From Promethearchaeota archaeon (GTDB lineage: Archaea; Asgardarchaeota; Lokiarchaeia; Sigyniarchaeales; SOKP01), in contig JAEOSU010000072.1 in NCBI GenBank assembly GCA_016840165.1, positions 270,566 through 334,565 on the forward strand: a DNA stretch of 64,000 nucleotides, read 5' to 3'. The translations under genes and the position numbers were made by a program. Below, one piece after another: positions 1 through 64,000 of the stretch. The stretch's first letter is position 1. Each line of letters starts with the position of its first letter. The notes beneath the pieces were generated by a model. It saw only the letters and a list, made by a program, of their open reading frames with translations. It did not search any database and had not been told where the DNA came from.

Positions 1-2
1 TA

Positions 3-1982
3 TTATTCACGCTTATTATGAACTAATCCTTCACTTTCCAACACACTACTCACGTTTTCTTGATTCATGTTGCTTATGTGATAGTACAATGCATTGGACG
101 CTTCTGCAAATTTTTTATTGATTCCAAGTTTCACATCTGTCGCTTCCGTATCAATTATTATCATATCGATGCCATTTTTTGTTATTTCCTTGCCAATATT
201 CATTATATCTTTAATTGGATCTTTAAAAAATACATTTCCTCGGGCATCAGAAATAAGAATAATCAATGGGATATATCCTGTACTCTTTCTCTTTTCTTCA
301 AGAGCAATATTTAAGGCTTTACTTAAACCTGTGACCAATGGGGTTGTACCCCCCGTTGGGACCTCTTTTAATAACTTATATGCTAAATCAGTACTTCTTG
401 TTGGAGGTAGAATTACTTCAGCATCATCTCCTCGGAAAACCACCAAAGATACTTTATCACGGTATACATAATTAGATTGGAGTAGAGAAAAAATTACCCC
501 TTTTACAGCTTGCATTCTATCGTTTGCACCCATTGAACCGGAAGCGTCGACACAAAAAATAATTAAGTAGCTAGATTTCCCAATCCTTCTTTTAACGTGT
601 ATATGCTCTTCTCTAACTTTTAATTTGTCACCATTTTTAACTGCTTCTTTATTCTCAGATTCTAATGCTGCTGTGTTAAGAGTTTGTAATACTGCGATGT
701 CTGCAGAACTTGTAAAATTGAAATTTTTAGGCTTTTGACCACTAATATATTTTCCTTTCTTATCTTGGGTAGGATGGAGTAATCTTTGTCCGGAAGTATT
801 CATTTGCTTTTTCATTCTTTTCTTTTCCAAAACTCTATCTGCATTAATGGATGTATCGATGTCAAAAGTTCGTTCTTTTATATTATTAATCATTTTTTCA
901 TTAATTTCCTTTGAATCAGGGGGAAGAGTAGCTTGTTCTTCTAGTTGCTGCTCCTCATTAAACATCTTATCGATTTCCTCTTCATCGATAACATTTTCTT
1001 CAAAGGGAAGTTTTCTTAAACGGTGAGCTAAAGCTAACTTAGCTGCAATTTTAATGTCATCATCAACTACTTCTTTCCTTCCATTAAAGGCCGCAATTGT
1101 TTTAGCAGTTATGTTAATGGTAATATCTGCGCGATGACTATCAATCTCTAATTGTACAGAAAGTTGAGCGATTTTCTTTAGTTGCTCTTCTGAAATTTGA
1201 ACATTATCAATAATTTTGCGAGCATTCACAATTTTTTCTCTCAAAATTTTTTGCTCATGCTCGAATCTATCGTGGAACTCATGAGGATCAATGTGATATT
1301 GCTCAGAATATTTAATTATTAGAACGCGCTTATCAATATCTAATATTGGTTTTGCTTCTACACTTAGACCAAATCGATCTAAAAGCTGGGGTCGTAAATT
1401 TCCTTCTTCGGGATTCATTGTTCCAACTAAAATAAAGTTGGAGGGATGATGAATACTTATTCCTTCACGTTCAATTATGTTTATCCCCATGGCGGCACTG
1501 TCTAATAACACATCTGCAACATTATCCGCAAGCAAGTTAACTTCGTCAATATAGAGAATATTCCTATTCGCTTCAGCTAAAATTCCTGGTTCAAGAGCTT
1601 TTAATCCCTCTTCTAAAGCTTTTTTTATATCTATAGTTCCAACCACTCTATCTTCGGTTGCATTAATAGGGAGATTGATTACTCTCATCTTTCGTGATTC
1701 TATGTCACTTTCATCTAATTTATTTTCGATAATTTTATGTTGACACGCATGACATGATTCTTTTAAATTATCAGGATTACAATTGAAAGGACAATCTTTA
1801 ATAATTTTGATTTCGGGGAGTAAATCTGCCAATGCTCTGACTGCAGTTGATTTTGCTGTTCCTTTCGTTCCTTTAATTAGTACACCTCCAATTTTAGGAT
1901 TGATCGCATTTAAAATCAGCGCAAGTTTCATTAAATCTTGTCCTACTATTGCAGTAAAAGGATATGTTTTAAAGTGAGTCAT
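3..1982 (-). CDS. Magnesium/cobalt chelatase ChlI/ChlD-like AAA+ ATPase with C-terminal vWA domain
   Basis: N-terminal YPFTAIVGQ, Walker [35 protein letters not shown]; v[26 protein letters not shown]. Confidence 0.85.
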
Positions 1983-2104
1983 TTTTAATCGTTTTGACTT
2001 ATAGATTCAAACTTAATATTTTTTTATTATTTTTTCATACTCTATAAAAATTAGCAAATAATCGTTAAAAAAATTACTTTTTTTAAAATATAATTTTACA
2101 TAAT

Positions 2105-2710
2105 CTATGTTCTTTCCATCTTCAGCTCATTTTTGAGCTCTTGATAAAATCGATCTATAATCTCATGTCGTTTTTGAGCAAACTCTTTTGATATATCTAA
2201 AAAAAGTTGTTCTATTAGTATCAGAATCTTATTCTCAAGATGCTTAAGGACATCTTGAATCGTTCCATCCATTCTTGTTGTATAACCTATGGTTCTATAT
2301 AAACCAATCGCTCCGAGGGCATCTAATTTATCCACATCTGACAAAATTTTAGCTTCGAGGGTTTTTGGGAGTTTCTGACTTGAAAAGGAGTGAGCATGAA
2401 TACAATGAATTATATTCTCAAAGTCAGTTTTGATAAATATAAAATCTATAGTTTGAAGGTATTTTGATGCTAAATTTGCCGAAATCTCAGCATGATTTTT
2501 ATTTCTATGTTTAAAATCCTCAGAAAATCTGCCAATATCATGTAAAAGGGCAGCAATTTCTAAGACAAACAAGTTTGCACCCAACTTTTTGCCAATTTCG
2601 ATGCACATATGATGCACACGTTCAGTATGACCATAACCGTGAATATCATCATAAGGAATGTGTTTAAGAGTATAGTTCTTAATCTCTTCTAAGAGTTCTT
2701 GTTGATTCAT
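2105..2710 (-). CDS. HD-domain metal-dependent phosphohydrolase
   Basis: HGYGHTERV, ALLHDIGR, HSFS, SDVDKLDALGAIG motifs. Confidence 0.9.
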   Translation of the reverse strand: MNQQELLEEIKNYTLKHIPYDDIHGYGHTERVHHMCIEIGKKLGANLFVLEIAALLHDIGRFSEDFKHRNKNHAEISANLASKYLQTIDFIFIKTDFENIIHCIHAHSFSSQKLPKTLEAKILSDVDKLDALGAIGLYRTIGYTTRMDGTIQDVLKHLENKILILIEQLFLDISKEFAQKRHEIIDRFYQELKNELKMERT

Positions 2711-2818
2711 TGATCTTAATTAGTAAATTGTTAATCAATTTGAATAGTTAATATAAAAAATAAAAGTAAAATAGATTAAATAAAGCTAGAATTTATTTTT
2801 AATCTTAAAAGAAATGGT

Positions 2819-4504
2819 TTAAACTTCTTCTCCTCTTCTTCTCGCTTCTATCTCCTTAAGATCTTTCCTTAAAACTTTACCTACTAATGTTTCAGGAAGT
2901 TCTTTTCTAAATTCTATGAATTTAGGAATTTTATAAGGTGCTAAGACTTGACGGCAAAATTCCTTTATCTCTGCCTTCATTTCATCAGATTCTTTATACC
3001 CATCCTTAAGTACAATATAGGCTTTCACTTTTTCGCTCCCAGGAAGGTTGGGATCGGGAAGTCCAATAACTGCTGCGTTCTCTATAGCTTCATTTTCAAA
3101 TAGGACATCTTCAAGTTCTCTTGGATATACCTTGAATCCACTAACATTTATCATGTCTTTCTTTCTGTCAACAATGTAGAAATATCCGTCCTCGTCCATT
3201 TTAGCAATGTCTCCAGTCAATAACCAACGATTTTTAATCTGGTTATCAGTTTCATCTGGTTTATTCCAATATCCTTTCATTACTTGAGGTCCCTTTATAA
3301 TAATTTCTCCAGCTTCTCCAAGAGGAACAGATTGAGTATAATCATCAATTTTAACAATTTTAACCTCAGTGTCGGGAATTGGCATACCCACAGAACCTAC
3401 TTTTCGTTCTCCCTTAAATGGATTAGTATGGGTAACCGGTGAGGATTCAGTCATTCCATATCCCTCAAGAATTATTGCCCCAGTTCTTTCTTCAAATTCT
3501 TTCAATACTTCAGGAGGCATAGGTGCCGCACCAGTATTACAAACCCGAATAGATCTTAAATCTTTCGCATAATCTTCAAGATCATCCCTTTCTAATAATC
3601 GCATATACATTGTAGGAACTCCAGGAAACATCGTTGCATTTGTAGTTTTAATTATTTCGAAGAGAGACTTTTGATCCCGAGGATCTGGGTTAAGTGCGAT
3701 AGTAGAGCCTATTAATACATGCAGATTCATACACACGGTTTGTCCATATATATGAAAAAGTGGAAGATTTGTTAGAATGGTTTCCTTTCCCTCTCGTAAT
3801 TCACCTACTCCCCATACATTGACAGCAACTGCATTTGATACAAGATTGTAATGAGTGAGCATCGCGCCTTTAGGTAAACCAGTAGTTCCACCTGTATATT
3901 GTAAGCATGCTATATCTTCTTTAGCGTTAGTTGTAAAAGCTGGGGGATTTGGTTTAGTTTCGTCAATTAGGTTTAATAACTGTTTTGTACCGGATATTTC
4001 AGGCGGATTTCTTTTTGACATAGGAGAGTAATCTAGTACATTGGTAATTATTACGTGCCTTAATCGAGTTCTGTCTCTAATTTTACTGATTTTTTCAATT
4101 TGATTATCCCATGCAATTATAACTTCTGCTCCGGAATCATTCAATTGGTAGGCCAACTCATGTTCTGTATGTAGAACACTACAAGCTGTGACTATCGCAC
4201 CTGCTTTTAATATTCCATAATAACTTATAATAAATTGAGGAAAATTTGGGATCATTATTGCCACGACATCCCCGTGTTTTACCCCGAGGTCTATTAAAGC
4301 AGTCGCCAATCTATCAGTAATATCATCTAATTTTTTATATGTAATTTTATTCTTCATAAACCAAATAGCAGTTCGGCCACCAAATTTATTTGCGGAATTC
4401 TTTAAGAATTCATATATATTAATCTCAGGATATTCAATGTGCGCTGGAACACCCTCATCATAGTTTTTTAACCATGGTTTTTGAGAATAAATATCTTCAC
4501 TCAT
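2819..4504 (-). CDS. fadD: Long-chain-fatty-acid--CoA ligase (AMP-binding)
   Basis: YTGGTTGLPKG, EGYGMTE, TGDIA, DRKKDMI, GKVLRK adenylation motifs. Confidence 0.9.
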   Translation of the reverse strand: MSEDIYSQKPWLKNYDEGVPAHIEYPEINIYEFLKNSANKFGGRTAIWFMKNKITYKKLDDITDRLATALIDLGVKHGDVVAIMIPNFPQFIISYYGILKAGAIVTACSVLHTEHELAYQLNDSGAEVIIAWDNQIEKISKIRDRTRLRHVIITNVLDYSPMSKRNPPEISGTKQLLNLIDETKPNPPAFTTNAKEDIACLQYTGGTTGLPKGAMLTHYNLVSNAVAVNVWGVGELREGKETILTNLPLFHIYGQTVCMNLHVLIGSTIALNPDPRDQKSLFEIIKTTNATMFPGVPTMYMRLLERDDLEDYAKDLRSIRVCNTGAAPMPPEVLKEFEERTGAIILEGYGMTESSPVTHTNPFKGERKVGSVGMPIPDTEVKIVKIDDYTQSVPLGEAGEIIIKGPQVMKGYWNKPDETDNQIKNRWLLTGDIAKMDEDGYFYIVDRKKDMINVSGFKVYPRELEDVLFENEAIENAAVIGLPDPNLPGSEKVKAYIVLKDGYKESDEMKAEIKEFCRQVLAPYKIPKFIEFRKELPETLVGKVLRKDLKEIEARRRGEEV

Positions 4505-4607
4505 ATTTTATTCACTTTATATGTCTTTATTTTTAATATAAAACGTATATTATCTTATTAATTTTATTTTAAATCAAAAAAAGATAAAAAGAAATTTTAT
4601 TACTAAC

Positions 4608-6200
4608 TTAAGTTTCTTTTATATTATCAATGGCTAATTCTGCAGCTTCACAAACATAATCACATTCATCATGAATCATTCCTTGTAATGCAGAAAGAAC
4701 CTCAGTAGAGTCTACTCCAAGCATTCCCAATGCTTCGGTGGCTCGCCATCGTACATCTTTATTTTTGTCGGATAAAGCTCTAATTAAGGACGGAATTGCC
4801 TTAGTAGCAAATAATCCTAATTTACCAATAGCAAGCGCTGCTTCTCTACGTACATTAGCTTTCTTATCAAGTAAAGCACCTTCTAAAGCATTAAGAGCAG
4901 CATTGGATTCCACTCCAATCTTTCCTAAAGTCCTCGCAACTTCTAGTCGTATATAATTTTTTTTACTATTCAATTGCGTGATAATGAAATTTATAGGTTC
5001 ATCTTTGTTTATACCAATTCCACCAATAGATGCAATTAATAGTACTTTTTGCTTGTTATTTAAATCGAATAACTTATGGAACCATAAATAATACCCCAAA
5101 CTAAGATATATGATATCTATTATTATAAATATTGCATATATTATTGAATAAAAAAACGATATAAAAGCAAAAATAGTCCCTAGACCCCCTAAATTCATTA
5201 AAACAAAAAGTAGGGGTAATCCTGGTGTAAATAGATAAATCATACTTAAAACTAATAAAACCCAAAAAATTGGAAATCGAATAGTTTGTTTACTAAAAAG
5301 AGGAATGTGAAACTCATCATAAGCTTTTATTATGGATGGGATAGCAGTTTCCCCGATGCTTCGCAGCGCATCAGTGGCTATACCTCGAACAGATTCTACT
5401 TTATCGTCTAATAAACCAGAGATTTTTTCTAAAACCTCGGGACTGGATATTTTTAATTCACCTAAAGTTTCAACCGCACATCTTCTAACGATAGCATTCT
5501 TATGCTTTAAGGAATCTAATAAATAAGGTAGGGTAGGTTCGCCAATTTGAGCAAGTGTAGATATTACCCTATTTCTTACCCTCCAATCATCATCACTAAG
5601 AGCATGAATGAGAGTAGGAATAGATTTTATAGTATTTTTTCCAATTCCACTTATTGCTTCTGCTGATGCGGTTCTTACAGTCCAATTCGGATCTCTCATG
5701 CTTTTTGTTAAATCAGGAATAACCTCAAAAGCATCAGGACCTAATAAACCTAATGATTTCGCAGATTCAGTGCGAACACTCTCATCTTTATCCTTTAATC
5801 CATTTTTTAATATATCTATACATTCTTCAGTAGCAACACAGATTCTTCCTAATGAATTAACCACTGAACTACGAATAGAAACTTCTTTCTCATTTATAAG
5901 ATCAGCTAATCTTGGAATGGATGGAGACGCTATATGCCCGATTTTACCCAGAGACCGAGCTGCCTCACGTCTTACGCTCCAATCTTCATCATTAAGATAT
6001 TTGGTTATTTTTGAAACTGCTTTTGGCCCAGCTTTTTCACCAAGCTCTCCGAGAACGAATATAGAATTAAAACGAATAGATCTTATTTCATTATCAACTT
6101 GCGTAACCACATCATCAATAACGGAAGGATCTTTTTCTATTCTTCCGAGAACTAGATCAATCCTTGCATCTCTTAATAATTGTTCTAAAGAAGCAGACAT
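4608..6200 (-). CDS. HEAT (PBS-lyase-type) repeat protein with an internal two-helix transmembrane insert
   Basis: Repeated D.(D/N)W.VR..AA.ALG units on both sides of a ~65-aa hydrophobic stretch; GGTGA motif upstream of ATG. Confidence 0.8.
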   Translation of the reverse strand: MSASLEQLLRDARIDLVLGRIEKDPSVIDDVVTQVDNEIRSIRFNSIFVLGELGEKAGPKAVSKITKYLNDEDWSVRREAARSLGKIGHIASPSIPRLADLINEKEVSIRSSVVNSLGRICVATEECIDILKNGLKDKDESVRTESAKSLGLLGPDAFEVIPDLTKSMRDPNWTVRTASAEAISGIGKNTIKSIPTLIHALSDDDWRVRNRVISTLAQIGEPTLPYLLDSLKHKNAIVRRCAVETLGELKISSPEVLEKISGLLDDKVESVRGIATDALRSIGETAIPSIIKAYDEFHIPLFSKQTIRFPIFWVLLVLSMIYLFTPGLPLLFVLMNLGGLGTIFAFISFFYSIIYAIFIIIDIIYLSLGYYLWFHKLFDLNNKQKVLLIASIGGIGINKDEPINFIITQLNSKKNYIRLEVARTLGKIGVESNAALNALEGALLDKKANVRREAALAIGKLGLFATKAIPSLIRALSDKNKDVRWRATEALGMLGVDSTEVLSALQGMIHDECDYVCEAAELAIDNIKET

Positions 6201-6211
6201 TTTGATTCACC

Positions 6212-6925
6212 TTATATTCCTAAATAAACTTTTTTAATTCTTGGCTCTTTTACTAATTGCTCTTTTGTACCTCTCATCTCAATTTTGCCCTCTTCGAGCA
6301 CATGGATATTTTCACCTACCTCCATAGCGAGAGCTGCGTCTTGTTCAATCAATAGAGTTGTTGTACCTTCTTCTTTAATCTTATTTATCGCCTGAAAAAT
6401 AGTGTCTTTAATTTTTGGAGCTAATCCCAATGAGGGTTCATCTAATAATAAGAGTTTAGGATTAGCCATTAACGATCTTGCAATTGCGAGCATCTGTTGT
6501 TCACCGCCACTCAGAGTACCTGCTCTTTGTTTTTTTCTTTCTTTTAGTCGAGGGAATATTTCAAATATAAATTCCAGTAATTCATTATACTTTTGTTTGT
6601 CTTTAAGAGTATTAGCCCCTAAGTCAATATTTTCCATAACTGTCATATCATAGAATAATCTCCGTCGTTCAGGACAGTGAGCTATCCCTCTCTTTGCTAT
6701 TTTATGAGGTTTCATACCATCAATTCGCTCTCCTAAAAATTCAATTTTACCACGATCAGGTTCTTCTAGTCCAGAAATTACTTTTAGAAGAGTAGATTTT
6801 CCGGCACCATTCGGACCTATTACGGCATCAAGAGCTTTTTCTTCAACTTTTAAGTTTATTTCTTCCAGTGCTCGTGCTTTTTCATAATAATGATATATTT
6901 TTTTCAATTCAAGCAAATCCTTCAC
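6212..6925 (-). CDS. livF: Branched-chain amino acid-type ABC transporter ATPase
   Basis: GPNGAGKST, LSGGEQQMLAIAR, LLLDEPSLGLAP. Confidence 0.9.
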   Translation of the reverse strand: MKDLLELKKIYHYYEKARALEEINLKVEEKALDAVIGPNGAGKSTLLKVISGLEEPDRGKIEFLGERIDGMKPHKIAKRGIAHCPERRRLFYDMTVMENIDLGANTLKDKQKYNELLEFIFEIFPRLKERKKQRAGTLSGGEQQMLAIARSLMANPKLLLLDEPSLGLAPKIKDTIFQAINKIKEEGTTTLLIEQDAALAMEVGENIHVLEEGKIEMRGTKEQLVKEPRIKKVYLGI

Positions 6926-7649
6926 CTCTTCCTAAATATGCTTCTAACACAATTTTGTTATTTGCAACTTCTTGGGGTGGGCCTTCGGCTATATATTTTC
7001 CTTGATGCATTGCTATCACCCTTGGAACTAAGTGCATCAATTCCCGTAATACATGTCCCGTCATAAAAACAGTTACTCCATCATCGTGCAATTTATTGAT
7101 CAAATCAGTAATTCCTTCTTGTTCTTCATGGGAAAGTCCGCTAAATGGTTCATCAAGCAAAAGAAATTGGGGATTAGTCCCAAGAGCTTTAGATATTTGT
7201 AGTTTTCGTAGATCTCCATGGGGAAGTATAATTGGAGGAATTCTAGCCTTATCAACTAAACCAGTTGATGCAAGTATTGTACTGGCATATTCCTCCACTC
7301 CATATTGTTTTGAGGCTTTTCGACTTCTCTTCGACAAGCAAGGAACGACTACATTATCGAGTAAAGTCATATAACGAAAATATCGCACTATTTGAAAGGT
7401 TCTAGCAATACCTAAATTTACAATCTTAAATGGCTTCATACCAGTTATGTCTTGACCATTAAATCTAATAGATCCTGAAGATGGCTTTTCTAAGCCAGAG
7501 ATCATGTTAAAGATTGTTGTCTTTCCTGCTCCATTTGGTCCAATAAGCCCAACAAACTCTCCACGATGTATTTCAAAGCTCATATCATTAACCGCTGTGA
7601 GTCCTGAGAATTTCTTAGTTAAATTCTTAACTTCTAATATAATTCCTAT
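6909..7649 (-). CDS. livG: Branched-chain amino acid-type ABC transporter ATPase; probable start upstream of the track's ATG (7583), at ATA 7649
   Basis: GPNGAGKTT, GIARTFQ, LLLDEP; frame continues upstream as IGIILEVKNLTKKFSGLTAVND, the conserved LivG N-terminus, 6 nt after GGTGA. Confidence 0.85.
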   Translation of the reverse strand: MGIILEVKNLTKKFSGLTAVNDMSFEIHRGEFVGLIGPNGAGKTTIFNMISGLEKPSSGSIRFNGQDITGMKPFKIVNLGIARTFQIVRYFRYMTLLDNVVVPCLSKRSRKASKQYGVEEYASTILASTGLVDKARIPPIILPHGDLRKLQISKALGTNPQFLLLDEPFSGLSHEEQEGITDLINKLHDDGVTVFMTGHVLRELMHLVPRVIAMHQGKYIAEGPPQEVANNKIVLEAYLGRGEGFA

Positions 7650-7660
7650 TTTTTTTCACC

Positions 7661-8713
7661 TCATCTTCCTAATAAAACTAACCAAAAATCTCTAAGGTGT
7701 TCTAATGCTGGTTTTAAAACTCCTTCAGATGCAAATCGAATGATTAAAATAAGTAGAATTGAAAAAATAAAGAGAGGTTCAGCAAAATCTACTAAAAATG
7801 CAAAAAATGGTATATTCGACAAAAACTCAGATATAAATACCAAAGCTTCACTTAAAAAAACAAATATAAAAGCTCCAAGAGCACCACCGGATATTGTGGC
7901 TAGACCACCTAAAGCTACCATAATTAATGCATAAAATGAATATAATGGTTGATATATTAAAGGATTTATCGCATTATTATACATAGCCCAAAGCGCTCCT
8001 GCTAAACCTGCAAATAAAGCACTTATCATAAATGCTATCACTTTATATTTAGTTGTATTAATACCTGAAGATTCTGATCCTCTCTCGTCATCTCGGATTG
8101 ATTTTAAAATAGTCCCTAAATTTGATTTTGTTAAACGGATCATGATAATTATTGATACGATCATAAAAATGAATACTACATAATATGAGACCGTAGCAAT
8201 CGGCGATATACTTGGCACACCAGGTATTCCCTCATCACCATGTAAAATGGGTTTTAAATCCCATAATCCGAACACCTGCCGGAATATAATGCCAATAACT
8301 AGTGTTGCTAAGGCTAAATAAGGTCCTTTCATTCTTAATGTCATATAACCAATAGCTAATCCTAATAATACAGCAACCAGAAGACTAATCCATATTGCAA
8401 TTGCCCAATGAAGATGATATGTCACTAAAAGTTCAGCAATAACATATCCAGAAATACCAAGAAAGATAGCATGCCCAAAACTTACTTTCCCTGTGAAACC
8501 AGCTAATAAATCCCAACTTGCGGCATAAATAGAATAAATCATGGCAAGCATGAATACTTTTAGGACATATGTATTAGTACTTACTAAGGGAAACAATGAT
8601 AGTCCTATCACGCAAAAAATTGTTAGACCCCCTTTAAATTCTCGCGCCCAACTTGCAAAATATTTTGGAAATCCAGATATTTTTTCCCGAACCTTATTAG
8701 TTTTATTCGACAT
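7661..8713 (-). CDS. livM: Branched-chain amino acid-type ABC permease
   Basis: G..SFGHA, GPYLALATL, IRDDE..S.GIN motifs; multiple TM helices. Confidence 0.88.
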   Translation of the reverse strand: MSNKTNKVREKISGFPKYFASWAREFKGGLTIFCVIGLSLFPLVSTNTYVLKVFMLAMIYSIYAASWDLLAGFTGKVSFGHAIFLGISGYVIAELLVTYHLHWAIAIWISLLVAVLLGLAIGYMTLRMKGPYLALATLVIGIIFRQVFGLWDLKPILHGDEGIPGVPSISPIATVSYYVVFIFMIVSIIIMIRLTKSNLGTILKSIRDDERGSESSGINTTKYKVIAFMISALFAGLAGALWAMYNNAINPLIYQPLYSFYALIMVALGGLATISGGALGAFIFVFLSEALVFISEFLSNIPFFAFLVDFAEPLFIFSILLILIIRFASEGVLKPALEHLRDFWLVLLGR

Positions 8714-8743
8714 AAATTTTTCTACACTTTAATATTGATTTTT

Positions 8744-9619
8744 CTAATCAATTTCTTTTTTACCAAAAAGACCCCTTGGACGTATTATTAAAATTATAAT
8801 TAGAACTATTATTGGCATTAGAGTGGATATAACAGGATTAAGAAAGTAAGCTGTAAAAATTCTCACATACCCCAGAATAAAGGCACCAATTAAACTACCT
8901 TTAAGACTGCCCATGCCACCCAAAATAACTATAGCAATCGAATCTGTTAATACAACCCACCCAAGATAAGGAGCCACTCTATCTAATGGTGTATAAAGTA
9001 TTGCTGCTAACCCGGCTAAAAAAGCAGAGATCATAACCGTATACATTACAATTCTATCGACATTTATGCCCATCAAGCTTGCAGCTTCACGATCCTGGGA
9101 GACTGCTCTGACAGCCTTTCCTAATTTGCTTTTGCTAATAAAGAGCATTACAAGAGATATTATCACTATTGAAGAAACAATTAATATGATTTGGTGGAGT
9201 TGAATTGTAACATCAAAAAAATTAAAACTCATATCCCAGATGGTTGAAATATGTTTAGTTTCAGGTTCAAAAAGAACACCTACTAATTGTTCTGCAAAAA
9301 ATGCAAGAGCAAATGTACCAATCATAACACTTACTTCGTTTTCATGCAAGGGTTTTATCAATAGCAAATAGGTCAACATCCCAATTATAATAATGAAAAC
9401 TATTGCTATACCCATTCCTAATAAAAATGCAGTATCACCAAGATTGGGAGTAAGGGTTGACCATATCCAATAAAAAATATAACTAGCTAGAAGATAAAAG
9501 GCTCCTTGGGCCAAGTTCAAAATACGTCCAACTCCGTAAACCAATGAATAACCCAAAGAATATAAAGCATATATTAAGCTTTGAATTAAACCGAAGAATA
9601 AAAAATCTACAATGATCAC
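8744..9619 (-). CDS. livH: Branched-chain amino acid-type ABC permease
   Basis: G.SLVYGV..ILNLAQG, GKAVRAVSQDREAASLMGI, ILGGMGS, RPRGLFG. Confidence 0.9.
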   Translation of the reverse strand: MIIVDFLFFGLIQSLIYALYSLGYSLVYGVGRILNLAQGAFYLLASYIFYWIWSTLTPNLGDTAFLLGMGIAIVFIIIIGMLTYLLLIKPLHENEVSVMIGTFALAFFAEQLVGVLFEPETKHISTIWDMSFNFFDVTIQLHQIILIVSSIVIISLVMLFISKSKLGKAVRAVSQDREAASLMGINVDRIVMYTVMISAFLAGLAAILYTPLDRVAPYLGWVVLTDSIAIVILGGMGSLKGSLIGAFILGYVRIFTAYFLNPVISTLMPIIVLIIILIIRPRGLFGKKEID

Positions 9620-9844
9620 GTTAATTTATCAACTCGATAATTGATGTAATCAAAAGATTTAAACAAAATGTCCCATCTAATGACCATTTAATATTAAAAA
9701 TATTTGTTTTTATCCTATAAAAAGATTACTTTATTCTAGTTTGCTTCTAAACAATTTTTACAAATTGTGCCAATATTTAAATACATCCTTATCAAAACTA
9801 GTTAATATCCAAAATTTATTTACAAAAATTTGTGAGAATTTAAT

Positions 9845-11362
9845 ATGGAACAATTAACAAAAAGAATATTAGCAATCGTACTGATTGCGGTAATAGGAGT
9901 TGCTATAGGATTTACAGTTTGGATCTTTGTTGCCCCTTATGTTTGGAGCAATGTAGATGTGCCTGGGATGGAAAATGAAGCTGCTATCCCTGAAGATCGA
10001 ATAATCAAAATTGGAGTTGCGGGTGATACTAAAAGAATTCATGGTCGAGGCCAATATCAAGGAGCGTATTTAGCAGCATATGAAATCAATACTGGAACTG
10101 GAGCAATCGGATCGAAATATTTCCCTGGGGGAGGTATTACCATTGGCGGTCAAAAATATTATATTGGTATAACCTCGGAGGATACTGATGAAGCTAATCC
10201 ACAACTAGATACTGCTAAAGGTACCGTTGCGGCAGATAGGTTAGTATATTATAAAAACGTGCAATTTGCTTTGGGAGGATTTAGGACAGAATCTCTTTTA
10301 GCATACCGAGAAGTTTTTATGGAGAATGCTATTCCTTTTATCAATACAGGTTCTGCAACAGATAGTTTCTGCGAAGATGTAAAAGACAATTATGCAAGAT
10401 ATAAATATTTCTTCCAAGACAATCCAATTAAGGGCTCGGATTTAGCATCAGAACTTATTAGACTGCTTATGACATCTTCAGTAATATTTTCAGCCTTTCC
10501 ACCCTCTTTAGGAGGTGCTGGTCAACCTGTAATACGGTTTTCGATTGTACGAGAACAGCTAGAATGGACGGAAGGTTTCAAAGATGCAATCGTTGCTGTG
10601 TTAACAAATCTAACAGGTACTAACCCCTTAATAGAAATGGTATTTACAGGGTTAGACATTACGATTCCTCAAAACATTGGAGAAACTGAGATGCGAGCTC
10701 ATTGGTTAAACCTTGATGGTAACAATACTCAAATTGTAGTACCTATTATATCTGGTGAGGCAGGTAGTACATTTACTACTACTTATGGCGATATAAATCC
10801 AGGTATTATTCCCATAGGAATAAATGTTATGTCGCAAGCTGGGGACTATTGGACCACCACAGGTGGTAGATGTGAATACGGTGTAACCTTAGAATCAGTA
10901 TTAAGAACAAACAAAACTACGCTAACACAACCAGTATGGGATGCATATCTTGCGAGATGGTTAGAAAGTCCAATCTATACAGCAGTTGGAGCGATTGATG
11001 CTGTGCTCCATTATGCATGGGCGATTAATGCTTCACAATCCCTTAATCCGGACACAATCGTAGCACAGCTTGAAACATTAGACAAGGCTAATGCCATTGA
11101 ATGTACTGCTGGATGGATAGCGTATGATGATGGTTCTACTGGAGCTACTAGACATTGTACAACAGAAGGTTGGCCTTATGGTGCTGCTCTTGCAGTACAA
11201 TGGTATAATGGTTTTAAGAGATTAGTACCTGGTGCTTTGATTTATCCAAGTGATCCTTGGTCAAGTGCCATTCATCCCTTATATACCCCTCCCTATGGCT
11301 ACCTTGAAGGCATGAACTATACAGTACTTCCACCGGGATTAAATCCACCTACTCCTCCTTAA
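9845..11362 (+). CDS. Membrane-anchored ABC substrate-binding protein (LivK/type I periplasmic-binding fold)
   Basis: N-terminal TM; IKIGV, GAYLAAYEIN..GGI, GGFRTE; divergent from livHMGF. Confidence 0.8.
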   Translation: MEQLTKRILAIVLIAVIGVAIGFTVWIFVAPYVWSNVDVPGMENEAAIPEDRIIKIGVAGDTKRIHGRGQYQGAYLAAYEINTGTGAIGSKYFPGGGITIGGQKYYIGITSEDTDEANPQLDTAKGTVAADRLVYYKNVQFALGGFRTESLLAYREVFMENAIPFINTGSATDSFCEDVKDNYARYKYFFQDNPIKGSDLASELIRLLMTSSVIFSAFPPSLGGAGQPVIRFSIVREQLEWTEGFKDAIVAVLTNLTGTNPLIEMVFTGLDITIPQNIGETEMRAHWLNLDGNNTQIVVPIISGEAGSTFTTTYGDINPGIIPIGINVMSQAGDYWTTTGGRCEYGVTLESVLRTNKTTLTQPVWDAYLARWLESPIYTAVGAIDAVLHYAWAINASQSLNPDTIVAQLETLDKANAIECTAGWIAYDDGSTGATRHCTTEGWPYGAALAVQWYNGFKRLVPGALIYPSDPWSSAIHPLYTPPYGYLEGMNYTVLPPGLNPPTPP

Positions 11363-11426
11363 GAAATTAAATAAATTTTTTTTTTTCTATTTCTATTTAT
11401 TTTTAAAATTAGAGTATAAGATACAT

Positions 11427-12371
11427 TCAGTTTTTTGTTGAAAATCCATTTTTTAAGCTGAGAATTCGATTTGAGCTTTTATCAAATTGGATGTTTATTG
11501 AATAAAAAGAACCAGAAAAATAACTTTCAGAAAGAAGTAAATAAAGTGTAAATTCTTTCTCGCTTTCTTTAAATTGAGGAAGTATGTATTCCCATTTAAG
11601 GAAAAAAGTATATTTTTTACAAATACCTAAGGCTTGCTTGTAGATTATTTCTTTTTGTGAATTTTTTTCTATCGTTGTCTCATATAAAGTAGTGCTTTTC
11701 TCTTTGAATTGTATTTTTTTAGTTAATTTAAATGTTATTTTATCCTCATTAGATTGGTTTTGATAAACTAAATAGGTAAAAGGAAATATACCTGGTATAT
11801 AATGGGCATAATTGGGCAATCTTAATTGAACCCAGACTTTTGTAATAATTCTATAGGAGAAATAAAAGAGATAAAACCCAAGGATGAAATAAATTATAGG
11901 TGAGAAATATAAAGAAGGCCATAAGAAAAATACCACAAAATAGAAAAGAATTATTGAACCTGAAACCGTTGCTAAAGCGATATTGATGGCTCTATCGATA
12001 AAAAATCTCACTCTTTTTTTATAAAATGGATAAAAAAGGGGAATTTTAGAGGCAGATAAGAAATCTAATGTTAAATGCAAGCTATAAAATAGAAATCCAA
12101 CTACCCATACTAAGAGAAAGGGTTCTTGTAAAAGAAATGATGAAAATATTCCGATTAACCCTGAAAATAAGAAGGCAAAGAAGTAGGAATGAGAAACTCC
12201 TTTATGAGAGAGGAGAGGGGTGTCTTTTATTCTTTTTAATGGCTCTAAGATTATGTCAAAGTCAGCTATCACAGCCATAATAATGCCATACAATACAATA
12301 CTGAAATTAAATGAATTCAGTGTGAATAAGCTCAACAGAATCCCCATTAAAAAATGAGTAAAAAAGTCCAT
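11427..12371 (-). CDS. Membrane-bound metal-dependent hydrolase (YdjM/DUF457-like)
   Basis: MDFFTH start, ADFD, HKGVSHS, LHLTLDF motifs; ATG 12371 preferred over 12452. Confidence 0.75.
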   Translation of the reverse strand: MDFFTHFLMGILLSLFTLNSFNFSIVLYGIIMAVIADFDIILEPLKRIKDTPLLSHKGVSHSYFFAFLFSGLIGIFSSFLLQEPFLLVWVVGFLFYSLHLTLDFLSASKIPLFYPFYKKRVRFFIDRAINIALATVSGSIILFYFVVFFLWPSLYFSPIIYFILGFYLFYFSYRIITKVWVQLRLPNYAHYIPGIFPFTYLVYQNQSNEDKITFKLTKKIQFKEKSTTLYETTIEKNSQKEIIYKQALGICKKYTFFLKWEYILPQFKESEKEFTLYLLLSESYFSGSFYSINIQFDKSSNRILSLKNGFSTKN

Positions 12372-12480
12372 ATTCCTTAAATAAGAAATTTTAATGTATA
12401 TTTTAAGTTTAATATTTTTATTTATAATTTCTATAATAATGAGTTTAATCATAAATAAAAATTCTTAATTTACTAAACTT

Positions 12481-12534
12481 AAAGGAGGCATTCCTTTTGT
12501 TCCTCTTTCACAAACATTTCTTGAAAGAGTTCAT
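12481..12534 (-). promoter_or_regulatory. SECIS-like stem-loop (imperfect 3' core) followed by a short hairpin
   Basis: Minus strand ATGA-A-CTCTTTCA-AG-AAA-TGTTTG-TGAAAGAG-GAAC-A-AAAGGA-ATGCC-TCCTTT: perfect 8-bp stem, AAA 11 nt after ATGA. Confidence 0.35.
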
Positions 12535-12655
12535 TCCAAGCTTAGTTCTATTTCGTTTGAAAATAATGGGCAAAATATTCATTATCTTTACCGAATTTCT
12601 TTCTAATCACTATTTTAAAAGAACTTATTTCAAACCGATTTTTCACTTTTTCTCA

Positions 12656-13015
12656 TCAACATCCAACATCTGGTTGTAATTGAATATAACTGTCAGGATA
12701 GACATTAAATTCAATTTTATCCCGAATGGGATTGAATTTTTGCATCAATCCGTTCTCATCTGGAGCATAAGCATAGATTCCAACATCATCATAAATGCTA
12801 TTTGTTTTAAAATCGACAAGCAATTGCATGTAATTGTGAATATAGCCCTCATTTATAGGAAAAATTGTTTTTTGTGTATCCTTTGCTTCTATTTTATCAA
12901 CCATCGCAAGACATTCCAAGAACGTAGCATCTTCTTTTATTGTAAGATTGTATTTCTTTCCGTGTTGAAGCCCCTTAATCGGTAAACTAATCTCAAAAGT
13001 TATTTTTTTAATAAT
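12656..13015 (-). CDS. Ubiquitin-like/MoaD-type beta-grasp protein ending Gly-Cys followed by TGA TGA; probable ATT start
   Basis: Frame extends upstream of the track's TTG (12919): IIKKITFEISL..KYNLTIKEDATFLECLAMVD (beta-beta-alpha pattern); C-terminus VYPDSYIQLQPDVGC parallels MoaD L.DGD.V...PPV.GG; GGAGG upstream. Confidence 0.6.
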   Translation of the reverse strand: MIKKITFEISLPIKGLQHGKKYNLTIKEDATFLECLAMVDKIEAKDTQKTIFPINEGYIHNYMQLLVDFKTNSIYDDVGIYAYAPDENGLMQKFNPIRDKIEFNVYPDSYIQLQPDVGC

Positions 13016-13048
13016 ATTCCCTCCATTGTTTAAATTAAATATTTATGC

Positions 13049-13324
13049 TTAAATTAACCCTTTTTGTTTCAATATATTTGGTAATTCTTTTTTTAATAAA
13101 TATGAAGCTGTAAAGATCCTATTATTATCCACTACCGCACATTTACTATGAAGATTTAGATTACGTGCCTCTTCAGAATTCAAGTTTTTAGTATCGTAAT
13201 CTATATATTTTATATAAGGAGTAAGTGCTTCAAAAATTCTATTTACAAATTTGTCCCATTCGCAAGCACACGCATCTAATGGAACATATATATTTACTGT
13301 TAATTTTTCATTCGATTTTTCCAT
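13049..13324 (-). CDS. Small thioredoxin-fold-like protein with CAC motif (possible metal/metalloid chaperone)
   Basis: VNIYVPLDACACEW strand-Cys-helix pattern; co-oriented with hgcB-like gene. Confidence 0.5.
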   Translation of the reverse strand: MEKSNEKLTVNIYVPLDACACEWDKFVNRIFEALTPYIKYIDYDTKNLNSEEARNLNLHSKCAVVDNNRIFTASYLLKKELPNILKQKGLI

Positions 13325-13357
13325 TACTTATTATAGCACCTTTTTATTATTAACATT

Positions 13358-13681
13358 TTATGGGCAGTTACAGCTTTTTTGTACGCTTTTAGCAACACTT
13401 CTAGCATTCCACAAACATCCACAACCTTTCTGCTCATTTAAAATAATGGCGTTGACAGGGCAGTTTCGCTGACAAGCACTACATTCTGTGCATAATTCTG
13501 GATGGGTTATCTCGAACTTCCCATTCTCCTTTTCGTGGGGTAATCCAAATGGACAGAGTTCGGCACAAAGCCCACAACCAGTACATTCTGGCTCTTTTAT
13601 CATTATTTTTATACCTAAAACACGTAAAATGTTATCTAAAGAATTTGTATTACAACAAGCGTTCTGATTTATATCTACCAT
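13358..13681 (-). CDS. 2[4Fe-4S] ferredoxin, HgcB-like
   Basis: CTGCGLCAELCP and CTECSACQRNCP motifs, extra GCGC and terminal CNCP; directly downstream of hgcA-like gene. Confidence 0.75.
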   Translation of the reverse strand: MVDINQNACCNTNSLDNILRVLGIKIMIKEPECTGCGLCAELCPFGLPHEKENGKFEITHPELCTECSACQRNCPVNAIILNEQKGCGCLWNARSVAKSVQKSCNCP

Positions 13682-13701
13682 ATTATCTATTCCTCCTTTT
13701 A

Positions 13702-15360
13702 TTATATTATGTTAAAAAAATTAATTATATTTAATCCTAAGAACAAAAAAACAATGATTATTAATATTATATTGATTCTTCTGAAAATTGGATACTCTAA
13801 CTGTATTTCTCTTGGACTAGTCGCCATCGTGTATCCACTGAAAGACATCGTTGAGAAGAAACTTAGCCAAAAAATAATTACACTCTGTAAAAAAACATAG
13901 AGCACTGAGTAATGAATAAACCATGTAAATAGGCTTAGAATAAAGAGAGTAATACCTCCAAAAAATATTGCTTTTAGAACAAATTTTCTTGTAAATTTTG
14001 AAAGTGGGAAGAAAATGGATATTATAGCGTTTGATAAAATTACCCAGATTGCCAACTCCCCAACCCAAAATAGATATTTTGCTTTACTTAAAGCTAGAAG
14101 TAGGATTAATAGTCCTAAAAGAGGTAACCAAAATATTTTGCGAAATAAAAAAGTAATATGTGTTATTCCCGCACGGATTCTTTGAGTAAAGGTAAATTTC
14201 GCAAGTTTCATAGAATCTGGTTTTTTAGTAGGTTTATTCTTGACATATTCCTTTATTTTATTCGACCATACTGGTCCATATTTTATTTTAAAAGGAAAAT
14301 TTTTAGGAAGCTGTGGGATTGATATTCCACCTGCAGATAATTGAGGGAGAATCAGAGTTTTTGTGTTTGTAATCTGTTTAATTCCAGTAGCATTGATTGC
14401 ATTTAAGAGTTGTATATTTCCAAAGTCTCCGCCTCTCGCAGCACACCATACATTTATGCCGTTAGAATCTATACATAAAACCCAAGCGTCAATATCTTTT
14501 AAATCTCGCATTACTTTTATATATGTATAGTCATAATTAGCAGTCACAATAATAGGAGAGTGCTCATCTGGATTTCCTGACCTATAAATACCCGGTTCGA
14601 TTGCAACTCTATCCACTTGCCCAGTAAATAAACATCGGTATATTCTAAACTGAGATTTTATTCCTTTAAAGTTTCGTAATTTCGGTCTATAGTATCCTGG
14701 TTCGTTTTCGGTGTTGACTGTAATTTTTTGTAATTCTATAGCTCTAATAGCCCCATGAGCCCATTCCTTTTTTGTAAGAATTTTGAATCCTATAGAACTT
14801 AAAAAACCTAAAAAGTAATTATTAGTATGAGTACCTCCCAATCTTAATTTCCGTAATTTTTTTTTATACCACCATCTTTTTAACCTAAATTGTATCTTCC
14901 AGAAACCTGAAGGGATAAACTCTGCCGCTATTATTAGCCTTCCATCAGGTTTCAAAGCTCTCCAAACATTTCTCAAAAAAATTTGTTGTTCTAAAGGTTT
15001 AAGCTCAGAAAGCATAAATGTACTCAATATAAGATCTTGTGAGCTATTGTCAACTTCTAAGTCCTTATAAGAACCGACTTGGTATAAAAGCTCTACTTCT
15101 TTTTCAGTTGGATAATTATCCATAGCATATTTAATCATATTCAAGTTATTATCTATTGCTTTAACAATATTCTCTTTTAAAGCAGCATTTTTTGCTAAAG
15201 TACCAGTGCCACATCCAATATCTAAGATAGTACTGTTTTTTTTAATCTTTTCCAATATCCACTCTTGAACTTTATTATTTACGCCCTTAGTTAAAGATGT
15301 GAATTCTGAATCATATGATTTCGGAACTTCCTCTAATTTTTTCATATATACTACTGCCAT
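13702..15360 (-). CDS. Class I SAM-methyltransferase fused to HgcA-like corrinoid-binding domain and TM domain
   Basis: LDIGCGTG motif I; EPGIY, IIVTANYDYT, GINVWCAARGG cap helix, LILPQLSAGG, YGPV; ~5 C-terminal TM helices. Confidence 0.8.
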   Translation of the reverse strand: MAVVYMKKLEEVPKSYDSEFTSLTKGVNNKVQEWILEKIKKNSTILDIGCGTGTLAKNAALKENIVKAIDNNLNMIKYAMDNYPTEKEVELLYQVGSYKDLEVDNSSQDLILSTFMLSELKPLEQQIFLRNVWRALKPDGRLIIAAEFIPSGFWKIQFRLKRWWYKKKLRKLRLGGTHTNNYFLGFLSSIGFKILTKKEWAHGAIRAIELQKITVNTENEPGYYRPKLRNFKGIKSQFRIYRCLFTGQVDRVAIEPGIYRSGNPDEHSPIIVTANYDYTYIKVMRDLKDIDAWVLCIDSNGINVWCAARGGDFGNIQLLNAINATGIKQITNTKTLILPQLSAGGISIPQLPKNFPFKIKYGPVWSNKIKEYVKNKPTKKPDSMKLAKFTFTQRIRAGITHITFLFRKIFWLPLLGLLILLLALSKAKYLFWVGELAIWVILSNAIISIFFPLSKFTRKFVLKAIFFGGITLFILSLFTWFIHYSVLYVFLQSVIIFWLSFFSTMSFSGYTMATSPREIQLEYPIFRRINIILIIIVFLFLGLNIINFFNII

Positions 15361-15371
15361 TCAACACCAAC

Positions 15372-16466
15372 TTATTTGGATTTCCAAAACCCAATTTTTC
15401 CCAAATATCTCCCTAAATAGACAATTGAGAGCATAATAGGCACTTCCCAGAACAACCCCATGGTAGTACCTAATGCGGCATAAGAACCAATCCCATACAT
15501 CGCTATTGCTGTTGCGATCGCGATCTCAAAATGACTAGACGAACCAATGATGACTGTAATTACTGCCTCTTTATATTTCAATTTAAGCAATTTTGTGACT
15601 ATAACATTATAACTAACAACAATTACAAATCCCACCAATAGGGGAATAGATACTATTAATAAAAGATCAGGATTAGTAATTAGTACATTACCATTTAGCG
15701 AAAATAGTACAACAAGAGTTATCAATAAAGCTATAATCGATACTTTTCCGACGAATGGACGATATTTTTCATCGAACCAAACTTTACCTTTAGAAGATAT
15801 TATTAATTTCTTGCTTAAGATCCCCAGAAGCAAAGGTAAACCAATAAAAAATATTAAAGAAACAAGTAATAGTAAAATATCTATAGGAATATTTTTAATT
15901 CCTGATAATAATGAGACCATTCCAACATAGCCAAAAATTATTGTAATTGTATTAAGACTTGTATTAAGGACATTTTGTTCCTGATTTCCTTTAGCCATCC
16001 AACCCCAAACCAAAACCATAGCAGTACAGGGTGAACTAGATAATAAAATAATTGCAAATCCCAATTGTCTCACTATTTCTGAATCTCCCGGTAAAAATAT
16101 GTTTACCATCAACAAACCAACGAAGGGTGCCACTAACCAGTTAGAGATTAAAGTTAAAATTATAGGTTTGGGATTCTTTCCAAGTTTTTTTAATTCCGAT
16201 GCTTGAAGATTTAACATCGCAGGATACATCATTAAAAATAAACAAATACCAATTGGTATAGAAATGTTTCCAATAGTGAAAGAATTGATTAAAATACTAA
16301 TTTCTGGAAGAAATTGGGAAATTAAAATCCCTAAGATTATGCAAATTCCTACCCAGATTGGTAATAATCTTTCAAAATAGTTGATTTTTCTCGATTTTTG
16401 TTTATCTGGTTCATCAAAACTCTCTAATAATTCCTGTTCAAACTCTTCTTCAGCCATAATTCTCAA
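15372..16466 (-). CDS. acr3: Arsenite efflux transporter, Acr3 family
   Basis: LFLMMYP, SNWLVAP, PCTAMVLVW, SSHFEIAIATA, EVPIML. Confidence 0.92.
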   Translation of the reverse strand: MRIMAEEEFEQELLESFDEPDKQKSRKINYFERLLPIWVGICIILGILISQFLPEISILINSFTIGNISIPIGICLFLMMYPAMLNLQASELKKLGKNPKPIILTLISNWLVAPFVGLLMVNIFLPGDSEIVRQLGFAIILLSSSPCTAMVLVWGWMAKGNQEQNVLNTSLNTITIIFGYVGMVSLLSGIKNIPIDILLLLVSLIFFIGLPLLLGILSKKLIISSKGKVWFDEKYRPFVGKVSIIALLITLVVLFSLNGNVLITNPDLLLIVSIPLLVGFVIVVSYNVIVTKLLKLKYKEAVITVIIGSSSHFEIAIATAIAMYGIGSYAALGTTMGLFWEVPIMLSIVYLGRYLGKIGFWKSK

Positions 16467-16563
16467 ATTATATTTAATGTGTTTTTATTCATATTATTAA
16501 ATGAAATTGTAATTTCATCTAATTAGAGTCTGAGATATAGTTATTTTGGCTCAAATAAAAACA

Positions 16564-16581
16564 TTTCGATTTGAATCGAAA
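16564..16581. promoter_or_regulatory. Candidate ArsR operator (8-2-8 palindrome)
   Basis: TTTCGATT-TG-AATCGAAA perfect inverted repeat between divergent acr3 and arsR. Confidence 0.45.
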
Positions 16582-16701
16582 CAAATTTATCTGAATAAAT
16601 TTTTTATACTTTAATAGCTTCTAGATACATAAGAATTTACCAATCCTTAAATAAAATGGTGGTTTATTATTAAAACCAATAGAAAAGCGGAAGTTAAAGA
16701 A

Positions 16702-17061
16702 ATGTTATGCTCATGTGATGTATGTGGAGATAGTGAGACTCTTTTCATTAATTTGCAACAATTAGGAAAAAATCTTAGGTATGATGAGCAAATTAATAAA
16801 GCTATTAATTTTTTAAATGTTTTAGGAAATATTGAAAGACTAATAATTATTAATGTTTTGAAGGAAAAGGATAGATGTGTCTGTGAATTAGAAGCTATTT
16901 TAGATAAATCTCAACCATCAATCTCTCACCATTTAAGGGAATTGGAAAAGCTTAATTTAATCCAAGGATTAAAAAAAGGAAAATTTACCTATTATTCCCT
17001 CAATAAGGATGCTTTAATATCTAGTTTAACCTATATTATAAACCAATTAAATGTTAAATAA
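16702..17061 (+). CDS. arsR: ArsR/SmtB family transcriptional repressor
   Basis: RCVCELE metalloid-binding motif, SQPSISHHLREL HTH; N-terminal CSCDVC. Confidence 0.88.
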   Translation: MLCSCDVCGDSETLFINLQQLGKNLRYDEQINKAINFLNVLGNIERLIIINVLKEKDRCVCELEAILDKSQPSISHHLRELEKLNLIQGLKKGKFTYYSLNKDALISSLTYIINQLNVK

Positions 17062-17163
17062 TTCTATGCATCTTGTCCAAATTTTAAACCTAATAAACTC
17101 AAAGAATATGTTGATTTCTATTTTTATGGAATTAATGGTAAAAGGTAAAAAAGAATGTATTTA

Positions 17164-19419
17164 TTATTTTGGTTTTAATGTTTGTTTAGACTCGAGATTT
17201 TCTGAAATAGCTTCTTTTGTAAAGAGATAGGGAATATACTTTCCTTTCACCCAAAGTTTAATTAAATCTTTATAATGTTTATGAAAGGGAAGACCAGATT
17301 GACCACCAGGAAGGGCTCCTATAGAATTATCCCAGTTTGAGAGATCATGAATCTGACGATAAGATGGCCCAGAGAGCACATCGAATCCTTCAGAAGGATC
17401 ATAAGAGCCCGGATTTAAAGTATTTCCATCTCCTCCAATTTTAAAAGGACCAGCGTTTAGGATTTTTGCTTGTTCGTTAGCTTGTGAAAAGGGATGCGTC
17501 AATGTGAGTGTATGAAGTCTCCCCCACATCCATTTATCGGATCTAGAACCAAAAAGGTTAGATAGGTAATCTAAAGCTCTTTCTAAAGCCTTAAGTAGTA
17601 ATTTTGAGATCTCTGCTTCCTTGTTTCTATACAAGGATTCAAAAATTTGTTTCAAATTGAAAGGTCGACTTCCAAGAGCCATATGAGCCACCTTTGTACC
17701 TAGTATAGATTCTAATACAGATTTTTGAGTCTCACTATACCAGACTTTAAATATAGTTCCGGCAATAGTTGTTTTTGTCAAAAAATAGTTCCATTTTTCT
17801 AAGTAAGAAATAGAATCTTGAACATTCGATAAATCTTTGTTCTCTTTTAAATATTGAAGCATAATGGGTAATAGTTCTGCGGCCTCTTCTGTAAATCTAT
17901 CGAGCTGGAAAGCCTTAAAATCCTCAATCGATAATTTTTCTTTGGATTGAAGTAGCTTCTTTAATCTTAATTGTCTATATGGAGCGATTCTATCTTCTGC
18001 GATTAATAATCCATTTGGTGCTTTTTCTACGTTGTAATTTGCAGTATAAACAAAACCTCGTTCTGGGTTATAGAGGGAATATAATTTATCAAATTCAGAG
18101 ATCCCTTCCCAGTCATATTTTTCATCATCCCCAGGACTTATACTTGCTCCGTTTCCATATTTTCTTACAGGTATTTTTCCTCCATGTTGATGTCCAATAT
18201 TACCAGCGATATCTCCATAAATGAAGTTTTGTGGATTTATTGTTATAAGAGATAAGGCCTCTCTGAATTCTTGCCAACTTGAAGCTTTATTGATTCCTTT
18301 AAATCCTTTTAGATTATTAATAAGATCCGCATTATAACTAGACCATTTTAATGCGTATTTACCTTCTATAAAAAAGGGATATATCTGATTATAATTCTCA
18401 AAGTAATTAATTACAGGTCCGAATCTACTGCGATAGACAGGATATTTTAGTGGTTTTGATTCACCTTTGATATGGATTACTTCTTCATCAATTTCAAAAT
18501 CTACCCATTTACCATTATAGCGATATTGCTTTTCATCATTTGGATTTATAGTTAATTTAAATAAATCTGTTGTATCAGCCATAACATTAGTTAAGCCCCA
18601 AGCAATTGATTCATTATGACCTATTACAACTGCAGGTACTCCAGGAAGAGAAGTACCTAGGACATTAAGATCGGGACAATTTAAATGAATTAAGAACCAT
18701 AATGCTGGGTTGGTTAGTGGTAGATGGGGATCATTAGCTAATAATACAGATCCACTTTGAGATTTTTTCGGGCTTACCGCCCACGAGTTGCTCCCAACAG
18801 ATTCATCAACCAACATTTCAGAGTTAAAAGGTATAATTAAGTTAGCTGTTTTCTTTCCATTTTTAATTGTTATATACTCTCTTAGGATTTCATATGGATA
18901 ATTCCAACTACTTAATGACCATTCGATCATACTAATGATTTTAAAACAATCCTCTAATTTCCATGCATCAGGTTTAAAATTTAATACATGATATTCAATA
19001 GGTAAACTATTTTCTATTATTTGGATTCTTGTATTTACACCTTTTATATAAGAGTCCATAAATTTAAAATCTTCAGAATTTTTCTTTCTTTCGAGATCTC
19101 GAGCACATCTTTGAGCAATATGGTATAAACCGATTTCTCTATAATGCTTATCACTGGCTATTGAACCCTTTCCAGTGATTTCAGAAAGAGTCCCGGAAAT
19201 TAATCTTCTAAAGGTTTCCATTTGCCATAATCTATGACCTGCATGGATATATCCTTGCGTAAAATATAGATCATATATATCGTTAGCAAAAACATGTGGT
19301 ATACCCCATTTATCCCACAGTATTTCTACACTAGCATTTAAACCTTTAACAGTTTCTTCTCCTTGCATCAATGGAAATGATTTTTTGGCAATTTCTAACA
19401 TTTCTTCCATAATTATCAC
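17164..19419 (-). CDS. Penicillin acylase family Ntn-hydrolase (peptidase S45)
   Basis: DKWGIPHVFA, GSNSWAV nucleophile, LANDPHL, PGGQSG. Confidence 0.9.
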   Translation of the reverse strand: MIIMEEMLEIAKKSFPLMQGEETVKGLNASVEILWDKWGIPHVFANDIYDLYFTQGYIHAGHRLWQMETFRRLISGTLSEITGKGSIASDKHYREIGLYHIAQRCARDLERKKNSEDFKFMDSYIKGVNTRIQIIENSLPIEYHVLNFKPDAWKLEDCFKIISMIEWSLSSWNYPYEILREYITIKNGKKTANLIIPFNSEMLVDESVGSNSWAVSPKKSQSGSVLLANDPHLPLTNPALWFLIHLNCPDLNVLGTSLPGVPAVVIGHNESIAWGLTNVMADTTDLFKLTINPNDEKQYRYNGKWVDFEIDEEVIHIKGESKPLKYPVYRSRFGPVINYFENYNQIYPFFIEGKYALKWSSYNADLINNLKGFKGINKASSWQEFREALSLITINPQNFIYGDIAGNIGHQHGGKIPVRKYGNGASISPGDDEKYDWEGISEFDKLYSLYNPERGFVYTANYNVEKAPNGLLIAEDRIAPYRQLRLKKLLQSKEKLSIEDFKAFQLDRFTEEAAELLPIMLQYLKENKDLSNVQDSISYLEKWNYFLTKTTIAGTIFKVWYSETQKSVLESILGTKVAHMALGSRPFNLKQIFESLYRNKEAEISKLLLKALERALDYLSNLFGSRSDKWMWGRLHTLTLTHPFSQANEQAKILNAGPFKIGGDGNTLNPGSYDPSEGFDVLSGPSYRQIHDLSNWDNSIGALPGGQSGLPFHKHYKDLIKLWVKGKYIPYLFTKEAISENLESKQTLKPK

Positions 19420-19632
19420 GGTTAATTAGTAAATTACGATGGTATAATGTTATATATTATGTCCTTTTAAAATTTAAAGATATAGAAGAATAACGTATAT
19501 CTCAATAAGATTTTTTAGAATAAGGATTAAACAAAAATTTATGATTTCCATCAATCGCTAAATATATATGCCTCAATTACCATGTAGATAATATTCATAA
19601 TTTTTCCAGAGGAAGTTGTTAAAGATCGCATA

Positions 19633-20889
19633 ATGGATGATTTAGAATCAAATTTGAAGATAGATAAATTCTATGGTATTTTACGTTCGGTTGATATAGA
19701 AATTGAACAAGAGGATATCTTTTATAGAAGTAAATATAATGATATAATGAATTATTTTAAGATGATTTTAACCCATAATGAGAATTCTTTACTTTACGAT
19801 TACTCCAAAATTGTTTCTCCACATGGATTACTTTTAGTAAAAATTAATCAGAATAGCGATATTAATGATTTTTTAAAACTAATAAGCAAAAACTATTTTT
19901 TAGACGTTATAGAGTTGAATTATGAGGAGATATTTTTCAGAGCCACTGATTTTTTTGAACATTTTCAAGAAATTGTTCAGGATATGATAAGCGCGGAAAA
20001 TGATATTAATAGCACTGAGATAAATGATAAGAATCCTGGAGAGAAAATTTTGAATACTTCTATAAAGAAAATCCTTATAATCGATGAAGGCCAACTAAAT
20101 TTTAATTTAAGTATACCAACGAATCTTTTAGAGGTTTTTATTAATTCTAAACTGAATAAGACAAATTTTATTGAAAAGAGTAGCTTATTGATTTGGATAA
20201 CGAATAAATTTAACAATATATCTATGAATTCACAGAAAATTTTTGATATATTCGATCTTTTTATTAATATCCCTTCTTTTGATGGCAGTGAAAGAGAAGC
20301 AGTTCTTAAGCACTTTTCAGAGTTATTTCCAAAAATTGTATTTGATGTAGAAACTATTGCAAATTATACAAAATTATGGGAGGTTAATGATTTTAAACAT
20401 TTATTAAAATTCGGAATTTTTAATCATTATCTTAAATCGGAATTAAACCAAAAATCGAATGAAATTACAGATGTCTTAATTGAGTTAATCGAGACAAGGG
20501 AATTTATACCTTCCATTAATTCAGAGATCCAAGATGATCAAGAAGATATAAGTGAGAATAATATTACTCAAATCAAAGGAGTGGATTTGAGAGCTTATGA
20601 AAATTTAAAAGCATATCGAAAAGAAATTCAAGAGGAAAATATTTCAGATTTTATGCGTAATCAGTTATATGAACATGCAGCTTCAAAACATTATAAAGAG
20701 CTACAGATCATTATCGAGAAAATAATCAAACATGAAGCACTTGAAGTCAATGATAGAGAAATATTGGCAAAATATCCCTTTATATTGAGTGAAAGTCCTC
20801 AGAAGGCGCTAATAGCACTGGAAAAAGCGAAGAAAAATATTAATCGAATTAACCAGATGTATAAAGATACGTGGAGAGCTCAAAATTAA
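19633..20889 (+). CDS. Degenerate AAA-ATPase-like protein
   Basis: Walker B-like ILIIDE, sensor-like IWITN, FDLFINIPSFDGSERE lid entry; no intact Walker A. Confidence 0.5.
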   Translation: MDDLESNLKIDKFYGILRSVDIEIEQEDIFYRSKYNDIMNYFKMILTHNENSLLYDYSKIVSPHGLLLVKINQNSDINDFLKLISKNYFLDVIELNYEEIFFRATDFFEHFQEIVQDMISAENDINSTEINDKNPGEKILNTSIKKILIIDEGQLNFNLSIPTNLLEVFINSKLNKTNFIEKSSLLIWITNKFNNISMNSQKIFDIFDLFINIPSFDGSEREAVLKHFSELFPKIVFDVETIANYTKLWEVNDFKHLLKFGIFNHYLKSELNQKSNEITDVLIELIETREFIPSINSEIQDDQEDISENNITQIKGVDLRAYENLKAYRKEIQEENISDFMRNQLYEHAASKHYKELQIIIEKIIKHEALEVNDREILAKYPFILSESPQKALIALEKAKKNINRINQMYKDTWRAQN

Positions 20890-20949
20890 AAATTATGTTG
20901 ATAGGGGATTAAAGTTTCAAACGCTAACAATTCAATATTCATAAGAAAA

Positions 20950-23900
20950 TTGATCTTAGAAAATTTTTTATCATTCCAGAAAGATGAGGTTGATTTTTTA
21001 GATAATTCCCAATCACAATTTCCCAAATTAATCTTAATAGTTGGTCCTAATTGGTCAGGAAAGACATCAATATTTCAAGCAATCAAATTTGTATTAGGGA
21101 GCAACGAACGTGACGAAAGATATAAGAAATGGTCTGATTTTATTCGGAATGGCCAAGATCATACTATGGTGCATATTGAAATTCAAAATCGCGATGATGT
21201 AATTAAACTTAGAAGATACGTAATCCGAGGGCAATCTCCCTACTTTGAATTGCAAAAATCAAATGAATCAAAATTTAAAAGAGTACAAGCTAAAACTGTT
21301 CAAAGAATCGTTAAAGAATTAAAAGTTAATCCAGATAATCATTTTGCTTTTGTTAGTCAAGGAAAAATCGATAGTATCAAAAATCTAAAGCCATATGAAT
21401 TAAGTAGTTTTTTAGAAGAGGGAATTGGACTGAAAGGATTAAGAGAAGAAATTTTAGGGGAAAAAAACTCAATCTCTAATTTAAACCAGGACTTTCAGTC
21501 GCTTACTGTAAAAGAAAATTCATTAAAACTCAATTTAGAACTTCTTACTCCAAAACTAAAAAGACTTGAAGAGAAAAAAAAGATATTAGATATTAGAAAA
21601 AAGGTAAACGACGAGTTATTATGGGCAAATAAGGAAAAAATACAAAAAGATATTGACAATCTTATTGCTAAGAGTTATGAAATTGAGGACTCAATTAGCT
21701 CACTTAAATCGGAATTAGCTAATTTTAACGTCTTATTGGCAGAAAAGGAGGAAAAAATCGCTGATATTGAGAAGGAGATAAATCAATTATCAAAGAAATT
21801 TGGCGAATTAGATTACCAAAAAAAAGAGCTAGTTGCACAGATTCAAGAGTGGCAACAAGAGAAAATAAAAGCAAAGCAAGAACTAGATAATATGGCAAAA
21901 GTTATATATCAAGAAAAAACAGAGTTTGAAAATCTACAAAATAAAAAGAAAAGCATTGAAAAAGAAAATCAGTTGCTTGCTAATGAACTCGCTAAATTTA
22001 ATGACCAATTAAACAATTTAATTAAGGAACAAAAAGATATATCCGTTAAGATTACTCAAAATAAAGAATTTTTAGTACAATATAATAAGTTAGTGCAGAC
22101 AAAAGAAGATTTCATGCAAAAGATTAAAGAGAATGCGACTAAAAAAGATGAAATCAACCTTGATATTGAAGAGATTTTTCAAAGTTTACAAGATATTGAT
22201 CATAAATTAAATACAAATAATTGGTTTTTAGAAAATCCTTCTCAAGATTTAGTAAAGCAGCTTGATCTGCAAATAAAGGAGATTTCACGAAAAATTTTCG
22301 AACTTGAATCAGAAAATGAGCGGATTCGTTATGATCAAGCTAAGAGTATAGACGAATTTAAAAAGCTTCAAAAATCTATTCAAGAAAGACGGATATTACT
22401 CCCTTCTAGTATTATTTTACTAAAGGAAGAGATTAAGAAACGAGGTTTAGAATATAAAGTTAAAGGTCCTATTATTGAATATTTAAAATATAATGATACT
22501 TTAAGCTATGCTATCGAATCGGTGTTAGGTGAACGTTTACTTTATAGTTTTGTAGTAAATGACTGGGATTCTCTAAGTTTGTTGAATCGATTAAAAAATA
22601 AAATCAATGCCTACTGTAATATATATATCACAAAAAATCTCACAGTCTCATCATATCCTCCATTCTCCGCTGATGGTTTAATTGGGTACTTAGTTGATTT
22701 AATTACTATACTAAATGATGATATTGATATTAAAAAAGTAATCTATTCGAAAGTAAGAAATTGTGTTGTTGTAGAAAATTACCATGCAGGTCAAGAGCTT
22801 TATATAAAACAAAATTTTAAGGGAAAATGTGTGACTTTAAAAGGAGAGCAGATTGTTTCATATAAATACGCATACGAGACACCCTATCTTAAGAAACTCA
22901 AAGGATTTTTTAGTATTGGAACACAGAAAGAACGGGCTCGAAATTTGGAGTCTCTAATTGAATCGTTAAACGAAAAAACTAGGGAAAAAAGGATAAAATT
23001 GTCCCAATTAGACGTCCAACAAAAAGAATTATATCACAAAAAAGATGCCTTTAATGATCTATTGTATAATTTCAATCAAAAGCAGCGGTTAACAGGAAAG
23101 AAAAATAATCTATACAAGCTAAGTTATTCATTGGAACAAGAAAACGAGGATTTTCGAAAAGAGTTAGACATTTTAGAAGAGAAGATTGAGAACTTTAAAA
23201 CTCAACGGGATCCCGAATTTTTTCACTGGAATGAACGGCTAAAAACGATTCCAATCGAAATTGATGAGTTAAATGATAAAATAAATATCTTGAATTCTGA
23301 ATATAATGAAAATAATGTAATTTTAGATACACTCAAAGAAAAAATAGATGAATTTCAGAATGCGATACTGCTTAAATCATCTGAATATGAACAAAAGCAA
23401 GAAATATTTCGCAAGGCTGATAAAAAAGCGTTTAGAATTTATCAGGATTTAGATAAAGTTGAAGATGAGATAAAAAGTATAGAAACATCTATTTTAAAGT
23501 CTCAAGAAGATAAGAAAATGTTCCAACAACAAAAACTCGAAATAGAAAAAGAAACACTCAATTATAAAATAGAATTTGAACAACAAAATATCAAGTTAAA
23601 AACGCTTAAGCAGGAGTTAAATATTAAAAACCAGAATCTTGAGCGTATAAAATCAGAAATCGATCCCTTATTCTCTTCACAAGAGATGCAAATAAGGCCA
23701 ATTGAAGAGATAAAGAAAGATATGGAAAAAATAGAAAGAGATTTGCTCAATTATGTCGACATCGATGACAGGATTTTAATTGAAAAAGAAGAGATCATAA
23801 ACAACTTATCACAGATTAAAAAAAATCAAAAGCTTCTCGAACAAGACATTAATGCAGCGATAGCGACTGAGAAAAAAATAGAACAAACATATTATAATAA

Positions 23901-24363
23901 ATTTAGTGAAGTGCTAACAACTCTACAAGAAAAAATCAATCATAAATTTGAGTTAGCAAAAATTAAAGCATATTGTTCACTCGAATTAATGGGTGATTTT
24001 GAAGAGCTAGGTATTAATATTAAGGCTGCAACCTCAAAAGATCAATTAAAATCATGTACTGCTTTAAGTGGTGGACAGATTTCTATGATTTCTATTTGTT
24101 TAATTCTTTCTCTACAGGAAATTAAACCATCTCCTTTATGCATGTTTGATGAAGCAGGTATGTTTCTTGACGACAAGAATTCTGAGGCGTCTTATCAAAT
24201 GATTAAAGCAACTTTAGAGCATAATCCAATTCAATTACTAATGTTTTTACCCAAATCATCCAATATTTTATTTTTATTAGCAGATAAATTAATAGGAGTT
24301 GCCAGGGTAGGGAAACGTGAAGCTTCTACAATATTTCATCCAAAAATTATTAGAGGAGAGTAA
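20950..24363 (+). CDS. SMC-family ATPase, SMC5/6-like (true start probably ~20908-20914)
   Basis: GPNWSGKT Walker A, NPDNHFAFVSQGKI Q-loop, long coiled coils, hinge (VKGPIIE..AIESVLG), LSGGQ signature, MFDEA Walker B. Confidence 0.85.
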   Translation: MILENFLSFQKDEVDFLDNSQSQFPKLILIVGPNWSGKTSIFQAIKFVLGSNERDERYKKWSDFIRNGQDHTMVHIEIQNRDDVIKLRRYVIRGQSPYFELQKSNESKFKRVQAKTVQRIVKELKVNPDNHFAFVSQGKIDSIKNLKPYELSSFLEEGIGLKGLREEILGEKNSISNLNQDFQSLTVKENSLKLNLELLTPKLKRLEEKKKILDIRKKVNDELLWANKEKIQKDIDNLIAKSYEIEDSISSLKSELANFNVLLAEKEEKIADIEKEINQLSKKFGELDYQKKELVAQIQEWQQEKIKAKQELDNMAKVIYQEKTEFENLQNKKKSIEKENQLLANELAKFNDQLNNLIKEQKDISVKITQNKEFLVQYNKLVQTKEDFMQKIKENATKKDEINLDIEEIFQSLQDIDHKLNTNNWFLENPSQDLVKQLDLQIKEISRKIFELESENERIRYDQAKSIDEFKKLQKSIQERRILLPSSIILLKEEIKKRGLEYKVKGPIIEYLKYNDTLSYAIESVLGERLLYSFVVNDWDSLSLLNRLKNKINAYCNIYITKNLTVSSYPPFSADGLIGYLVDLITILNDDIDIKKVIYSKVRNCVVVENYHAGQELYIKQNFKGKCVTLKGEQIVSYKYAYETPYLKKLKGFFSIGTQKERARNLESLIESLNEKTREKRIKLSQLDVQQKELYHKKDAFNDLLYNFNQKQRLTGKKNNLYKLSYSLEQENEDFRKELDILEEKIENFKTQRDPEFFHWNERLKTIPIEIDELNDKINILNSEYNENNVILDTLKEKIDEFQNAILLKSSEYEQKQEIFRKADKKAFRIYQDLDKVEDEIKSIETSILKSQEDKKMFQQQKLEIEKETLNYKIEFEQQNIKLKTLKQELNIKNQNLERIKSEIDPLFSSQEMQIRPIEEIKKDMEKIERDLLNYVDIDDRILIEKEEIINNLSQIKKNQKLLEQDINAAIATEKKIEQTYYNKFSEVLTTLQEKINHKFELAKIKAYCSLELMGDFEELGINIKAATSKDQLKSCTALSGGQISMISICLILSLQEIKPSPLCMFDEAGMFLDDKNSEASYQMIKATLEHNPIQLLMFLPKSSNILFLLADKLIGVARVGKREASTIFHPKIIRGE

Positions 24364-25014
24364 ATGTCGAATTCCACTATCATACCCCTAAAAGTACGAG
24401 ATAAATTAATTAAAATTAGGCAAGATATCTTATCAGGTAAAATTTCATTATTAAAACTAGAATTAAATCCTATATTTCAAGAAATTATTGATTCAGTCAA
24501 TATAACTAATATATTTCATTATTCTCCTCTTTACAAAGAAACAAATGAAATTTTATATCAAAAGTTTGAGGAATTAAAAAAACTCCTCATACGCATGGAT
24601 GATGAGCATAGGTATATACAGTTTTTAAAAAAATCTCCTACTGATTCTGCGATTGCTGCATTATTTAACGGATGTTGGAGGAAATCCTTTCAGATTGAGA
24701 GTATATCATTTGAATTTTTGCAGGACAGTCAACAAAAATTATTAGCTGCACATAGGGAGCCGATAAATATTAAGGAATTATCACGAATTCCTAGTAAAGA
24801 ACAATTTATTTTAGAGATACCCAAAAAAAAGTTTACTGAAAAGATGAATCACTATTTTATATCGATAGTTGATAAGCTACCATGTAATTTAGACGAAATA
24901 TTTGACATGGAGACCGATCAATTGGTAATTTATGAACATTTTATTTATCTTTTACATCTGCTCCAATTAGGGCGGGTTAAATATCAAAAAGAAACAAATA
25001 CATTATACTTATGA
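24364..25014 (+). CDS. Putative kleisin (ScpA/Nse4-like)
   Basis: Abuts smc; C-terminal FIYLLHLLQLGRV.Y resembles the kleisin C-terminal winged helix (F..LL.L...G.V). Confidence 0.55.
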   Translation: MSNSTIIPLKVRDKLIKIRQDILSGKISLLKLELNPIFQEIIDSVNITNIFHYSPLYKETNEILYQKFEELKKLLIRMDDEHRYIQFLKKSPTDSAIAALFNGCWRKSFQIESISFEFLQDSQQKLLAAHREPINIKELSRIPSKEQFILEIPKKKFTEKMNHYFISIVDKLPCNLDEIFDMETDQLVIYEHFIYLLHLLQLGRVKYQKETNTLYL

Positions 25015-25026
25015 GGGAATATAATA

Positions 25027-25551
25027 ATGAATGAGTTATCAGTTTTAATGCATCTATTAAGTCGACGAGTTAATAAGGTCCAGCTTGGTGCGACTGAGGA
25101 AGAAATATGTGATATATTAAATATTTCAGGAAAGCAACAGAAAAGCTCGTTTAGCCAATTAATTATAAATTTATCTCGTTATATCGAAATTTTAGGACTA
25201 AATATCAGTTATAATCCAGTTGATACACATTGGTATATCACTTATGAGCCTGAGATTTCAGATATCGTGAAAGCCAATCCTTTTGAAGATAAGCCTCGAT
25301 TAGCAGCTAGCCTATTTACTGTTCTTGTTAGTTGTATGGCGAATCTTGGATCATCAACCGTTTCTGAAATTGCTAAATTAAGGAAAAAGAAAGGAATTTT
25401 ATCCGATTTGAGAGAATTGGAAAATCAAGGATATATTAAATTAAATAAGGACTCGGGAGAGATATCCCTCACACCTTTGATAGGTTATGAATTGGATTTC
25501 AATCGTCTTTTAACTAATTTAGCTTTGCAAATGAAAGAAGATGAAACCTAA
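25027..25551 (+). CDS. Putative KITE (ScpB/Nse1-3-like) tandem winged-helix protein
   Basis: Two winged-helix-like halves (GATEEEICDIL; LRELENQGYI..ISLTP); third gene after smc and kleisin. Confidence 0.55.
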   Translation: MNELSVLMHLLSRRVNKVQLGATEEEICDILNISGKQQKSSFSQLIINLSRYIEILGLNISYNPVDTHWYITYEPEISDIVKANPFEDKPRLAASLFTVLVSCMANLGSSTVSEIAKLRKKKGILSDLRELENQGYIKLNKDSGEISLTPLIGYELDFNRLLTNLALQMKEDET

Positions 25552-25695
25552 AAGATATCTTGTTTTTTGGTTGGTATATAATATAGCTCAGACTGCAATG
25601 ATACTGTTTATGGATGAGACTTACAAGTATTATAATTTAAGAATAAAAAATTAGAATTTCCTGAACCTTGTATTAAATTTGAATGTTTCCTTAAC

Positions 25696-26331
25696 TTAAT
25701 GGGTTGTAGTGATTTGTAAAATCATTTCTGCAACGCGATCATTATATTTTTCAATATCGATAAAATTGTCAATTTTCTCTCCACAAGTCAGGTAAGTATC
25801 AACAATATTAATCTTTCTTGTTGTAAAAAAGTCATTAATCTTTTTTTTCATATCTTCAAGTTTTTTCTCTCGATCTCCTTCTAATAGATCAATTTTATTA
25901 ATACATACAAAGATTTTATCGGGGAAGAATCGTACATCGTTAAAGAAGTCAAATTGAACATCTAATTCACGATCACAACTAAATATTGCTATGATTTGGG
26001 TTGCTATTCTACTAATAGTTATTATGCCCATTTTCACTACAGCACGCTTCCTATCGCCTCCAGGTGCAAATATCGTATGAGCTCTTCCAGAATCAATCTC
26101 TCGAAAAACTACTCGATTAGGATGGATGGTTTTCGTTTCTTTTTCATTAAGAGTGTCTTCTTTATTCCCTGTGGGTACAGTTGCCTCACCAGAAAAATCA
26201 GTTTTTAAAACACTACATTTCTTTCCGCCTTCTACTTTTTCAATATCTCCCTTGTTTAAATATTTCACAAACAGGCGAAGAATAGAAGTCTTCCCTGCAC
26301 TCACATCTCCAAGAAGTCCAATATTAACCAT
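25696..26331 (-). CDS. Divergent Ras-superfamily small GTPase (MglA-like G3)
   Basis: G1 GDVSAGKT, G3 FAPGG (Asp absent), G4 NKID, G5 TCG. Confidence 0.8.
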   Translation of the reverse strand: MVNIGLLGDVSAGKTSILRLFVKYLNKGDIEKVEGGKKCSVLKTDFSGEATVPTGNKEDTLNEKETKTIHPNRVVFREIDSGRAHTIFAPGGDRKRAVVKMGIITISRIATQIIAIFSCDRELDVQFDFFNDVRFFPDKIFVCINKIDLLEGDREKKLEDMKKKINDFFTTRKINIVDTYLTCGEKIDNFIDIEKYNDRVAEMILQITTTH

Positions 26332-27143
26332 TATGACTCACCTTCCAATAATTTGTTTAGGAGTAATTCATAATCAGGAATCAAAAACTGTTCTAAATAT
26401 GCATTATTGTGAGATTCAATAAGCGCAATTAAAATTTCTTTTAAATTTTTTGCTTTCTCCGCATAATTGATTAAGTTTTCAGGAGATGGCTCAGCATCAA
26501 AACTTTTTGCCTTCTCTTCAAAACCTAATTTAGAACGATCAGGTAAACTATCAAAAAATCCAAAAGCGGAATAACCTTCATGTTGAAAAAATACAAAAAA
26601 TCGCGTTTTAATTGAATTTATAATTTTTGTAAGATAGGCGGAGGGATAAATCTCTCCCAGAGTAAGCTCTTCATCTTGTTCGATAACAAAATAAGGAGAT
26701 ATAGGAGAGACTTGATTTCCATACATCTCTTTTGGAGGTAATGAGATAAATGGAAGCTTTTCTGCTACGATTGTCCATAAATCTTCTCGCTTTTTATCCA
26801 ATAATATATCTTTTATCTCATCATATGCAAAATAGAAATCAGATTGTAAGGCTAAAAGTGAACTTAGATATACTGATAAGGACGCAAAAGTGGCTTCTAA
26901 GAGAGGTCTTCGTCCTTCATCGCTAGCTGAAGGTTTAACAGCTCCTTTCCATGCTCTAAGCCCCGTATACACAAAACCCTTAATATCAAAGAAGCTTCCT
27001 GAAAGAAATATAAAAGAAGGAATGAACCCTTTTTCTTTTATGAGAAAATCTCGCGATTTATTAATCAAAACTTCCTCGAGAGTTTTATCATTGTACTTAG
27101 AATGAACAACTGGCATTATCAGCCATTTTTTTCCTTTTGGCAA
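26331..27143 (-). CDS. Hypothetical protein translationally coupled to the GTPase
   Basis: 270-codon ORF; its TAA overlaps the GTPase ATG. Confidence 0.7.
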   Translation of the reverse strand: MPKGKKWLIMPVVHSKYNDKTLEEVLINKSRDFLIKEKGFIPSFIFLSGSFFDIKGFVYTGLRAWKGAVKPSASDEGRRPLLEATFASLSVYLSSLLALQSDFYFAYDEIKDILLDKKREDLWTIVAEKLPFISLPPKEMYGNQVSPISPYFVIEQDEELTLGEIYPSAYLTKIINSIKTRFFVFFQHEGYSAFGFFDSLPDRSKLGFEEKAKSFDAEPSPENLINYAEKAKNLKEILIALIESHNNAYLEQFLIPDYELLLNKLLEGES

Positions 27144-27288
27144 AGTTATGTCACATTAAATGTTATTTAAGAATATTATAAAAATACTGAATAATTAATT
27201 TTTTCCATTTTTATTAAACAATATGATATACTAATATAATTTATGCGAATAGATCTGTGATTATTTATTCCAAATTAATTACAGTGCA

Positions 27289-27927
27289 TTAATTAGTAGA
27301 TTTTTCGCAAGCTAATAATTCACGTATCTTTTCAGTAATTAAATCATAATCTTTTATTGAGTGTAAATTGGAAATGTGGATATATTCGATTTTATCAGTA
27401 TTTTTGTAAAAGCTATAGCTCACACTCAAATTAGGATTATTTTCTTTGATTTTAATCAAAGCTCCTCGTAAAAAAAGATTAATGAAACTTTCAGAAGTTT
27501 CTTTTATAGCCCTTGATTCGGGATCTATGAACTTGATTTCAACTTTTTTAAAATCATACAAGTTTAGGATACATAGAAGATTCTCTTCCTTCTGCTTTTT
27601 ATCGGAAAAAATTTTCCTCTTGACATTTGTACCTTTAAATTTATCTTCTGAAACATCCTCCTTAAAATAATCCTCAACCAAGATATTATTTTTTTTTAAT
27701 ACGTCTGGAAACATCTCATCTGCAGTAGAAAAGGATTTAGTGGTAATAATTGAATTGAGATAATTCAAAATTGAATGAATTTCAGAAATCTCATTCTGTA
27801 GTTCTTCTAGTTGATCTTTTTTCTTATAATAAAGATTTTGAAGCATAGAGAGCATTTGCGTTAATTTTTCTGTTTCCGTTTCCTTACCAGTCTTGTCCGA
27901 GGGCGTCATATATATTTTTAAAGACAT
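27289..27927 (-). CDS. Hypothetical protein with N-terminal coiled coil
   Basis: 212-codon ORF, heptad pattern in KKKDQLEELQNEISEI. Confidence 0.65.
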   Translation of the reverse strand: MSLKIYMTPSDKTGKETETEKLTQMLSMLQNLYYKKKDQLEELQNEISEIHSILNYLNSIITTKSFSTADEMFPDVLKKNNILVEDYFKEDVSEDKFKGTNVKRKIFSDKKQKEENLLCILNLYDFKKVEIKFIDPESRAIKETSESFINLFLRGALIKIKENNPNLSVSYSFYKNTDKIEYIHISNLHSIKDYDLITEKIRELLACEKSTN

Positions 27928-27988
27928 TTATTTTATTTATTTATTTAGTATTACTTGTGTTATTCAATATTTGTTAAGAGGAAAAATC

Positions 27989-28858
27989 ATGCATACTATG
28001 ATCATAACTCCAAAACCTAAAGACCATGAGGTAACTATTCTCACGAAAGAATTTAATAAAAGGGGGTATAGTGTTGAATTTTTTATCCCTGAAAAAGTAA
28101 AGGTTAAGATAGGTTCGAATTATTTTGGGAATCTTTTTGATTCATTAGAACCTAGGGCGGCATTAGTGAGAGGTTTTGGGGCTGCGGAGACTCAGAAAAT
28201 CTTTTTTAGGCTCGATTTATTGAGTGCAATGGAAGAATATGGAATAAAACTTATAAATTCCAGAAATTCTTTGGAAATTTCAAGTGATAAATTTTTAACC
28301 TCCTTATATTTAGAACACCATAACATTTCTACACCAAAGACTGTCGTATGTGAAGATCCAGATGAAGCACTTGCTTCTTTTGAAGAGCTTGGAGGTGATG
28401 TTGTGATAAAACCCCTATATGGATCAAAAGGGATAGGAATTACGCGATTGACGGATATAGGCTTCGCAGAAAACGTGATTTATTCCTTAGCCGAACTGAA
28501 TCAAATTTTCTATCTTCAAGAATTTGTCGAGCATCAAAATCGGGATATTCGCATCTTAGTAATAGGGGATAAGGCTATAGCAGGAATGTATAGAGTTAGC
28601 GATAATTGGAAGACAAATATTCATGCAGGAGCACATATGGAGCCAATAGAGCTAACGAAGGAGTTGAGAACGATTGCATTAAAATCGGCAAAAGTTACAA
28701 AAACAGAAATTGCGGGAGTTGATATTATAGAGACTGAGAAAGGGCTACAGGTGCTTGAAGTAAATTCAATTCCTGGTTTTACAGCGTTACAAAAAGTTAC
28801 GGATATCGACCTTGCTGCTGAGATTATATCATATTTTCTTGATAAAACAAAATCATAA
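27989..28858 (+). CDS. RimK/MptN-family ATP-grasp alpha-L-glutamate ligase
   Basis: SSDKF, TPKT, VIKPLYGSKGIG, QEFV, DIR, WKTNIHAG, LEVNSIPGF; ATG 27989 follows GAGG. Confidence 0.85.
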   Translation: MHTMIITPKPKDHEVTILTKEFNKRGYSVEFFIPEKVKVKIGSNYFGNLFDSLEPRAALVRGFGAAETQKIFFRLDLLSAMEEYGIKLINSRNSLEISSDKFLTSLYLEHHNISTPKTVVCEDPDEALASFEELGGDVVIKPLYGSKGIGITRLTDIGFAENVIYSLAELNQIFYLQEFVEHQNRDIRILVIGDKAIAGMYRVSDNWKTNIHAGAHMEPIELTKELRTIALKSAKVTKTEIAGVDIIETEKGLQVLEVNSIPGFTALQKVTDIDLAAEIISYFLDKTKS

Positions 28859-28894
28859 AAAAAAGAATTATTTGATTAATTTGTTAAAATTTTT

Positions 28895-29242
28895 TTACAA
28901 ATCTTCAATAAGTCCAATTAACGCAGCGATAACTAGTAGAACACAAGCCCAAATACCTGCTTGAAATATTACTAATAAAATACCTAAGATGAGTAATACC
29001 AACCAATGAAATGGAAGTGGTTTATCTGGTTTTATTCCAACTAATAATGTAAGAATAACTATTACAAGTCCAATTATTAATGTTAGAAATCTTTCCAGGG
29101 GCAAGAAATCAGGCACGATTATTGGAACAAATCCAGATCCCGCTAAACTAGCAAATCCAGAAATTATCCAGACAAGACCGACTATACCACCAAGTATGGT
29201 TAAAAACTTCATTATTCCTTCATTTTTATAATGTTTTGCCAT
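28895..29242 (-). CDS. Small integral membrane protein
   Basis: Four hydrophobic segments. Confidence 0.65.
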   Translation of the reverse strand: MAKHYKNEGIMKFLTILGGIVGLVWIISGFASLAGSGFVPIIVPDFLPLERFLTLIIGLVIVILTLLVGIKPDKPLPFHWLVLLILGILLVIFQAGIWACVLLVIAALIGLIEDL

Positions 29243-29425
29243 TTTTAATCGACCATTAAGTATTAATTATTAATTATAAGATAATGAGAGATAAAAATGT
29301 ATTATATTTTATTATAAAGAATCTATTTTATACAGCAAGGTCGAAAACCCTAACATTTTCAATAAGATCACAATAATATCTGGATATTTCCAATTTTTAA
29401 ATAAGTTTTATTCTGCAAGAACTAT

Positions 29426-29596
29426 GTGATTGAAGATAAACTATCTAAATTTAGATACGAATTAGCAATTGCGAATAAATTAATGAAGAATCAATATGCA
29501 GATCTCGATTATTATGAGGAAATCATATCTCACCTTAAAAAGATGATCCTCTTTTATGAGAGATTAAAAGTTTGGAAGGACATTAGTAAAGTTTAG
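29426..29596 (+). CDS. Small helical hypothetical protein (56 aa), below ORF-track cutoff
   Basis: GTG..TAG frame MIEDKLSKFRYELAIANKLMKNQYADLDYYEEIISHLKKMILFYERLKVWKDISKV filling an otherwise empty gap. Confidence 0.5.
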   Translation: MIEDKLSKFRYELAIANKLMKNQYADLDYYEEIISHLKKMILFYERLKVWKDISKV

Positions 29597-29613
29597 ATAG
29601 TGAAAAAAAAAAT

Positions 29614-30222
29614 TTAAAGCGCTAATAAATTCAAATTAAATTCATTTTTTAATGCTTGATATATTTTATGCATCGGTAAGCCTACAACATTAGAGGGAGA
29701 GCCTTTAATTTCCCTAATAAGCATACTCGCTTTATCATTGACGGAATAGGCTCCAGCTCTTCCCTCCCATTCTCCAAGATCAATATAATCTCGAATTTCT
29801 TTATCAGATAATTCCATAAACATTACTTTAGTTTGATCGAAATCTCTAATTATTTTTGCATTATTGATCTGAGTTATTGCGATACCAGTTATTAAATTAT
29901 GGGTTTTATTATTCAAAGTTTTTAATATATCAAATGCTTCATCTTTATTTTTAGCCTTACCAATTATTTTACCTTCAAATTCCACAATTGTATCGGCAGC
30001 AATAATAATAGCACCAGCATAATCATTTTTAGTTCTAAGTAAATTGTTAGCTTTAATTACTTTAATTTCAGCTAAATTTATAGCCAATTCAATAGGATCT
30101 TTAAATTTATTTTTATATTCGTCTTCATTGACGTTCGTAATAAGAATTTCAAATGGAATAGCTAATCGTTCAAATAATTCTCTTCGATCAGCAGATCTTG
30201 AAGCAAGAATTATCTTTTTCAT
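29614..30222 (-). CDS. maf: Maf-family nucleoside triphosphate pyrophosphatase
   Basis: IILASRS..R, IAADTIV, GK, AGAY, NVVGLP. Confidence 0.92.
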   Translation of the reverse strand: MKKIILASRSADRRELFERLAIPFEILITNVNEDEYKNKFKDPIELAINLAEIKVIKANNLLRTKNDYAGAIIIAADTIVEFEGKIIGKAKNKDEAFDILKTLNNKTHNLITGIAITQINNAKIIRDFDQTKVMFMELSDKEIRDYIDLGEWEGRAGAYSVNDKASMLIREIKGSPSNVVGLPMHKIYQALKNEFNLNLLAL

Positions 30223-30378
30223 GTCATATATACGGTTTATAGTCGAATAATAATAAATAATAGGATGAAATGAATTGTAAATGTTTCGAGATAAATAAAA
30301 AGTAGATAAACTATTTTAATTAAGATCCTTAATTAAAATTAAGAGAATAGAAATAATTGGATAATGGGATAATGTAAT

Positions 30379-31491
30379 ATGGTCTACTTTACACTAATTT
30401 TTATTTTGATATTAGTTTCCTATTTTAGTGTTATCTATGCTTATTCACATTATTCAAATAAACATGACGTTATGAATAATCTGATTGGATTTATAGCTCT
30501 TCTTACGGTCTTTTTTCACATCTTATTATTAGAAATCTTAATGTATCAAGATTTTACACTTCATCTTGATTTAGTGCCAGGATTCTTATTTGGATTTAGT
30601 TTTCCAATTGCAATAAATCTTTTATTAATTTTGAGCACATCATTTCTAGTAATTCTATTTAAGAAATGCTTTAAATCTAAAGATCTCAAGAAGTTCCAAT
30701 CAAGGATGGAGTTAAAATTAGCAGAAAGGAGTAAGGCGAGAAGTGATACATACCGTAAGATACCACATATTCTAATTTTTATTGGATTATTGGTATTATG
30801 GCTAATTGGGGCTGTCTTTGTGAATAATATGAGTGGATCGACCGAAGGAATGATTCCCGTTGAAAATAACATGTTTAAACTCTACATTCAATTAATAACT
30901 ACATCAGCAAATACGAAAGATGTACTCTTCTCTTTAGGTTGGTTTTATTATTTGTTATTCTTTTTTTTTTACATCTTCTGTATTTTTATGCTATTTAATG
31001 AATTAACCCGAAAATCGAAAAGAGTATCTTATCCTTTTAACTTCTTTTGTTCAATGTTTTTATGTGAAGATGAAAGAAATAGCTATGGGACATATCTTCA
31101 TTTTTCGATTGGTTTAATGTTCACTTCATTAATTACTCCCCCAATGGTATTACTTTCAATTTTAGGGATATGCTCAATTTCAGATTTAATGACTAGTCAA
31201 ATCGGAATTCGGTTTGGTAAAAACCATATCAAATGGAACCAAGATAAAACCTGGGAAGGTGCTGTTGCGGGAATATTATCTGCATTCATAATTTGCTTTA
31301 TATTCGTCGGACCGGTATGGGCATTAATTTTTACAGCAGTTTTTTTTGTATTTGATATTTTTACTATGAAGCCACTAAAAGTTTCAGACAATCTAATTGT
31401 ACCGATTGCGTGTGGCATTTTTTATTTATTTATTAGATTCTTTTTTAATTTAGACTATGTAATTACATTTATGGAATTATTTGGAATTTAA
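30379..31491 (+). CDS. CTP-dependent polyprenol/diacylglycerol kinase family (dolichol/phytol kinase-like)
   Basis: RKIPH, SD...SQIGIRFG, KTWEG, SDNL..P; multi-TM. Confidence 0.75.
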   Translation: MVYFTLIFILILVSYFSVIYAYSHYSNKHDVMNNLIGFIALLTVFFHILLLEILMYQDFTLHLDLVPGFLFGFSFPIAINLLLILSTSFLVILFKKCFKSKDLKKFQSRMELKLAERSKARSDTYRKIPHILIFIGLLVLWLIGAVFVNNMSGSTEGMIPVENNMFKLYIQLITTSANTKDVLFSLGWFYYLLFFFFYIFCIFMLFNELTRKSKRVSYPFNFFCSMFLCEDERNSYGTYLHFSIGLMFTSLITPPMVLLSILGICSISDLMTSQIGIRFGKNHIKWNQDKTWEGAVAGILSAFIICFIFVGPVWALIFTAVFFVFDIFTMKPLKVSDNLIVPIACGIFYLFIRFFFNLDYVITFMELFGI

Positions 31492-31552
31492 AATGATTAA
31501 AATTAACAAAAATAGATATTGCGACTAAAAATTTTTATTTCATTCAACTTTA

Positions 31553-32596
31553 ATGATTAAAAACATGTTATTTCTGCCAACTACCATCATTTATTGTACA
31601 TTTTCAATCGCTACATTAGTCTATACCCTTAAAAACCGAAAGTTAAAGATTCAAAACCATAATTTCTTTAATGAACTACTTATCATCATACTACTACTAA
31701 ATGCTGGAATTTTTTTCCCTTTTATGTATCAATATCATACGCCAGATATTCCATCAAATGTATTAGAAATGCTATGGTTATACTCATCCTTATTATTTAT
31801 TATAGAAATGACTGTATGGTTTCTAATGTTAACATATAACACAGTAAAGTCAATTAGAAATCCATCTCTTATTGTAAATCGTGATTATGAGAGATATAAA
31901 GAAGAAATACTGAATAGTTGGAGTGATAATATAAAAGATGAATTTGGGAGAAAAATCCTACACATATTTACTTGTTCGGTAGTTTTTATCTTTTGGATAA
32001 TTGGAATGGTTCTTGAACAAATAGGATTTTTGGAAACAATCAAATTAGACATATATAATTTTTCTTACTGGTGGATAATCACCATTGGTTATGCATTTGT
32101 TTTTATGTTTCAAATTGCTGATCTTGCCCGCCTTAACTATTTCTATAGTCTACCAAAATGGGCGAAAAAATGGTATTTATCAATGAGACCTCGTGAATTA
32201 GATACATTTATTGCCTCTACTCCATTAGTTTTATCATTTGTACCGTTTGTTTTTGCCCCTTTTCCTATTTTTGGCTCTGTTGCATTAATTGCTACGGTTG
32301 CGGATGCTGCAGCCTGCTTAGTTGGTAAGAAATTTGGGAAACATGCTCTTAAAAAAGGATCGGATAAAACAATTGAGGGTTTTATTGCGGGAGGAGGGTC
32401 AACATTTATAATTGTATTGATAATGATGATCTTATTTAATCAATATATTAATGTTGATATGGTTAAAATCTTTTTTATGGCCATAGTTGCGACTATTCTA
32501 TTCCTTATAGTAGATTATTTTATAGTTCATATATCGGATAATATATTAAATCCCTTATTAACGGGTTTTGGGATGTGGATAATATATTTGCTCTAA
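31553..32596 (+). CDS. CTP-dependent polyprenol/diacylglycerol kinase family paralog
   Basis: RKILH, ADAAACLVGKKFG, KTIEG, SDNILNP. Confidence 0.75.
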   Translation: MIKNMLFLPTTIIYCTFSIATLVYTLKNRKLKIQNHNFFNELLIIILLLNAGIFFPFMYQYHTPDIPSNVLEMLWLYSSLLFIIEMTVWFLMLTYNTVKSIRNPSLIVNRDYERYKEEILNSWSDNIKDEFGRKILHIFTCSVVFIFWIIGMVLEQIGFLETIKLDIYNFSYWWIITIGYAFVFMFQIADLARLNYFYSLPKWAKKWYLSMRPRELDTFIASTPLVLSFVPFVFAPFPIFGSVALIATVADAAACLVGKKFGKHALKKGSDKTIEGFIAGGGSTFIIVLIMMILFNQYINVDMVKIFFMAIVATILFLIVDYFIVHISDNILNPLLTGFGMWIIYLL

Positions 32597-32601
32597 ATGT
32601 C

Positions 32602-32895
32602 TTATCCTCCAAAATAAAGATAGAGAAGAGTAACATCATCTTCATTTTTTAATATCATATCTAAAAAATTGTCGCCTCGAAAACTCCTTCCATTGATAAT
32701 AATTGAGAGAAATGAACTAAACTCACCTTTTTTTTTCTTATCCCAAATAAGAGCATAAAACTGTTCTCCATACTCATTTTTAAGAGATTCTAATAATTCT
32801 CGTACCGTAATTTCCTTTTCAAAATTATACTTTTTATGAAGAGTTTTTGTTAATTCATTAAATGGAGGTTCAAATGAAAGAGAAATTGAAATCAA
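32602..32895 (-). CDS. MoaD/ThiS/SAMP ubiquitin-like sulfur carrier
   Basis: TVRELL, IIINGR, LKNEDDV, C-terminal GG. Confidence 0.85.
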   Translation of the reverse strand: MISISLSFEPPFNELTKTLHKKYNFEKEITVRELLESLKNEYGEQFYALIWDKKKKGEFSSFLSIIINGRSFRGDNFLDMILKNEDDVTLLYLYFGG

Positions 32896-33142
32896 TGTAT
32901 TAAATTCTCATTTTAGTATTTAATCTTAAGTCTATTGAATTAGGGGGGGTTTAAATTTTTGATGATTATTTTATATACGCCATTAAATAATATAGTAAAG
33001 TAAAAACTCTATAATGAGCATAATCTAGTTATGACATTCAAGGCAATAAGAGTGATATAAATTGGTTTTTGTTAAAGTTTTAACAATTATATTATAAAGA
33101 GAGTAAAGATGTATTGTTTAATGAAAAGTTTAGGGAAATATT

Positions 33143-34156
33143 ATGGCTCAAGTAATTTTTATCTCAAGTAATAGTGTGCGGGATGCATGGCTTTCTGCTT
33201 TAGTTCAAGTTTTGTATAATGGGGATGATATTAAAACTGAATATGATAAAGATAGTGATCCTCCTTCTAAAGATGCTTCAGTTCTTATAGAAATTAAGAA
33301 CCCTTTACATGATCCGATAATGCGAAGGGATAAAATTATGAAAATTAAATCAAAATATGGAAATTTATATGAAGTATATGGGTGCATAGCTGATACTTAT
33401 TTAATCGGTTCAATTCAAAGTGGTTATATCGAAGAAATCTTAGAAGGAGTCAATGATCATTATATATGGGATTCTGGTGTGAGCTTCCCATACTCATACC
33501 ACGACCGAATATTCAATTATGCTCCATTCTCGTTGGAAGACACCATTCATGTAAATTATGATTTAGAAATTGTTGATAAAGATTTTGTCAAGAATCACCA
33601 GAAATTAATCCATTCCCAAAAAATTATTAATACAGATGAAGGATTAACATGGAAGCTAAAAAACCTTGTTGATTATAATCTTGATAAAGAAATCTCACAG
33701 CAATTACAAATTGATAAAATCCCGATTGGTGTAGTAAATTTTCCAAAAATCAACCAAATAGAATATATTATACAAAAACTAAAAGAAAAACCTTATTCTC
33801 GCAGAGCACAAGCGATTACTTGGAGACCACTTGTAGATCCATTTCATTCCGATCCACCTTGTCTTCAACGAATTTACATGCGAGTTAAAGATGAGCAACT
33901 TATTATGCAAACAACGTGGCGGAGCCGAGATTTATTTCGAGCATGGGAAGCCAATGTAAATGGAATGATCAGAATACAAAAGTATGTAGCCGATCAACTA
34001 AATGTAGAAGTAGGACATTATTTAGATTTCAGCAACTCTTTACATATATATGGAAATACAATTGATGAGCTCAAGGATATGTTAAAACGTATGAAGAATA
34101 AGGGGGAATATTTTCCAGAAGAGATTAAAGATTTGATTGAAACGGAAATCAAATAA
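33143..34156 (+). CDS. thyA: Archaeal-type thymidylate synthase with internal insertion
   Basis: YSYHDR, NQIEY, SRRAQAITW, PPCL, WRSRD, ANVNG, SLHIY. Confidence 0.85.
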   Translation: MAQVIFISSNSVRDAWLSALVQVLYNGDDIKTEYDKDSDPPSKDASVLIEIKNPLHDPIMRRDKIMKIKSKYGNLYEVYGCIADTYLIGSIQSGYIEEILEGVNDHYIWDSGVSFPYSYHDRIFNYAPFSLEDTIHVNYDLEIVDKDFVKNHQKLIHSQKIINTDEGLTWKLKNLVDYNLDKEISQQLQIDKIPIGVVNFPKINQIEYIIQKLKEKPYSRRAQAITWRPLVDPFHSDPPCLQRIYMRVKDEQLIMQTTWRSRDLFRAWEANVNGMIRIQKYVADQLNVEVGHYLDFSNSLHIYGNTIDELKDMLKRMKNKGEYFPEEIKDLIETEIK

Positions 34157-34161
34157 TACTC

Positions 34162-34926
34162 CTATCCCGAAGAGAAAATACGAGGAAAGACATTTTTCGT
34201 ATTCTCTAAGATTCTTTCCTCTACGTCTTCATTATTAATTTTTTTTATTGAAGAGATGTGGTTTACAACATCTTTAATCATAGACGGAGTTCCAATTTCC
34301 CCAGAGAATTTGACAGGGCCATCACTTTCTAATAATAAATGATCTATATCTACTAATGAGACCGTTTTTTTCACAGCGGGAGAATATATGATTGCGGGTG
34401 TTATTGAAAAATAATATCCTCTATCTATCCCAACTTTGAGATATTTTTCCGGACCAGAATACCAGTGAATGTTAACTTTAGGGATCTCATAAGAAGAAAG
34501 AGTATCAAAGATTAATTTTTCAGCGCCTTTACTATGAAGATTAACCGGTAATTGTAATTTTTGGGCGAGTAAAAGCATAGAAATAAAAATTTCTGTTTGA
34601 AGTGGATATAATTCTTTATCTTTAATAAAATGATGATCTAAACCAATCTCACCGATGGCGCATATTTTAGACTGATTTGAATTTATTAAATCAACAACAG
34701 ATTCAAGTTCTGTTTCTAGATTTTCATTCATTCTGACTTCTTCAGGATGAATCCCTAGAGCAGGATATATAGAAGCATATTGTTCTGAAATCTCTAATAT
34801 TCTCTTCTGACTTAATGCACTCATCGCAACTGCTATTATTTTTTTAACTCCAGCCTGGTTTGCTTCATGAATGACCTCATCAATATTCAAATATAAGTTC
34901 ATATGGCAATGAACATCAATTAACAA
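34162..34926 (-). CDS. tatD: TatD-family metal-dependent nuclease
   Basis: IDVHCH, GIHP, IGEIGLD, LHS, HWYSG, LLESDGP. Confidence 0.9.
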   Translation of the reverse strand: MLIDVHCHMNLYLNIDEVIHEANQAGVKKIIAVAMSALSQKRILEISEQYASIYPALGIHPEEVRMNENLETELESVVDLINSNQSKICAIGEIGLDHHFIKDKELYPLQTEIFISMLLLAQKLQLPVNLHSKGAEKLIFDTLSSYEIPKVNIHWYSGPEKYLKVGIDRGYYFSITPAIIYSPAVKKTVSLVDIDHLLLESDGPVKFSGEIGTPSMIKDVVNHISSIKKINNEDVEERILENTKNVFPRIFSSG

Positions 34927-34974
34927 ATCGAAAACCCTTTTTAAACAGTTTATAGAATATATTAAGATATTTAT

Positions 34975-35319
34975 TTAAAGCTGACTTATCTCCTCTCTTA
35001 ATTTAACAATTTTCATTACAAGTTTAAATTTACCATGGGGATACTCTTGGTTCTCTAAATAATCCTTTAACGTTTCTAATTCTTTCAATAAATAATTTTT
35101 GATATCTTCTTTAGTAACAAAACCCAAAATTTTAGGAAGAGGTTTAAATTTTTCTACCCTTTTTACTCGAAGGTCTGATATGGTTTTTGCAAGCTGCGCT
35201 TGAAAGCCCTTTGCTTCAGAAATATCGGTTCCGTCTAGCATATCTAAAGAAGTTTGTAAACCGTCGATAAATGCTTCTAAGTCTTTAATATCGACTTTTT
35301 TATCATTCATAATCATCAC
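34975..35319 (-). CDS. Hypothetical helical protein
   Basis: ORF with GGTGA motif at its start. Confidence 0.65.
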   Translation of the reverse strand: MMIMNDKKVDIKDLEAFIDGLQTSLDMLDGTDISEAKGFQAQLAKTISDLRVKRVEKFKPLPKILGFVTKEDIKNYLLKELETLKDYLENQEYPHGKFKLVMKIVKLREEISQL

Positions 35320-35409
35320 CAGTGAAATTTTAATAAATCAGCTTGAGTTATAATGAGTTTTTTGTATTCATATTTTTTAATTAATTATTGATAATATAGA
35401 TTACTATTG

Positions 35410-36183
35410 TCAATCATGTAATAAATTAATTGAATTAAACTCTTTAAAAATTGTTTCAGCTAACGATTTCAATACCAATGTTTTCAAATTCTCATTATGA
35501 ATACGAATCCTATCAGAAAATTCAATTTGCATAGCTTGGCTATTTTTAATATTACTCGCACCATATTTTTTTGTTATATATCCTCCAGAAAGGACATATT
35601 CGCGTCTTCTCTGATGACCTGGAGCAATTGGTATTTCTAGTTCTAAAAACTTCTTAACAATCTCCCCTCGAATATTTTTACTCCAATCTTTTTTTTTAAG
35701 TGCCTTTGCATATAGAGATTTAAGGTTATTAGTACCAATTATAATATCTACGTCACGAAATCCTTTGGGACGGCTTTTAGTTTCAAATCCGTGAATATCT
35801 AATATTAATGATCTATTAAAGGTTTCAATATTATAATTAATATATTTTCTTAGAGTACCATGATAAAATTGATAAACATTTTTAGCTAATACCGAACTTT
35901 GGTCAAATGCTTTCTCTATAGGTCGGTTTAAATCTATTTTATTTCGTGCAATATTGCAGTATATGATAGATGGTTTTTCTATTTGATAATTTCTATCGCG
36001 ATAGGTATTTTGAATGTGTTCTATTAACTTTTGAGCCAGTGATATTGTATTTTTATCAATCCCAAGTATACCACTGGAACGTGTAGGGATCTCCTTACAA
36101 AATACCTCCCCACCATGAGGTACCGATAAAATGAGAGGTATAGATCCTTTTTTATGGATTATATATTTACTTAAATCCTCCAT
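35410..36183 (-). CDS. N-formylglutamate amidohydrolase-like Zn hydrolase
   Basis: LSVPHGG, IDLNR, FYH, LDIHG, GGYIT..YG, AMQIE. Confidence 0.75.
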   Translation of the reverse strand: MEDLSKYIIHKKGSIPLILSVPHGGEVFCKEIPTRSSGILGIDKNTISLAQKLIEHIQNTYRDRNYQIEKPSIIYCNIARNKIDLNRPIEKAFDQSSVLAKNVYQFYHGTLRKYINYNIETFNRSLILDIHGFETKSRPKGFRDVDIIIGTNNLKSLYAKALKKKDWSKNIRGEIVKKFLELEIPIAPGHQRRREYVLSGGYITKKYGASNIKNSQAMQIEFSDRIRIHNENLKTLVLKSLAETIFKEFNSINLLHD

Positions 36184-36249
36184 CTTTAGATCATAATTAG
36201 TTCTTAGTTCATTGAATTACATATTTTAAAAAAAATTAAAAAAAAGATA

Positions 36250-36702
36250 TTAGGAACCAAAATATACAGCACGAAGGATAATAAAAACACCTAACCATAA
36301 TCCAAAACCTATAATTCCGAAGATATAATAGGCCCAAATGTGCTTTCCTTTCGTAAAGATTAAATGACAAAAAAGCCAAGAACTTAATGCCCCAATTACC
36401 CCAATTATAATGTCAGTTGTAATGTTTTGCCAACTATCCAGTCTTCCTTCAAATTTCCACCCAATTTGAATAAATAATAGATTTTCCAATAATTCCCAAG
36501 CAATTAATATGATAAAGGTTAGGATAAAAACAAAAAGTAGGGAAAAAATTGGTGTGTGGCCCTTGTTTTTCGGAATTGTATAAAATAGGCTAAAAAAGAG
36601 AAAGACCCCGATTCCAAAACAGAGGTGACCGATTGAATAAAAATCTAGCCAGCTAACACCTACTTCCTCAATTGTTTCAGCAATAAACTCATTTAATAAC
36701 AT
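36250..36702 (-). CDS. Membrane protein with putative intramembrane metal-binding motif
   Basis: D.YSIGH, WELLEN, DSWQN..TD pattern across four TM helices. Confidence 0.65.
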   Translation of the reverse strand: MLLNEFIAETIEEVGVSWLDFYSIGHLCFGIGVFLFFSLFYTIPKNKGHTPIFSLLFVFILTFIILIAWELLENLLFIQIGWKFEGRLDSWQNITTDIIIGVIGALSSWLFCHLIFTKGKHIWAYYIFGIIGFGLWLGVFIILRAVYFGS

Positions 36703-36817
36703 AATTTTTCACGTTTTCCTTAAAATATCTTTTTAGATAACTTATAAATTTAATTTTGAGAGTATATTAAATATAAAATATTAGTCTTTTAAATTTAACA
36801 TTATTTAGTGTCTATCG

Positions 36818-38101
36818 TTGACCGAAGAAATTGCTTTTGTTGCTTTTTATCAGAAGGAAAATATCTATAGTTTTAATGCATTAATAGGAGCAATTGAAAT
36901 CGATGAGGATCTAAAAGATATTGTTATATATTATGTACGTGGTAAGCAAGATTTATTTAAAGAGTTAAGAGAGATTAAGAAAAAGCATCAATTAGTGGTT
37001 TTGGGTATTTCATTTTTTACTACCCAATTGTGGGAGATAAATACTCTGGTTAAAGCCCTGAGGAAAGAGTTCTCACAAAAAATTATAATTATAGCAGGAG
37101 GACCTCATCCCACAGGGGATCCATTAGGCACCCTCTTAATGGGTTTTGATTTGGTTGTGGTAGGTGAGGGGGAGGAGACTATATGCGATTTACTTAAAAC
37201 TATGAAAAATGATAAAGATTTTGACCAAGTTAAAGGAATTGGTTATTTAAGTTCAGAGGGAGAATATAACTATACAGGTAAGAGAGCAATAATCGATTTG
37301 GATATGTTTCCCCCATTTCCCCTTATAAATACTCAGTTTGGTGCTATTGAAATCACACGAGGATGTCCATATATTTGCTATTACTGTCAAACACCATACA
37401 TTATGGGTACTCAGCCAAGACATCGAAGTGTTGCAGCTATATGTAAATATGTTAAAATAATGAAACGAGAAAATTTAACTGATATCCGTTTTATTTCTCC
37501 AAATGCATTTTCTTATGGATCGAAGGATGGAAAGACTATTGATATCAAAAAAGTCGAAGAATTATTACTTAATGTAAGAAAAATCATAAATAAATCGGGG
37601 AGGTTATTTTTTGGATCATTTCCATCAGAAGTGAGACCGGAGCATGTCACAAAAGATACTATAGAATTAATATTAAAATTTGCCGACAATGATAATATCA
37701 TTATAGGAGCTCAATCTGGGAGCCAGAGAATGCTAGATCTATGTCATCGAGAGCATTCTATAGAGGATGTGATTAATGCTGTGGAAATATCAGTCGATGC
37801 AGGTCTTAAGATAAACGTTGATTTTATTTTTGGATTACCTAATGAAAATGAAGATGATATAAAGAAAACGATTGAAATGATGGAAATTATAACCAAAAAA
37901 GGAGCTAAAATCCATACTCACGCTTTTATACCCTTACCTCAAACTCCATTTGCCCGGAAAAAAGCAACACCTATAAATGAAAAATTTAAAAAAGTAATTA
38001 GTGATCTAAATTCAAGAGGTTTAGCATTTGGTGAGTGGAAAAAACAAGAAAAATTAGCTATCAAGATTTCTCAATATCTCAGACAAATAAGACGGTTATG
38101 A
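36818..38101 (+). CDS. B12-binding-domain radical SAM protein
   Basis: AGGPHPTG, GEGE, EITRGCPYICYYCQ (CxxxCxxC). Confidence 0.88.
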   Translation: MTEEIAFVAFYQKENIYSFNALIGAIEIDEDLKDIVIYYVRGKQDLFKELREIKKKHQLVVLGISFFTTQLWEINTLVKALRKEFSQKIIIIAGGPHPTGDPLGTLLMGFDLVVVGEGEETICDLLKTMKNDKDFDQVKGIGYLSSEGEYNYTGKRAIIDLDMFPPFPLINTQFGAIEITRGCPYICYYCQTPYIMGTQPRHRSVAAICKYVKIMKRENLTDIRFISPNAFSYGSKDGKTIDIKKVEELLLNVRKIINKSGRLFFGSFPSEVRPEHVTKDTIELILKFADNDNIIIGAQSGSQRMLDLCHREHSIEDVINAVEISVDAGLKINVDFIFGLPNENEDDIKKTIEMMEIITKKGAKIHTHAFIPLPQTPFARKKATPINEKFKKVISDLNSRGLAFGEWKKQEKLAIKISQYLRQIRRL

Positions 38102-38109
38102 GATTTCGT

Positions 38110-38964
38110 TTATGAGATAAAGACTTTCCCTTCTTCAATCTTTAAAAACCCTTCTTTTTCTAACTGAGTTAAGATTTTATGAATTGACTGCGAATTTATT
38201 TTTAATTTTTCTGAGAGATTTGAAATAAGGCTTTCGGAATTTTTAAGGAGATATCTAAGAATCTTACCCCGCAGCTCTCGAGTAGAACCTTTAAATTTTG
38301 ATTGTTTTCGATAATGGACACTTCTTTTATTTAATTCAGGGTGAGTCTTTTTTAACATTACTCCATAATCCATGAGTGCATAATACCATTCACGTGGTTT
38401 TTCAAAATCCAAAGTTTTCTTAATAATAGGTAATATGTACTCATCAGAAACAGAATTGGAACCAGGGAAGAAGAAATAGATATAGACACGCCGTATATTG
38501 GTTTCGATAAAATAAGTTGGGAGATTATATGCAAAGGTTTTTATAGAACAGGCGGTATTATAGCCAATTTGGGGAAAAGATTTTAAAATCTCTATATCCG
38601 CGGGGAGTTTGCCTTCATATTCTTCAACTACCTTTTTTGCGATATTTTTTAACGCAATCGCTCGTTTATTGTATCCTAAACCTTGCCACTTATTTAAAAC
38701 TTTCTCTAAAGGTGCATTCATAAGTGTTTTAAAATCAGGAAATGCCGAAATAAATTCGGTAAATTTTTCTGAAACTCGGTTTGTTTGAGTTTGTTGAAGC
38801 ATAATTTCTGATACTAATACATTATAGGGGCTAATATTTCTTCTAAATGGAAAATCTCGTTTATTATTTTTATAATAAGAGTAAATTAGTTCTTGAAATG
38901 TCCCAATAACTTCCTTATTTAGGTTTTTAGCCCGATATAGCTTATGAAAATCAGTAATGAACAT
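38110..38964 (-). CDS. mutY: A/G-specific adenine glycosylase, HhH-GPD family, lacking Fe-S motif
   Basis: PYNVLVSEIMLQQT, WQGLGYNKRA, PQIGYNTA HhH, ALMDYG; C-terminal HTH. Confidence 0.8.
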   Translation of the reverse strand: MFITDFHKLYRAKNLNKEVIGTFQELIYSYYKNNKRDFPFRRNISPYNVLVSEIMLQQTQTNRVSEKFTEFISAFPDFKTLMNAPLEKVLNKWQGLGYNKRAIALKNIAKKVVEEYEGKLPADIEILKSFPQIGYNTACSIKTFAYNLPTYFIETNIRRVYIYFFFPGSNSVSDEYILPIIKKTLDFEKPREWYYALMDYGVMLKKTHPELNKRSVHYRKQSKFKGSTRELRGKILRYLLKNSESLISNLSEKLKINSQSIHKILTQLEKEGFLKIEEGKVFIS

Positions 38965-39062
38965 TTTGAAACCACCAGATATATTACTTCTAAAGATAAT
39001 TAAGAAATGATAAAGAATTTAATTGATATAAAAAATAAACGGAGATATTCAAAAAAAGAGAA

Positions 39063-40979
39063 TTATTTTGCGATGTTAAAAGCGAATTCTGTAACTCCAC
39101 CCTCAATTTTCTTTAAGTTCAATTTATAACCTGAAGTGTCAATAATATGTAACATTGGACGATTTTCAAGAAGAATTGAGCCTCCAAACGTCTTATAATT
39201 TAGTTCTCTTCCTATTTTAACTAAATAATTGAGTAAAAACCGAGTAATACCTAACCCACGCCAATCCTTATGGACTACAAAGGCTAACTCTGCAAGAGAA
39301 GGCTTTATTGTTTTAAAAAATGCTCCGATGGCTACTATCTTATCTTCTCCTCCTTCACTATAAATCACTACTAATATCATATCAGTAGAATAATCGATAT
39401 TTACCATTGGTTGGATCTTTTTATGACGAAAATCTTGTACCGGTGAGAAGAATCTAAGGTACCTATCCTTTTCATCTAAGGAATAGTGGAGTTCTTGCAT
39501 CATTCTTTCATCAGTAGGTTTAACAGGTCGAATTTTGACCTTTTTTCCATTTTTCAAGGTAAGAGATGTTTCATATTTTTCTGGATAAATGCTTATACGC
39601 CCATCTATCGAAATAGGTAACTTTTGATCTGAATATATGTAATTCCATTTCTTTGCATGCTCTAAAAGCTCTTCTCGAAAGTCTGGATGAGCAATATTTA
39701 TCATTTCTAGTACTCTTTCTCTTATACTTTTTCCATAGAGATATGCTAAGCCCCATTCCGTTGCAACATAATGTATATCCCCTCTAGTAATCACTACACC
39801 TGATCCAGGTTGGAGATATGGTACGATTCTTGAAACAATAGTTCCATCTTTCAATGTTGCTGTTGATGGTAAAACCATTATGGGTTTTCCCTCTTTTGCT
39901 CTTCCCGCTCCTCTTACGAAGTCTACTTGTCCACCTATTCCACTGTAGAATTGGTGACCTAATGAGTCCGAATTAACTTGTCCTGTTAAATCTACAGAAA
40001 GAGCAGCATTGATTGCTACTTGCTTTTTATTCTGGCTGATGATATATGGATCATTTGTATAATCACAGGGATGAAATTCAACCATAGGATTATCATCTAC
40101 GAAATTGTATAATTTTCTTGATCCCATAACAAACGAGCAAATGATTTTATCTTTATGAATAGTCTTCTTTTTGCATGTCACTACACCTTCTTCGACTAAG
40201 TCCACTATCCCATCTGAAAAAACCTCACTATGAACTCCCAGATCTTTCTTTTTCATTAATTCTTGAGTAACTGCATTTGGTATTTCCCCAATTCCCATTT
40301 GAATAGTAGATTCATCCTCAATTAATGAGGAGACAAATCTAGCAATCTTTCTTGAGTTCTCATTTGGCTCGCCATAGGAAAAGTCTATAACATTATGCGT
40401 TGTGGAAACATAAGCATCTATGTCGTCCATGTGTATAAAAGAATCACCTAAAGTCCGAGGCATATTTGGATTAATTTCAGCGATTACATAATCAGCTGCT
40501 TCAGCAATTGGCTTAACAATGTCTACATTAATCCCATAACTACAAAAGCCATACCTGTCAGGAGGGCTTACTTGGATGAGAGCAGTGTCTAAATGCATTT
40601 TTCCTAATTTAAATAACCACGGGATTTCTGATAACAACATCGGGGTGTAATCTGCTTGTCCGTCCCTTATATATTTTCGGAGTGATTTGCCAATAAAGAA
40701 TGCATTATGTCTAAATAGATCCTCTATCCCTCCTGCTGTTTCATAATAGTCTAGATCACTTAGACTGAGAAAATGCAATATCTCAATATCAGGTAGCTCG
40801 GGTCCGAGTTCAATTAACTTTCTTGTTAAATCAATTGGTTCTGCACAACCAGAATCAATAAAAATTCTGTCTCCGGGCTTGATATATTTTTTTATTGCGT
40901 TTGTTAAAGACACTTCCTTCTTTTTATAGTTTTGTAAGGGTTTTAAGATGTCATCATTTTTATAGGAGCACATAATCAT
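39063..40979 (-). CDS. Acetyl-CoA hydrolase/4-hydroxybutyrate CoA-transferase fused to C-terminal GNAT domain
   Basis: QMGIGEIP, HSEVF, SGIGGQVDF, TEWG; C-terminal IRPVKPTD..RYLRFF..AELAFVV..RGLGI. Confidence 0.88.
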   Translation of the reverse strand: MIMCSYKNDDILKPLQNYKKKEVSLTNAIKKYIKPGDRIFIDSGCAEPIDLTRKLIELGPELPDIEILHFLSLSDLDYYETAGGIEDLFRHNAFFIGKSLRKYIRDGQADYTPMLLSEIPWLFKLGKMHLDTALIQVSPPDRYGFCSYGINVDIVKPIAEAADYVIAEINPNMPRTLGDSFIHMDDIDAYVSTTHNVIDFSYGEPNENSRKIARFVSSLIEDESTIQMGIGEIPNAVTQELMKKKDLGVHSEVFSDGIVDLVEEGVVTCKKKTIHKDKIICSFVMGSRKLYNFVDDNPMVEFHPCDYTNDPYIISQNKKQVAINAALSVDLTGQVNSDSLGHQFYSGIGGQVDFVRGAGRAKEGKPIMVLPSTATLKDGTIVSRIVPYLQPGSGVVITRGDIHYVATEWGLAYLYGKSIRERVLEMINIAHPDFREELLEHAKKWNYIYSDQKLPISIDGRISIYPEKYETSLTLKNGKKVKIRPVKPTDERMMQELHYSLDEKDRYLRFFSPVQDFRHKKIQPMVNIDYSTDMILVVIYSEGGEDKIVAIGAFFKTIKPSLAELAFVVHKDWRGLGITRFLLNYLVKIGRELNYKTFGGSILLENRPMLHIIDTSGYKLNLKKIEGGVTEFAFNIAK

Positions 40980-41074
40980 TTCTCATAAATAATTATCAAT
41001 CAACTAGGGATAGGTTTTTACCAATTTTAAATGAAACGATTACAAATTCTAGGATATTAGAGATTATTACCTTC

Positions 41075-41719
41075 CTAAGAAGAGATGGTAGCGAATTCGT
41101 GTTTTTCTAGCGCTTTTAGAATTAATTTTACTGTTTTATTGATATATTTGCCTTTTTGAATCTTACATGTTTGAGCCACTTTTCTAAAGTTAAAGGATTC
41201 TGCCAATCCATCTAAATATGAAAGATTATATAAAATAGAGATATTTTTATTATTTCGCATGGATAATTTATCTAATTCTCTTTTAATTTCGTTGTTGGAT
41301 ATTCCATTGTTTTTGCTTTTTACTCTTTTGACTACTTCGTCAATACTGTCTTTAAATTGGATATCTCGCATCTTAGATATTAATGAGCTCAATACAATTG
41401 TATACAATATTAACACATCAAACTTCGTTCCTTGCATTGTAGCAAGTTTTATTTGGATATCTTGTAAAATTTCTTGAATATAATTTTCATCCATACCTTT
41501 TATTTTCTTAAAAGGTGCGAAAAATTTGGAATATTTCTCCTCTAAAAATAGATGAAGGTTCTTATAAAATAAAGTTTTAAAACGTTTTATCACTAAACCG
41601 GAATTTTTGATACGTACTGAAATCTCAGGAGTTCTACCTAATATTGTATCAGCCCCTGCTTTATAGAATTGCTGTTCTATAAGATTATCGGTCGCAATAA
41701 CTAATCGCTTCATAACCAT
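41075..41719 (-). CDS. Hypothetical protein
   Basis: 214-codon ORF, no recognised motif. Confidence 0.65.
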   Translation of the reverse strand: MVMKRLVIATDNLIEQQFYKAGADTILGRTPEISVRIKNSGLVIKRFKTLFYKNLHLFLEEKYSKFFAPFKKIKGMDENYIQEILQDIQIKLATMQGTKFDVLILYTIVLSSLISKMRDIQFKDSIDEVVKRVKSKNNGISNNEIKRELDKLSMRNNKNISILYNLSYLDGLAESFNFRKVAQTCKIQKGKYINKTVKLILKALEKHEFATISS

Positions 41720-41994
41720 TGATATTAGAAAACCCCTAAAAGATCCTATTTATCATTCTAAATTGACTCTAACCAATAATAAAATTACTTGGATTTAATA
41801 TTTTGCAAATAGAAAAATCATGAATAAGTTATTTAGGTGAGAGAGATTTTACTTGATTTATAGGAAATTAATTATCAAATGAAACAAATAGTTCTACAAA
41901 ATAAAATTTATTACTAAGATTATCATGTATATCATAACCAATATATTAAAAAAGTTATAGACTTTAAATAAATTTTTAATAAATATAAACGAGG

Positions 41995-43722
41995 TTGTCA
42001 TTAGTGGGATTAAAATTAGCAACAACGTTTGCTATTATGTTTCTTTTTGCTCTAGTGTATGCCGTGGTTTTTGCGATCGGTATTTGGTTCCTTCCCGCGG
42101 ATCTATTTGGATTATTAATAATGGTGGGATTCACTCTTTTAATTGTTCTTTTCCAATATGGTATTTCCCCTTATATAATTCAGTGGATATATCGAATCGA
42201 TTGGATTCCTTATGAAAATTTTGAACGACAATATCCCCATCTTTCTGAAGCTGTCGATAAGGTAGTGGCATTACAAGGAATCAAACATCCAAGAATGGGT
42301 ATTATTCATGATGGGAATCCTAATGCTTTTACTTTCGGACACACTAAAAATAACGCAAGAATCGTAATAACTGATGGAATTTTACAATTTTTAGATGAGG
42401 AAGAACAGACGGCAGTTGTAGCTCATGAATTAGGGCATGTGGTGCATAATGATTTTATAATTATGACGGTAGTTTTTGCTATACCATTAATTTTATTAAC
42501 CATTGCTCGATGGTCGTATTATGCAGCACGGTTTTCTGGGAGGAGATCTGGTGATCGTGACGAAGGAGGAAATATTGCGTTATTATTGCTTGCAATTGCG
42601 GTTCTGTCATTCATCTCTTATTATATTGGGTATTTAATATCATTAGTTGTCAGTAGAATTAGAGAATATTATGCGGACGAACATTCAGCAGAATTGACGG
42701 AAGATCCTAATACTTTATCTACTGCCTTGGTAAAAATAGCATACGGATTACTTGTTGGAGGCTCCGAAGTAGAAATTAAAGAAAGAAATAAATCTAAAGT
42801 AAGAGCCCTTCGGGGGTTAGGTATATTTGATCCTAAAAAGGCAAGTCACTTTGCTGTGGAAGGAGTAGGAAAAGCAGGTACAATTTCAAATGACGCAATT
42901 CAGAAAGCAGCTGGCTGGGATCTATTTAATCCTTGGGCTAAGTACTTTCAAATATTCAGTACTCACCCTTTACCTGCTAAACGTATACAAAGATTAAATG
43001 AGCAATGTGAAACTTACGGAAAATCTGCAGAGATTGATTTTTCCGGGGCGAGAGAATTGAAAAAACTTCAAGTGGGAAAATCTATGGCCGGAGAATTCTT
43101 AACGGATGTAATCGTGAAGATATTACCTTCTATAATATTTGTCTTATTACTCATTTTCACAGGTCTTTGGGTTTTTGGATTTTTCTTTTCGACCCCGTTC
43201 AGTACATTAACCACTCTTCAAAATTTATTGCTTCTTTGGGCGGTTGGCTTTGTCATCATAGGTTTAGGATACATCATACGAACCTCCTACATGTATCGAG
43301 GCGGTTTTGAGCCAAAATCAGTATTAGATTTAGTAACAGTGATAAACGTATCACCCGTTCGTCCTGTGCCCGCGATAATTGAGGGAAAAATAATTGGAAA
43401 AGGCATACCCGGATATTATTTTAGCGATGATCTCTTTTTCCAAGACGAAACAGGCTTGTTATATATTGATTATCGATTCGGATTGAGTATTATGGACTTT
43501 TTTTGGGCAATCGCAAGAGTTAATCGGTTAATAGGGCAAAAAGTAAGAATTCGAGGGTGGTACCGAAGAGGTCCAAGCCCCTACTTACAAATAGACAGGT
43601 TAGAAACAGAAAGCGGAAAAACGTATCGCAATTATTCTAAACACCTAACTTATATAGGAGCCGTGATATTCTTTTTAATCGGAGCTGCGCTTTTCTATTT
43701 CTGGTTCACATTACCATTTTAA
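41995..43722 (+). CDS. htpX: HtpX-type M48 zinc metalloprotease with C-terminal TM and beta-rich extension
   Basis: PNAFTFG, AHELGH, SRIREYYAD, STHP. Confidence 0.85.
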   Translation: MSLVGLKLATTFAIMFLFALVYAVVFAIGIWFLPADLFGLLIMVGFTLLIVLFQYGISPYIIQWIYRIDWIPYENFERQYPHLSEAVDKVVALQGIKHPRMGIIHDGNPNAFTFGHTKNNARIVITDGILQFLDEEEQTAVVAHELGHVVHNDFIIMTVVFAIPLILLTIARWSYYAARFSGRRSGDRDEGGNIALLLLAIAVLSFISYYIGYLISLVVSRIREYYADEHSAELTEDPNTLSTALVKIAYGLLVGGSEVEIKERNKSKVRALRGLGIFDPKKASHFAVEGVGKAGTISNDAIQKAAGWDLFNPWAKYFQIFSTHPLPAKRIQRLNEQCETYGKSAEIDFSGARELKKLQVGKSMAGEFLTDVIVKILPSIIFVLLLIFTGLWVFGFFFSTPFSTLTTLQNLLLLWAVGFVIIGLGYIIRTSYMYRGGFEPKSVLDLVTVINVSPVRPVPAIIEGKIIGKGIPGYYFSDDLFFQDETGLLYIDYRFGLSIMDFFWAIARVNRLIGQKVRIRGWYRRGPSPYLQIDRLETESGKTYRNYSKHLTYIGAVIFFLIGAALFYFWFTLPF

Positions 43723-43779
43723 TTAATATTTTTTTATTTCATTTATTTAATTAATACTAACATATAATTTATTAAAATC

Positions 43780-45054
43780 ATGAACAATAATAATAAAGTT
43801 GAATTAATGGCTCCTTTGAAGAATCTGAAGTCTTTAAAAGCAGTAATTCCTTATGCCGATGCCGTTTATTTTGGAGTAGAGTCTTTTAATATGAGAATGT
43901 TCAGCGATAATATTCAATTACACAATTTAAGTGAGGTTACTAAGATTTGCCACAAAAATAACATAAAAGCTTATCTTACAACAAATATCATAATATATGA
44001 AAATGAGTTTGAAGTCCTTGATAATGTCCTAGAAGAAGCGAAAAGCGCGGAAATTGACGCAGTTATTATACATGATATAGGAGCAATTGAACTAACGAAG
44101 GAGAAGGGATTACCATTTCATATCTCAACCCAAGCAAATGTTTCAAATTCGCGATCTGCACGGTTTTATGAAAATCTAGGTGCTTCTCGACTGATCCTTG
44201 CTCGAGAGTTAAGTTTAAAACAAATAACAGAGATTGGAAACTCACTGAATTCTGTTGAAATTGAAACTTTTGTTCATGGTGCTCAATGCACCTCTATTTC
44301 TGGGCGCTGCTATTTCTCTGCGGAAATTTGCAAAACTCAAGAATATTCCGCGAATCGAGGGAAATGCATTCAACCCTGCCGTCGAAGATGGAGAGTTTAT
44401 GATGATCAATCTAATGAGTTCCTCTATGATGGGGTCTTCTTCATCAATGCAAAAGATCTATGTATGATAGAGTATATTCCAGAGCTAATCGAAGCAAAAA
44501 TTGATGCATTTAAGATTGAAGGACGAATGAGAGATCCTATCTATATAGAAGAGACCACTTCTTGTTATAAAGAGGCAATAGAGGCATATAATAATAATGA
44601 TTTTACAAAAGAAAGGGTCCAAAACTGGCTTAAACGATTAAGTAAAGTATACAATAGAGGTTTTTCTACGGGCTTTTATTTCGGGACTCCTCTGGGAAGC
44701 GAAATTCAGCAAGATTATGATGGTAATGTCTCTGAATATAAAAAGGTGGAAATTGGAAAGGTTCTATCTTATTTTCCCGAGAAGAAAGCAGCTAAAATTC
44801 TATTAACTAAAGGACAGTTAAAGATTGATGATGAGATTTTTATTATCGGTACAAATACCGACACCTATCTTAAACAGAAAATTTCTTCGCTCCAAATTAA
44901 ACAAAAACAGAACTTAACCGAAACACCATTCGTGAGTTCTAAAGATAAACGATTAACTGTTGGAATCTTAGTAGATAAAACAGTAAAAAAAAATGATAAA
45001 ATTTTCAGATTTCAAAAGGAACTTAATATAAATTCAAAAGAGACTAATAAGTGA
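43780..45054 (+). CDS. U32 peptidase-family Fe-S protein (RNA hydroxylase-like)
   Basis: ELMAP, ADAVYFG, HISTQAN, LAREL, HGAQC.SISGRC, RGKCIQPCR, KIEGR. Confidence 0.88.
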   Translation: MNNNNKVELMAPLKNLKSLKAVIPYADAVYFGVESFNMRMFSDNIQLHNLSEVTKICHKNNIKAYLTTNIIIYENEFEVLDNVLEEAKSAEIDAVIIHDIGAIELTKEKGLPFHISTQANVSNSRSARFYENLGASRLILARELSLKQITEIGNSLNSVEIETFVHGAQCTSISGRCYFSAEICKTQEYSANRGKCIQPCRRRWRVYDDQSNEFLYDGVFFINAKDLCMIEYIPELIEAKIDAFKIEGRMRDPIYIEETTSCYKEAIEAYNNNDFTKERVQNWLKRLSKVYNRGFSTGFYFGTPLGSEIQQDYDGNVSEYKKVEIGKVLSYFPEKKAAKILLTKGQLKIDDEIFIIGTNTDTYLKQKISSLQIKQKQNLTETPFVSSKDKRLTVGILVDKTVKKNDKIFRFQKELNINSKETNK

Positions 45055-45129
45055 ATTTAAATAGAAAATAAAAAAAAATTAGGAAAGATTTTGCGAAAGA
45101 TTTGGAGTTAATTAAAGATATAGATTATC

Positions 45130-45564
45130 TTATAAATCTTCTGCTAAATCTTCATATGCTTCCAAGGCTAATTCAATAATTTCTTGGAAAGCCATGGCAT
45201 CTTGAAGATTTCCTTCGACTGTGATGTCACCGGCCATATAAGCACTCGTTGCATCAACCTCGCCGAAGAGCATTCCTGCTCCGACTTCTTTCGTTGCTGA
45301 AAATGTAAAGGATGGACTATCAATTTCGCCTTCACCAAATTCTAATGTTCCATCATGGGCTTTTAGCCAAAACTTCGCATCAGCGTCTGTGGTAATCATC
45401 TGAATGGCGATATCCATATCTTCTAATTCTTCTTTTAAATCTTCATTTTCTTCAGCAATTTGCTTGAAAAGCTCAAACATTTTTAAAGTATCCTTGACAT
45501 CGGCTGCGGCAGCACCCGCGTCAATTTTGACTTTTACTTCTTTTATTAAGCCTTCATCAACCAT
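45130..45564 (-). CDS. SCP2 sterol/lipid-binding domain protein
   Basis: GEVDATSAYMAGDITVEGNL signature. Confidence 0.85.
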   Translation of the reverse strand: MVDEGLIKEVKVKIDAGAAAADVKDTLKMFELFKQIAEENEDLKEELEDMDIAIQMITTDADAKFWLKAHDGTLEFGEGEIDSPSFTFSATKEVGAGMLFGEVDATSAYMAGDITVEGNLQDAMAFQEIIELALEAYEDLAEDL

Positions 45565-45848
45565 TTTGATTTTTCAACCTATTTTTTATATTTTTGTTCT
45601 TAATTAATTTCATAGATAAATAAATACTATTAATTATAACTTTTTAATATATAAAAAGATTTTATTTCTTCCTATATATTCATATGCAATATTTGAAGCA
45701 TAGCTTTTTTAATTAACTGTTTTTTACGACATTAATAGTAATTTTATATTGGGAGAGGCATAATTTTTGTCGAGTCCGTGCTATTGGAGCATGGGAGTAA
45801 AATTAAGAAAATTAAATCATATAGTTATGAAAATTAGAGATATAGAAA

Positions 45849-45926
45849 TGGCGCCCACACCGGGATTTGAACCCGGGTCGCAGGAGTGACAGTCCCGAAT
45901 GCTGGACCGGACTACACTATGTGGGC
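45849..45926 (-). tRNA. tRNA-Asp(GTC), CCA encoded, no intron
   Basis: Acceptor GCCCACA/TGTGGGC, anticodon arm CGGGA-CTGTCAC-TCCTG, T arm CCGGG-TTCAAAT-CCCGG, ends GCCA. Confidence 0.95.
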
Positions 45927-46133
45927 TTAGGTGCCTTATGAGGGTCTAATAAATCTTGATAGTATAACAAAAGAAAGAAAGAACCCTATAAAAATTTTAT
46001 TCTCAATTGAAAAGAGAATTTATGCGATTAGATATTTTATAAATTGAAAAAAAATTTAAGTTAGTTTTTAGATTATTAAATTAAAGGTATAAGATTTAGA
46101 GAGAATTGGTTTTTTTATAAGTAAATTTTAGCG

Positions 46134-46574
46134 ATGATAGACAGAAGCTCATTAAATTCAATATTCAATGGACTTTTAGATGATAATGAGAAATTTGTTT
46201 CAGTGATTGATAGGATAATCAATGCAGGGGTAAAACTTATCAATAAAACCGAAGAATTAAGGGAGGGATTGGTGGGATTCAATGGAATATATCAAACATA
46301 CATTGAAGATGCTGATTTTAATTATTGGTTCAAAGTTTCTGATAATAAGTTAGAATATGAAAAAGGAGAGCACCCTGATGCGCCATTCAGCTGTTACTTT
46401 ACTAAAGAGTTATTCATTAAAATATTAAAGAGGGAAAGGAGTGGTACTGAGGAGTTTTTAAAAGGAAGACTCAGAGTTGGCGGAGATCTTTCTCAAGGAT
46501 TAAAATATGTGAAATTTCATCGTATGTTTTTTAAGTATTTACAATTGAAGAATGGAAACAATAAAAATAATTAA
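46134..46574 (+). CDS. SCP2 domain protein
   Basis: SGTEEFLKGRLRVGGDL signature. Confidence 0.75.
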   Translation: MIDRSSLNSIFNGLLDDNEKFVSVIDRIINAGVKLINKTEELREGLVGFNGIYQTYIEDADFNYWFKVSDNKLEYEKGEHPDAPFSCYFTKELFIKILKRERSGTEEFLKGRLRVGGDLSQGLKYVKFHRMFFKYLQLKNGNNKNN

Positions 46575-46693
46575 GGCAATTATTATCGCTATATTATATG
46601 GAATTTTAAACTATCTCTCTTTAATATGATTATAATTTATTTTCTTTAATAGAAATCATTTAACTATGAAAGAACAGGAGTTTTCCCTTCTCG

Positions 46694-47143
46694 ATGATGA
46701 TAGACTCTAATAGAATCTCAATAATGCTGCAGTCGCTAGAATCGACAGATGAGCAATTTAAAGCTAATATTGACAAAATAATTAAGATTGGATTAGAAAT
46801 AGCGAATAATACTATAGAATTCAAGGATGAGATGATTTGTTATGGAGATTTCATATGTCACGTCTATATAAAAGATTTGGACTTTAACATCTGGGTTAAT
46901 AGTTATCAAGGCAAATTATCCTATAATACTAATTATTACGAGAGTCACAGTAATGATAAAACGATTATTCATTTTATTCTAAAAAAAGACATTTTAAAGA
47001 AAATAATTAATCAGAAAATGTATCCCTCAGAAGCTTACATGAAAGGATTAGTCGAAATAGAAGGGAGTCTCGCGGATGCAATGAAAATCAAGAATTTAGT
47101 CCGCTATTTTTTCAAACTTCTACGCTATCTTGTTGATAAATAA
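46694..47143 (+). CDS. SCP2 domain protein
   Basis: PSEAYMKGLVEIEGSL signature. Confidence 0.75.
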   Translation: MMIDSNRISIMLQSLESTDEQFKANIDKIIKIGLEIANNTIEFKDEMICYGDFICHVYIKDLDFNIWVNSYQGKLSYNTNYYESHSNDKTIIHFILKKDILKKIINQKMYPSEAYMKGLVEIEGSLADAMKIKNLVRYFFKLLRYLVDK

Positions 47144-47223
47144 AATCCCTAAAATTTTTATTGTCATTATCCTTTATTATTAAAAGAACCTATCATATTT
47201 ACTAATTAGGTACCAGTTTCCTA

Positions 47224-47358
47224 GGGCCTATAATCTAGTCTGGATTATGAGACTCGTGTTTACGGTCTGATCCGGAGAGGGTGCCCGGCTTCGGACTGGG
47301 ATTTTAATTCCGATTAGGTATTAACCCAAAGTCGCAGGTTCGAATCCTGCTAGGCCCA
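47224..47358 (+). tRNA. tRNA-Arg(TCG) with two non-canonical introns (47246-47277 in D-loop, 47303-47330 in variable loop)
   Basis: Acceptor GGGCCTA/TAGGCCC, anticodon arm CCCGG-CTTCGGA-CTGGG, A20 identity element, T arm GCAGG-TTCGAAT-CCTGC; removing both BHB-like introns leaves a 75-nt cloverleaf. Confidence 0.85.
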
Positions 47359-47504
47359 TTATTTATATTTTGCTGGATGTTATTTCAATAAAGAAAAATT
47401 TAGTTCCACCTAATTAATAACTTATAAAGATTAGACTTATATGTGAAATTGGGATAATTCTATAAATAGAAGATGTTGAGATTCTTCATATAAGGTGCTC
47501 GAAT

Positions 47505-47702
47505 ATGCATGTCCTTTTGGTCTATAAATCACGTAGTTCTTTTTTATGGTTAGTATTTAGAAAAAACGGAGTAATGATAAAAAATTATCGCCTTGATACC
47601 GGTAAAGAATCAATTTTTCTATCTTATCCCGATTTCGAAGAATATAGAGCTATTTTTTTGAAAGAAAATAAGAAAAAAAGAACTTCAAGAATTACCCCCT
47701 AA
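47505..47702 (+). CDS. Small hypothetical protein
   Basis: 65 codons, AGGTG 8 nt upstream of ATG. Confidence 0.4.
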   Translation: MHVLLVYKSRSSFLWLVFRKNGVMIKNYRLDTGKESIFLSYPDFEEYRAIFLKENKKKRTSRITP

Positions 47703-47959
47703 TTAAAATTTTAATCTCAACATCTTCCTTCGCCTAATATTTTCAATAAAGCTTTTTTTGTGGTAAAAATTAATTTTTGAGTACATCTTAATATATAACA
47801 AAAGAATGACATAAAAGTGAATAAATTATTAAGAATAAATTTTCAAGGAAATCGCGTGAAAAAGAAAACATTTAAATATATGCAAAAACATTTTAGTTAT
47901 TAGCACAAATTATTTAGTTTATACACAAACACAAACTTTTTATAATTTTTTACCACAAA

Positions 47960-48763
47960 ATGATTGTTTTAGAAAATGATCTTATTCAAGAGGAAATAAA
48001 TGGTTCAAATTCAGTGAACCTCCTTGGAATAGGTTTAGTCTCAATTTCAGGTAATAGAGCTAATACAATCTATAAAAAGGGAATTGGGAACGGATTATTA
48101 AAAACTTTAGTAAAATTCTATAAAGACCAAATTATTAAAAAACGTGAAGGAAAGATAATTGATTTGTTAGGATCGTATACAATATATATCCACTTTTTTG
48201 ATATTAAGTCAGATATCTTCACGATTTTTTATGTGAATGAAAAAGATAAGCTAATCCGTTATGATAATTTATGTTTAATTTCTAATTTGCTCTTGAAAAG
48301 CTTTTGTAAGAATAGTTCAGAAGCAAAGATTAATATTGTATGCGAACGTGTCATCCCGAAAGTTTCTGGAGTAACAGCATTATTTATCATAAGTCAAGCA
48401 GGACATGCTCTATTTACAAGGATCAATAAAGAAAAGAAATTTCTTATAGAGAATTATATTCAAATTGGGGGATTTCTTTCTGCAATCACAGCATTTTCGC
48501 AAGAGGTCATCGGAAAAGAATCAGGAGAAAATTTAGAAGCAATCAACTTTCAGAATCAACAATTTATCCTTAAAGTCAAAGAACAATTAATTTTTGCTTA
48601 TCTATTGGAAAATAATATGAATCTGGATCACGTTAATAGATTTATGGAATTAGTAGCAGAAGAATTTTTTGATTTATATCACAATCAGATAAATAATTTT
48701 AATGGCGATATTGAACCTTTTACTTCTTTTAAAAGTATAGTAGACAAATATTTTATAATTTAA
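47960..48763 (+). CDS. Longin/roadblock-like domain protein (eukaryotic-signature type)
   Basis: C-terminal ALFIISQAGHALF..IGGFLSAITAFSQEV..LEAINF..EEFFDLY..FNGDIEPF pattern; degenerate N-terminal domain. Confidence 0.65.
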   Translation: MIVLENDLIQEEINGSNSVNLLGIGLVSISGNRANTIYKKGIGNGLLKTLVKFYKDQIIKKREGKIIDLLGSYTIYIHFFDIKSDIFTIFYVNEKDKLIRYDNLCLISNLLLKSFCKNSSEAKINIVCERVIPKVSGVTALFIISQAGHALFTRINKEKKFLIENYIQIGGFLSAITAFSQEVIGKESGENLEAINFQNQQFILKVKEQLIFAYLLENNMNLDHVNRFMELVAEEFFDLYHNQINNFNGDIEPFTSFKSIVDKYFII

Positions 48764-48856
48764 ATCTTCAATTCTTATACTAGACCTAAAGAATATATAC
48801 GAGATACGAGAAGAGACATTATATAATTACAAAATTATTTATAAATAAATTTCATA

Positions 48857-49231
48857 ATGTATTTGGGAATGACTGTTTTATTAGATTTAGATTTAATTAT
48901 GAATAATTTAATTGAATCCTTAGGTACATCAGTTTATTTCATTTTGATTACAAGTCAAAATGGGGCGGTGATTAAATCATATATTAATGAGGAAGAGTTT
49001 AACAAAGCTTCAATTTCATTGAACATTTCTCAACTTTATGAATTAGCAGAAGAGACAGCGGAGGCCATAGGTCTTCATAGTCCAGATTTTAATATTATTC
49101 ATTCTGAAAATTATTATATTTTATCCATTAAAATTTTGGATAATATCGTCATTTTATTAACAGTGGACCAGATTGAAGTGAAAGATGTATTCCAAACTAT
49201 AAATAAGTCTGTAAATATGAATGAAATATGA
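48857..49231 (+). CDS. Roadblock/LC7-like protein
   Basis: Helix, YFILITSQNGAVIKS, helix, three short strands, helix; 124 aa. Confidence 0.6.
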   Translation: MYLGMTVLLDLDLIMNNLIESLGTSVYFILITSQNGAVIKSYINEEEFNKASISLNISQLYELAEETAEAIGLHSPDFNIIHSENYYILSIKILDNIVILLTVDQIEVKDVFQTINKSVNMNEI

Positions 49232-49398
49232 AAAAATAGGCTAATTTTTTCTCAAATGATTTATTAACATGCTTTTTTTAATGTTATACATTTTCAAATA
49301 AAATATTGGACTCACTAAATCCTTTATTTATTCATTACATTTAATAACATAATACTAAAAAAATAATAAAATACAAAGAAATACAGAGCTGATTATAA

Positions 49399-49914
49399 AT
49401 GCATTATGAAAGGAATCAATATTCAGAAGGATTCTCTATATGTGGCTTGATTATTGCCGGTGCGTTCCTATATTGGGGATTCAACACACTTACGACTGGA
49501 TTTTTCTCTATTTTCAGTTTATGGTGGTTAGGCTTTATCTGGATCGGTATTGGCATCGCAATAATCTCTGGGCAAATCTATGCTCTAGCAAACAGGAATA
49601 ATCTAAGAAACGTAGTAAAGTATGAGTTTGAAGATAATCCTAACGCTACAATAGAGGAGATATCGGCTAAAACAGGCATCACATTAAAAGATGTACGTGC
49701 CATTGTTTTAGACTTAAAGGCACGTGGAGAACTCAAGGGGAAATTCTCTTCAAAAACTGGAGAAATGAAGTATACCCAAGTTTCACAATCCTCTCAACCT
49801 ATAGTTGAAGAAATAGAGAAAGAAGAGAAGAAAGGAGAATATTGCCCGAACTGCGGTACTCCCATTAAAAAGGGGGATGCAATGTATTGTTCCTATTGCG
49901 GATCGAAGTTATAG
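49399..49914 (+). CDS. Two-TM, winged-helix, double zinc-ribbon protein (paralog 1)
   Basis: TM pair, TIEEISAKTGITLKDVR..L.A.GEL.G, CPNCG..CSYCG. Confidence 0.75.
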   Translation: MHYERNQYSEGFSICGLIIAGAFLYWGFNTLTTGFFSIFSLWWLGFIWIGIGIAIISGQIYALANRNNLRNVVKYEFEDNPNATIEEISAKTGITLKDVRAIVLDLKARGELKGKFSSKTGEMKYTQVSQSSQPIVEEIEKEEKKGEYCPNCGTPIKKGDAMYCSYCGSKL

Positions 49915-50039
49915 AGTAAGTAAATATATATTATTTTACTTTTTTTTTAAAAGTAGAAAAGATTTAAAAATTGGACTCTTAAACTAATAAATAATATCCT
50001 TAATTTTTACTATTTAATGAATTAATATAGTTGATTAAT

Positions 50040-50543
50040 ATGAAATATAAACGAGATCAATACACTAATGGATTTTCAATATGTGCACTTATTATTGCGG
50101 GCATGTTTTTTTATTGGGGGGTTTCTTCCTTTTTTGATAATTCATGGCACTTTACATTTAGTTTGTGGGGTCTTTTTTGGATTGGAATAGGTGCTGCAAT
50201 TTTATCATCCCAGTTTGCTATAATTGGGAATAGAAGTAAACTAAAAAATGTGGTCCTTCATGAATTTCAGTCAAATCCCAATATATCTGTCGAGGAAATA
50301 AGTGCTAATACAGGTATTTCAGTTAGAGATGCGCGTGCCGTTATATTAGACTTAAAAGCAGCAGGAAAGCTCAGAGGAGGCTTCTCTACAACCACTGGAG
50401 AGGCAGAATCTATGAAAACTATGAGCATTTCTCCTGCGGAGCAACAAGTAGTCGAAGAGAAAGCTTTTTATTGTCCAAGTTGTGGTACGGAAATAAAAAG
50501 AGACCACGCAGAATATTGTTCATATTGTGGAGCAAAACTTTAA
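50040..50543 (+). CDS. Two-TM, winged-helix, double zinc-ribbon protein (paralog 2)
   Basis: Colinear with 49399-49914 (MKYKRDQY vs MHYERNQY; CPSCG..CSYCG). Confidence 0.75.
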   Translation: MKYKRDQYTNGFSICALIIAGMFFYWGVSSFFDNSWHFTFSLWGLFWIGIGAAILSSQFAIIGNRSKLKNVVLHEFQSNPNISVEEISANTGISVRDARAVILDLKAAGKLRGGFSTTTGEAESMKTMSISPAEQQVVEEKAFYCPSCGTEIKRDHAEYCSYCGAKL

Positions 50544-50664
50544 ACGAAAAATAATTTTTATTTTCTTTCCTTTATATTATTATCATTGATTAAAGCATTA
50601 CTTTCCTTTATTTTAAGTTAATTTAAGTTAGTTAAAATTAAAAAAAAAAGATTTTTAAGTGTAA

Positions 50665-51633
50665 TTATGGAGGGTATCTAAGCTCATAAATACTTTTTCC
50701 TCCATTTAACGGGCCTTTAATATATGGTTCTATTTCTTTTGGATCCCTCTGGGTAATTCCCTCAACTGGAGGTAAAGTCCCCGGAGGAAAGGTAGTTAAA
50801 ATATCCTCGACTAATTTTTTTAAATAGTCTAAAAATGCCTCCATTCCTGGACGACCTTTTTCAAAAGTAGCTTTACTAGGACATCCTACATGGCCTTCGG
50901 GATAGGCGGTCACCTCAATTGGTCCAAATCCTACTTGTCCATACCATCTTATTGGCTTTTGATAAACATTTCCAGCTTTGTCTACATGCCCCTCTGGCAT
51001 CCAACCAACAACTTCATTATCATTGCAGGCGTCTATTTCTTTAAGTAATTCAGGAAATAAAGTCATCGAAAAAGAGGTTTCGGCTTCATCAGCATGAATA
51101 AAAGGAGTCTCAAAGGGACCTCCATGTTCTTTGTCTTTACAGTATTCTGGAATGGCATGATACCAGTTTAAATTACAAATAACCGCGGGAAGCTGATAAT
51201 TTTTTGCCCATTCATGAATTGCACTAGGTATAACATATTCATGTCCATGCCCATTAAGCAAAATCATCTTTCTAAATCCCATATTCCAGCAACCGGCCAT
51301 TATTGACCGCAATAACCCTTTAAAAGTCTCTTCTGGGACAATAATCGTCCCTGGCATACCAACATGATGATAAGGATGAGAACCATACCACGTAGGTTGT
51401 GCAACCGTGCAACCCGTTTTCTGGGCTACCAATTCTGCCATTCTAGTGACTAGAAACGTGTCTTCTCCAATACATGCTGCTGGTCCATGGTTTTCTGTCG
51501 ATCCGATGGGGATTATTATGACATCATTTTTTTTTACTCGTTCTTTAATTTCAGTGATACTTAGATTTTGGAGGTAGATACCATCAGGTAAGTCCATATG
51601 TCCGGATTTAGGGGGAAGATTCCAATCAGTCAT
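50665..51633 (-). CDS. iolN: Creatininase-family hydrolase, probable 3-dehydro-scyllo-inosose hydrolase
   Basis: PIGSTENHG, GEDT, HHVGMPGT, NGHG, PFIHADEAETS; adjacent to iolM/iolO/iolG-like genes. Confidence 0.75.
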   Translation of the reverse strand: MTDWNLPPKSGHMDLPDGIYLQNLSITEIKERVKKNDVIIIPIGSTENHGPAACIGEDTFLVTRMAELVAQKTGCTVAQPTWYGSHPYHHVGMPGTIIVPEETFKGLLRSIMAGCWNMGFRKMILLNGHGHEYVIPSAIHEWAKNYQLPAVICNLNWYHAIPEYCKDKEHGGPFETPFIHADEAETSFSMTLFPELLKEIDACNDNEVVGWMPEGHVDKAGNVYQKPIRWYGQVGFGPIEVTAYPEGHVGCPSKATFEKGRPGMEAFLDYLKKLVEDILTTFPPGTLPPVEGITQRDPKEIEPYIKGPLNGGKSIYELRYPP

Positions 51634-51727
51634 TTTATCATCTCATTTTAATATTTGTTAATTAATAATATTATTAAGCCACTATATATGTTAAATTTTT
51701 TAACGATTGAAAATACTTTGCTAAGTA

Positions 51728-52540
51728 ATGAAATTAAGTATTGTTTCTGGGCTTAATGAATCCAATATAAAACAGGAAGAGGTTTATAGCAAATTTTCTA
51801 ATATTTGTGAACTTATTTCCGAATTTAATTATGATGGTATAGAGTTAAGTCTGCTGGAACCAGAAAAACTTGATGTGAACAAACTTAATGAAATTATACA
51901 GTCTTTTGATATGGCGATTCCTGCAATAGGGACTGGTAGCACTTTTATTCGTTTCGGATTTTCATTGGGGCATCATGATGAGTATCTTAGAAAGAAATCA
52001 ATTGAGAGATTAGATAAATATATTAGCTTTGCTAATGAATTAAATTCAAAAGTGGTAATAGGGTTAATCCGAGGGCGATATAGTAATCTGAGTAGTCTGA
52101 AAAGAGAAAAATTGAATATTAAGACTTCCTTGAAATTATGTTGCCAGATTGCAGAGAATAATGATGTAATATTAGTATTTGAACCGATTAATCGATTTGA
52201 AATTGATTCCTACAATACTATCGCGGAATCTATAGATCTTCTTGAAGAAATTGGCTCTGATAATTTGCGATTACTCATTGATACTTTTCATACCCATTTA
52301 GAGGAAGATCCGGTGCTTATTTGGGATTATCTTCCTGAAATAGCATCATCCGTAGCACATATTCACTTAGCCGATTGTACAAGAAGAGCCCCTGGTACGG
52401 GTCATTTTGATTTTCGTGAATTTCTAAATATTTTTAAAGATGCTGGATACAACGAATACGTTTCAGTTGAGACTATCATGAAACCTTCTTTTGAAGAAGT
52501 TGCAAAAGAGACCGCTCATTATCTAAGTGTAATACTTTAA
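51728..52540 (+). CDS. iolO: Sugar phosphate isomerase/epimerase TIM barrel, probable 5-keto-L-gluconate epimerase
   Basis: YDGIEL, AIGTG, IGLIRG, FEPINRFE, DTFH, HIHLAD..R.APGTGHFDF, SVE. Confidence 0.7.
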   Translation: MKLSIVSGLNESNIKQEEVYSKFSNICELISEFNYDGIELSLLEPEKLDVNKLNEIIQSFDMAIPAIGTGSTFIRFGFSLGHHDEYLRKKSIERLDKYISFANELNSKVVIGLIRGRYSNLSSLKREKLNIKTSLKLCCQIAENNDVILVFEPINRFEIDSYNTIAESIDLLEEIGSDNLRLLIDTFHTHLEEDPVLIWDYLPEIASSVAHIHLADCTRRAPGTGHFDFREFLNIFKDAGYNEYVSVETIMKPSFEEVAKETAHYLSVIL

Positions 52541-52579
52541 TAGCTCATGAGAGAAATTTAAGAGAAAAAAGAAGACGGA

Positions 52580-53755
52580 CTATAATTTCGCTGAGATTTT
52601 ACAATTTTCGCGATCGGTTTGTAGAAGCTTTATATTTTCTGGCACCTCCTCTAAAGTTATCTGTTTGGTTATCATAGGAGTCATATCCATGCCAGCAGCC
52701 ATCGAACTTATTACATTTGGAAAGGTACCATGTCCCGAATGTCCTTGTGCTCCTACAATCCGAGCTCTCCTTACTTGAAAATATTCTCCGCAAACGGGCA
52801 TATTCTGTTCTGCTCTTGCTACAATAACTACGGTGCTATTAACCGCCTTACATTCCCAGATACTATTTTGGATATCAGAAGTCACAACTTGGGGTAATCC
52901 TGTTGCCTCTAAATAGAGTGCGGCTCCATCATTATCAGTTAGTTCTTTTAATTGTTCGACAAAATTTTCTTTTGATGGATTAATAACGTAATCAGCACCC
53001 ATTTTTTTAGCAAGATCTGCTCGATGTTCTTCTGGCTCAGATACAATAACCATAGCTGCTCCAGCAGTTTTTAAAATTTTAGTTGCTGCTAAACCAATTG
53101 GTCCCGCCCCTAATATGACCGCATTCTCTCCAGGTCGTATGCCTCCCCCTCTTTCAATTACTGCATTATATGCAACTGAAGTTGGTTCAACTAGACTTCC
53201 AATTTTATAGATATCTTTATAGCGATCCTCTAATTTTTTAAGGCTCCAACATAATTTAGAAGGAACAGAAATAAACTCTGCAAAAGCTCCATTAATAGAA
53301 AATCCAATCTCTTGCAATCGTTCACAATGATTTGGATACCCATCACAGCAAGGTTTGCATTCACCACACCATACCATTTCCTCAACCGTTACGGGTTCTC
53401 CTGGTTCATATTTTTTCGCAGTTCGCTTATTTATGGCCCGTTCCCCAACTTCTATAATTTCACCAGAAAATTCATGCCCTAGAGTAACAGGAAAAGCAGT
53501 TAAACCAGGATAATAGATGTAACCATCATCATACGTCTGATTCATATGCACATCTGAACCACATATACCACATCTCTTAACTTTAATAAGAACTTCATTG
53601 GATTTAAGCTTAGGCTTTTCTTTATCTACTAATTTTGCTACGGGATTACGCCATACTTGTGAGCCTAAATATGTTAGTTTTCCTTCAATATCCTTTGAGC
53701 CTAATTTAAATCCTGGTTTTGGATTCCATTCCGCATCAATTTCTACGGCTTTCAT
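52580..53755 (-). CDS. iolM: Zn-dependent medium-chain dehydrogenase, probable scyllo-inosose 3-dehydrogenase
   Basis: CGICGSD, YPGLT, GHEFSG, CGECKPC..C, GAGPIG, GAQGHSGHGTF. Confidence 0.75.
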   Translation of the reverse strand: MKAVEIDAEWNPKPGFKLGSKDIEGKLTYLGSQVWRNPVAKLVDKEKPKLKSNEVLIKVKRCGICGSDVHMNQTYDDGYIYYPGLTAFPVTLGHEFSGEIIEVGERAINKRTAKKYEPGEPVTVEEMVWCGECKPCCDGYPNHCERLQEIGFSINGAFAEFISVPSKLCWSLKKLEDRYKDIYKIGSLVEPTSVAYNAVIERGGGIRPGENAVILGAGPIGLAATKILKTAGAAMVIVSEPEEHRADLAKKMGADYVINPSKENFVEQLKELTDNDGAALYLEATGLPQVVTSDIQNSIWECKAVNSTVVIVARAEQNMPVCGEYFQVRRARIVGAQGHSGHGTFPNVISSMAAGMDMTPMITKQITLEEVPENIKLLQTDRENCKISAKL

Positions 53756-53843
53756 AAGTTTAATTACTATCTAAAAATAGTTATTATGATAATAAAGCAT
53801 TTTAATAAATTAAAACAAATGGAAAAAAAGAAAAAAGAAAAAA

Positions 53844-55052
53844 TTAATTTGATTTTTCTTTCAAAAAGAATACCAAAATTAATGCGCCCAAAAGGAATAT
53901 TGATTCCAAAAGCAAAGCAGGAAAATAATCACCTCCAAGAGTAAAACCCTCAAAAAAGAGAATGAAAATTATCCCTCCAATTTGACCGACCATCATCAGC
54001 ATTCCATTTGATGTTGCTTCTGGGACAGGTTTCGTCAAATCTACAGCAAACTCAAGCGCTACTGGTCCAGCAGAAAGAATTCCAAATCCTAAGAGGAAAT
54101 TAAAGAGATATAAAAGAATTGGATCTGTTGTAATAGGTGGAGTTATAATAAACAAGGAAATAGTGGCTATAATAATTGAAATAATTAGCAATAGCTTCCT
54201 TTTCTTAAATTTATCGGATAATGCAGACATCACTACACAACCAACGATTCCACCGATAAGTAAAAGTCCTCCTATAATACCAGCGTCAGTAGCATCGAAT
54301 CCTCTTGGAGCTAAAATCAATTCAATGTATGAAGTAATAAAGTTAAAAATTCCTAAACCAAAAAAGAAAGTGATAAACAGAATTATAAAGCCCTTATTTT
54401 TAAATAGAGACTTTAGTCCCTTGCCCATCAAAACTTTCTCTCTTAACTCCTCTTTTGACGGAGGACTGGGAGGTTTAGTTTTTACAAAAATGATAAACAA
54501 TACTCCAGAAATTAAGGATAAAATCCCATAAATCAATAAAGTCATTTCGATATTAACTGCTGCATAAAGGAAGGGAGTAATTAATACTCCTAATAGAATA
54601 CCGATAAACTGAGATATTAAAGATAGTCCGGTTGCGGAGGTTCTTTCTGATTCTGGAAACCAATTCGCTGATAACCTTGTTATACTATTTAAAACAAATG
54701 GTTGACCGATTGCGATTCCTATCTGAAAAATAAATAATAGCATGTAATCGGTTCCCGCAAAAAATCGTAAAAAACCAAAAATCCCAGCTAATAACGCTCC
54801 AATACCTGCTCCAATTCTAAAATCATACTTATCGATTATCCAAGAAGCCAAGAACGTGACTGGTATATATGCTATCATGAAAATTAAAGATAGGAAAAGT
54901 ATTTCCAATTGTGCGACCCCATAGAAAGTAGCAGCTTCAATAGTTATTGATGCAAATGTTATCCATAGTATTTGTAAGGTTATATTCATAAACATAAATA
55001 AAACTAATACTAACCAGCGGTATCCATAGACTTGTATTTTTTCTTCACTCAT
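53844..55052 (-). CDS. MFS transporter (FLVCR/SLC49-like)
   Basis: VYGYRWLVL, GQPFVL, WFPESER; about 12 TM helices. Confidence 0.85.
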   Translation of the reverse strand: MSEEKIQVYGYRWLVLVLFMFMNITLQILWITFASITIEAATFYGVAQLEILFLSLIFMIAYIPVTFLASWIIDKYDFRIGAGIGALLAGIFGFLRFFAGTDYMLLFIFQIGIAIGQPFVLNSITRLSANWFPESERTSATGLSLISQFIGILLGVLITPFLYAAVNIEMTLLIYGILSLISGVLFIIFVKTKPPSPPSKEELREKVLMGKGLKSLFKNKGFIILFITFFFGLGIFNFITSYIELILAPRGFDATDAGIIGGLLLIGGIVGCVVMSALSDKFKKRKLLLIISIIIATISLFIITPPITTDPILLYLFNFLLGFGILSAGPVALEFAVDLTKPVPEATSNGMLMMVGQIGGIIFILFFEGFTLGGDYFPALLLESIFLLGALILVFFLKEKSN

Positions 55053-55180
55053 TTCTAACTAACACTTTTATTAAAATTTTAATTTATTAATTCAATTTAA
55101 ATTAAGATAAATATAAATCTATTATTCTTCTTAAAAAATCATAAAAATCATAAATTTTAACAAGGTTGTAGTGATAAAAA

Positions 55181-56203
55181 TTGGATAAATCCTTCACTGT
55201 TGGATTAATAGGGATTGGGAGAATTGGGAAAATTCATATTGAAAATCTATTGCACAGGATACCTAATGTAAATTTGAAACTTGCTGCTGATATTAAATTA
55301 GATGAAGATTTGAAAAAATGGGTCAAAGAGAGGGGAGTCACAAATTTAACCGATGATCCCTATGAAATTTTCAATGATCCAGAAATTGAAATCGTACTTA
55401 TATGCTCTCCTACGGATACACATGCAAATTTTATTCAGGAAGCCGCTAAGGTAAAGAAACAAATATTTTGTGAAAAACCAATAGATATCGAAGTAAATCG
55501 GATTAAAAAAACACTTAAAATAGTGGAAGAAAATGGAGTAAAGCTCATGATTGGGTTCAATCGACGTTTTGATCGCAATTTTAAGCGAATCCATGAATTA
55601 ATTGTATCAGGAGAGATAGGGACTCCCCAAATTGTTAAAATTACTTCTCGTGATCCCTCTCCTCCTCCAATCGATTATATTAAAGTTTCTGGTGGGATAT
55701 TTTTAGATATGACAATTCATGATTGGGATATGGCAAGGTTCCAATGTCATAGCGATGTGGAGGAGGTTTATGCAACAGGAGCGGTACTTGTGGATCCAAA
55801 AATTGGAGAAGCAGGAGATATCGATACAGCAGCAGCTATTTTAAAATTTAAAAATGGTGCTTTAGGAATAATTGATAATACACGTCAAGCGGTTTACGGA
55901 TACGATCAACGAGTTGAAGTTTTTGGGTCGAAAGGATGTTTGATTGCGGACAATGAGGCTACAAACACCGTTAGAATTTATAATGCAGAATGTACTTCAG
56001 TCGATAAAATTCCCTCCTTTTTCATGGAGCGATACATGAATTCCTATTACTCTGAACTAAAGTATTTTTTTGATTGTATTGCTAAGAATGGAGATCCTAA
56101 GCCTAATGGAGAGGATGGTCTAAAAAATGTTCTTGTGGCTTTAGCAGCTCAAAAATCTTTAGAAGAGAACCGCCCCATAAAGATAGCAGATTTGAAATTT
56201 TAA
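55181..56203 (+). CDS. iolG: myo-inositol 2-dehydrogenase (Gfo/Idh/MocA)
   Basis: GIGRIG, CEKP, GFNRRFD, SRDP, DMTIHD, YGYDQRVEVFG. Confidence 0.9.
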   Translation: MDKSFTVGLIGIGRIGKIHIENLLHRIPNVNLKLAADIKLDEDLKKWVKERGVTNLTDDPYEIFNDPEIEIVLICSPTDTHANFIQEAAKVKKQIFCEKPIDIEVNRIKKTLKIVEENGVKLMIGFNRRFDRNFKRIHELIVSGEIGTPQIVKITSRDPSPPPIDYIKVSGGIFLDMTIHDWDMARFQCHSDVEEVYATGAVLVDPKIGEAGDIDTAAAILKFKNGALGIIDNTRQAVYGYDQRVEVFGSKGCLIADNEATNTVRIYNAECTSVDKIPSFFMERYMNSYYSELKYFFDCIAKNGDPKPNGEDGLKNVLVALAAQKSLEENRPIKIADLKF

Positions 56204-56312
56204 AAAAAATATGGTAAATCCTTTAATAAAACCAAATCAAGGATTAATTGTTGCAAAAGAATTATAAAGAATTATTTATACCTCATTCTTAGAATTATAA
56301 GGTTGTGTAATC

Positions 56313-56846
56313 GTGTCTTATGATATTTCCGCTCTGAAGGTGTTAATAAAGAAGATCTTTCCTCCGAAATCCTCAGTATACACAGTTGATACAACTGGAG
56401 ATAAAAATGCTGATGCAATTCTTATTAAGGCATTGAATGTACTTATGCCGATAGAAATTCCGGATGAGATAGAATTAGGAGGTTTTAGTACTAAGGATTT
56501 TGATTTAAATACATTTGACGTATCGGAATATGGAAAAATATTTCTTGATGATGAGAGAATAACAATATCTAAGGATGATTTTGAAGTTGATAAGCTAAAA
56601 GCACGCTTCATAATCCATCATAAAGACGAAAAGTTTACTATCGATGATATTTTAGAAGGCAAATTAGGCGGAAGACTTATTGCACTAGGCGACACGATAG
56701 ATGTCATTATAAGATTAGATAACCAAGCCCTAAAAAAGTTTACTGAAGGAAAACATAAGTTCAAATTGGAATCAGAGTTAATTCCTGTTTTGGAGTTTAA
56801 CTTCGAATTGAATAATGATAATATGAATCAAACCTATAAACTTTAA
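56313..56846 (+). CDS. Hypothetical beta-rich protein
   Basis: 177-codon ORF, GTG start. Confidence 0.65.
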   Translation: MSYDISALKVLIKKIFPPKSSVYTVDTTGDKNADAILIKALNVLMPIEIPDEIELGGFSTKDFDLNTFDVSEYGKIFLDDERITISKDDFEVDKLKARFIIHHKDEKFTIDDILEGKLGGRLIALGDTIDVIIRLDNQALKKFTEGKHKFKLESELIPVLEFNFELNNDNMNQTYKL

Positions 56847-56967
56847 GACTCCATAAAATTCAATTCATTAAATCTCATACCTCTCTCTCTTTAAGTTTCA
56901 ATTATGCTATAGAATTTTATATTGTAGTTTAAATTCTTTAATTGAAATTAATTTTAGGTGAGAAAAT

Positions 56968-57480
56968 ATGGCGATTATAAATGAAAATCTGAATCCTAAT
57001 CTGATTGAACTTAACGAATATTCTGAAGTAAAAGTATCTTGCCCTGTATGTAAGACTGAAAAAGTACTCAAATTTCCGAGATCAGTAATTAATCAAGCAA
57101 AACAATTGACAACGATTTCACTTCCAAAAGGTTTAGTTTGTGACCATCATTTTCAAGCATTTGTTGACAAAAATTTCGTGGTTAGAGGATACCAAAAGGT
57201 AGATTTTGAATTTGCTTATGACATACTAAAAAACAGTGATTCAGAAGTATTTAGGGATTTAGAAAAAAAAGAGCATGATTTTTATGAGAACTTAATCCTT
57301 GAAGGAAATTTTGTTGAGTATCACTTGAACAAAAAGGATATTTCGATGGAGAGTAAAAAGTCAAAACCTAAGTCAAAAAAAATGACGTTAGAAGAGATCT
57401 ATAAAGAGTTCTGGGAATATATTGATGAAGATAATCAAGAATTTAAAGAATTTATCCAGAAAGATACTCGAAGGCAATAA
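56968..57480 (+). CDS. Hypothetical Zn-binding protein
   Basis: CPVC...CDHHFQAFVDKNF; GGTGA upstream. Confidence 0.7.
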   Translation: MAIINENLNPNLIELNEYSEVKVSCPVCKTEKVLKFPRSVINQAKQLTTISLPKGLVCDHHFQAFVDKNFVVRGYQKVDFEFAYDILKNSDSEVFRDLEKKEHDFYENLILEGNFVEYHLNKKDISMESKKSKPKSKKMTLEEIYKEFWEYIDEDNQEFKEFIQKDTRRQ

Positions 57481-57494
57481 AAGTAAAAGTTGAA

Positions 57495-57596
57495 TGGCAA
57501 GAGGGGGATTTGAACCCCCGATACCCAGATCTTCAGTATCACCTTTATCGGAAGCTCCGATAGATCTGGTGCGTTCCCGGGCTACGCCATCTTGCC
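57495..57596 (-). tRNA. tRNA-Phe(GAA) with 28-nt intron at position 30/31 (57538-57565)
   Basis: Acceptor GGCAAGA/TCTTGCC, D stem GCGT/ACGC, spliced anticodon arm CCAGA-CTGAAGA-TCTGG; BHB central helix CACC/GGTG with AGA and ATA bulges. Confidence 0.9.
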
Positions 57597-57736
57597 ATTG
57601 AATAGAATTCTAAACTGATTCTTATTTCAAAATTCGTGATTTAAAAAGTATGAAATCTCATATAAAGTTTTTTAGATATTAAAAATAAAAATGAAAGGTT
57701 ATCTTAAAACCTTTAAAATTAATGATTGATTGAATT

Positions 57737-57756
57737 AAAAAGGGGCATCCCTTTTT
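57737..57756 (-). terminator. Hairpin AAAAAGGG-ATGC-CCCTTTTT (terminator-like or 3' stabilising)
   Basis: Perfect 8-bp inverted repeat ending in a U-tract, directly after the SECIS-like element. Confidence 0.5.
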
Positions 57757-57794
57757 CTCAACCTCGCTTCCTCAGGTTTACAGCGTGGCTTCAT
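57757..57794 (-). promoter_or_regulatory. Eukaryote-type SECIS-like element
   Basis: Minus strand ATGA-A-GCCACGCT-GT-AAA-CCTGAGG-A-AGCGAGGT-TGAG: AUGA-N11-AA-N18-GA, 7 of 8 pairs in helix II, apical mini-stem; 4 nt after the UAA of a frame with in-frame UGAs. Confidence 0.65.
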
Positions 57795-57798
57795 TGAT

Positions 57799-58722
57799 TT
57801 AGTTCCTAAATATTATTTTTAATTTTCTGATGTAAATAATCACTGAAATACCAATTAAAAATGATAGAACAGGTATTATTAACCAAATCGGAGTATTTTC
57901 TTCTTGGGGTCTATTAGTAATTATAACTTTATTATAAGAGTCTATAAAAGTTATCTGATTGATAAGAGCAACCTTACGTGTTATGTTAACTTCTTTTGAG
58001 ATTCGCTCAGATTTATAGTCATAGAGGTAACCATAAATTTTCTCAGCAACGAGAATACCGGTATTATTATCAAAGTAATAATCGACATTTATGTAAAATG
58101 ATTTTCAATAATCTCCTTCAGACCATATGATATGTTGAGCGTTGAAGTGGTGTGTCGTGAAGTTATAAGCCGAGTTTGTGTTTATAGTTTCAATTCCTAT
58201 ATAATGAAAGGTCACATCACTTCTAATTGAATCAGAAGATTGATATTCTTTGAAATAATTGGAAAAAGTTAAGGTCTCATCAATACGAAATTTTTGGGAG
58301 CTATTAAAACTCGATATATTTAATAAAAGTTCAGTGTGAGTACCCTTAATATAAGCATCATATTCCATATTACTCACTTCAATAATCCTTCGAGAGGATT
58401 GGGAAATTATGTATGAAAGATTATCCCTTAAATATGTTAAATCTAGATCTTCATAGAAAGCTGATACTTTGGTATAGTTTTCTCCACCTATTTCATAATT
58501 TTCGAGATTTAAAGCATATTTGGTGGTTGAATAGTGATCCTTTGTAGGTGCGAATAGTATAAGATATTCCAGATGATATATTTCACTAAAATCGCTAGGC
58601 AAGTTCTCGTCATTTGCTCTGACAATAGTGCTATTTGAAATGATAGGTATAATCAAAATGAATGAGATTAATAGAAGAATTTTCAGTTGAATGGATTTTG
58701 TTCATTTTCTAATTTTGATCAT
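57799..58722 (-). CDS. Secreted, C-terminally membrane-anchored protein with two in-frame TGA codons (58702-58704, 58105-58107): candidate UGA-recoded protein or pseudogene
   Basis: One frame MIKIRK*TKSIQLKILLLISFILIIPII..RA (signal peptide) ..EGDY*KSFYINVDYYFDNNTGIL..TPIWLIIPVLSFLIGISVIIYIRKLK (TM plus basic tail) ending TAA. Confidence 0.6.
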
Positions 58723-58860
58723 CACCTTAAGTTTTTCAAGTAATAAATTAATAATAATGGGGTTTAAAAAAAAATCTAATTCTTAACAATTATAATCCAT
58801 GCTATTAAAAAATAGAGAAAATTTAGAAGGAATATGTATTCCAATGATCATCAAGAATAG

Positions 58861-59604
58861 TTATTTCATTAATACTTTAGTTCTTTTCTCTTCCGGTAAT
58901 TTCTCACTGGCATATCTCAAAATTAGACGAGATAGTCTATCCTTATTCTGCATTAAGTAATTAAAAATGAGACTTGGTTTGATATTTGAACAAGTCTTAA
59001 GTAGCCAACCGATACTTTTCTCGATATAATTGTTAGTAGAGTATTTTAGCATTTCTTCTATTTTGCTAAAAACGTAATCTTTGTCAAAATCTTTATGGAC
59101 CATTACTATTTTAAGAAGTATGACTATTGAAGCTCGTTTAATCCATAATAAATCATCAGTACTCCAGCTATCAATAGTTTTTATTGCTAATTGATGATTT
59201 TGTTTTTTTGCCAGAAATGGACCAATTACTCTAATACAACAACTATCACAAGTGCTCCAGGTATGACAAAAAGGAAAATATTCAAATCGAAACAAATCCG
59301 GCGTTTTTTCATCAAATTGATTTTTATATCTATTTAAAAAAAAGAATGCGAAAAATTTATACTCCTCAACGTTAGCCCTTGCCAATTGTTTAAAAATTTC
59401 TTTAGCTTGATTAAATGTGGGATTATATTGATTTTGAATCTTTCTTACTTCATTTTCAATATCTGAGGTTTTAATCCCTAAAATGACATAATTCTCAATA
59501 TCAGGATTTATAATTTTATACATTCGATCTTTTTTATCTTCAGATAAAATAGGTTTTAATTTATCTAAATTAGATTTAACATCGGACACAATATCTATTT
59601 TCAT
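58861..59604 (-). CDS. AlkD-like DNA alkylation repair protein (HEAT-like)
   Basis: LGIK, TWSTCD, WIKRAS, YIEKSIGWLLK, LRYASEKL. Confidence 0.8.
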   Translation of the reverse strand: MKIDIVSDVKSNLDKLKPILSEDKKDRMYKIINPDIENYVILGIKTSDIENEVRKIQNQYNPTFNQAKEIFKQLARANVEEYKFFAFFFLNRYKNQFDEKTPDLFRFEYFPFCHTWSTCDSCCIRVIGPFLAKKQNHQLAIKTIDSWSTDDLLWIKRASIVILLKIVMVHKDFDKDYVFSKIEEMLKYSTNNYIEKSIGWLLKTCSNIKPSLIFNYLMQNKDRLSRLILRYASEKLPEEKRTKVLMK

Positions 59605-59638
59605 TTCAATTTCTCCTATGAATTTGAATCATTATATT

Positions 59639-60787
59639 TTATAAAAAATCCTCTATTCCCGTCTTTAAACTATAATCTTTACTATTTTTTAATATTGGAT
59701 CAACCAACTGAACAATTTCAGAATTGAAATTAGGTAATTTAGACAGTTCATCTCGTTTACTTACTTCGATAATTGATTCAGTAAGGTTATTTAAATTTAA
59801 TCCCGCCCATTTCAAGTTATTATTAGATTTTCCTGTTGTAACAAATTCGGTATATTCTTTATTTAGTAGAAGTTCTGAAATTTTGTAATTCCATTTCCTA
59901 TAATCTTTTGGAATCCATCTTTTAATTCTAATAGGAATATCATAATCTTTACATAATTTTAAGAGTTTGGAGTGAACTTTTTTAACATAATTTGTAGGGG
60001 GATACGTTTTACCTTTGAATAGATCAAGGAGGGATGGTAAAACATTTTTATAACTACTGTTTTTTATTTTATTTATAAAGAAAAGAGCTTGAGAATCACG
60101 TAAGGTTAATCCAGGTGAGAATAAGATGAAATCGGCTCCATTTTTCTTTGATTGCTTGATCACATCTTCTAAATTTTCATCATTATCTTCTAAATAAGGA
60201 ATAATTGGCATGAAATACGTCCCTACCTGAATTTGAGGTCCTTTTTCTTTAATTTCTTTTATCGCTTTTAAACGATCTTTCGGAGGAGATGAATAGGGCT
60301 CTAAAAAACTCGCTAACTCCTCATCAGTGGTTGTAATTGAAAATCCAACGGTACACCAGGTATCATTTGCAATCTCATGGAGTAGAGAAATATCACGTTT
60401 AATTAAACTTGATTTTGTTGCAATATTAATAGGAAATTTATATTTCTGAAAGATTTTAAGAATTTTATATGTATTTTTTTGTTCAAGTTCAATGGGTTGA
60501 TACGCATCATTAACTCCTCCAGGAGCCACCACATCAGGTAAGAGGGATCGTGCGTTTTTTATCCTTGTTTCTAAATTTTTATCAATATCAATCTTAACGA
60601 TAACTTCATTTTCAAAATCTTGGTCCAAATAATAACGATCACTTCGCGCATCACAATAAATACATGCATGAGCACATCCAGAATAAGGGTTAATAGTGTA
60701 TCGCCCCCAGAACCAAGAATCAGGGTATTTAAGTTTATTAAGCGCCGTTTTATATTCCTTATAGATAATTCTAACTTCGTTAACCAT
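59639..60787 (-). CDS. Spore-photoproduct-lyase-like radical SAM protein
   Basis: INPYSGCAHACIYCDA, DAYQPIE, TKS.LI.RD, LEP. Confidence 0.85.
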   Translation of the reverse strand: MVNEVRIIYKEYKTALNKLKYPDSWFWGRYTINPYSGCAHACIYCDARSDRYYLDQDFENEVIVKIDIDKNLETRIKNARSLLPDVVAPGGVNDAYQPIELEQKNTYKILKIFQKYKFPINIATKSSLIKRDISLLHEIANDTWCTVGFSITTTDEELASFLEPYSSPPKDRLKAIKEIKEKGPQIQVGTYFMPIIPYLEDNDENLEDVIKQSKKNGADFILFSPGLTLRDSQALFFINKIKNSSYKNVLPSLLDLFKGKTYPPTNYVKKVHSKLLKLCKDYDIPIRIKRWIPKDYRKWNYKISELLLNKEYTEFVTTGKSNNNLKWAGLNLNNLTESIIEVSKRDELSKLPNFNSEIVQLVDPILKNSKDYSLKTGIEDFL

Positions 60788-61049
60788 TATAATCGTATAG
60801 CTTTAGTAAATTCTAATAATAATCTAAGAATTTTAAGATTGTTGATATATGAAAAAGATAATAATTGAGTGAAAAAACGCCCTTTTTAATATTTTCAAGC
60901 GATTAAAAAATGGAAATGGAAATAAAAAACTTGTTGCTAGAGCGTTTTTTCAAATATAACATACAATTATGTAAATATATTTGTTTTGTTTGTTGATCAT
61001 AAATGGTTAATAATTGTATAAATGAAATTTGATAAAACCATCAAAAGTT

Positions 61050-62447
61050 TTAGATCTTTCGATATAGGTAGCGATCAAATGCCGCAAATTCAACTTTTTT
61101 TGATTTTAGATTCCTTATAAAATGAATCTTCTGTTTTATGGGAGGAAGAGTGCCACATACTATAAAGTCTAACGTATCAAAATCCTTTAATAATATAGGG
61201 TAACTAATTGGACCATCATCAACTTCAATATCTGCAGTAAGGATTCCTTTTTTTAGAGTTATTTGCATGTTATAGAGATCATGAGAGGATTTATAGTTTC
61301 CTTCAATGTCGTTTACAATCTTTTCCAGTTTTAGTTCATCTACTTCTCTCATAGGATCAAATCCGAGTAAAATAGATAAAGCTGCTTTTATAACAATATT
61401 GGGATTTGCATTACACGAATTCTGTCCAACTATTACTCCTACCTTATGATCTGGCACTAAAGCAAAATATGCACAACTGGTTCCTAATCCTCCTCCATGG
61501 TGTATAATTTCAGTCGAAAGGTAATCATCACTTTTAACCCACCCTAAACAGTAATATGGATGTTCTCCAAATCCATAGGAACAGGGAATTATTGGGGTCC
61601 ACAACTCTTTGATGGAATTTTCAGAAATCAAACGTTTGCCATTGTATAGACCTTTTTTCAGTAAACACTGCCCATAGTGGGTCATTTCCTCCATTGATAC
61701 GTATAATCCTCCAGGTGCATTCAGATATTCATATAGTGGAACAGGATTTTTTTTAGGTATGAGAATTTCTCCCTTTTTTTCAGTAATGTATCCTGTAATT
61801 TTATTGTTCAAAGGATCATTATTAAAATCATTTTTTGAGAAGACCGCCCTATTCATTTCCAATGGTTCAAGAATTTCTTTTCGAATAAAATCAACGTAGA
61901 CTTGACCCGAGATCTGAGAAATTATAAAACCCAAGCAAGTGTAAATATCATTATTATAAAAAAATTTCTTACCGGCATCAAATATGATATAATCCTCCGG
62001 ATCACCAATATGAGCGATGAAATCTTCATAATTAGTTGCAGGATATACGCGTGTATAATCATCAAAAAGGTAAAATAGGGAGGATAAACCCGCATCTGCA
62101 GCAGGAATGCCTGTGGTATGTGAAAGCATATGCTTTATCGTAATATCTTGATGGATGTTAAAAGGTGCAAAATTCAAATATTTGGAAACAGAATCTTCAA
62201 GACTAATTTTACCCTGTTCAACAAGCTTCATAATTGCAAATGCTGTTATTGATTTAGTGATGCTTCCAATTCCAATAAGTGTTTGTGGTGTCATAGGAAG
62301 AAATTTTTCTAAATCTCTTGCACCAAATCCCTTTGAGTATGTTATTTGGTCTTTATGAAATATAGAAATCGAAAGTCCAGGAATTCGATGCTTTCTCATA
62401 TAACTTCTTATGATTTTTTCTAATGATTTAAATTTATCTTCTACCAT
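61050..62447 (-). CDS. Serine hydrolase, beta-lactamase/AmpC-like family
   Basis: GSITKS (SxxK), LSHTTG, FYNND (YxN), HGGG. Confidence 0.88.
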   Translation of the reverse strand: MVEDKFKSLEKIIRSYMRKHRIPGLSISIFHKDQITYSKGFGARDLEKFLPMTPQTLIGIGSITKSITAFAIMKLVEQGKISLEDSVSKYLNFAPFNIHQDITIKHMLSHTTGIPAADAGLSSLFYLFDDYTRVYPATNYEDFIAHIGDPEDYIIFDAGKKFFYNNDIYTCLGFIISQISGQVYVDFIRKEILEPLEMNRAVFSKNDFNNDPLNNKITGYITEKKGEILIPKKNPVPLYEYLNAPGGLYVSMEEMTHYGQCLLKKGLYNGKRLISENSIKELWTPIIPCSYGFGEHPYYCLGWVKSDDYLSTEIIHHGGGLGTSCAYFALVPDHKVGVIVGQNSCNANPNIVIKAALSILLGFDPMREVDELKLEKIVNDIEGNYKSSHDLYNMQITLKKGILTADIEVDDGPISYPILLKDFDTLDFIVCGTLPPIKQKIHFIRNLKSKKVEFAAFDRYLYRKI

Positions 62448-62545
62448 TCTTGCTCACATACAATTTTCTACAATTTCTTCTAGGTTATTTTACTTAAATT
62501 ATTTTTCTGCAATTTGTTAAATAGAATTCTTTGAATTCTTGAAGT

Positions 62546-63103
62546 TTAGTAGTAAATATTATCAAGATTTACTTTTCCATTGTCCGCAAATTTTATACCT
62601 TCAAATTCCAATAATTTGCATTTCATGGCACTTCCTCCTTGAAACCCTCCAATCTCTCCATTTGATTTGATTGCTCTATGGCAAGGAATAATAATAGGAA
62701 ATGGATTCTTTGCAAGTGCGTTTCCAACAACCCTAGCACTTTTTGGATGATTAATAGCTATCGCGATTCGTTTATAAGTACTAACCCAACCCCTAGGTAT
62801 TTTTGCTTCTGCTTCTAATACATTTTTTTGAATAGCAGAACAAACTCTGAAATCTAATAGGTTTTGGTCAAATTTTTGTGCCTTACCATTTAAGAATTCT
62901 TGAATCTTTTTACCTAGTAAATCAATTACAGCTGAAGATTTTTGCTTTATATTCTGGAAAGCATTGTGAGCTATAATCTCAGATTTATATTGAGGATTAC
63001 TGAGAAAAATGCGATGAATATGTATATTATCATTTTTTTCTTTCCAAATGATGGTGAAAGTATTAAATGGAGAAGAAAAAGTAGTATAAAATTTACTTTC
63101 CAT
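62546..63103 (-). CDS. ogt: Methylated-DNA--protein-cysteine methyltransferase
   Basis: IPRGWVSTY, ARVVGNAL..NP, IPCHR active site. Confidence 0.92.
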   Translation of the reverse strand: MESKFYTTFSSPFNTFTIIWKEKNDNIHIHRIFLSNPQYKSEIIAHNAFQNIKQKSSAVIDLLGKKIQEFLNGKAQKFDQNLLDFRVCSAIQKNVLEAEAKIPRGWVSTYKRIAIAINHPKSARVVGNALAKNPFPIIIPCHRAIKSNGEIGGFQGGSAMKCKLLEFEGIKFADNGKVNLDNIYY

Positions 63104-63196
63104 GCCTTAATACCATTTTTAAAAGAATTTAAGCTTTTATTTTGTATATATGATTTATTTCTTATGTTTTTATCACATAATTTATTAAAAAAGAAG

Positions 63197-64000
63197 TTAT
63201 AAAGAAAGCTGTGGAGTAGGAGGAAATTCTCTCAAATGTTGAGAACGAGATAGAAGTTCTCGGACATGATTAATTTGCTCGTCCTCTGTATTACACTCCG
63301 AAGATATTATTAAATTATCCCATCCCTTTTCAATACAGAACAGAATTGCATCTAATTTTCTATATTCAATTCCCAACGCGATCTCATCAACAATACCAGG
63401 GATTAAATCAGGTGATGGTGCTTTATCAATTATTTTTTGGCTCACACCTACGTATTTAGCTAATTGCCAGACTTGTGTTTTATATAAAGGAAGGATTGGT
63501 TCAATATCAGCTACATTGTCTCCCCACTTAACAACAAATCCGGTAAGGGCCTCACTTTTATTTGTAGTTCCTAATACCATTCTATTTTCTAAATCTGCGA
63601 AATAATAAAGCGTAACAAGTCTCATGCGATGTTTAACTCGAGTATAAGCATTTCCCGCATCTATTAGGTTTTTAGAATGACCCAAGTTTTTAGTGCCTAG
63701 TAATCCTGCTCTAAAAGGCATTTCTCCTATTTCTTTTTTTTGATTTTCATGTTGCTTTTTCACCACAGTTTCTTTAAAAGTCCGGAGGCCTAAAATTTTA
63801 AGCGGGACTAACCGATAAATGCCAAATTTCTTTAGAAAAGGAGTTAAACCAATCTCTCTATATTCAATCCCTAATCTATCGATTTCTAATAATGCGTCTT
63901 TCTTGCTAGATGAGCTTGAGTCTCTTTCAGGAAGGAGTAATGCTAATACTTTATCAGAACCTAAAGCCCTAACTGCTAAGGATGCCACTAAAGAGGAGTC
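63197..64000 (-). CDS. nadE: NH3-dependent NAD+ synthetase, 5'-truncated by window edge
   Basis: Frame open to the edge (DSSLVA), R.RLV.LY, GTTNKSE..GF..KWGD, LYKTQV, PSPDL. Confidence 0.9.
   Translation of the reverse strand, partial: DSSLVASLAVRALGSDKVLALLLPERDSSSSSKKDALLEIDRLGIEYREIGLTPFLKKFGIYRLVPLKILGLRTFKETVVKKQHENQKKEIGEMPFRAGLLGTKNLGHSKNLIDAGNAYTRVKHRMRLVTLYYFADLENRMVLGTTNKSEALTGFVVKWGDNVADIEPILPLYKTQVWQLAKYVGVSQKIIDKAPSPDLIPGIVDEIALGIEYRKLDAILFCIEKGWDNLIISSECNTEDEQINHVRELLSRSQHLREFPPTPQLSL

Follow-up and report, generated by a model that had tools for sequence, protein, structure and literature searches.

An ars operon of a Lokiarchaeial Asgard archaeon with a methyltransferase–HgcA-like fusion and an HgcB-like ferredoxin

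Relatives of HgcAB and gene layout of the locus

Canonical HgcA/HgcB (NF040863/NF040864) pairs a corrinoid domain, which has a Cys cobalt ligand and five transmembrane (TM) helices, with a dicluster ferredoxin carrying extra cysteines, and its genes are often linked to arsR and sometimes to acr3. Purified canonical HgcAB takes its methyl group from SAM, not from Me-THF, via a Me-Co(III) with a Cys thiolate ligand (Zheng, 2024; PMC11588087). In Pseudodesulfovibrio, hgcAB is under an ArsR that answers to As and SAH, and loss of hgcAB in ND132 left As(III) resistance undiminished (bioRxiv 10.1101/2022.10.17.512643). Mercury methylation has no known benefit that would explain the natural role of HgcAB.

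The catalogued system nearest to the locus described here is the NCBIfam pair CpaM ("corrinoid protein-associated methyltransferase") and HgcAB-like (NF043040 + NF043039; the "fused HgcAB" clade of Lin et al., 2023; PMC10083202). Both this pair and the locus consist of three modules: the first is a SAM methyltransferase (MTase) of class I, the second a corrinoid/TM domain of HgcA type whose cap helix contains NVWCA, and the third a 2x[4Fe-4S] ferredoxin. They differ in the fusion point, the catalogued arrangement being MTase / HgcA~HgcB, whereas the locus has MTase~HgcA and a separate HgcB. Literature searches on CpaM and corrinoids, HgcAB-like proteins and HgcA with a fused methyltransferase domain yielded no description of this fusion.

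The window, that is, the whole 64,000-nt stretch of DNA that was analysed, contains an ars operon of a Lokiarchaeial Asgard archaeon that includes an MTase~HgcA-like fusion and an HgcB-like ferredoxin. Six genes make up the locus: arsR on the plus strand and, divergent from it, an acr3-led operon of five genes on the minus strand (acr3, the fusion, hgcB-like, p91 and p155) with intergenic gaps of 11, 20, 33 and 33 nt. An earlier note on this DNA had described the same six co-oriented or divergent genes, and all are in place apart from the extent of the last; its domain assignments and its reading of the cap helix as altered also prove correct by profile matches and homologue alignment. The features are as follows.

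16702..17061, plus strand: arsR, ArsR/SmtB metalloregulator (PF01022, 2e-14; NF033788, 70 bits, cut-off 55)
16467..16701, unstranded: divergent arsR/acr3 control region, an AT-rich spacer of 235 nt
15372..16466, minus strand: acr3, arsenite efflux permease of the ACR3 family, at the head of the operon (TIGR00832, 2.4e-76; PF01758, 5e-36)
13702..15360, minus strand: MTase~HgcA-like fusion, 552 aa, with two-part profile matches
14716..15360, minus strand: CpaM-like N-terminal domain of the fusion, a class I SAM methyltransferase, aa 1-215 (NF043040)
14176..14643, minus strand: HgcA-like corrinoid-binding domain, about aa 240-395 (PF03599, 3e-15; NF040863)
14431..14454, minus strand: cap helix NVWCAARG, aa 303-310, including Cys306 as putative cobalt ligand; invariant in clade A1, the fusion's own Lokiarchaeial clade
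13702..14175, minus strand: C-terminal membrane domain, aa 396-552, with about five TM helices (Kyte-Doolittle), then the stop
13358..13681, minus strand: hgcB-like 2x[4Fe-4S] ferredoxin (NF040864, 8e-14; Fer4 families)
13049..13324, minus strand: p91, 91-aa CAC protein with a predicted thioredoxin fold and the invariant motif VPLDACACEWDKF
12548..13015 including the stop, minus strand: p155, 155-aa predicted beta-grasp selenoprotein with read-through of TGA TGA
12472..12547, minus strand: SECIS-like hairpin in the 3'-UTR of p155, with ATGA (12534-12531), stem, A-rich loop, stem, GA and outer helix

ArsR combines a winged-helix HTH_5 domain with a CVC thiolate site in alpha-3, here CVCE (DRCVCELEAIL), and has an N-terminal CSCDVC cluster; the CVC motif is the As(III) site of R773 ArsR. 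A CVC[DE] motif is present in 31 of the 33 ArsRs beside Loki fusions and in 5/5 beside Thor fusions. Acr3 scores 257.2 bits on TIGR00832, just under the 282.8 cut-off, over model positions 2-325 of 327, and 124.6 bits on PF01758 (SBF fold; cut-off 24.3). The spacer holds the palindrome TTTCGATT-N2-AATCGAAA at 16564-16581, which is found again at just two loci, the closest ones (L136 and L141), so an operator role is not claimed for it. A promoter and terminator scan gave sigma-70 matches at shuffle level, the sigma-70 model being inapplicable to an archaeon, and Rfam over 12300-17200 returned no SECIS match, for the p155 hairpin included, and no other RNA family.

The fusion protein and its ferredoxin

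Residues 3-209 of the fusion match the CpaM profile NF043040 with 135.8-138.8 bits, below the cut-off of 180, and cover model positions 2-213 of 216; the next-best MTase of the genome reaches 72 bits on this profile. The SAM-binding motifs are intact, with motif I reading ILDIGCGTG (GxGxG) and an acidic D70; G49, G51, G53 and D70 are invariant across clade A1, and the domain is joined in frame to an HgcA-type corrinoid domain. ArsM/AS3MT has the same class I SAM fold, but the fusion's domain reaches no more than 35-42 bits with the ArsM models (NF008823, 35 bits; cut-off 263) and lacks the Cys-rich As(III) site of those enzymes; where ArsM/AS3MT methylates directly, it would work through the corrinoid.

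The remainder of the fusion is homologous to HgcA. Residues 253-536 score 176.3 bits on NF040863 (177.9 in the genome search) and 177.9 bits on NF043039 over model positions 15-264, below the cut-offs of both the HgcA equivalog (275 bits) and HgcAB-like (285 bits), and aa 244-375 match the CFeSP large subunit 2h9a (E 4e-9). All of 12 diverse homologues share the cap helix NGINVWCAARG, which retains the Cys of N(V/I)WCA(A/G)GK but has RG where that motif has GK. Canonical HgcA reads GINVWCAAGKGTF, with AAG(K/A)(G/K)xF in 42/42 canonical loci and AAGK in 41 of them, whereas GKGTF is lost in every member of the fusion's clade. Five hydrophobic segments follow (409-427, 436-454, 460-478, 481-504 and 531-549; Kyte-Doolittle), equal in number to the TM helices of canonical HgcA. 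In a quick tree with an unresolved backbone, canonical HgcA occupies one side of a branch with SH-aLRT 97, and the Loki fusion clade (SH-aLRT 100) lies outside it. By its scores, its cap helix and its position in the tree, the fusion, which unlike canonical HgcA carries an extra SAM MTase domain, is not a canonical HgcA and forms a separate deep Lokiarchaeial clade. Homology to HgcA, which the earlier note proposed to check by profile and phylogeny, was borne out; a canonical score and clade were not.

The hgcB-like gene is separate from the fusion gene, 20 nt downstream of it, and is likewise downstream in 40/40 related loci. Its product reaches 51 bits on NF040864 (cut-off 99) and has two CX2CX2CX3CP motifs, an N-terminal CC and a GCGC where HgcB has Cys73; the C-terminus is CNCP at the locus and CCG in most clade members. 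On profile matches the two-gene cassette is a fusion state of a catalogued system. It is set apart from CpaM + HgcAB-like by scores below both cut-offs (139 vs 180 and 178 vs 285), by a clade of its own outside the HgcAB-like clade, by a cap helix with AARG and not A[AS]xGG, and by its embedding in an ars operon. The fusion of a methyltransferase with an HgcA-like protein, as previously described at this locus, thus stands, although the MTase association as such is already in NCBIfam as CpaM.

In all the non-canonical HgcA clades that were examined, the corrinoid protein has a CpaM-type MTase beside it or fused to it. In 28/30 Asgard loci the MTase gene immediately precedes, or is joined to, that of the HgcAB-like corrinoid protein, and MTase fusions to HgcA-type proteins occur in Loki, Thor, Chloroflexota and Poribacteria; tblastn detected no CpaM-type MTase within 8 kb of 42 canonical hgcAB loci. 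This distribution supports the proposal that the class I SAM MTase serves the corrinoid. SAM loading of the corrinoid would fit the chemistry of the family, and we infer that methyl moves from SAM to Co in the fusion, which would give it the same methyl source as canonical HgcA/HgcB. A point against the proposal is that canonical HgcAB, which also uses SAM, has no CpaM domain, so that the exact job of the fused domain is less certain.

Operon conservation and the two small proteins

About 51/68 genomes of the family to which this one belongs encode the Loki-type fusion. In 22 of the 40 related species an acr3 orthologue (71-80% identity) immediately precedes the fusion gene, and in 22/40 loci the fusion stands between acr3 and p91-p155; arsR alone adjoins it in 6/40, and the fusion-hgcB pair has no ars gene within 7 kb in the other 12. 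The linkage to acr3, on which the earlier proposal depended, is thus not unique to this genome. Thor-type fusions have arsR directly upstream and co-oriented in 5/6 loci; arsR is found beside fusions in two independent Asgard clades as well as at one Poribacteria locus.

The absence of arsM and arsC, first noted for the window, extends to the whole genome, in which no ArsM or ArsC scored above cut-off (best ArsM match on NF008823, 82 bits; cut-off 263). In six other Loki loci ArsM fills the slot between acr3 and p91/p155, at least once as an ArsM~p91 fusion (L237), and this use of the same slot is circumstantial support, at the level of sequence, for an arsenic substrate. Displacement of ArsM by the fusion was also considered and was not borne out at genome level: 11 of 51 genomes have both, 25 the fusion only, 5 ArsM only and 10 neither, and ArsM presence is statistically independent of the fusion, with no anticorrelation. 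Because of this independence, and because one operon (L151) contains both genes, a simple functional replacement of ArsM is unsupported.

The two small proteins had been regarded as components of the methylation module. Both follow acr3 in operons without hgcA (arsR<>acr3-p91-p155), and they therefore belong to the acr3 module. p91 has no match in Pfam or NCBIfam; its family has 175 members, and all those with a source name are Asgard. The AF2 model (pLDDT 87.6) places the CxC at the N-terminus of helix 1, and its structural matches are thioredoxins (Z up to 10.1, 24 chains with Z of at least 8; Foldseek TM about 0.6), so that the modelled fold matches the thioredoxin superfamily while the motif is CxC and not the thioredoxin CxxC. 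The metallochaperone ArsD is a thioredoxin-fold protein whose helix 1 begins with vicinal cysteines, an arrangement that the p91 model would share. p91 has no sequence match to ArsD, which is also missing from the structural matches listed, and there is no ArsA; the likeness is one of fold class.

The last gene was previously given extents of 12656-12919 or 12656-13015 and, as "Ubl-GC", was read as a thiol protein ending in GC. Its coding region instead spans 12551-13015, beginning at an ATT (13015) that follows a GGAGG upstream of the listed TTG, and the product reads ...QPDVGC-U-U through TGA 12658-12656 and TGA 12655-12653 into a conserved, helical tail of 34 aa that ends at TAG 12550-12548. 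The TGA TGA and the in-frame tail are kept in 6 homologues and at least 19 operons (tblastn through stops), and one homologue (P0254) has W called at the TGA codons. A SECIS-like hairpin with compensatory stem changes lies a few nt past the stop at L003, L013 (twice), L014 and L017. The genome encodes SelD above cut-off, with its own in-frame TGA. For tRNA-Sec, Rfam gave sub-threshold candidates only (39.9 bits vs 47), and ARAGORN on the whole assembly reported none among only 11-13 tRNAs. From these gene features p155, whose family is unnamed in Pfam and NCBIfam, is identified as a Cys-Sec-Sec selenoprotein. Its AF2 model (pLDDT 88.5) is a beta-grasp, with matches to SAMP1 and the transcobalamin beta-domain (Z 7.3) and to MoaD/CysO (Z 6-6.8), and would place the reactive residues where the C-terminal Gly-Gly of MoaD/ThiS/SAMP carriers sits. 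Those carriers have a free Gly-Gly, whereas p155 has Gly-Cys-Sec-Sec followed by 34 residues, which makes E1-type chemistry unlikely.

A proposed metalloid methylation cassette and its alternatives

We propose that this ArsR-controlled operon holds a two-gene methyl-transfer cassette inside the lineage's arsenite module (acr3, p91, p155) and that the cassette methylates a metalloid, a reading to which we assign a probability of about one half. The N-terminal class I domain would bind SAM and methylate cob(I)alamin on the HgcA-like domain of the same chain, with cap-helix Cys306 becoming the lower ligand of methyl-Co(III), and the methyl group would then be transferred, at the face of the membrane, to a soft metal(loid) bound by thiols, for which the context makes As(III), or a congener such as Sb(III), the likeliest candidate. 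Re-reduction of the cobalt would fall to the HgcB-like ferredoxin, whose vicinal cysteines may also pass on the substrate; Acr3 would export arsenite, and p91 and p155 would presumably serve the pump, the methylase or both by binding or reducing the metalloid.

The case for arsenic or antimony as candidate substrate comes from the placement of the clade within a putatively As(III)-regulated efflux operon, where it takes the position that ArsM has in sister species; the lack of an above-cut-off ArsM or ArsC in the genome and the As-responsive ArsR over hgcAB in Pseudodesulfovibrio agree with it. Against arsenic stand the 12/40 loci without an ars gene, the independence of ArsM and fusion across genomes, the undiminished As(III) resistance of ND132 after loss of hgcAB, and the fact that p91 and p155 track acr3, not hgcA. 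Moreover, As(III) methylation by ArsM is CH3+ chemistry, whereas the methyl group is believed to leave HgcA as a carbanion or radical, so that As(III) is no obvious acceptor. A more far-reaching proposal, which we hold only tentatively, is that Lokiarchaeia possess a second, ArsM-independent route of metalloid methylation, in which a self-charging SAM-to-cobalamin membrane enzyme would act on As(III)/Sb(III) delivered by p91 and p155. Such a route would also hint at the ancestral, non-mercury function of the HgcAB superfamily.

The loci without ars neighbours would also suit a cassette that methylates a non-metal substrate (a thiol, lipid, quinone or other), its ars placement reflecting regulatory hitch-hiking or SAM/SAH-linked control. 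Asgard CpaM + HgcAB-like pairs have no ars genes in their +/-1.5 kb flanks, the hgcAB-linked ArsR of ND132 also answers to SAH, and the lack of genome-level anticorrelation with ArsM points the same way. We nonetheless regard this as unlikely, given that 22 species keep the insertion exactly between acr3 and p91-p155, that arsR adjoins the fusion in the two Asgard clades and at the Poribacteria locus, that the ArsRs keep their thiolate CVC metalloid site, that ArsM occupies the same slot elsewhere, and that the HgcB-like protein retains the extra vicinal cysteines typical of metal hand-over. The last of these features, the Cys73-like and terminal Cys pairs, would equally serve a divergent HgcAB that methylates Hg(II), as would the homology to HgcA/HgcB, the Co-ligand Cys and the five TM helices; the ars context would then be the known co-regulation of hgcAB by ArsR-type repressors, and arsR and acr3 do also flank canonical hgcAB (L054, L070, L072, L073; Gionfriddo et al.). 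Mercury as substrate nevertheless seems improbable to us, since the scores fall far under the curated cut-offs (176 vs 275 for HgcA; 51 vs 99 for HgcB) and the fusion, with GKGTF lost throughout its clade, lies beyond the SH-aLRT 97 branch; the sole non-canonical relative tested was negative for Hg methylation, according to the statement in PMC10083202 that cites Podar (2015).

Methionine synthase (MetH) uses SAM only for reactivation, and on this precedent the fused domain could be a repair module in which SAM and an electron from HgcB would re-methylate accidentally oxidised Co(II), the routine donor being a Wood-Ljungdahl methyl-pterin; the genome encodes a CdhE/CFeSP-type protein (C58:39542), so methyl-pterin chemistry is present. 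We consider this very doubtful: SAM, and not Me-THF, is the catalytic donor of purified canonical HgcAB (PMC11588087), no pterin-binding methyltransferase occurs in or beside the operon, and CpaM, a Rossmann MTase, has no relationship to the reactivation domain of MetH.

The Loki fusion clade bears on the natural role of HgcAB, and the locus suggests, from its gene content, B12-based methylation of arsenic-like elements. Counts of "hgcA" in marine-sediment metagenome screens would over-count methylators, the Asgard sequences that they pick up being probably not those of mercury methylators. For p91 and p155 the annotation is corrected to hitherto unannotated parts of the Lokiarchaeial arsenic module.

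Architecture of the putative operon and its fusion protein

The gene order that the earlier note had proposed was borne out, on the minus strand, by the ORF list and profile scans, with five co-oriented genes spaced by 11, 20, 33 and 33 nt and a divergent arsR. The window corresponds to contig C54 in an assembly of 3.6 Mb and 105 contigs.

Features of the operon and its flanks
17164-19419, minus strand: penicillin-amidase-family protein, flanking the operon
16702-17061, plus strand: arsR, divergent from the five co-oriented genes (ORF list and profile scans)
15372-16466, minus strand: acr3 (TIGR00832, 2.4e-76; PF01758; profile scan)
13702-15360, minus strand: methyltransferase (MTase)-HgcA fusion, 552 aa (ORF list and profile scans)
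13358-13681, minus strand: HgcB-like dicluster ferredoxin, 107 aa (top NCBIfam match HgcB, 8e-14)
13049-13324, minus strand: p91, 91 aa, with a CAC motif (ORF list)
12472-13015, minus strand: p155 with its 3' hairpin, a predicted beta-grasp selenoprotein of 155 aa with Cys followed by adjacent Sec-Sec
11427-12452, minus strand: YdjM-family membrane protein, flanking the operon

A ydjM gene also lies downstream of the operon in two comparison loci (L003 and L017). The spacer between arsR and acr3, 235 nt in the window, measures about 920 nt in many related loci (L136, L138, L139 and others), and an extra gene or element therefore presumably lies there.

Residues 3-209 of the fusion match NF043040, the corrinoid protein-associated methyltransferase CpaM, over model positions 2-213 of 216. 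The score of 136-139 bits is below the cut-off of 180, and is nearly twice that of the next-best methyltransferase in the genome. When twelve homologues of as little as 59% identity were aligned, SAM motif I (ILDIGCGTG) and the acidic residue D70 proved invariant. Residues 253-536 match HgcA (NF040863, 176 bits, cut-off 275) and HgcAB-like proteins, in which HgcA is joined to HgcB (NF043039, 178 bits, cut-off 285), about equally well and in both cases below the cut-off. The closest solved structures to this part by sequence are CFeSP large subunits (E 4e-9), and five hydrophobic segments lie in the C-terminal part of the fusion. The cap helix, NGINVWCAARG, is invariant in the family, and a comparison of 110 loci revealed a cap-helix motif specific to each clade.

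Cap-helix motifs by clade
Canonical HgcA: GINVWCAAGKGTF
Loki fusions: AARG[NDG][DN]F
Thor fusions: AARGxHF
Chloroflexota fusions: AAGGG[YF]F
HgcAB-like proteins: A[AS]xGG

A corrinoid-domain tree was determined by a quick maximum-likelihood search (112 sequences, 175 columns, CdhE outgroup), and although its backbone is unresolved, canonical HgcA sequences form a single clade (SH-aLRT 97), Chloroflexota fusions group with HgcAB-like proteins (95), and Loki (100) and Thor (98) fusions form two separate clades with long stems. The window protein falls below the curated cut-offs for HgcA, HgcAB-like and CpaM and sits in its own clade. Because of these profile scores, the cap helix and the tree, we assign the fusion, on sequence criteria, to the HgcA superfamily but not to canonical HgcA.

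A three-module system in several fusion states

Association of an MTase with HgcA-type proteins extends beyond the window. Of 301 Asgard genomes sampled, 58 encode HgcAB-like proteins scoring above the cut-off, and 28 of 30 fetched HgcAB-like loci have a CpaM-like gene immediately upstream in the same orientation. In four of these 28 (L129, L131-L133) CpaM is joined to the HgcAB-like protein in ORFs of about 600 aa, and ORFs of 532-629 aa that place the MTase before HgcA in a single chain are found as well in Thorarchaeota, Chloroflexota, Poribacteria and Desulfobacteraceae. Within 8 kb of 42 fetched canonical hgcAB loci, no part of the MTase domain was detected. Because the MTase variously adjoins or is fused to HgcA-type proteins, these are one system of three modules (SAM MTase, corrinoid/transmembrane protein and ferredoxin) in several fusion states, of which the window represents a fused MTase-HgcA with a separate HgcB. 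The ORFs of L129, L131, L132 and L133 are triple fusions, single chains made of CpaM, HgcA-like and HgcB-like parts, and Asgard genomes also have ORFs of 645-672 aa that match the HgcAB-like family in full.

The association of the MTase with a corrinoid protein has already been named by NCBI's curators (CpaM), and our literature search found no paper describing CpaM or an MTase-fused HgcA. By architecture, the closest known system is the pair of CpaM and HgcAB-like protein catalogued in NCBIfam, whereas by chemistry it is canonical HgcAB. With purified canonical HgcAB, SAM and not methyl-tetrahydrofolate supplies the methyl group, and the reaction passes through methyl-Co(III) with a Cys thiolate as ligand (PMC11588087); that study mentions neither fused homologues nor arsenic. 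The loading of cobalamin from SAM, suggested by the earlier note, fits this experiment. Among non-canonical relatives, only the fused HgcAB of P. furiosus has been assayed, and it did not methylate mercury (PMC10083202).

Linkage to arsenic genes and the likely substrate

Within the window's taxonomic family, about 51 of the 68 genomes sampled encode the Loki-type fusion at full length and 49% identity or more, and two other families have a Thor-type fusion with 32-37% identity. Window proteins were mapped onto 40 neighbourhoods fetched from the window's family. The genomes are related, so that the loci are not independent events, and among them an hgcB-like gene lies directly downstream of the fusion in all 40, acr3 lies directly upstream with a divergent arsR in 22, an upstream arsR occurs without acr3 in six, and no ars gene lies within 7 kb in 12. 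The linkage to acr3, whose restriction to this genome would have refuted the reading of the earlier note, is therefore wider. Downstream of the fusion in the 22 acr3 loci, both p91 and p155 are present in 19 and p155 only in one, and two end at a contig edge. Co-oriented arsR genes lie directly upstream of the Thor fusions (5/6 loci) and of the fusion in a Poribacteria locus. The ArsRs beside Loki fusions (31/33) and Thor fusions (5/5) carry a CVC[DE] motif in helix alpha-3, a motif that binds As(III) in the ArsR of plasmid R773. Linkage of canonical hgcAB to ArsR, arsenic and SAH has already been published (bioRxiv 10.1101/2022.10.17.512643).

Where the fusion lies apart from acr3, p91 is encoded elsewhere, in at least 12 cases in an arsR-acr3-p91-p155 operon (arsR divergent) that lacks hgcA. 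Thus p91 and p155 are parts of the acr3 module, and, because such operons without hgcA exist, hgcA-hgcB acts as a cassette of two genes that has been inserted between acr3 and p91 in roughly half of the species. The p91 family comprises 175 database proteins, all of those with a source name being Asgard, and has an invariant VPLDACACEWDKF motif and no match in Pfam or NCBIfam. The predicted p91 structure (pLDDT 87.6) is a thioredoxin fold in which helix 1 begins with the CxC.

Several observations bear on arsenic as the substrate. The operon starts with acr3 and has a CVC-type ArsR as its putative regulator, and neither ArsM nor ArsC scored above the cut-off anywhere in the organism's own genome, all of which we count in favor. 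Also in favor, a bona fide ArsM (>335 bits, cut-off 263) fills the slot between acr3 and p91/p155 in six other Loki loci, and in one locus (L237) ArsM and p91 form a single 370-aa ORF (1225-2337, minus strand), a Rosetta-stone link of p91 to arsenic methylation. Counted as against or neutral are the 12 fusion loci without an ars neighbor; the independence of ArsM and the fusion across 51 genomes scored for both (four classes of 11, 25, 5 and 10); a locus (L151, identical to L017) in which arsM lies between acr3 and the fusion (~6280-7000), placing both methyltransferases in one operon; and the finding that deletion of hgcAB, which is under ArsR control in Pseudodesulfovibrio strain ND132, did not lower As(III) resistance (bioRxiv 10.1101/2022.10.17.512643). 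Because evidence of both kinds stands, we infer that methylation of As(III)/Sb(III) is the single most likely function, at a probability well under even odds.

In L231, L232 and L234, as in L237, a p91-type sequence directly follows ArsM; in all four a Sec-Sec protein comes next, with acr3 and arsR in front where the stretch is long enough. L155 has a fusion without acr3 and, about 0.9 kb upstream of that fusion, arsM.

The p155 selenoprotein

The last gene had been delimited wrongly at both ends, since an open and conserved frame extends both ways. Upstream of the TTG, the frame remains open and conserved as far as ATT 13015. At the other end, TGA TGA (12658-12653) is followed by a 34-codon helical tail that is kept in frame in six homologues with 34-72% identity. 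Database gene calls of the family stop exactly at the first TGA with one exception, which reads TGA as W and has a tail identical in kind to that of the window. Downstream of the true stop, the window has a SECIS-like hairpin (ATGA, stem, A-rich loop, stem, GA), and five homologous genes from four loci share it with compensatory changes in the stem. The organism's own genome encodes SelD in a gene with one in-frame TGA (G000:C40:17349-18191), and the organism therefore uses selenocysteine; for tRNA-Sec, only a sub-threshold candidate was found (C79:33181-33253). We thus conclude that the p155 product is a 155-aa selenoprotein.

Subfamily motifs are ...GC-U-U, AD-U-U or U-G-U-U. The p155 model (pLDDT 88.5) has a beta-grasp domain nearest SAMP1, MoaD, CysO and the transcobalamin beta-domain (Z 6-7.3), in agreement with the ubiquitin-like fold proposed before, whereas the proposed Gly-Cys end was an artefact of UGA read as stop. 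MoaD/SAMP-type carriers have a terminal Gly-Gly at the place that, in the model, Cys-Sec-Sec would hold in p155.

The conserved N-terminus lacks ATG, GTG or TTG, and GGAGG and 4 nt precede ATT ATT (13012-13024, minus strand). The sequence suggests a non-NTG start in the window; the L017 homologue has an ATG start. In the L003 homologue, the tail contains a third in-frame TGA (10772-10774) where other homologues have Gly, and this codon may encode Sec, result from an error or be a genuine stop. Pairs of tandem Sec-Sec beta-grasp paralogues of different subtypes (U-G-U-U or AD-U-U beside GC-U-U) occur in L013 (2617-3102 and 3208-3666), L207, L208 and L212.

Follow-up and report, generated by a model that had tools for sequence, protein, structure and literature searches.

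Does a gene that is interrupted by two in-frame UGA codons and followed by a eukaryote-type hairpin encode a selenoprotein, or do the interruptions reflect another route of decoding or the decay of the gene? The gene in question is located in a stretch of 64,000 nt (here called the window) of Promethearchaeota archaeon (GTDB Sigyniarchaeales; SOKP01), which comprises positions 270,566–334,565 of the forward strand of contig JAEOSU010000072.1 (assembly GCA_016840165.1). Here we report a computational analysis of this locus and its homologs. The gene probably represents an undescribed selenoprotein family of the Lokiarchaeia (Promethearchaeia), in which both UGAs are read as selenocysteine (Sec) by means of a single SECIS element. 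No protein or selenium data are available, the identity of the inserted residue as Sec is inferred, and the decoding of the first UGA is less certain.

Two UGA codons in a conserved reading frame

Counted from the ATG at 58722, the frame consists of 307 codons, with TGA at codons 7 and 206 and no frameshift, as had been recognized in an earlier note on this DNA. The coordinates of all features are given in Table 1.

Table 1. Features of the putative selenoprotein gene and its 3' RNA element (positions are those of the window)
Feature	Positions	Strand	Remarks
GGTGAT, Shine-Dalgarno-like motif	58721..58726	(-)	contains in-frame GTG 58723-58725
Read-through coding frame	57799..58725	(-)	304-308 codons, depending on start; TAA 57799-57801; conserved end to end in ~25 homologs
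ATT, inferred non-canonical start	58711..58713	(-)	three codons before UGA1; alternatives GTG 58723-58725 and ATG 58720-58722
UGA1, putative Sec in basic N-terminal tail	58702..58704	(-)	U-T-K-S here, U-x-x-C in most relatives
Hydrophobic segment 1 (ILLLISFILIIPII), signal peptide h-region or signal anchor	58636..58680	(-)	helix 5-26 in the model
Ectodomain, beta-rich open barrel, LolA/LprG/YmcC/LmcA-like predicted fold	57949..58596	(-)	spans UGA2
UGA2, putative Sec	58105..58107	(-)	directly after conserved beta-turn W-S-E-G-D-Y-U
C-terminal transmembrane helix and basic cytoplasmic tail (predicted)	57805..57888	(-)	helix 276-303 in the model
Helix I, 5' strand (GGAACUAAA)	57798..57806	(-)	overlaps last codons and TAA; covaries
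SECIS core: AUGA, 9-bp helix II, 13-nt apical loop (GUAAACCUGAGGA), GA	57758..57794	(-)	conserved, covaries
Second hairpin AAAAAGGG-AUGC-CCCUUUUU	57737..57756	(-)	directly 3' of SECIS core; in all members
Helix I, 3' strand (UUUAAUUCA)	57731..57739	(-)	pairs with 57798-57806

About 25 homologs with both TGAs were found in independent assemblies, representing three genera and 15 of the 161 genomes of the class. The set comprises 10 loci with 52–96% identity and 14 more with approximately 30% identity that were obtained from whole genomes, including a paralog in the same genome (G000:C42); L069 and L070 are still more distant members. The first UGA is TGA in 23/23 sequences that reach the site, and the second is TGA in 24/24 close and mid-distance members and also in distant fragments. 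The interrupting codons are never TAA or TAG; the stops of long ORFs in this genome are TAA (70%), TAG (15%) and TGA (15%). The only substitution seen at the Sec sites is that of L069, which has Pro at the second position and a new TGA nearby, shifted to another turn. In most members, the sole Cys is located three residues after the first Sec (U-x-x-C); it is lost in the clade of the window copy (U-T-K-S) and replaced by Tyr in L027. Distant members have a C-x-U motif at the second Sec site. The window copy itself contains no Cys and eight N-x-S/T sequons, so that the earlier description of a Cys-free protein rich in sequons holds for this copy, whereas the claimed absence of a redox motif does not extend to the family.

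The TGAs were also found in independent data. Over positions 57700–58603, which include TGA2 and the hairpin, contigs from an independent study (runs X5 and X6) show zero differences; they do not reach TGA1, which is present in other assemblies (L012, L015, L020, L021). The ratio of dN to dS ranged from 0.06 to 0.35 on both sides of TGA2 (middle and C-terminal regions, 17 pairs) and from 0.06 to 0.33 in the C-terminal region alone, which is the purifying selection after the second UGA that the earlier note had proposed to look for. That note had also allowed for a pseudogene beside an orphan SECIS, and such a reading, or that of an assembly error, might be suspected where gene callers cut the gene into pieces, leaving a 183-aa ORF in this case, and where a relative in genome G092 (L039) looks decayed. 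It can nevertheless be dismissed almost completely, since the same two TGAs are shared by about 25 independent assemblies and the coding sequence is under purifying selection on both sides of TGA2; the predicted fold is also confident across TGA2. The truly decayed L039, in contrast, shows a frameshift or deletion together with a change of the AUGA core to AUAA. G092 cannot be regarded as a genome that has lost Sec, as a tRNA-Sec, a SelB-like gene and a VhuD gene with two TGAs are still present.

A profile search of 1.84 billion representative proteins yielded only TGA-bounded fragments and one read-through form with a relocated TGA; among these representatives, the search found no full-length form that lacks the TGAs, be it with Cys, Trp or another residue. 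There was also no meaningful sequence match in Pfam, NCBIfam or the PDB. Homologs with Cys aligned to Sec are the usual, if not obligatory, hallmark of selenoprotein families; that none was found for either Sec site counts against the assignment to a new selenoprotein family. The suggestion that the SECIS element tolerates a drift of Trp codons from TGG to TGA has to be abandoned, because no Trp homolog was found for either site, the single apparent 'W' homolog (P0006) translates only with TGA = W (table-4 gene call), and the conserved Trp codons are TGG.

The RNA element and the Sec machinery

The eukaryote-type hairpin reported in the earlier note is present four nucleotides after the TAA. 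It consists of ATGA (57794–57791), AGCCACGCT (57790–57782), GTAAACCTGAGGA (57781–57769), AGCGAGGTT (57768–57760) and GA (57759–57758) and matches the pattern AUGA-N11-AA-N18-GA. Helix II of the window copy forms eight of nine pairs, with one A.A mismatch. Helix I, which had been considered not evident, does exist; it is weak in the window copy (7/9 pairs), perfect in L020, L012 and L011 (9/9 pairs), and covaries among the members (GGAAUUAAA/UUUAAUUCC, AAGGAG/CUCCUU, AGAGUUUA/UAAACUCU). A second hairpin is found also in canonical SECIS elements of this genome.

A descriptor to which the canonical SECIS elements of this genome conform (ATGA, a stem of 9 bp with no more than one mismatch, a loop of 10–14 nt, GA or AA) had 202 matches in 7.2 Mb on both strands, which puts the probability of a chance match within 30 nt of a given stop at approximately 1e-3. 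In the family, ATGA is present in all 21 elements except L034 (GTGA), and GA follows the stem in all 21 except L040 and L038 (AA). The covariation score was 0.270 versus 0.162 in shuffles (0/500) with a MAFFT alignment and 0.437 versus 0.177 with a model-fitted alignment, in which all 24 pairs had double changes; in helix II, double changes affected 8/9 pairs with the former and 9/9 pairs with the latter. When the partners were slid in the model-fitted alignment, pairing fell from 79% to 51% or less. The position of the stop codon varies among the members and may be four nucleotides upstream of AUGA, within AUGA itself, in the loop or in the 3' arm; this shift relative to the RNA places the conservation of the element at the level of the RNA and not of the coding sequence.

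A covariance model of the family (R1) recovered the held-out elements of L069 (54 bits) and L070 (42 bits) and was also able to detect canonical SECIS elements of VhuD in this genome (30 and 29 bits, E ~2e-4). Conversely, a model of five canonical SECIS elements (R2) recovered the family members L032, L029 and L036 (29.5 and 25.7 bits, E 0.002–0.013). R2 missed the window element with or without filters, but the model is small and overfitted and scored only 13 bits for the held-out canonical element VhuD_C9, which had been misaligned by MAFFT in two attempts; the miss is thus uninformative rather than negative. The same is true for the Rfam scan of positions 57400–58900, whose matches listed at E ≤ 10 did not include any SECIS family, because the short elements of Loki type are not modelled in Rfam.

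The apical loops of the L029 group (AAUAAAUUAUAG, 12 nt) and of L069 (GCAAACGUUAG, 11 nt) both fit type I. The 13-nt loop of the window clade (GUAAA...GGA), which has AAA at positions 3–5 and at most a 2-bp CC/GG mini-stem, departs from the type I elements of this genome with their 11-nt AAAAA...AG loop and resembles the type II selD element of the same genome and the G[U/G]AAA apical-loop variants that have been reported (PMC11227280).

The genome encodes SepSecS, a SelD with an active-site UGA (Sec-SelD), a SelB above its cut-off (246 bits), and a PSTK-like protein that remained below the curated cut-off (153 bits, cut-off 290 bits), and also contains canonical selenoprotein genes. The tRNA-Sec has two introns (C63:16334–16482) and was located by BLAST with the intron-less tRNA-Sec of a congener. 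It was missed in this genome by RF01852, by ARAGORN and by three custom pattern scans, and an Rfam scan of C63:1–40000 detected only an intron-bearing tRNA-Ser(GGA). Co-occurrence of the family with SepSecS is uninformative, since 155 of the 161 genomes of the class carry this gene. With both UGAs conserved, a SECIS element that co-occurs and covaries, selection on the downstream part, and both tRNA-Sec and EFSec in the genome, the candidacy for a new selenoprotein put forward in the earlier note is upheld.

It is highly improbable that read-through of the UGAs proceeds without Sec, for instance by means of a suppressor tRNA, a near-cognate tRNA or a locally changed code, and that the 3' RNA serves in L7Ae binding, mRNA stability or termination. 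Such a route would be compatible with the lack of direct evidence for the insertion of Sec, with the missing Cys homologs, and with the T-run that follows the second hairpin in the manner of a terminator. However, the RNA corresponds to the canonical SECIS elements of this genome in core (AUGA/GA), 9-bp helix II and position, and the models of the two groups detect each other's members. TGA is a normal stop in the genome, the window is densely coding under table 11, and the Trp codons within the gene are TGG in all members. A general table-4 code (TGA = Trp) was rejected on the same grounds, as TGA stops translation elsewhere and the conserved Trp codons of the gene are TGG. Moreover, both UGAs are invariably followed by A or G and in no case by C or U; UGA contexts prone to read-through have C as the fourth base.

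If, as we favor, the UGAs encode Sec, one eukaryote-like (Loki-type) SECIS that adjoins the 3' end of the coding sequence or overlaps with it would serve both of them. Its three-way structure would be formed by helix I, the AUGA/GA kink-turn core with the 9-bp helix II, and the second hairpin, and would direct SelB/EFSec with Sec-tRNA(Sec) to two UGAs that are approximately 200 codons apart.

The start region and the first UGA

Many members have a non-canonical start codon, for which reason the first UGA might be located in a 5' leader or in a tiny upstream frame. The motif GGTGA(T/G/A) lies 15–16 nt before TGA1 in 22 of 23 sequences. Genome-wide, GGTG peaks 9–13 nt before ATG starts, and in the family it is found 12–13 nt before a conserved ATT, ATA or ATC (21 of 23 members), which is within the genome-wide range of Shine-Dalgarno spacing. 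We therefore infer that the window gene starts at the ATT (AUU). The alternative start GTG does not stand in frame in the L029 group, and L030 and L031 have a TAA after it. The ATG that overlaps the first UGA (A-TGA) was rejected as start, as its frame closes after 2–24 codons.

Alternatively, only UGA2 would encode Sec, and UGA1 would lie outside the protein, either because translation starts after it or because it terminates an upstream frame of 3–7 codons that tunes initiation. We consider this unlikely, though not negligible. There is no canonical in-frame start before UGA1 in L032 or, given the TAA after GTG, in L030 and L031; in L012, the TGA is immediately followed by an ATG, and a TTG occurs six codons after the TGA in several members. 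In the distant L070, UGA1 is absent and the gene begins with a normal ATG. A Sec residue 3–7 codons from the start would, to our knowledge, be nearer to it than in any described selenoprotein. These points have to be weighed against the absence of a conserved start after UGA1, where position +6 is CTG, TTG, TGG, TTA or TAT, and against the conservation of both the frame and the TGA-N6-TGT spacing to what is the sole Cys in most members, which is hard to explain for an untranslated sequence. The first interruption, too, is always TGA and never TAA, and the spacing of GGTG fits the conserved ATT/ATA/ATC.

The predicted protein and its proposed place among selenoproteins

An AlphaFold2 model based on 20 sequences had a pLDDT of 82 and a pTM of 0.73 (an earlier run with 10 close sequences was discarded because of a pLDDT of 38). 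In this model, the strands on both sides of UGA2 form one domain, and those after UGA2 have a pLDDT of approximately 90. Foldseek matched LmcA of M. smegmatis (7n3v) with an E-value of 7e-6 and a probability of 1.0. Superposition with VIA over 169–176 residues (model range 40–256) yielded Z scores of 10.0–10.9, which is modestly above the usual background of 7–8; the scores were 10.9 for LmcA (175 residues), 10.2 for BDI_3050 (4fvs), and 10.0 for BF2203, a YmcC-like fold (3fzx). The hydrophobic segment 1 is flanked by positive charges before and negative charges after it, and the membrane topology, with both termini in the cytoplasm and the barrel outside, is inferred.

According to these predictions, the product would be a membrane-tethered protein with two helices, whose short basic N-terminus and basic C-terminal tail would face the cytoplasm and whose glycosylatable LolA/LmcA-like open beta-barrel would face outward. 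The first Sec would be positioned 3–7 residues from the start in a U-x-x-C/S motif on the cytoplasmic face, and the second after the conserved turn at one end of the barrel. The first Sec would be discarded, should the N-terminal helix be a signal peptide that is cleaved off. Proteins of the LolA/LolB/LprG/LppX/YmcC/LmcA type are likewise extracytoplasmic and membrane-tethered, but their tether is a lipid anchor in place of the two transmembrane helices predicted here. Their open barrels bind lipids or lipoproteins, whereas there are no data on ligand binding or a cavity for the present family. We know of no member of those families that contains Sec. In the eukaryotic SelK and SelS, a short unstructured tail on the cytoplasmic side carries a single Sec near a membrane helix, an arrangement that may be likened to that of the first Sec of the present family; this is only an analogy, as the tail is C-terminal in SelK and SelS, an ectodomain is absent, and there is no homology.

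The function of the protein is unknown. Our best guess for its chemistry, which is inferred, is a selenol-based redox site or a metal- or chalcogen-binding site rather than the catalysis of a known reaction. Among the options raised in the earlier note, the non-redox extracellular selenoprotein is the best supported, with the restriction that the terms 'non-redox' and 'no motif' apply only to the window clade; most members have U-x-x-C, and distant ones have C-x-U. Another of its options was a selenium-dependent switch. In such a case, UGA1 would abort translation at low levels of Sec-tRNA, UGA2 would act as the stop of a shorter secreted form, and the selenium itself would be chemically idle. 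The location of the first Sec in a segment that is possibly cleaved off, the lack of the partner Cys in the window clade, and the relocation of the second Sec in L069, which suggests some positional freedom, are all compatible with a switch, and an early UGA would avoid costly truncated products. On the other hand, the conserved U-x-x-C and C-x-U motifs point to chemistry, and the new UGA of L069 would, in the model, be placed two turns along the same edge of the sheet, as might be expected of a functional residue that has migrated. A product ending at UGA2 would lack four or five of the predicted barrel strands and is therefore unlikely to be a folded isoform. We consider a mere switch very unlikely; since it still requires the insertion of Sec, it is a functional variant of the selenoprotein reading and not an alternative to it. 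A checkpoint at codon 7 is not excluded, whereas a choice between released and anchored forms at codon 206 is unlikely, as the strands encoded downstream of this codon are required for the predicted domain.

Known selenoprotein genes of Lokiarchaeota and other Asgard archaea with lokiSECIS or eSECIS-like elements include those of HdrA-VhuD, VhuU/FrhA, PrxL and SelD (Mariotti et al. 2016, PMC4989117; Huang, Xiao and Zhang 2024, PMC11227280). The present family shares the lineage and the Sec machinery with these genes but does not have an oxidoreductase fold, and no Cys homologs were found. Its RNA agrees with lokiSECIS in the AUGA core, the 9-bp helix II, the A-rich unpaired apical bases, the GA or AA after the stem, the location in the 3' UTR or overlapping the coding end, and the use of one SECIS for two distant UGAs; it differs by a helix I that closes a three-way junction with a conserved second hairpin. 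With the eukaryotic type II SECIS, it has in common the pattern AUGA-N11-AA-N18-GA, a helix I below the internal loop, the unpaired AAA and a possible CC/GG mini-stem, but its helix II is shorter and the internal loop carries an extra hairpin on its 3' side. Archaea are not known to possess SBP2 (PMC4989117).

The seven selenoprotein families listed for Asgard archaea do not include the present one (PMC11227280, PMC13188914). Published surveys of the Asgard selenoproteome search for homologs of known selenoproteins or for Sec/Cys pairs, and their seven families are all cytoplasmic and involved in redox or selenium metabolism. Such methods cannot see a family that lacks Cys homologs and a Pfam domain and whose genes are fragmented by gene callers. 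A more far-reaching interpretation, which we offer only tentatively and would not yet expect to hold in full, is that this is the first archaeal selenoprotein other than a cytoplasmic enzyme of redox or selenium metabolism: a LolA-like ligand-binding protein of the cell surface, tethered by two helices, with one Sec facing out at the mouth of the barrel, the other in a U-x-x-C motif on the cytoplasmic side, only about four residues away from a non-AUG start, and no Cys form. If this were true, UGA1 would serve at once as a functional residue and as a selenium checkpoint of initiation, and the absence of a Cys form would mean that selenium is indispensable for whatever the family binds or senses.

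With this family, the range of known Sec positions would reach to only a few codons from the start. In addition, complete Loki SECIS elements that possess both helix I and a second hairpin are now available in approximately 25 covarying examples, which can be used for modelling the transition from archaeal to eukaryotic SECIS elements and for finding further hidden selenoproteins. Two more families of this hidden kind came up in passing.

Reading frame, homologs and selection

The frame of the gene is interrupted only by two TGA codons, termed UGA1 and UGA2. Re-reading of the window bore out the frame, the two TGAs and the hairpin behind the stop codon as described in the earlier note, and contigs from an independent study had zero differences over positions 57700-58603. 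Read with table 11, the 64-kb window outside the gene is dense in coding sequence. Genome-wide, the stop codons of long ORFs are TAA (70%), TAG (15%) and TGA (15%); TGA is therefore an ordinary stop codon in this organism.

Features of the two-UGA gene, its homologs and other loci (G000, genome of the window; C, contig)
Feature	Location	Strand	Remark
Reading frame	window, start GTG 58725 / ATG 58722, end TAA 57799-57801	-	
UGA1	window 58702-58704	-	codon 7 from ATG
UGA2	window 58105-58107	-	codon 206
GGTG + inferred non-canonical start region	window 58711-58726	-	GGTG precedes conserved ATT/ATA/ATC
Paralog	G000:C42:27870-28814		two TGAs
Distant member L069	L069:1378-2419		GCA_019058395.1 (P0019)
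Decayed copy L039	G092:C48:1-1606		internal deletion or frameshift after HYKLDTI
tRNA-Sec	G000:C63:16334-16482	-	anticodon UCA
tRNA gene	window 57495-57596	-	102 nt; ~34-nt insert in anticodon region
164-codon frame	window 12548-13042	-	two adjacent TGAs (PDVGC-U-U-EKV)
SECIS-type element	window 12456-12554		behind 164-codon frame; 40 bits, E 3e-7 (model R1)
Small one-helix membrane ORF	G000:C82:26155-26388	-	GTG-U-G-C
Small one-helix membrane ORF	G000:C37:3240-3461	-	GGG-U-G-C

A word-indexed search returned 11 proteins (52-99% identity), nearly all called as 183-residue ORFs with the same two cut points. When their contigs were read through, both TGAs were in frame and the C-terminal 100 residues were conserved in all cases. 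A lone protein of 299 residues that has W at the second site can be translated only with TGA = Trp and was rejected as a table-4 gene-calling artefact. Among 161 genomes of the class, the family was found in 15 (3 genera, 2 families; the related loci are from Promethearchaeia/Lokiarchaeota MAGs), with two TGAs in every full match, and a paralog is present in the same genome. A profile search of 1.84 billion representatives yielded 24 proteins, almost all of them middle or C-terminal fragments, and no full-length homolog without stops. What homologs carry at the UGA positions, a question raised by the earlier note, is thus a conserved UGA, and the 3' element co-occurs with it (21 elements collected). 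The dN/dS values (Nei-Gojobori, 17 pairs) were 0.17-0.35 for the stretch from UGA1 to UGA2 and 0.06-0.33 beyond UGA2, the region for which that note had proposed the estimate. The gene is real, conserved and under selection, and the region after UGA2 is translated.

In L069, the single read-through match of the profile search, Pro occupies the second site and a new TGA stands 33 codons downstream (DLKPR-U-GLVD); both the N-terminal TGA (U-x-x-x-C) and the 3' SECIS element are kept, and Sec seems to have moved from one turn to a neighbouring one. L070, also a distant member, begins with an ordinary ATG and lacks the first TGA; its second site reads C-S-U, and the element is present. L039 serves as an example of a genuine pseudogene in the family, in which the SECIS core AUGA has become AUAA; its genome still contains tRNA-Sec, a SelB-like gene and a VhuD with two TGAs.

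Selenocysteine machinery and the 3' RNA element

Contig C54, which carries the window, belongs to a 3.6-Mb genome (31.6% GC) whose owner uses selenocysteine. The genome encodes SepSecS (476 bits), SelD with UGA at the active site (HG-U-SCK), SelB/EFSec (246 bits, above its cut-off) and a PSTK-like protein that scores below the curated cut-off. The tRNA-Sec was located by BLAST with the tRNA-Sec of a congener, ~80 nt upstream of SepSecS, where congeners have an intron-less 89-nt tRNA-Sec; it was not detected by RF01852 (Rfam), ARAGORN or custom pattern scans. Two non-canonical introns split it: the D arm holds one of ~30 nt and the T loop one of ~28 nt, the latter position having been reported before in Loki tRNA-Sec (PMC4989117). 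A lack of tRNA-Sec and EFSec, which would have refuted the earlier proposal, is thus not seen. Canonical selenoprotein genes comprise four VhuD (two UGAs each), one VhuU, one PrxL (U-x-x-U) and SelD; behind each of them stands an element made up of ATGA, 9-bp stem, 11-nt loop (AAAAA..AG) and GA/AA, apart from SelD, which has a type II variant.

Four nucleotides past the TAA of the studied gene lies ATGA-AGCCACGCT-GTAAACCTGAGGA-AGCGAGGTT-GA, directly followed by a second hairpin, AAAAAGGG-ATGC-CCCTTTTT. Helix II differs wholly in sequence between clades with its pairing kept (AGCCACGCU/AGCGAGGUU, AGCUACGUU/AACGUGGUU, AAUUGUUCA/UGAACAAUC, AUCUACUAU/AUAGUAGAA and ACCAAUUUC/GAAAUAGGU). Helix I, which the earlier note had regarded as not evident, does exist: GGAAUUAAA pairs with UUUAAUUCC, closing the structure around the SECIS hairpin and the second hairpin (AAAGG-AUGC-CCUUU), and it covaries (AAGGAG/CUCCUU, AGAGUUUA/UAAACUCU, GAGGUCA/UGAUCUC). 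In a MAFFT alignment, 75% of cells were paired versus 37-52% with partners slid, the covariation score was 0.270 versus 0.162 for shuffles (0/500), and 8 of 9 helix II pairs had double changes. A model-fitted alignment of 27 sequences, which is biased towards the model, gave 79% of cells paired, a score of 0.437 versus 0.177 and double changes in all 24 pairs. The stop codon may stand before AUGA, coincide with its UGA, or fall in the loop or the 3' arm; because it shifts relative to the RNA, protein coding cannot explain the conservation of the element. The 3' RNA is a SECIS that is both conserved and covarying.

Within this genome, a covariance model of the family elements (R1) recovered the window element, the paralog and one further locus. 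In a 160-kb search it recovered the held-out distant members L069 and L070, together with two VhuD SECIS elements of the canonical set, which scored 30 and 29 bits (E about 2e-4). Conversely, a model of five canonical elements (R2) detected the family members L032, L029 and L036 (E 0.002-0.013). Family and canonical elements were thus linked in both directions, but R2 did not recover the window copy. A held-out canonical VhuD escaped it too, so that this miss speaks neither for nor against the window element. The 13-nt loop of the window clade (GUAAACCUGAGGA) is closer to the type II SelD element of this genome (AUGA-A-GUGAGCUU-AAA-CACGAAAGUG-A-GGGCUUAC-A-GAG) than to type I loops. Most likely, the two UGAs are decoded as selenocysteine via this Loki-type SECIS.

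Every canonical SECIS in the genome (L041-L050) likewise has a small second hairpin directly on its 3' side, whose loop often contains UGC or AGC; this hairpin may be a hitherto overlooked component of the signal for Sec insertion in Loki.

Start region, putative Sec sites and predicted domain

The motif GGTGA(T/G/A) is conserved 15-16 nt upstream of UGA1. Many members have the GTG of this motif in frame; in the L029 group it is not, and in L030 and L031 a TAA comes after it. Of 23 members, 21 have ATT, ATA or ATC three codons before UGA1, 12-13 nt downstream of the first G in GGTG. Across the genome, GGTG is most frequent 9-13 nt ahead of ATG starts, though only ~4% of long ORFs have it there. 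Since this arrangement is conserved, no start codon is shared across the family downstream of UGA1, and the TGA-N6-TGT spacing is kept, we infer that translation begins at AUU (or GUG), which would place Sec at about residue 4-8. No other step is as insecure as this one; UGA1 could instead lie outside the protein, which the lack of a conserved downstream start and the kept spacing make unlikely.

The window copy has zero Cys, and the earlier statement that there is no redox motif holds for its clade, but not elsewhere: most members have a sole Cys, three residues past the first Sec (U-x-x-C), and L037, L070 and several distant fragments have Cys two residues before the second (C-x-U), both classic selenol/thiol pair spacings.

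AlphaFold2 with a 20-sequence alignment (pLDDT 82, pTM 0.73) predicted an N-terminal helix, a beta-rich domain and a C-terminal helix. Strands 166-178, 184-198, 204-215, 220-232 and 237-251 span the second Sec, which is model residue 203, so that a stop at UGA2 would leave a product without part of the barrel. Judged by model strand order, the relocated UGA of L069 would lie in a turn on the same edge of the sheet, two strands on from the usual site, which suggests a functional site at that barrel end. K/R residues before helix 1 and after helix 2, with acidic residues on the opposite sides, fit cytoplasmic termini and an external domain, which carries 8 sequons in the window copy and 2-8 in other members.

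The predicted structure resembles LolA-superfamily-like open barrels, matching M. smegmatis LmcA in Foldseek (E 7e-6) and giving VIA Z scores of 10.9 for LmcA (175 residues), 10.2 for BDI_3050, 10.0 for the YmcC-like BF2203 and 6-8 for LolA, LprG, LppX, RseB/MucB and EPDR1; no sequence-level relatives were found in Pfam, NCBIfam or PDB. We consider it probable that the gene represents a new selenoprotein family of unknown function that has a LolA-like ectodomain, with greater confidence in UGA2 and less in UGA1.

Previous reports and other loci

Previous searches relied on homology and Sec/Cys pairs (Mariotti et al. 2016, PMC4989117; Huang et al. 2024, PMC11227280). The Asgard selenoproteins listed there and in a 2026 review (PMC13188914) are SelD, FrhA/VhuU, HdrA, FrhD/VhuD, Prx-like, AhpF-N-like and DsbA-like proteins; the two-UGA family is absent from these lists.

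The tRNA gene with an insert in its anticodon region, ~140 nt downstream of the SECIS, was detected by Rfam (51 bits) and not by ARAGORN. The 164-codon frame elsewhere in the window has no match in Pfam or NCBIfam; 53 of the 61 genomes of the taxonomic family have homologs, almost all of these with two TGAs, and it is probably another undescribed, widespread selenoprotein family. The two small membrane ORFs on C82 and C37 are each followed by a type I lokiSECIS.
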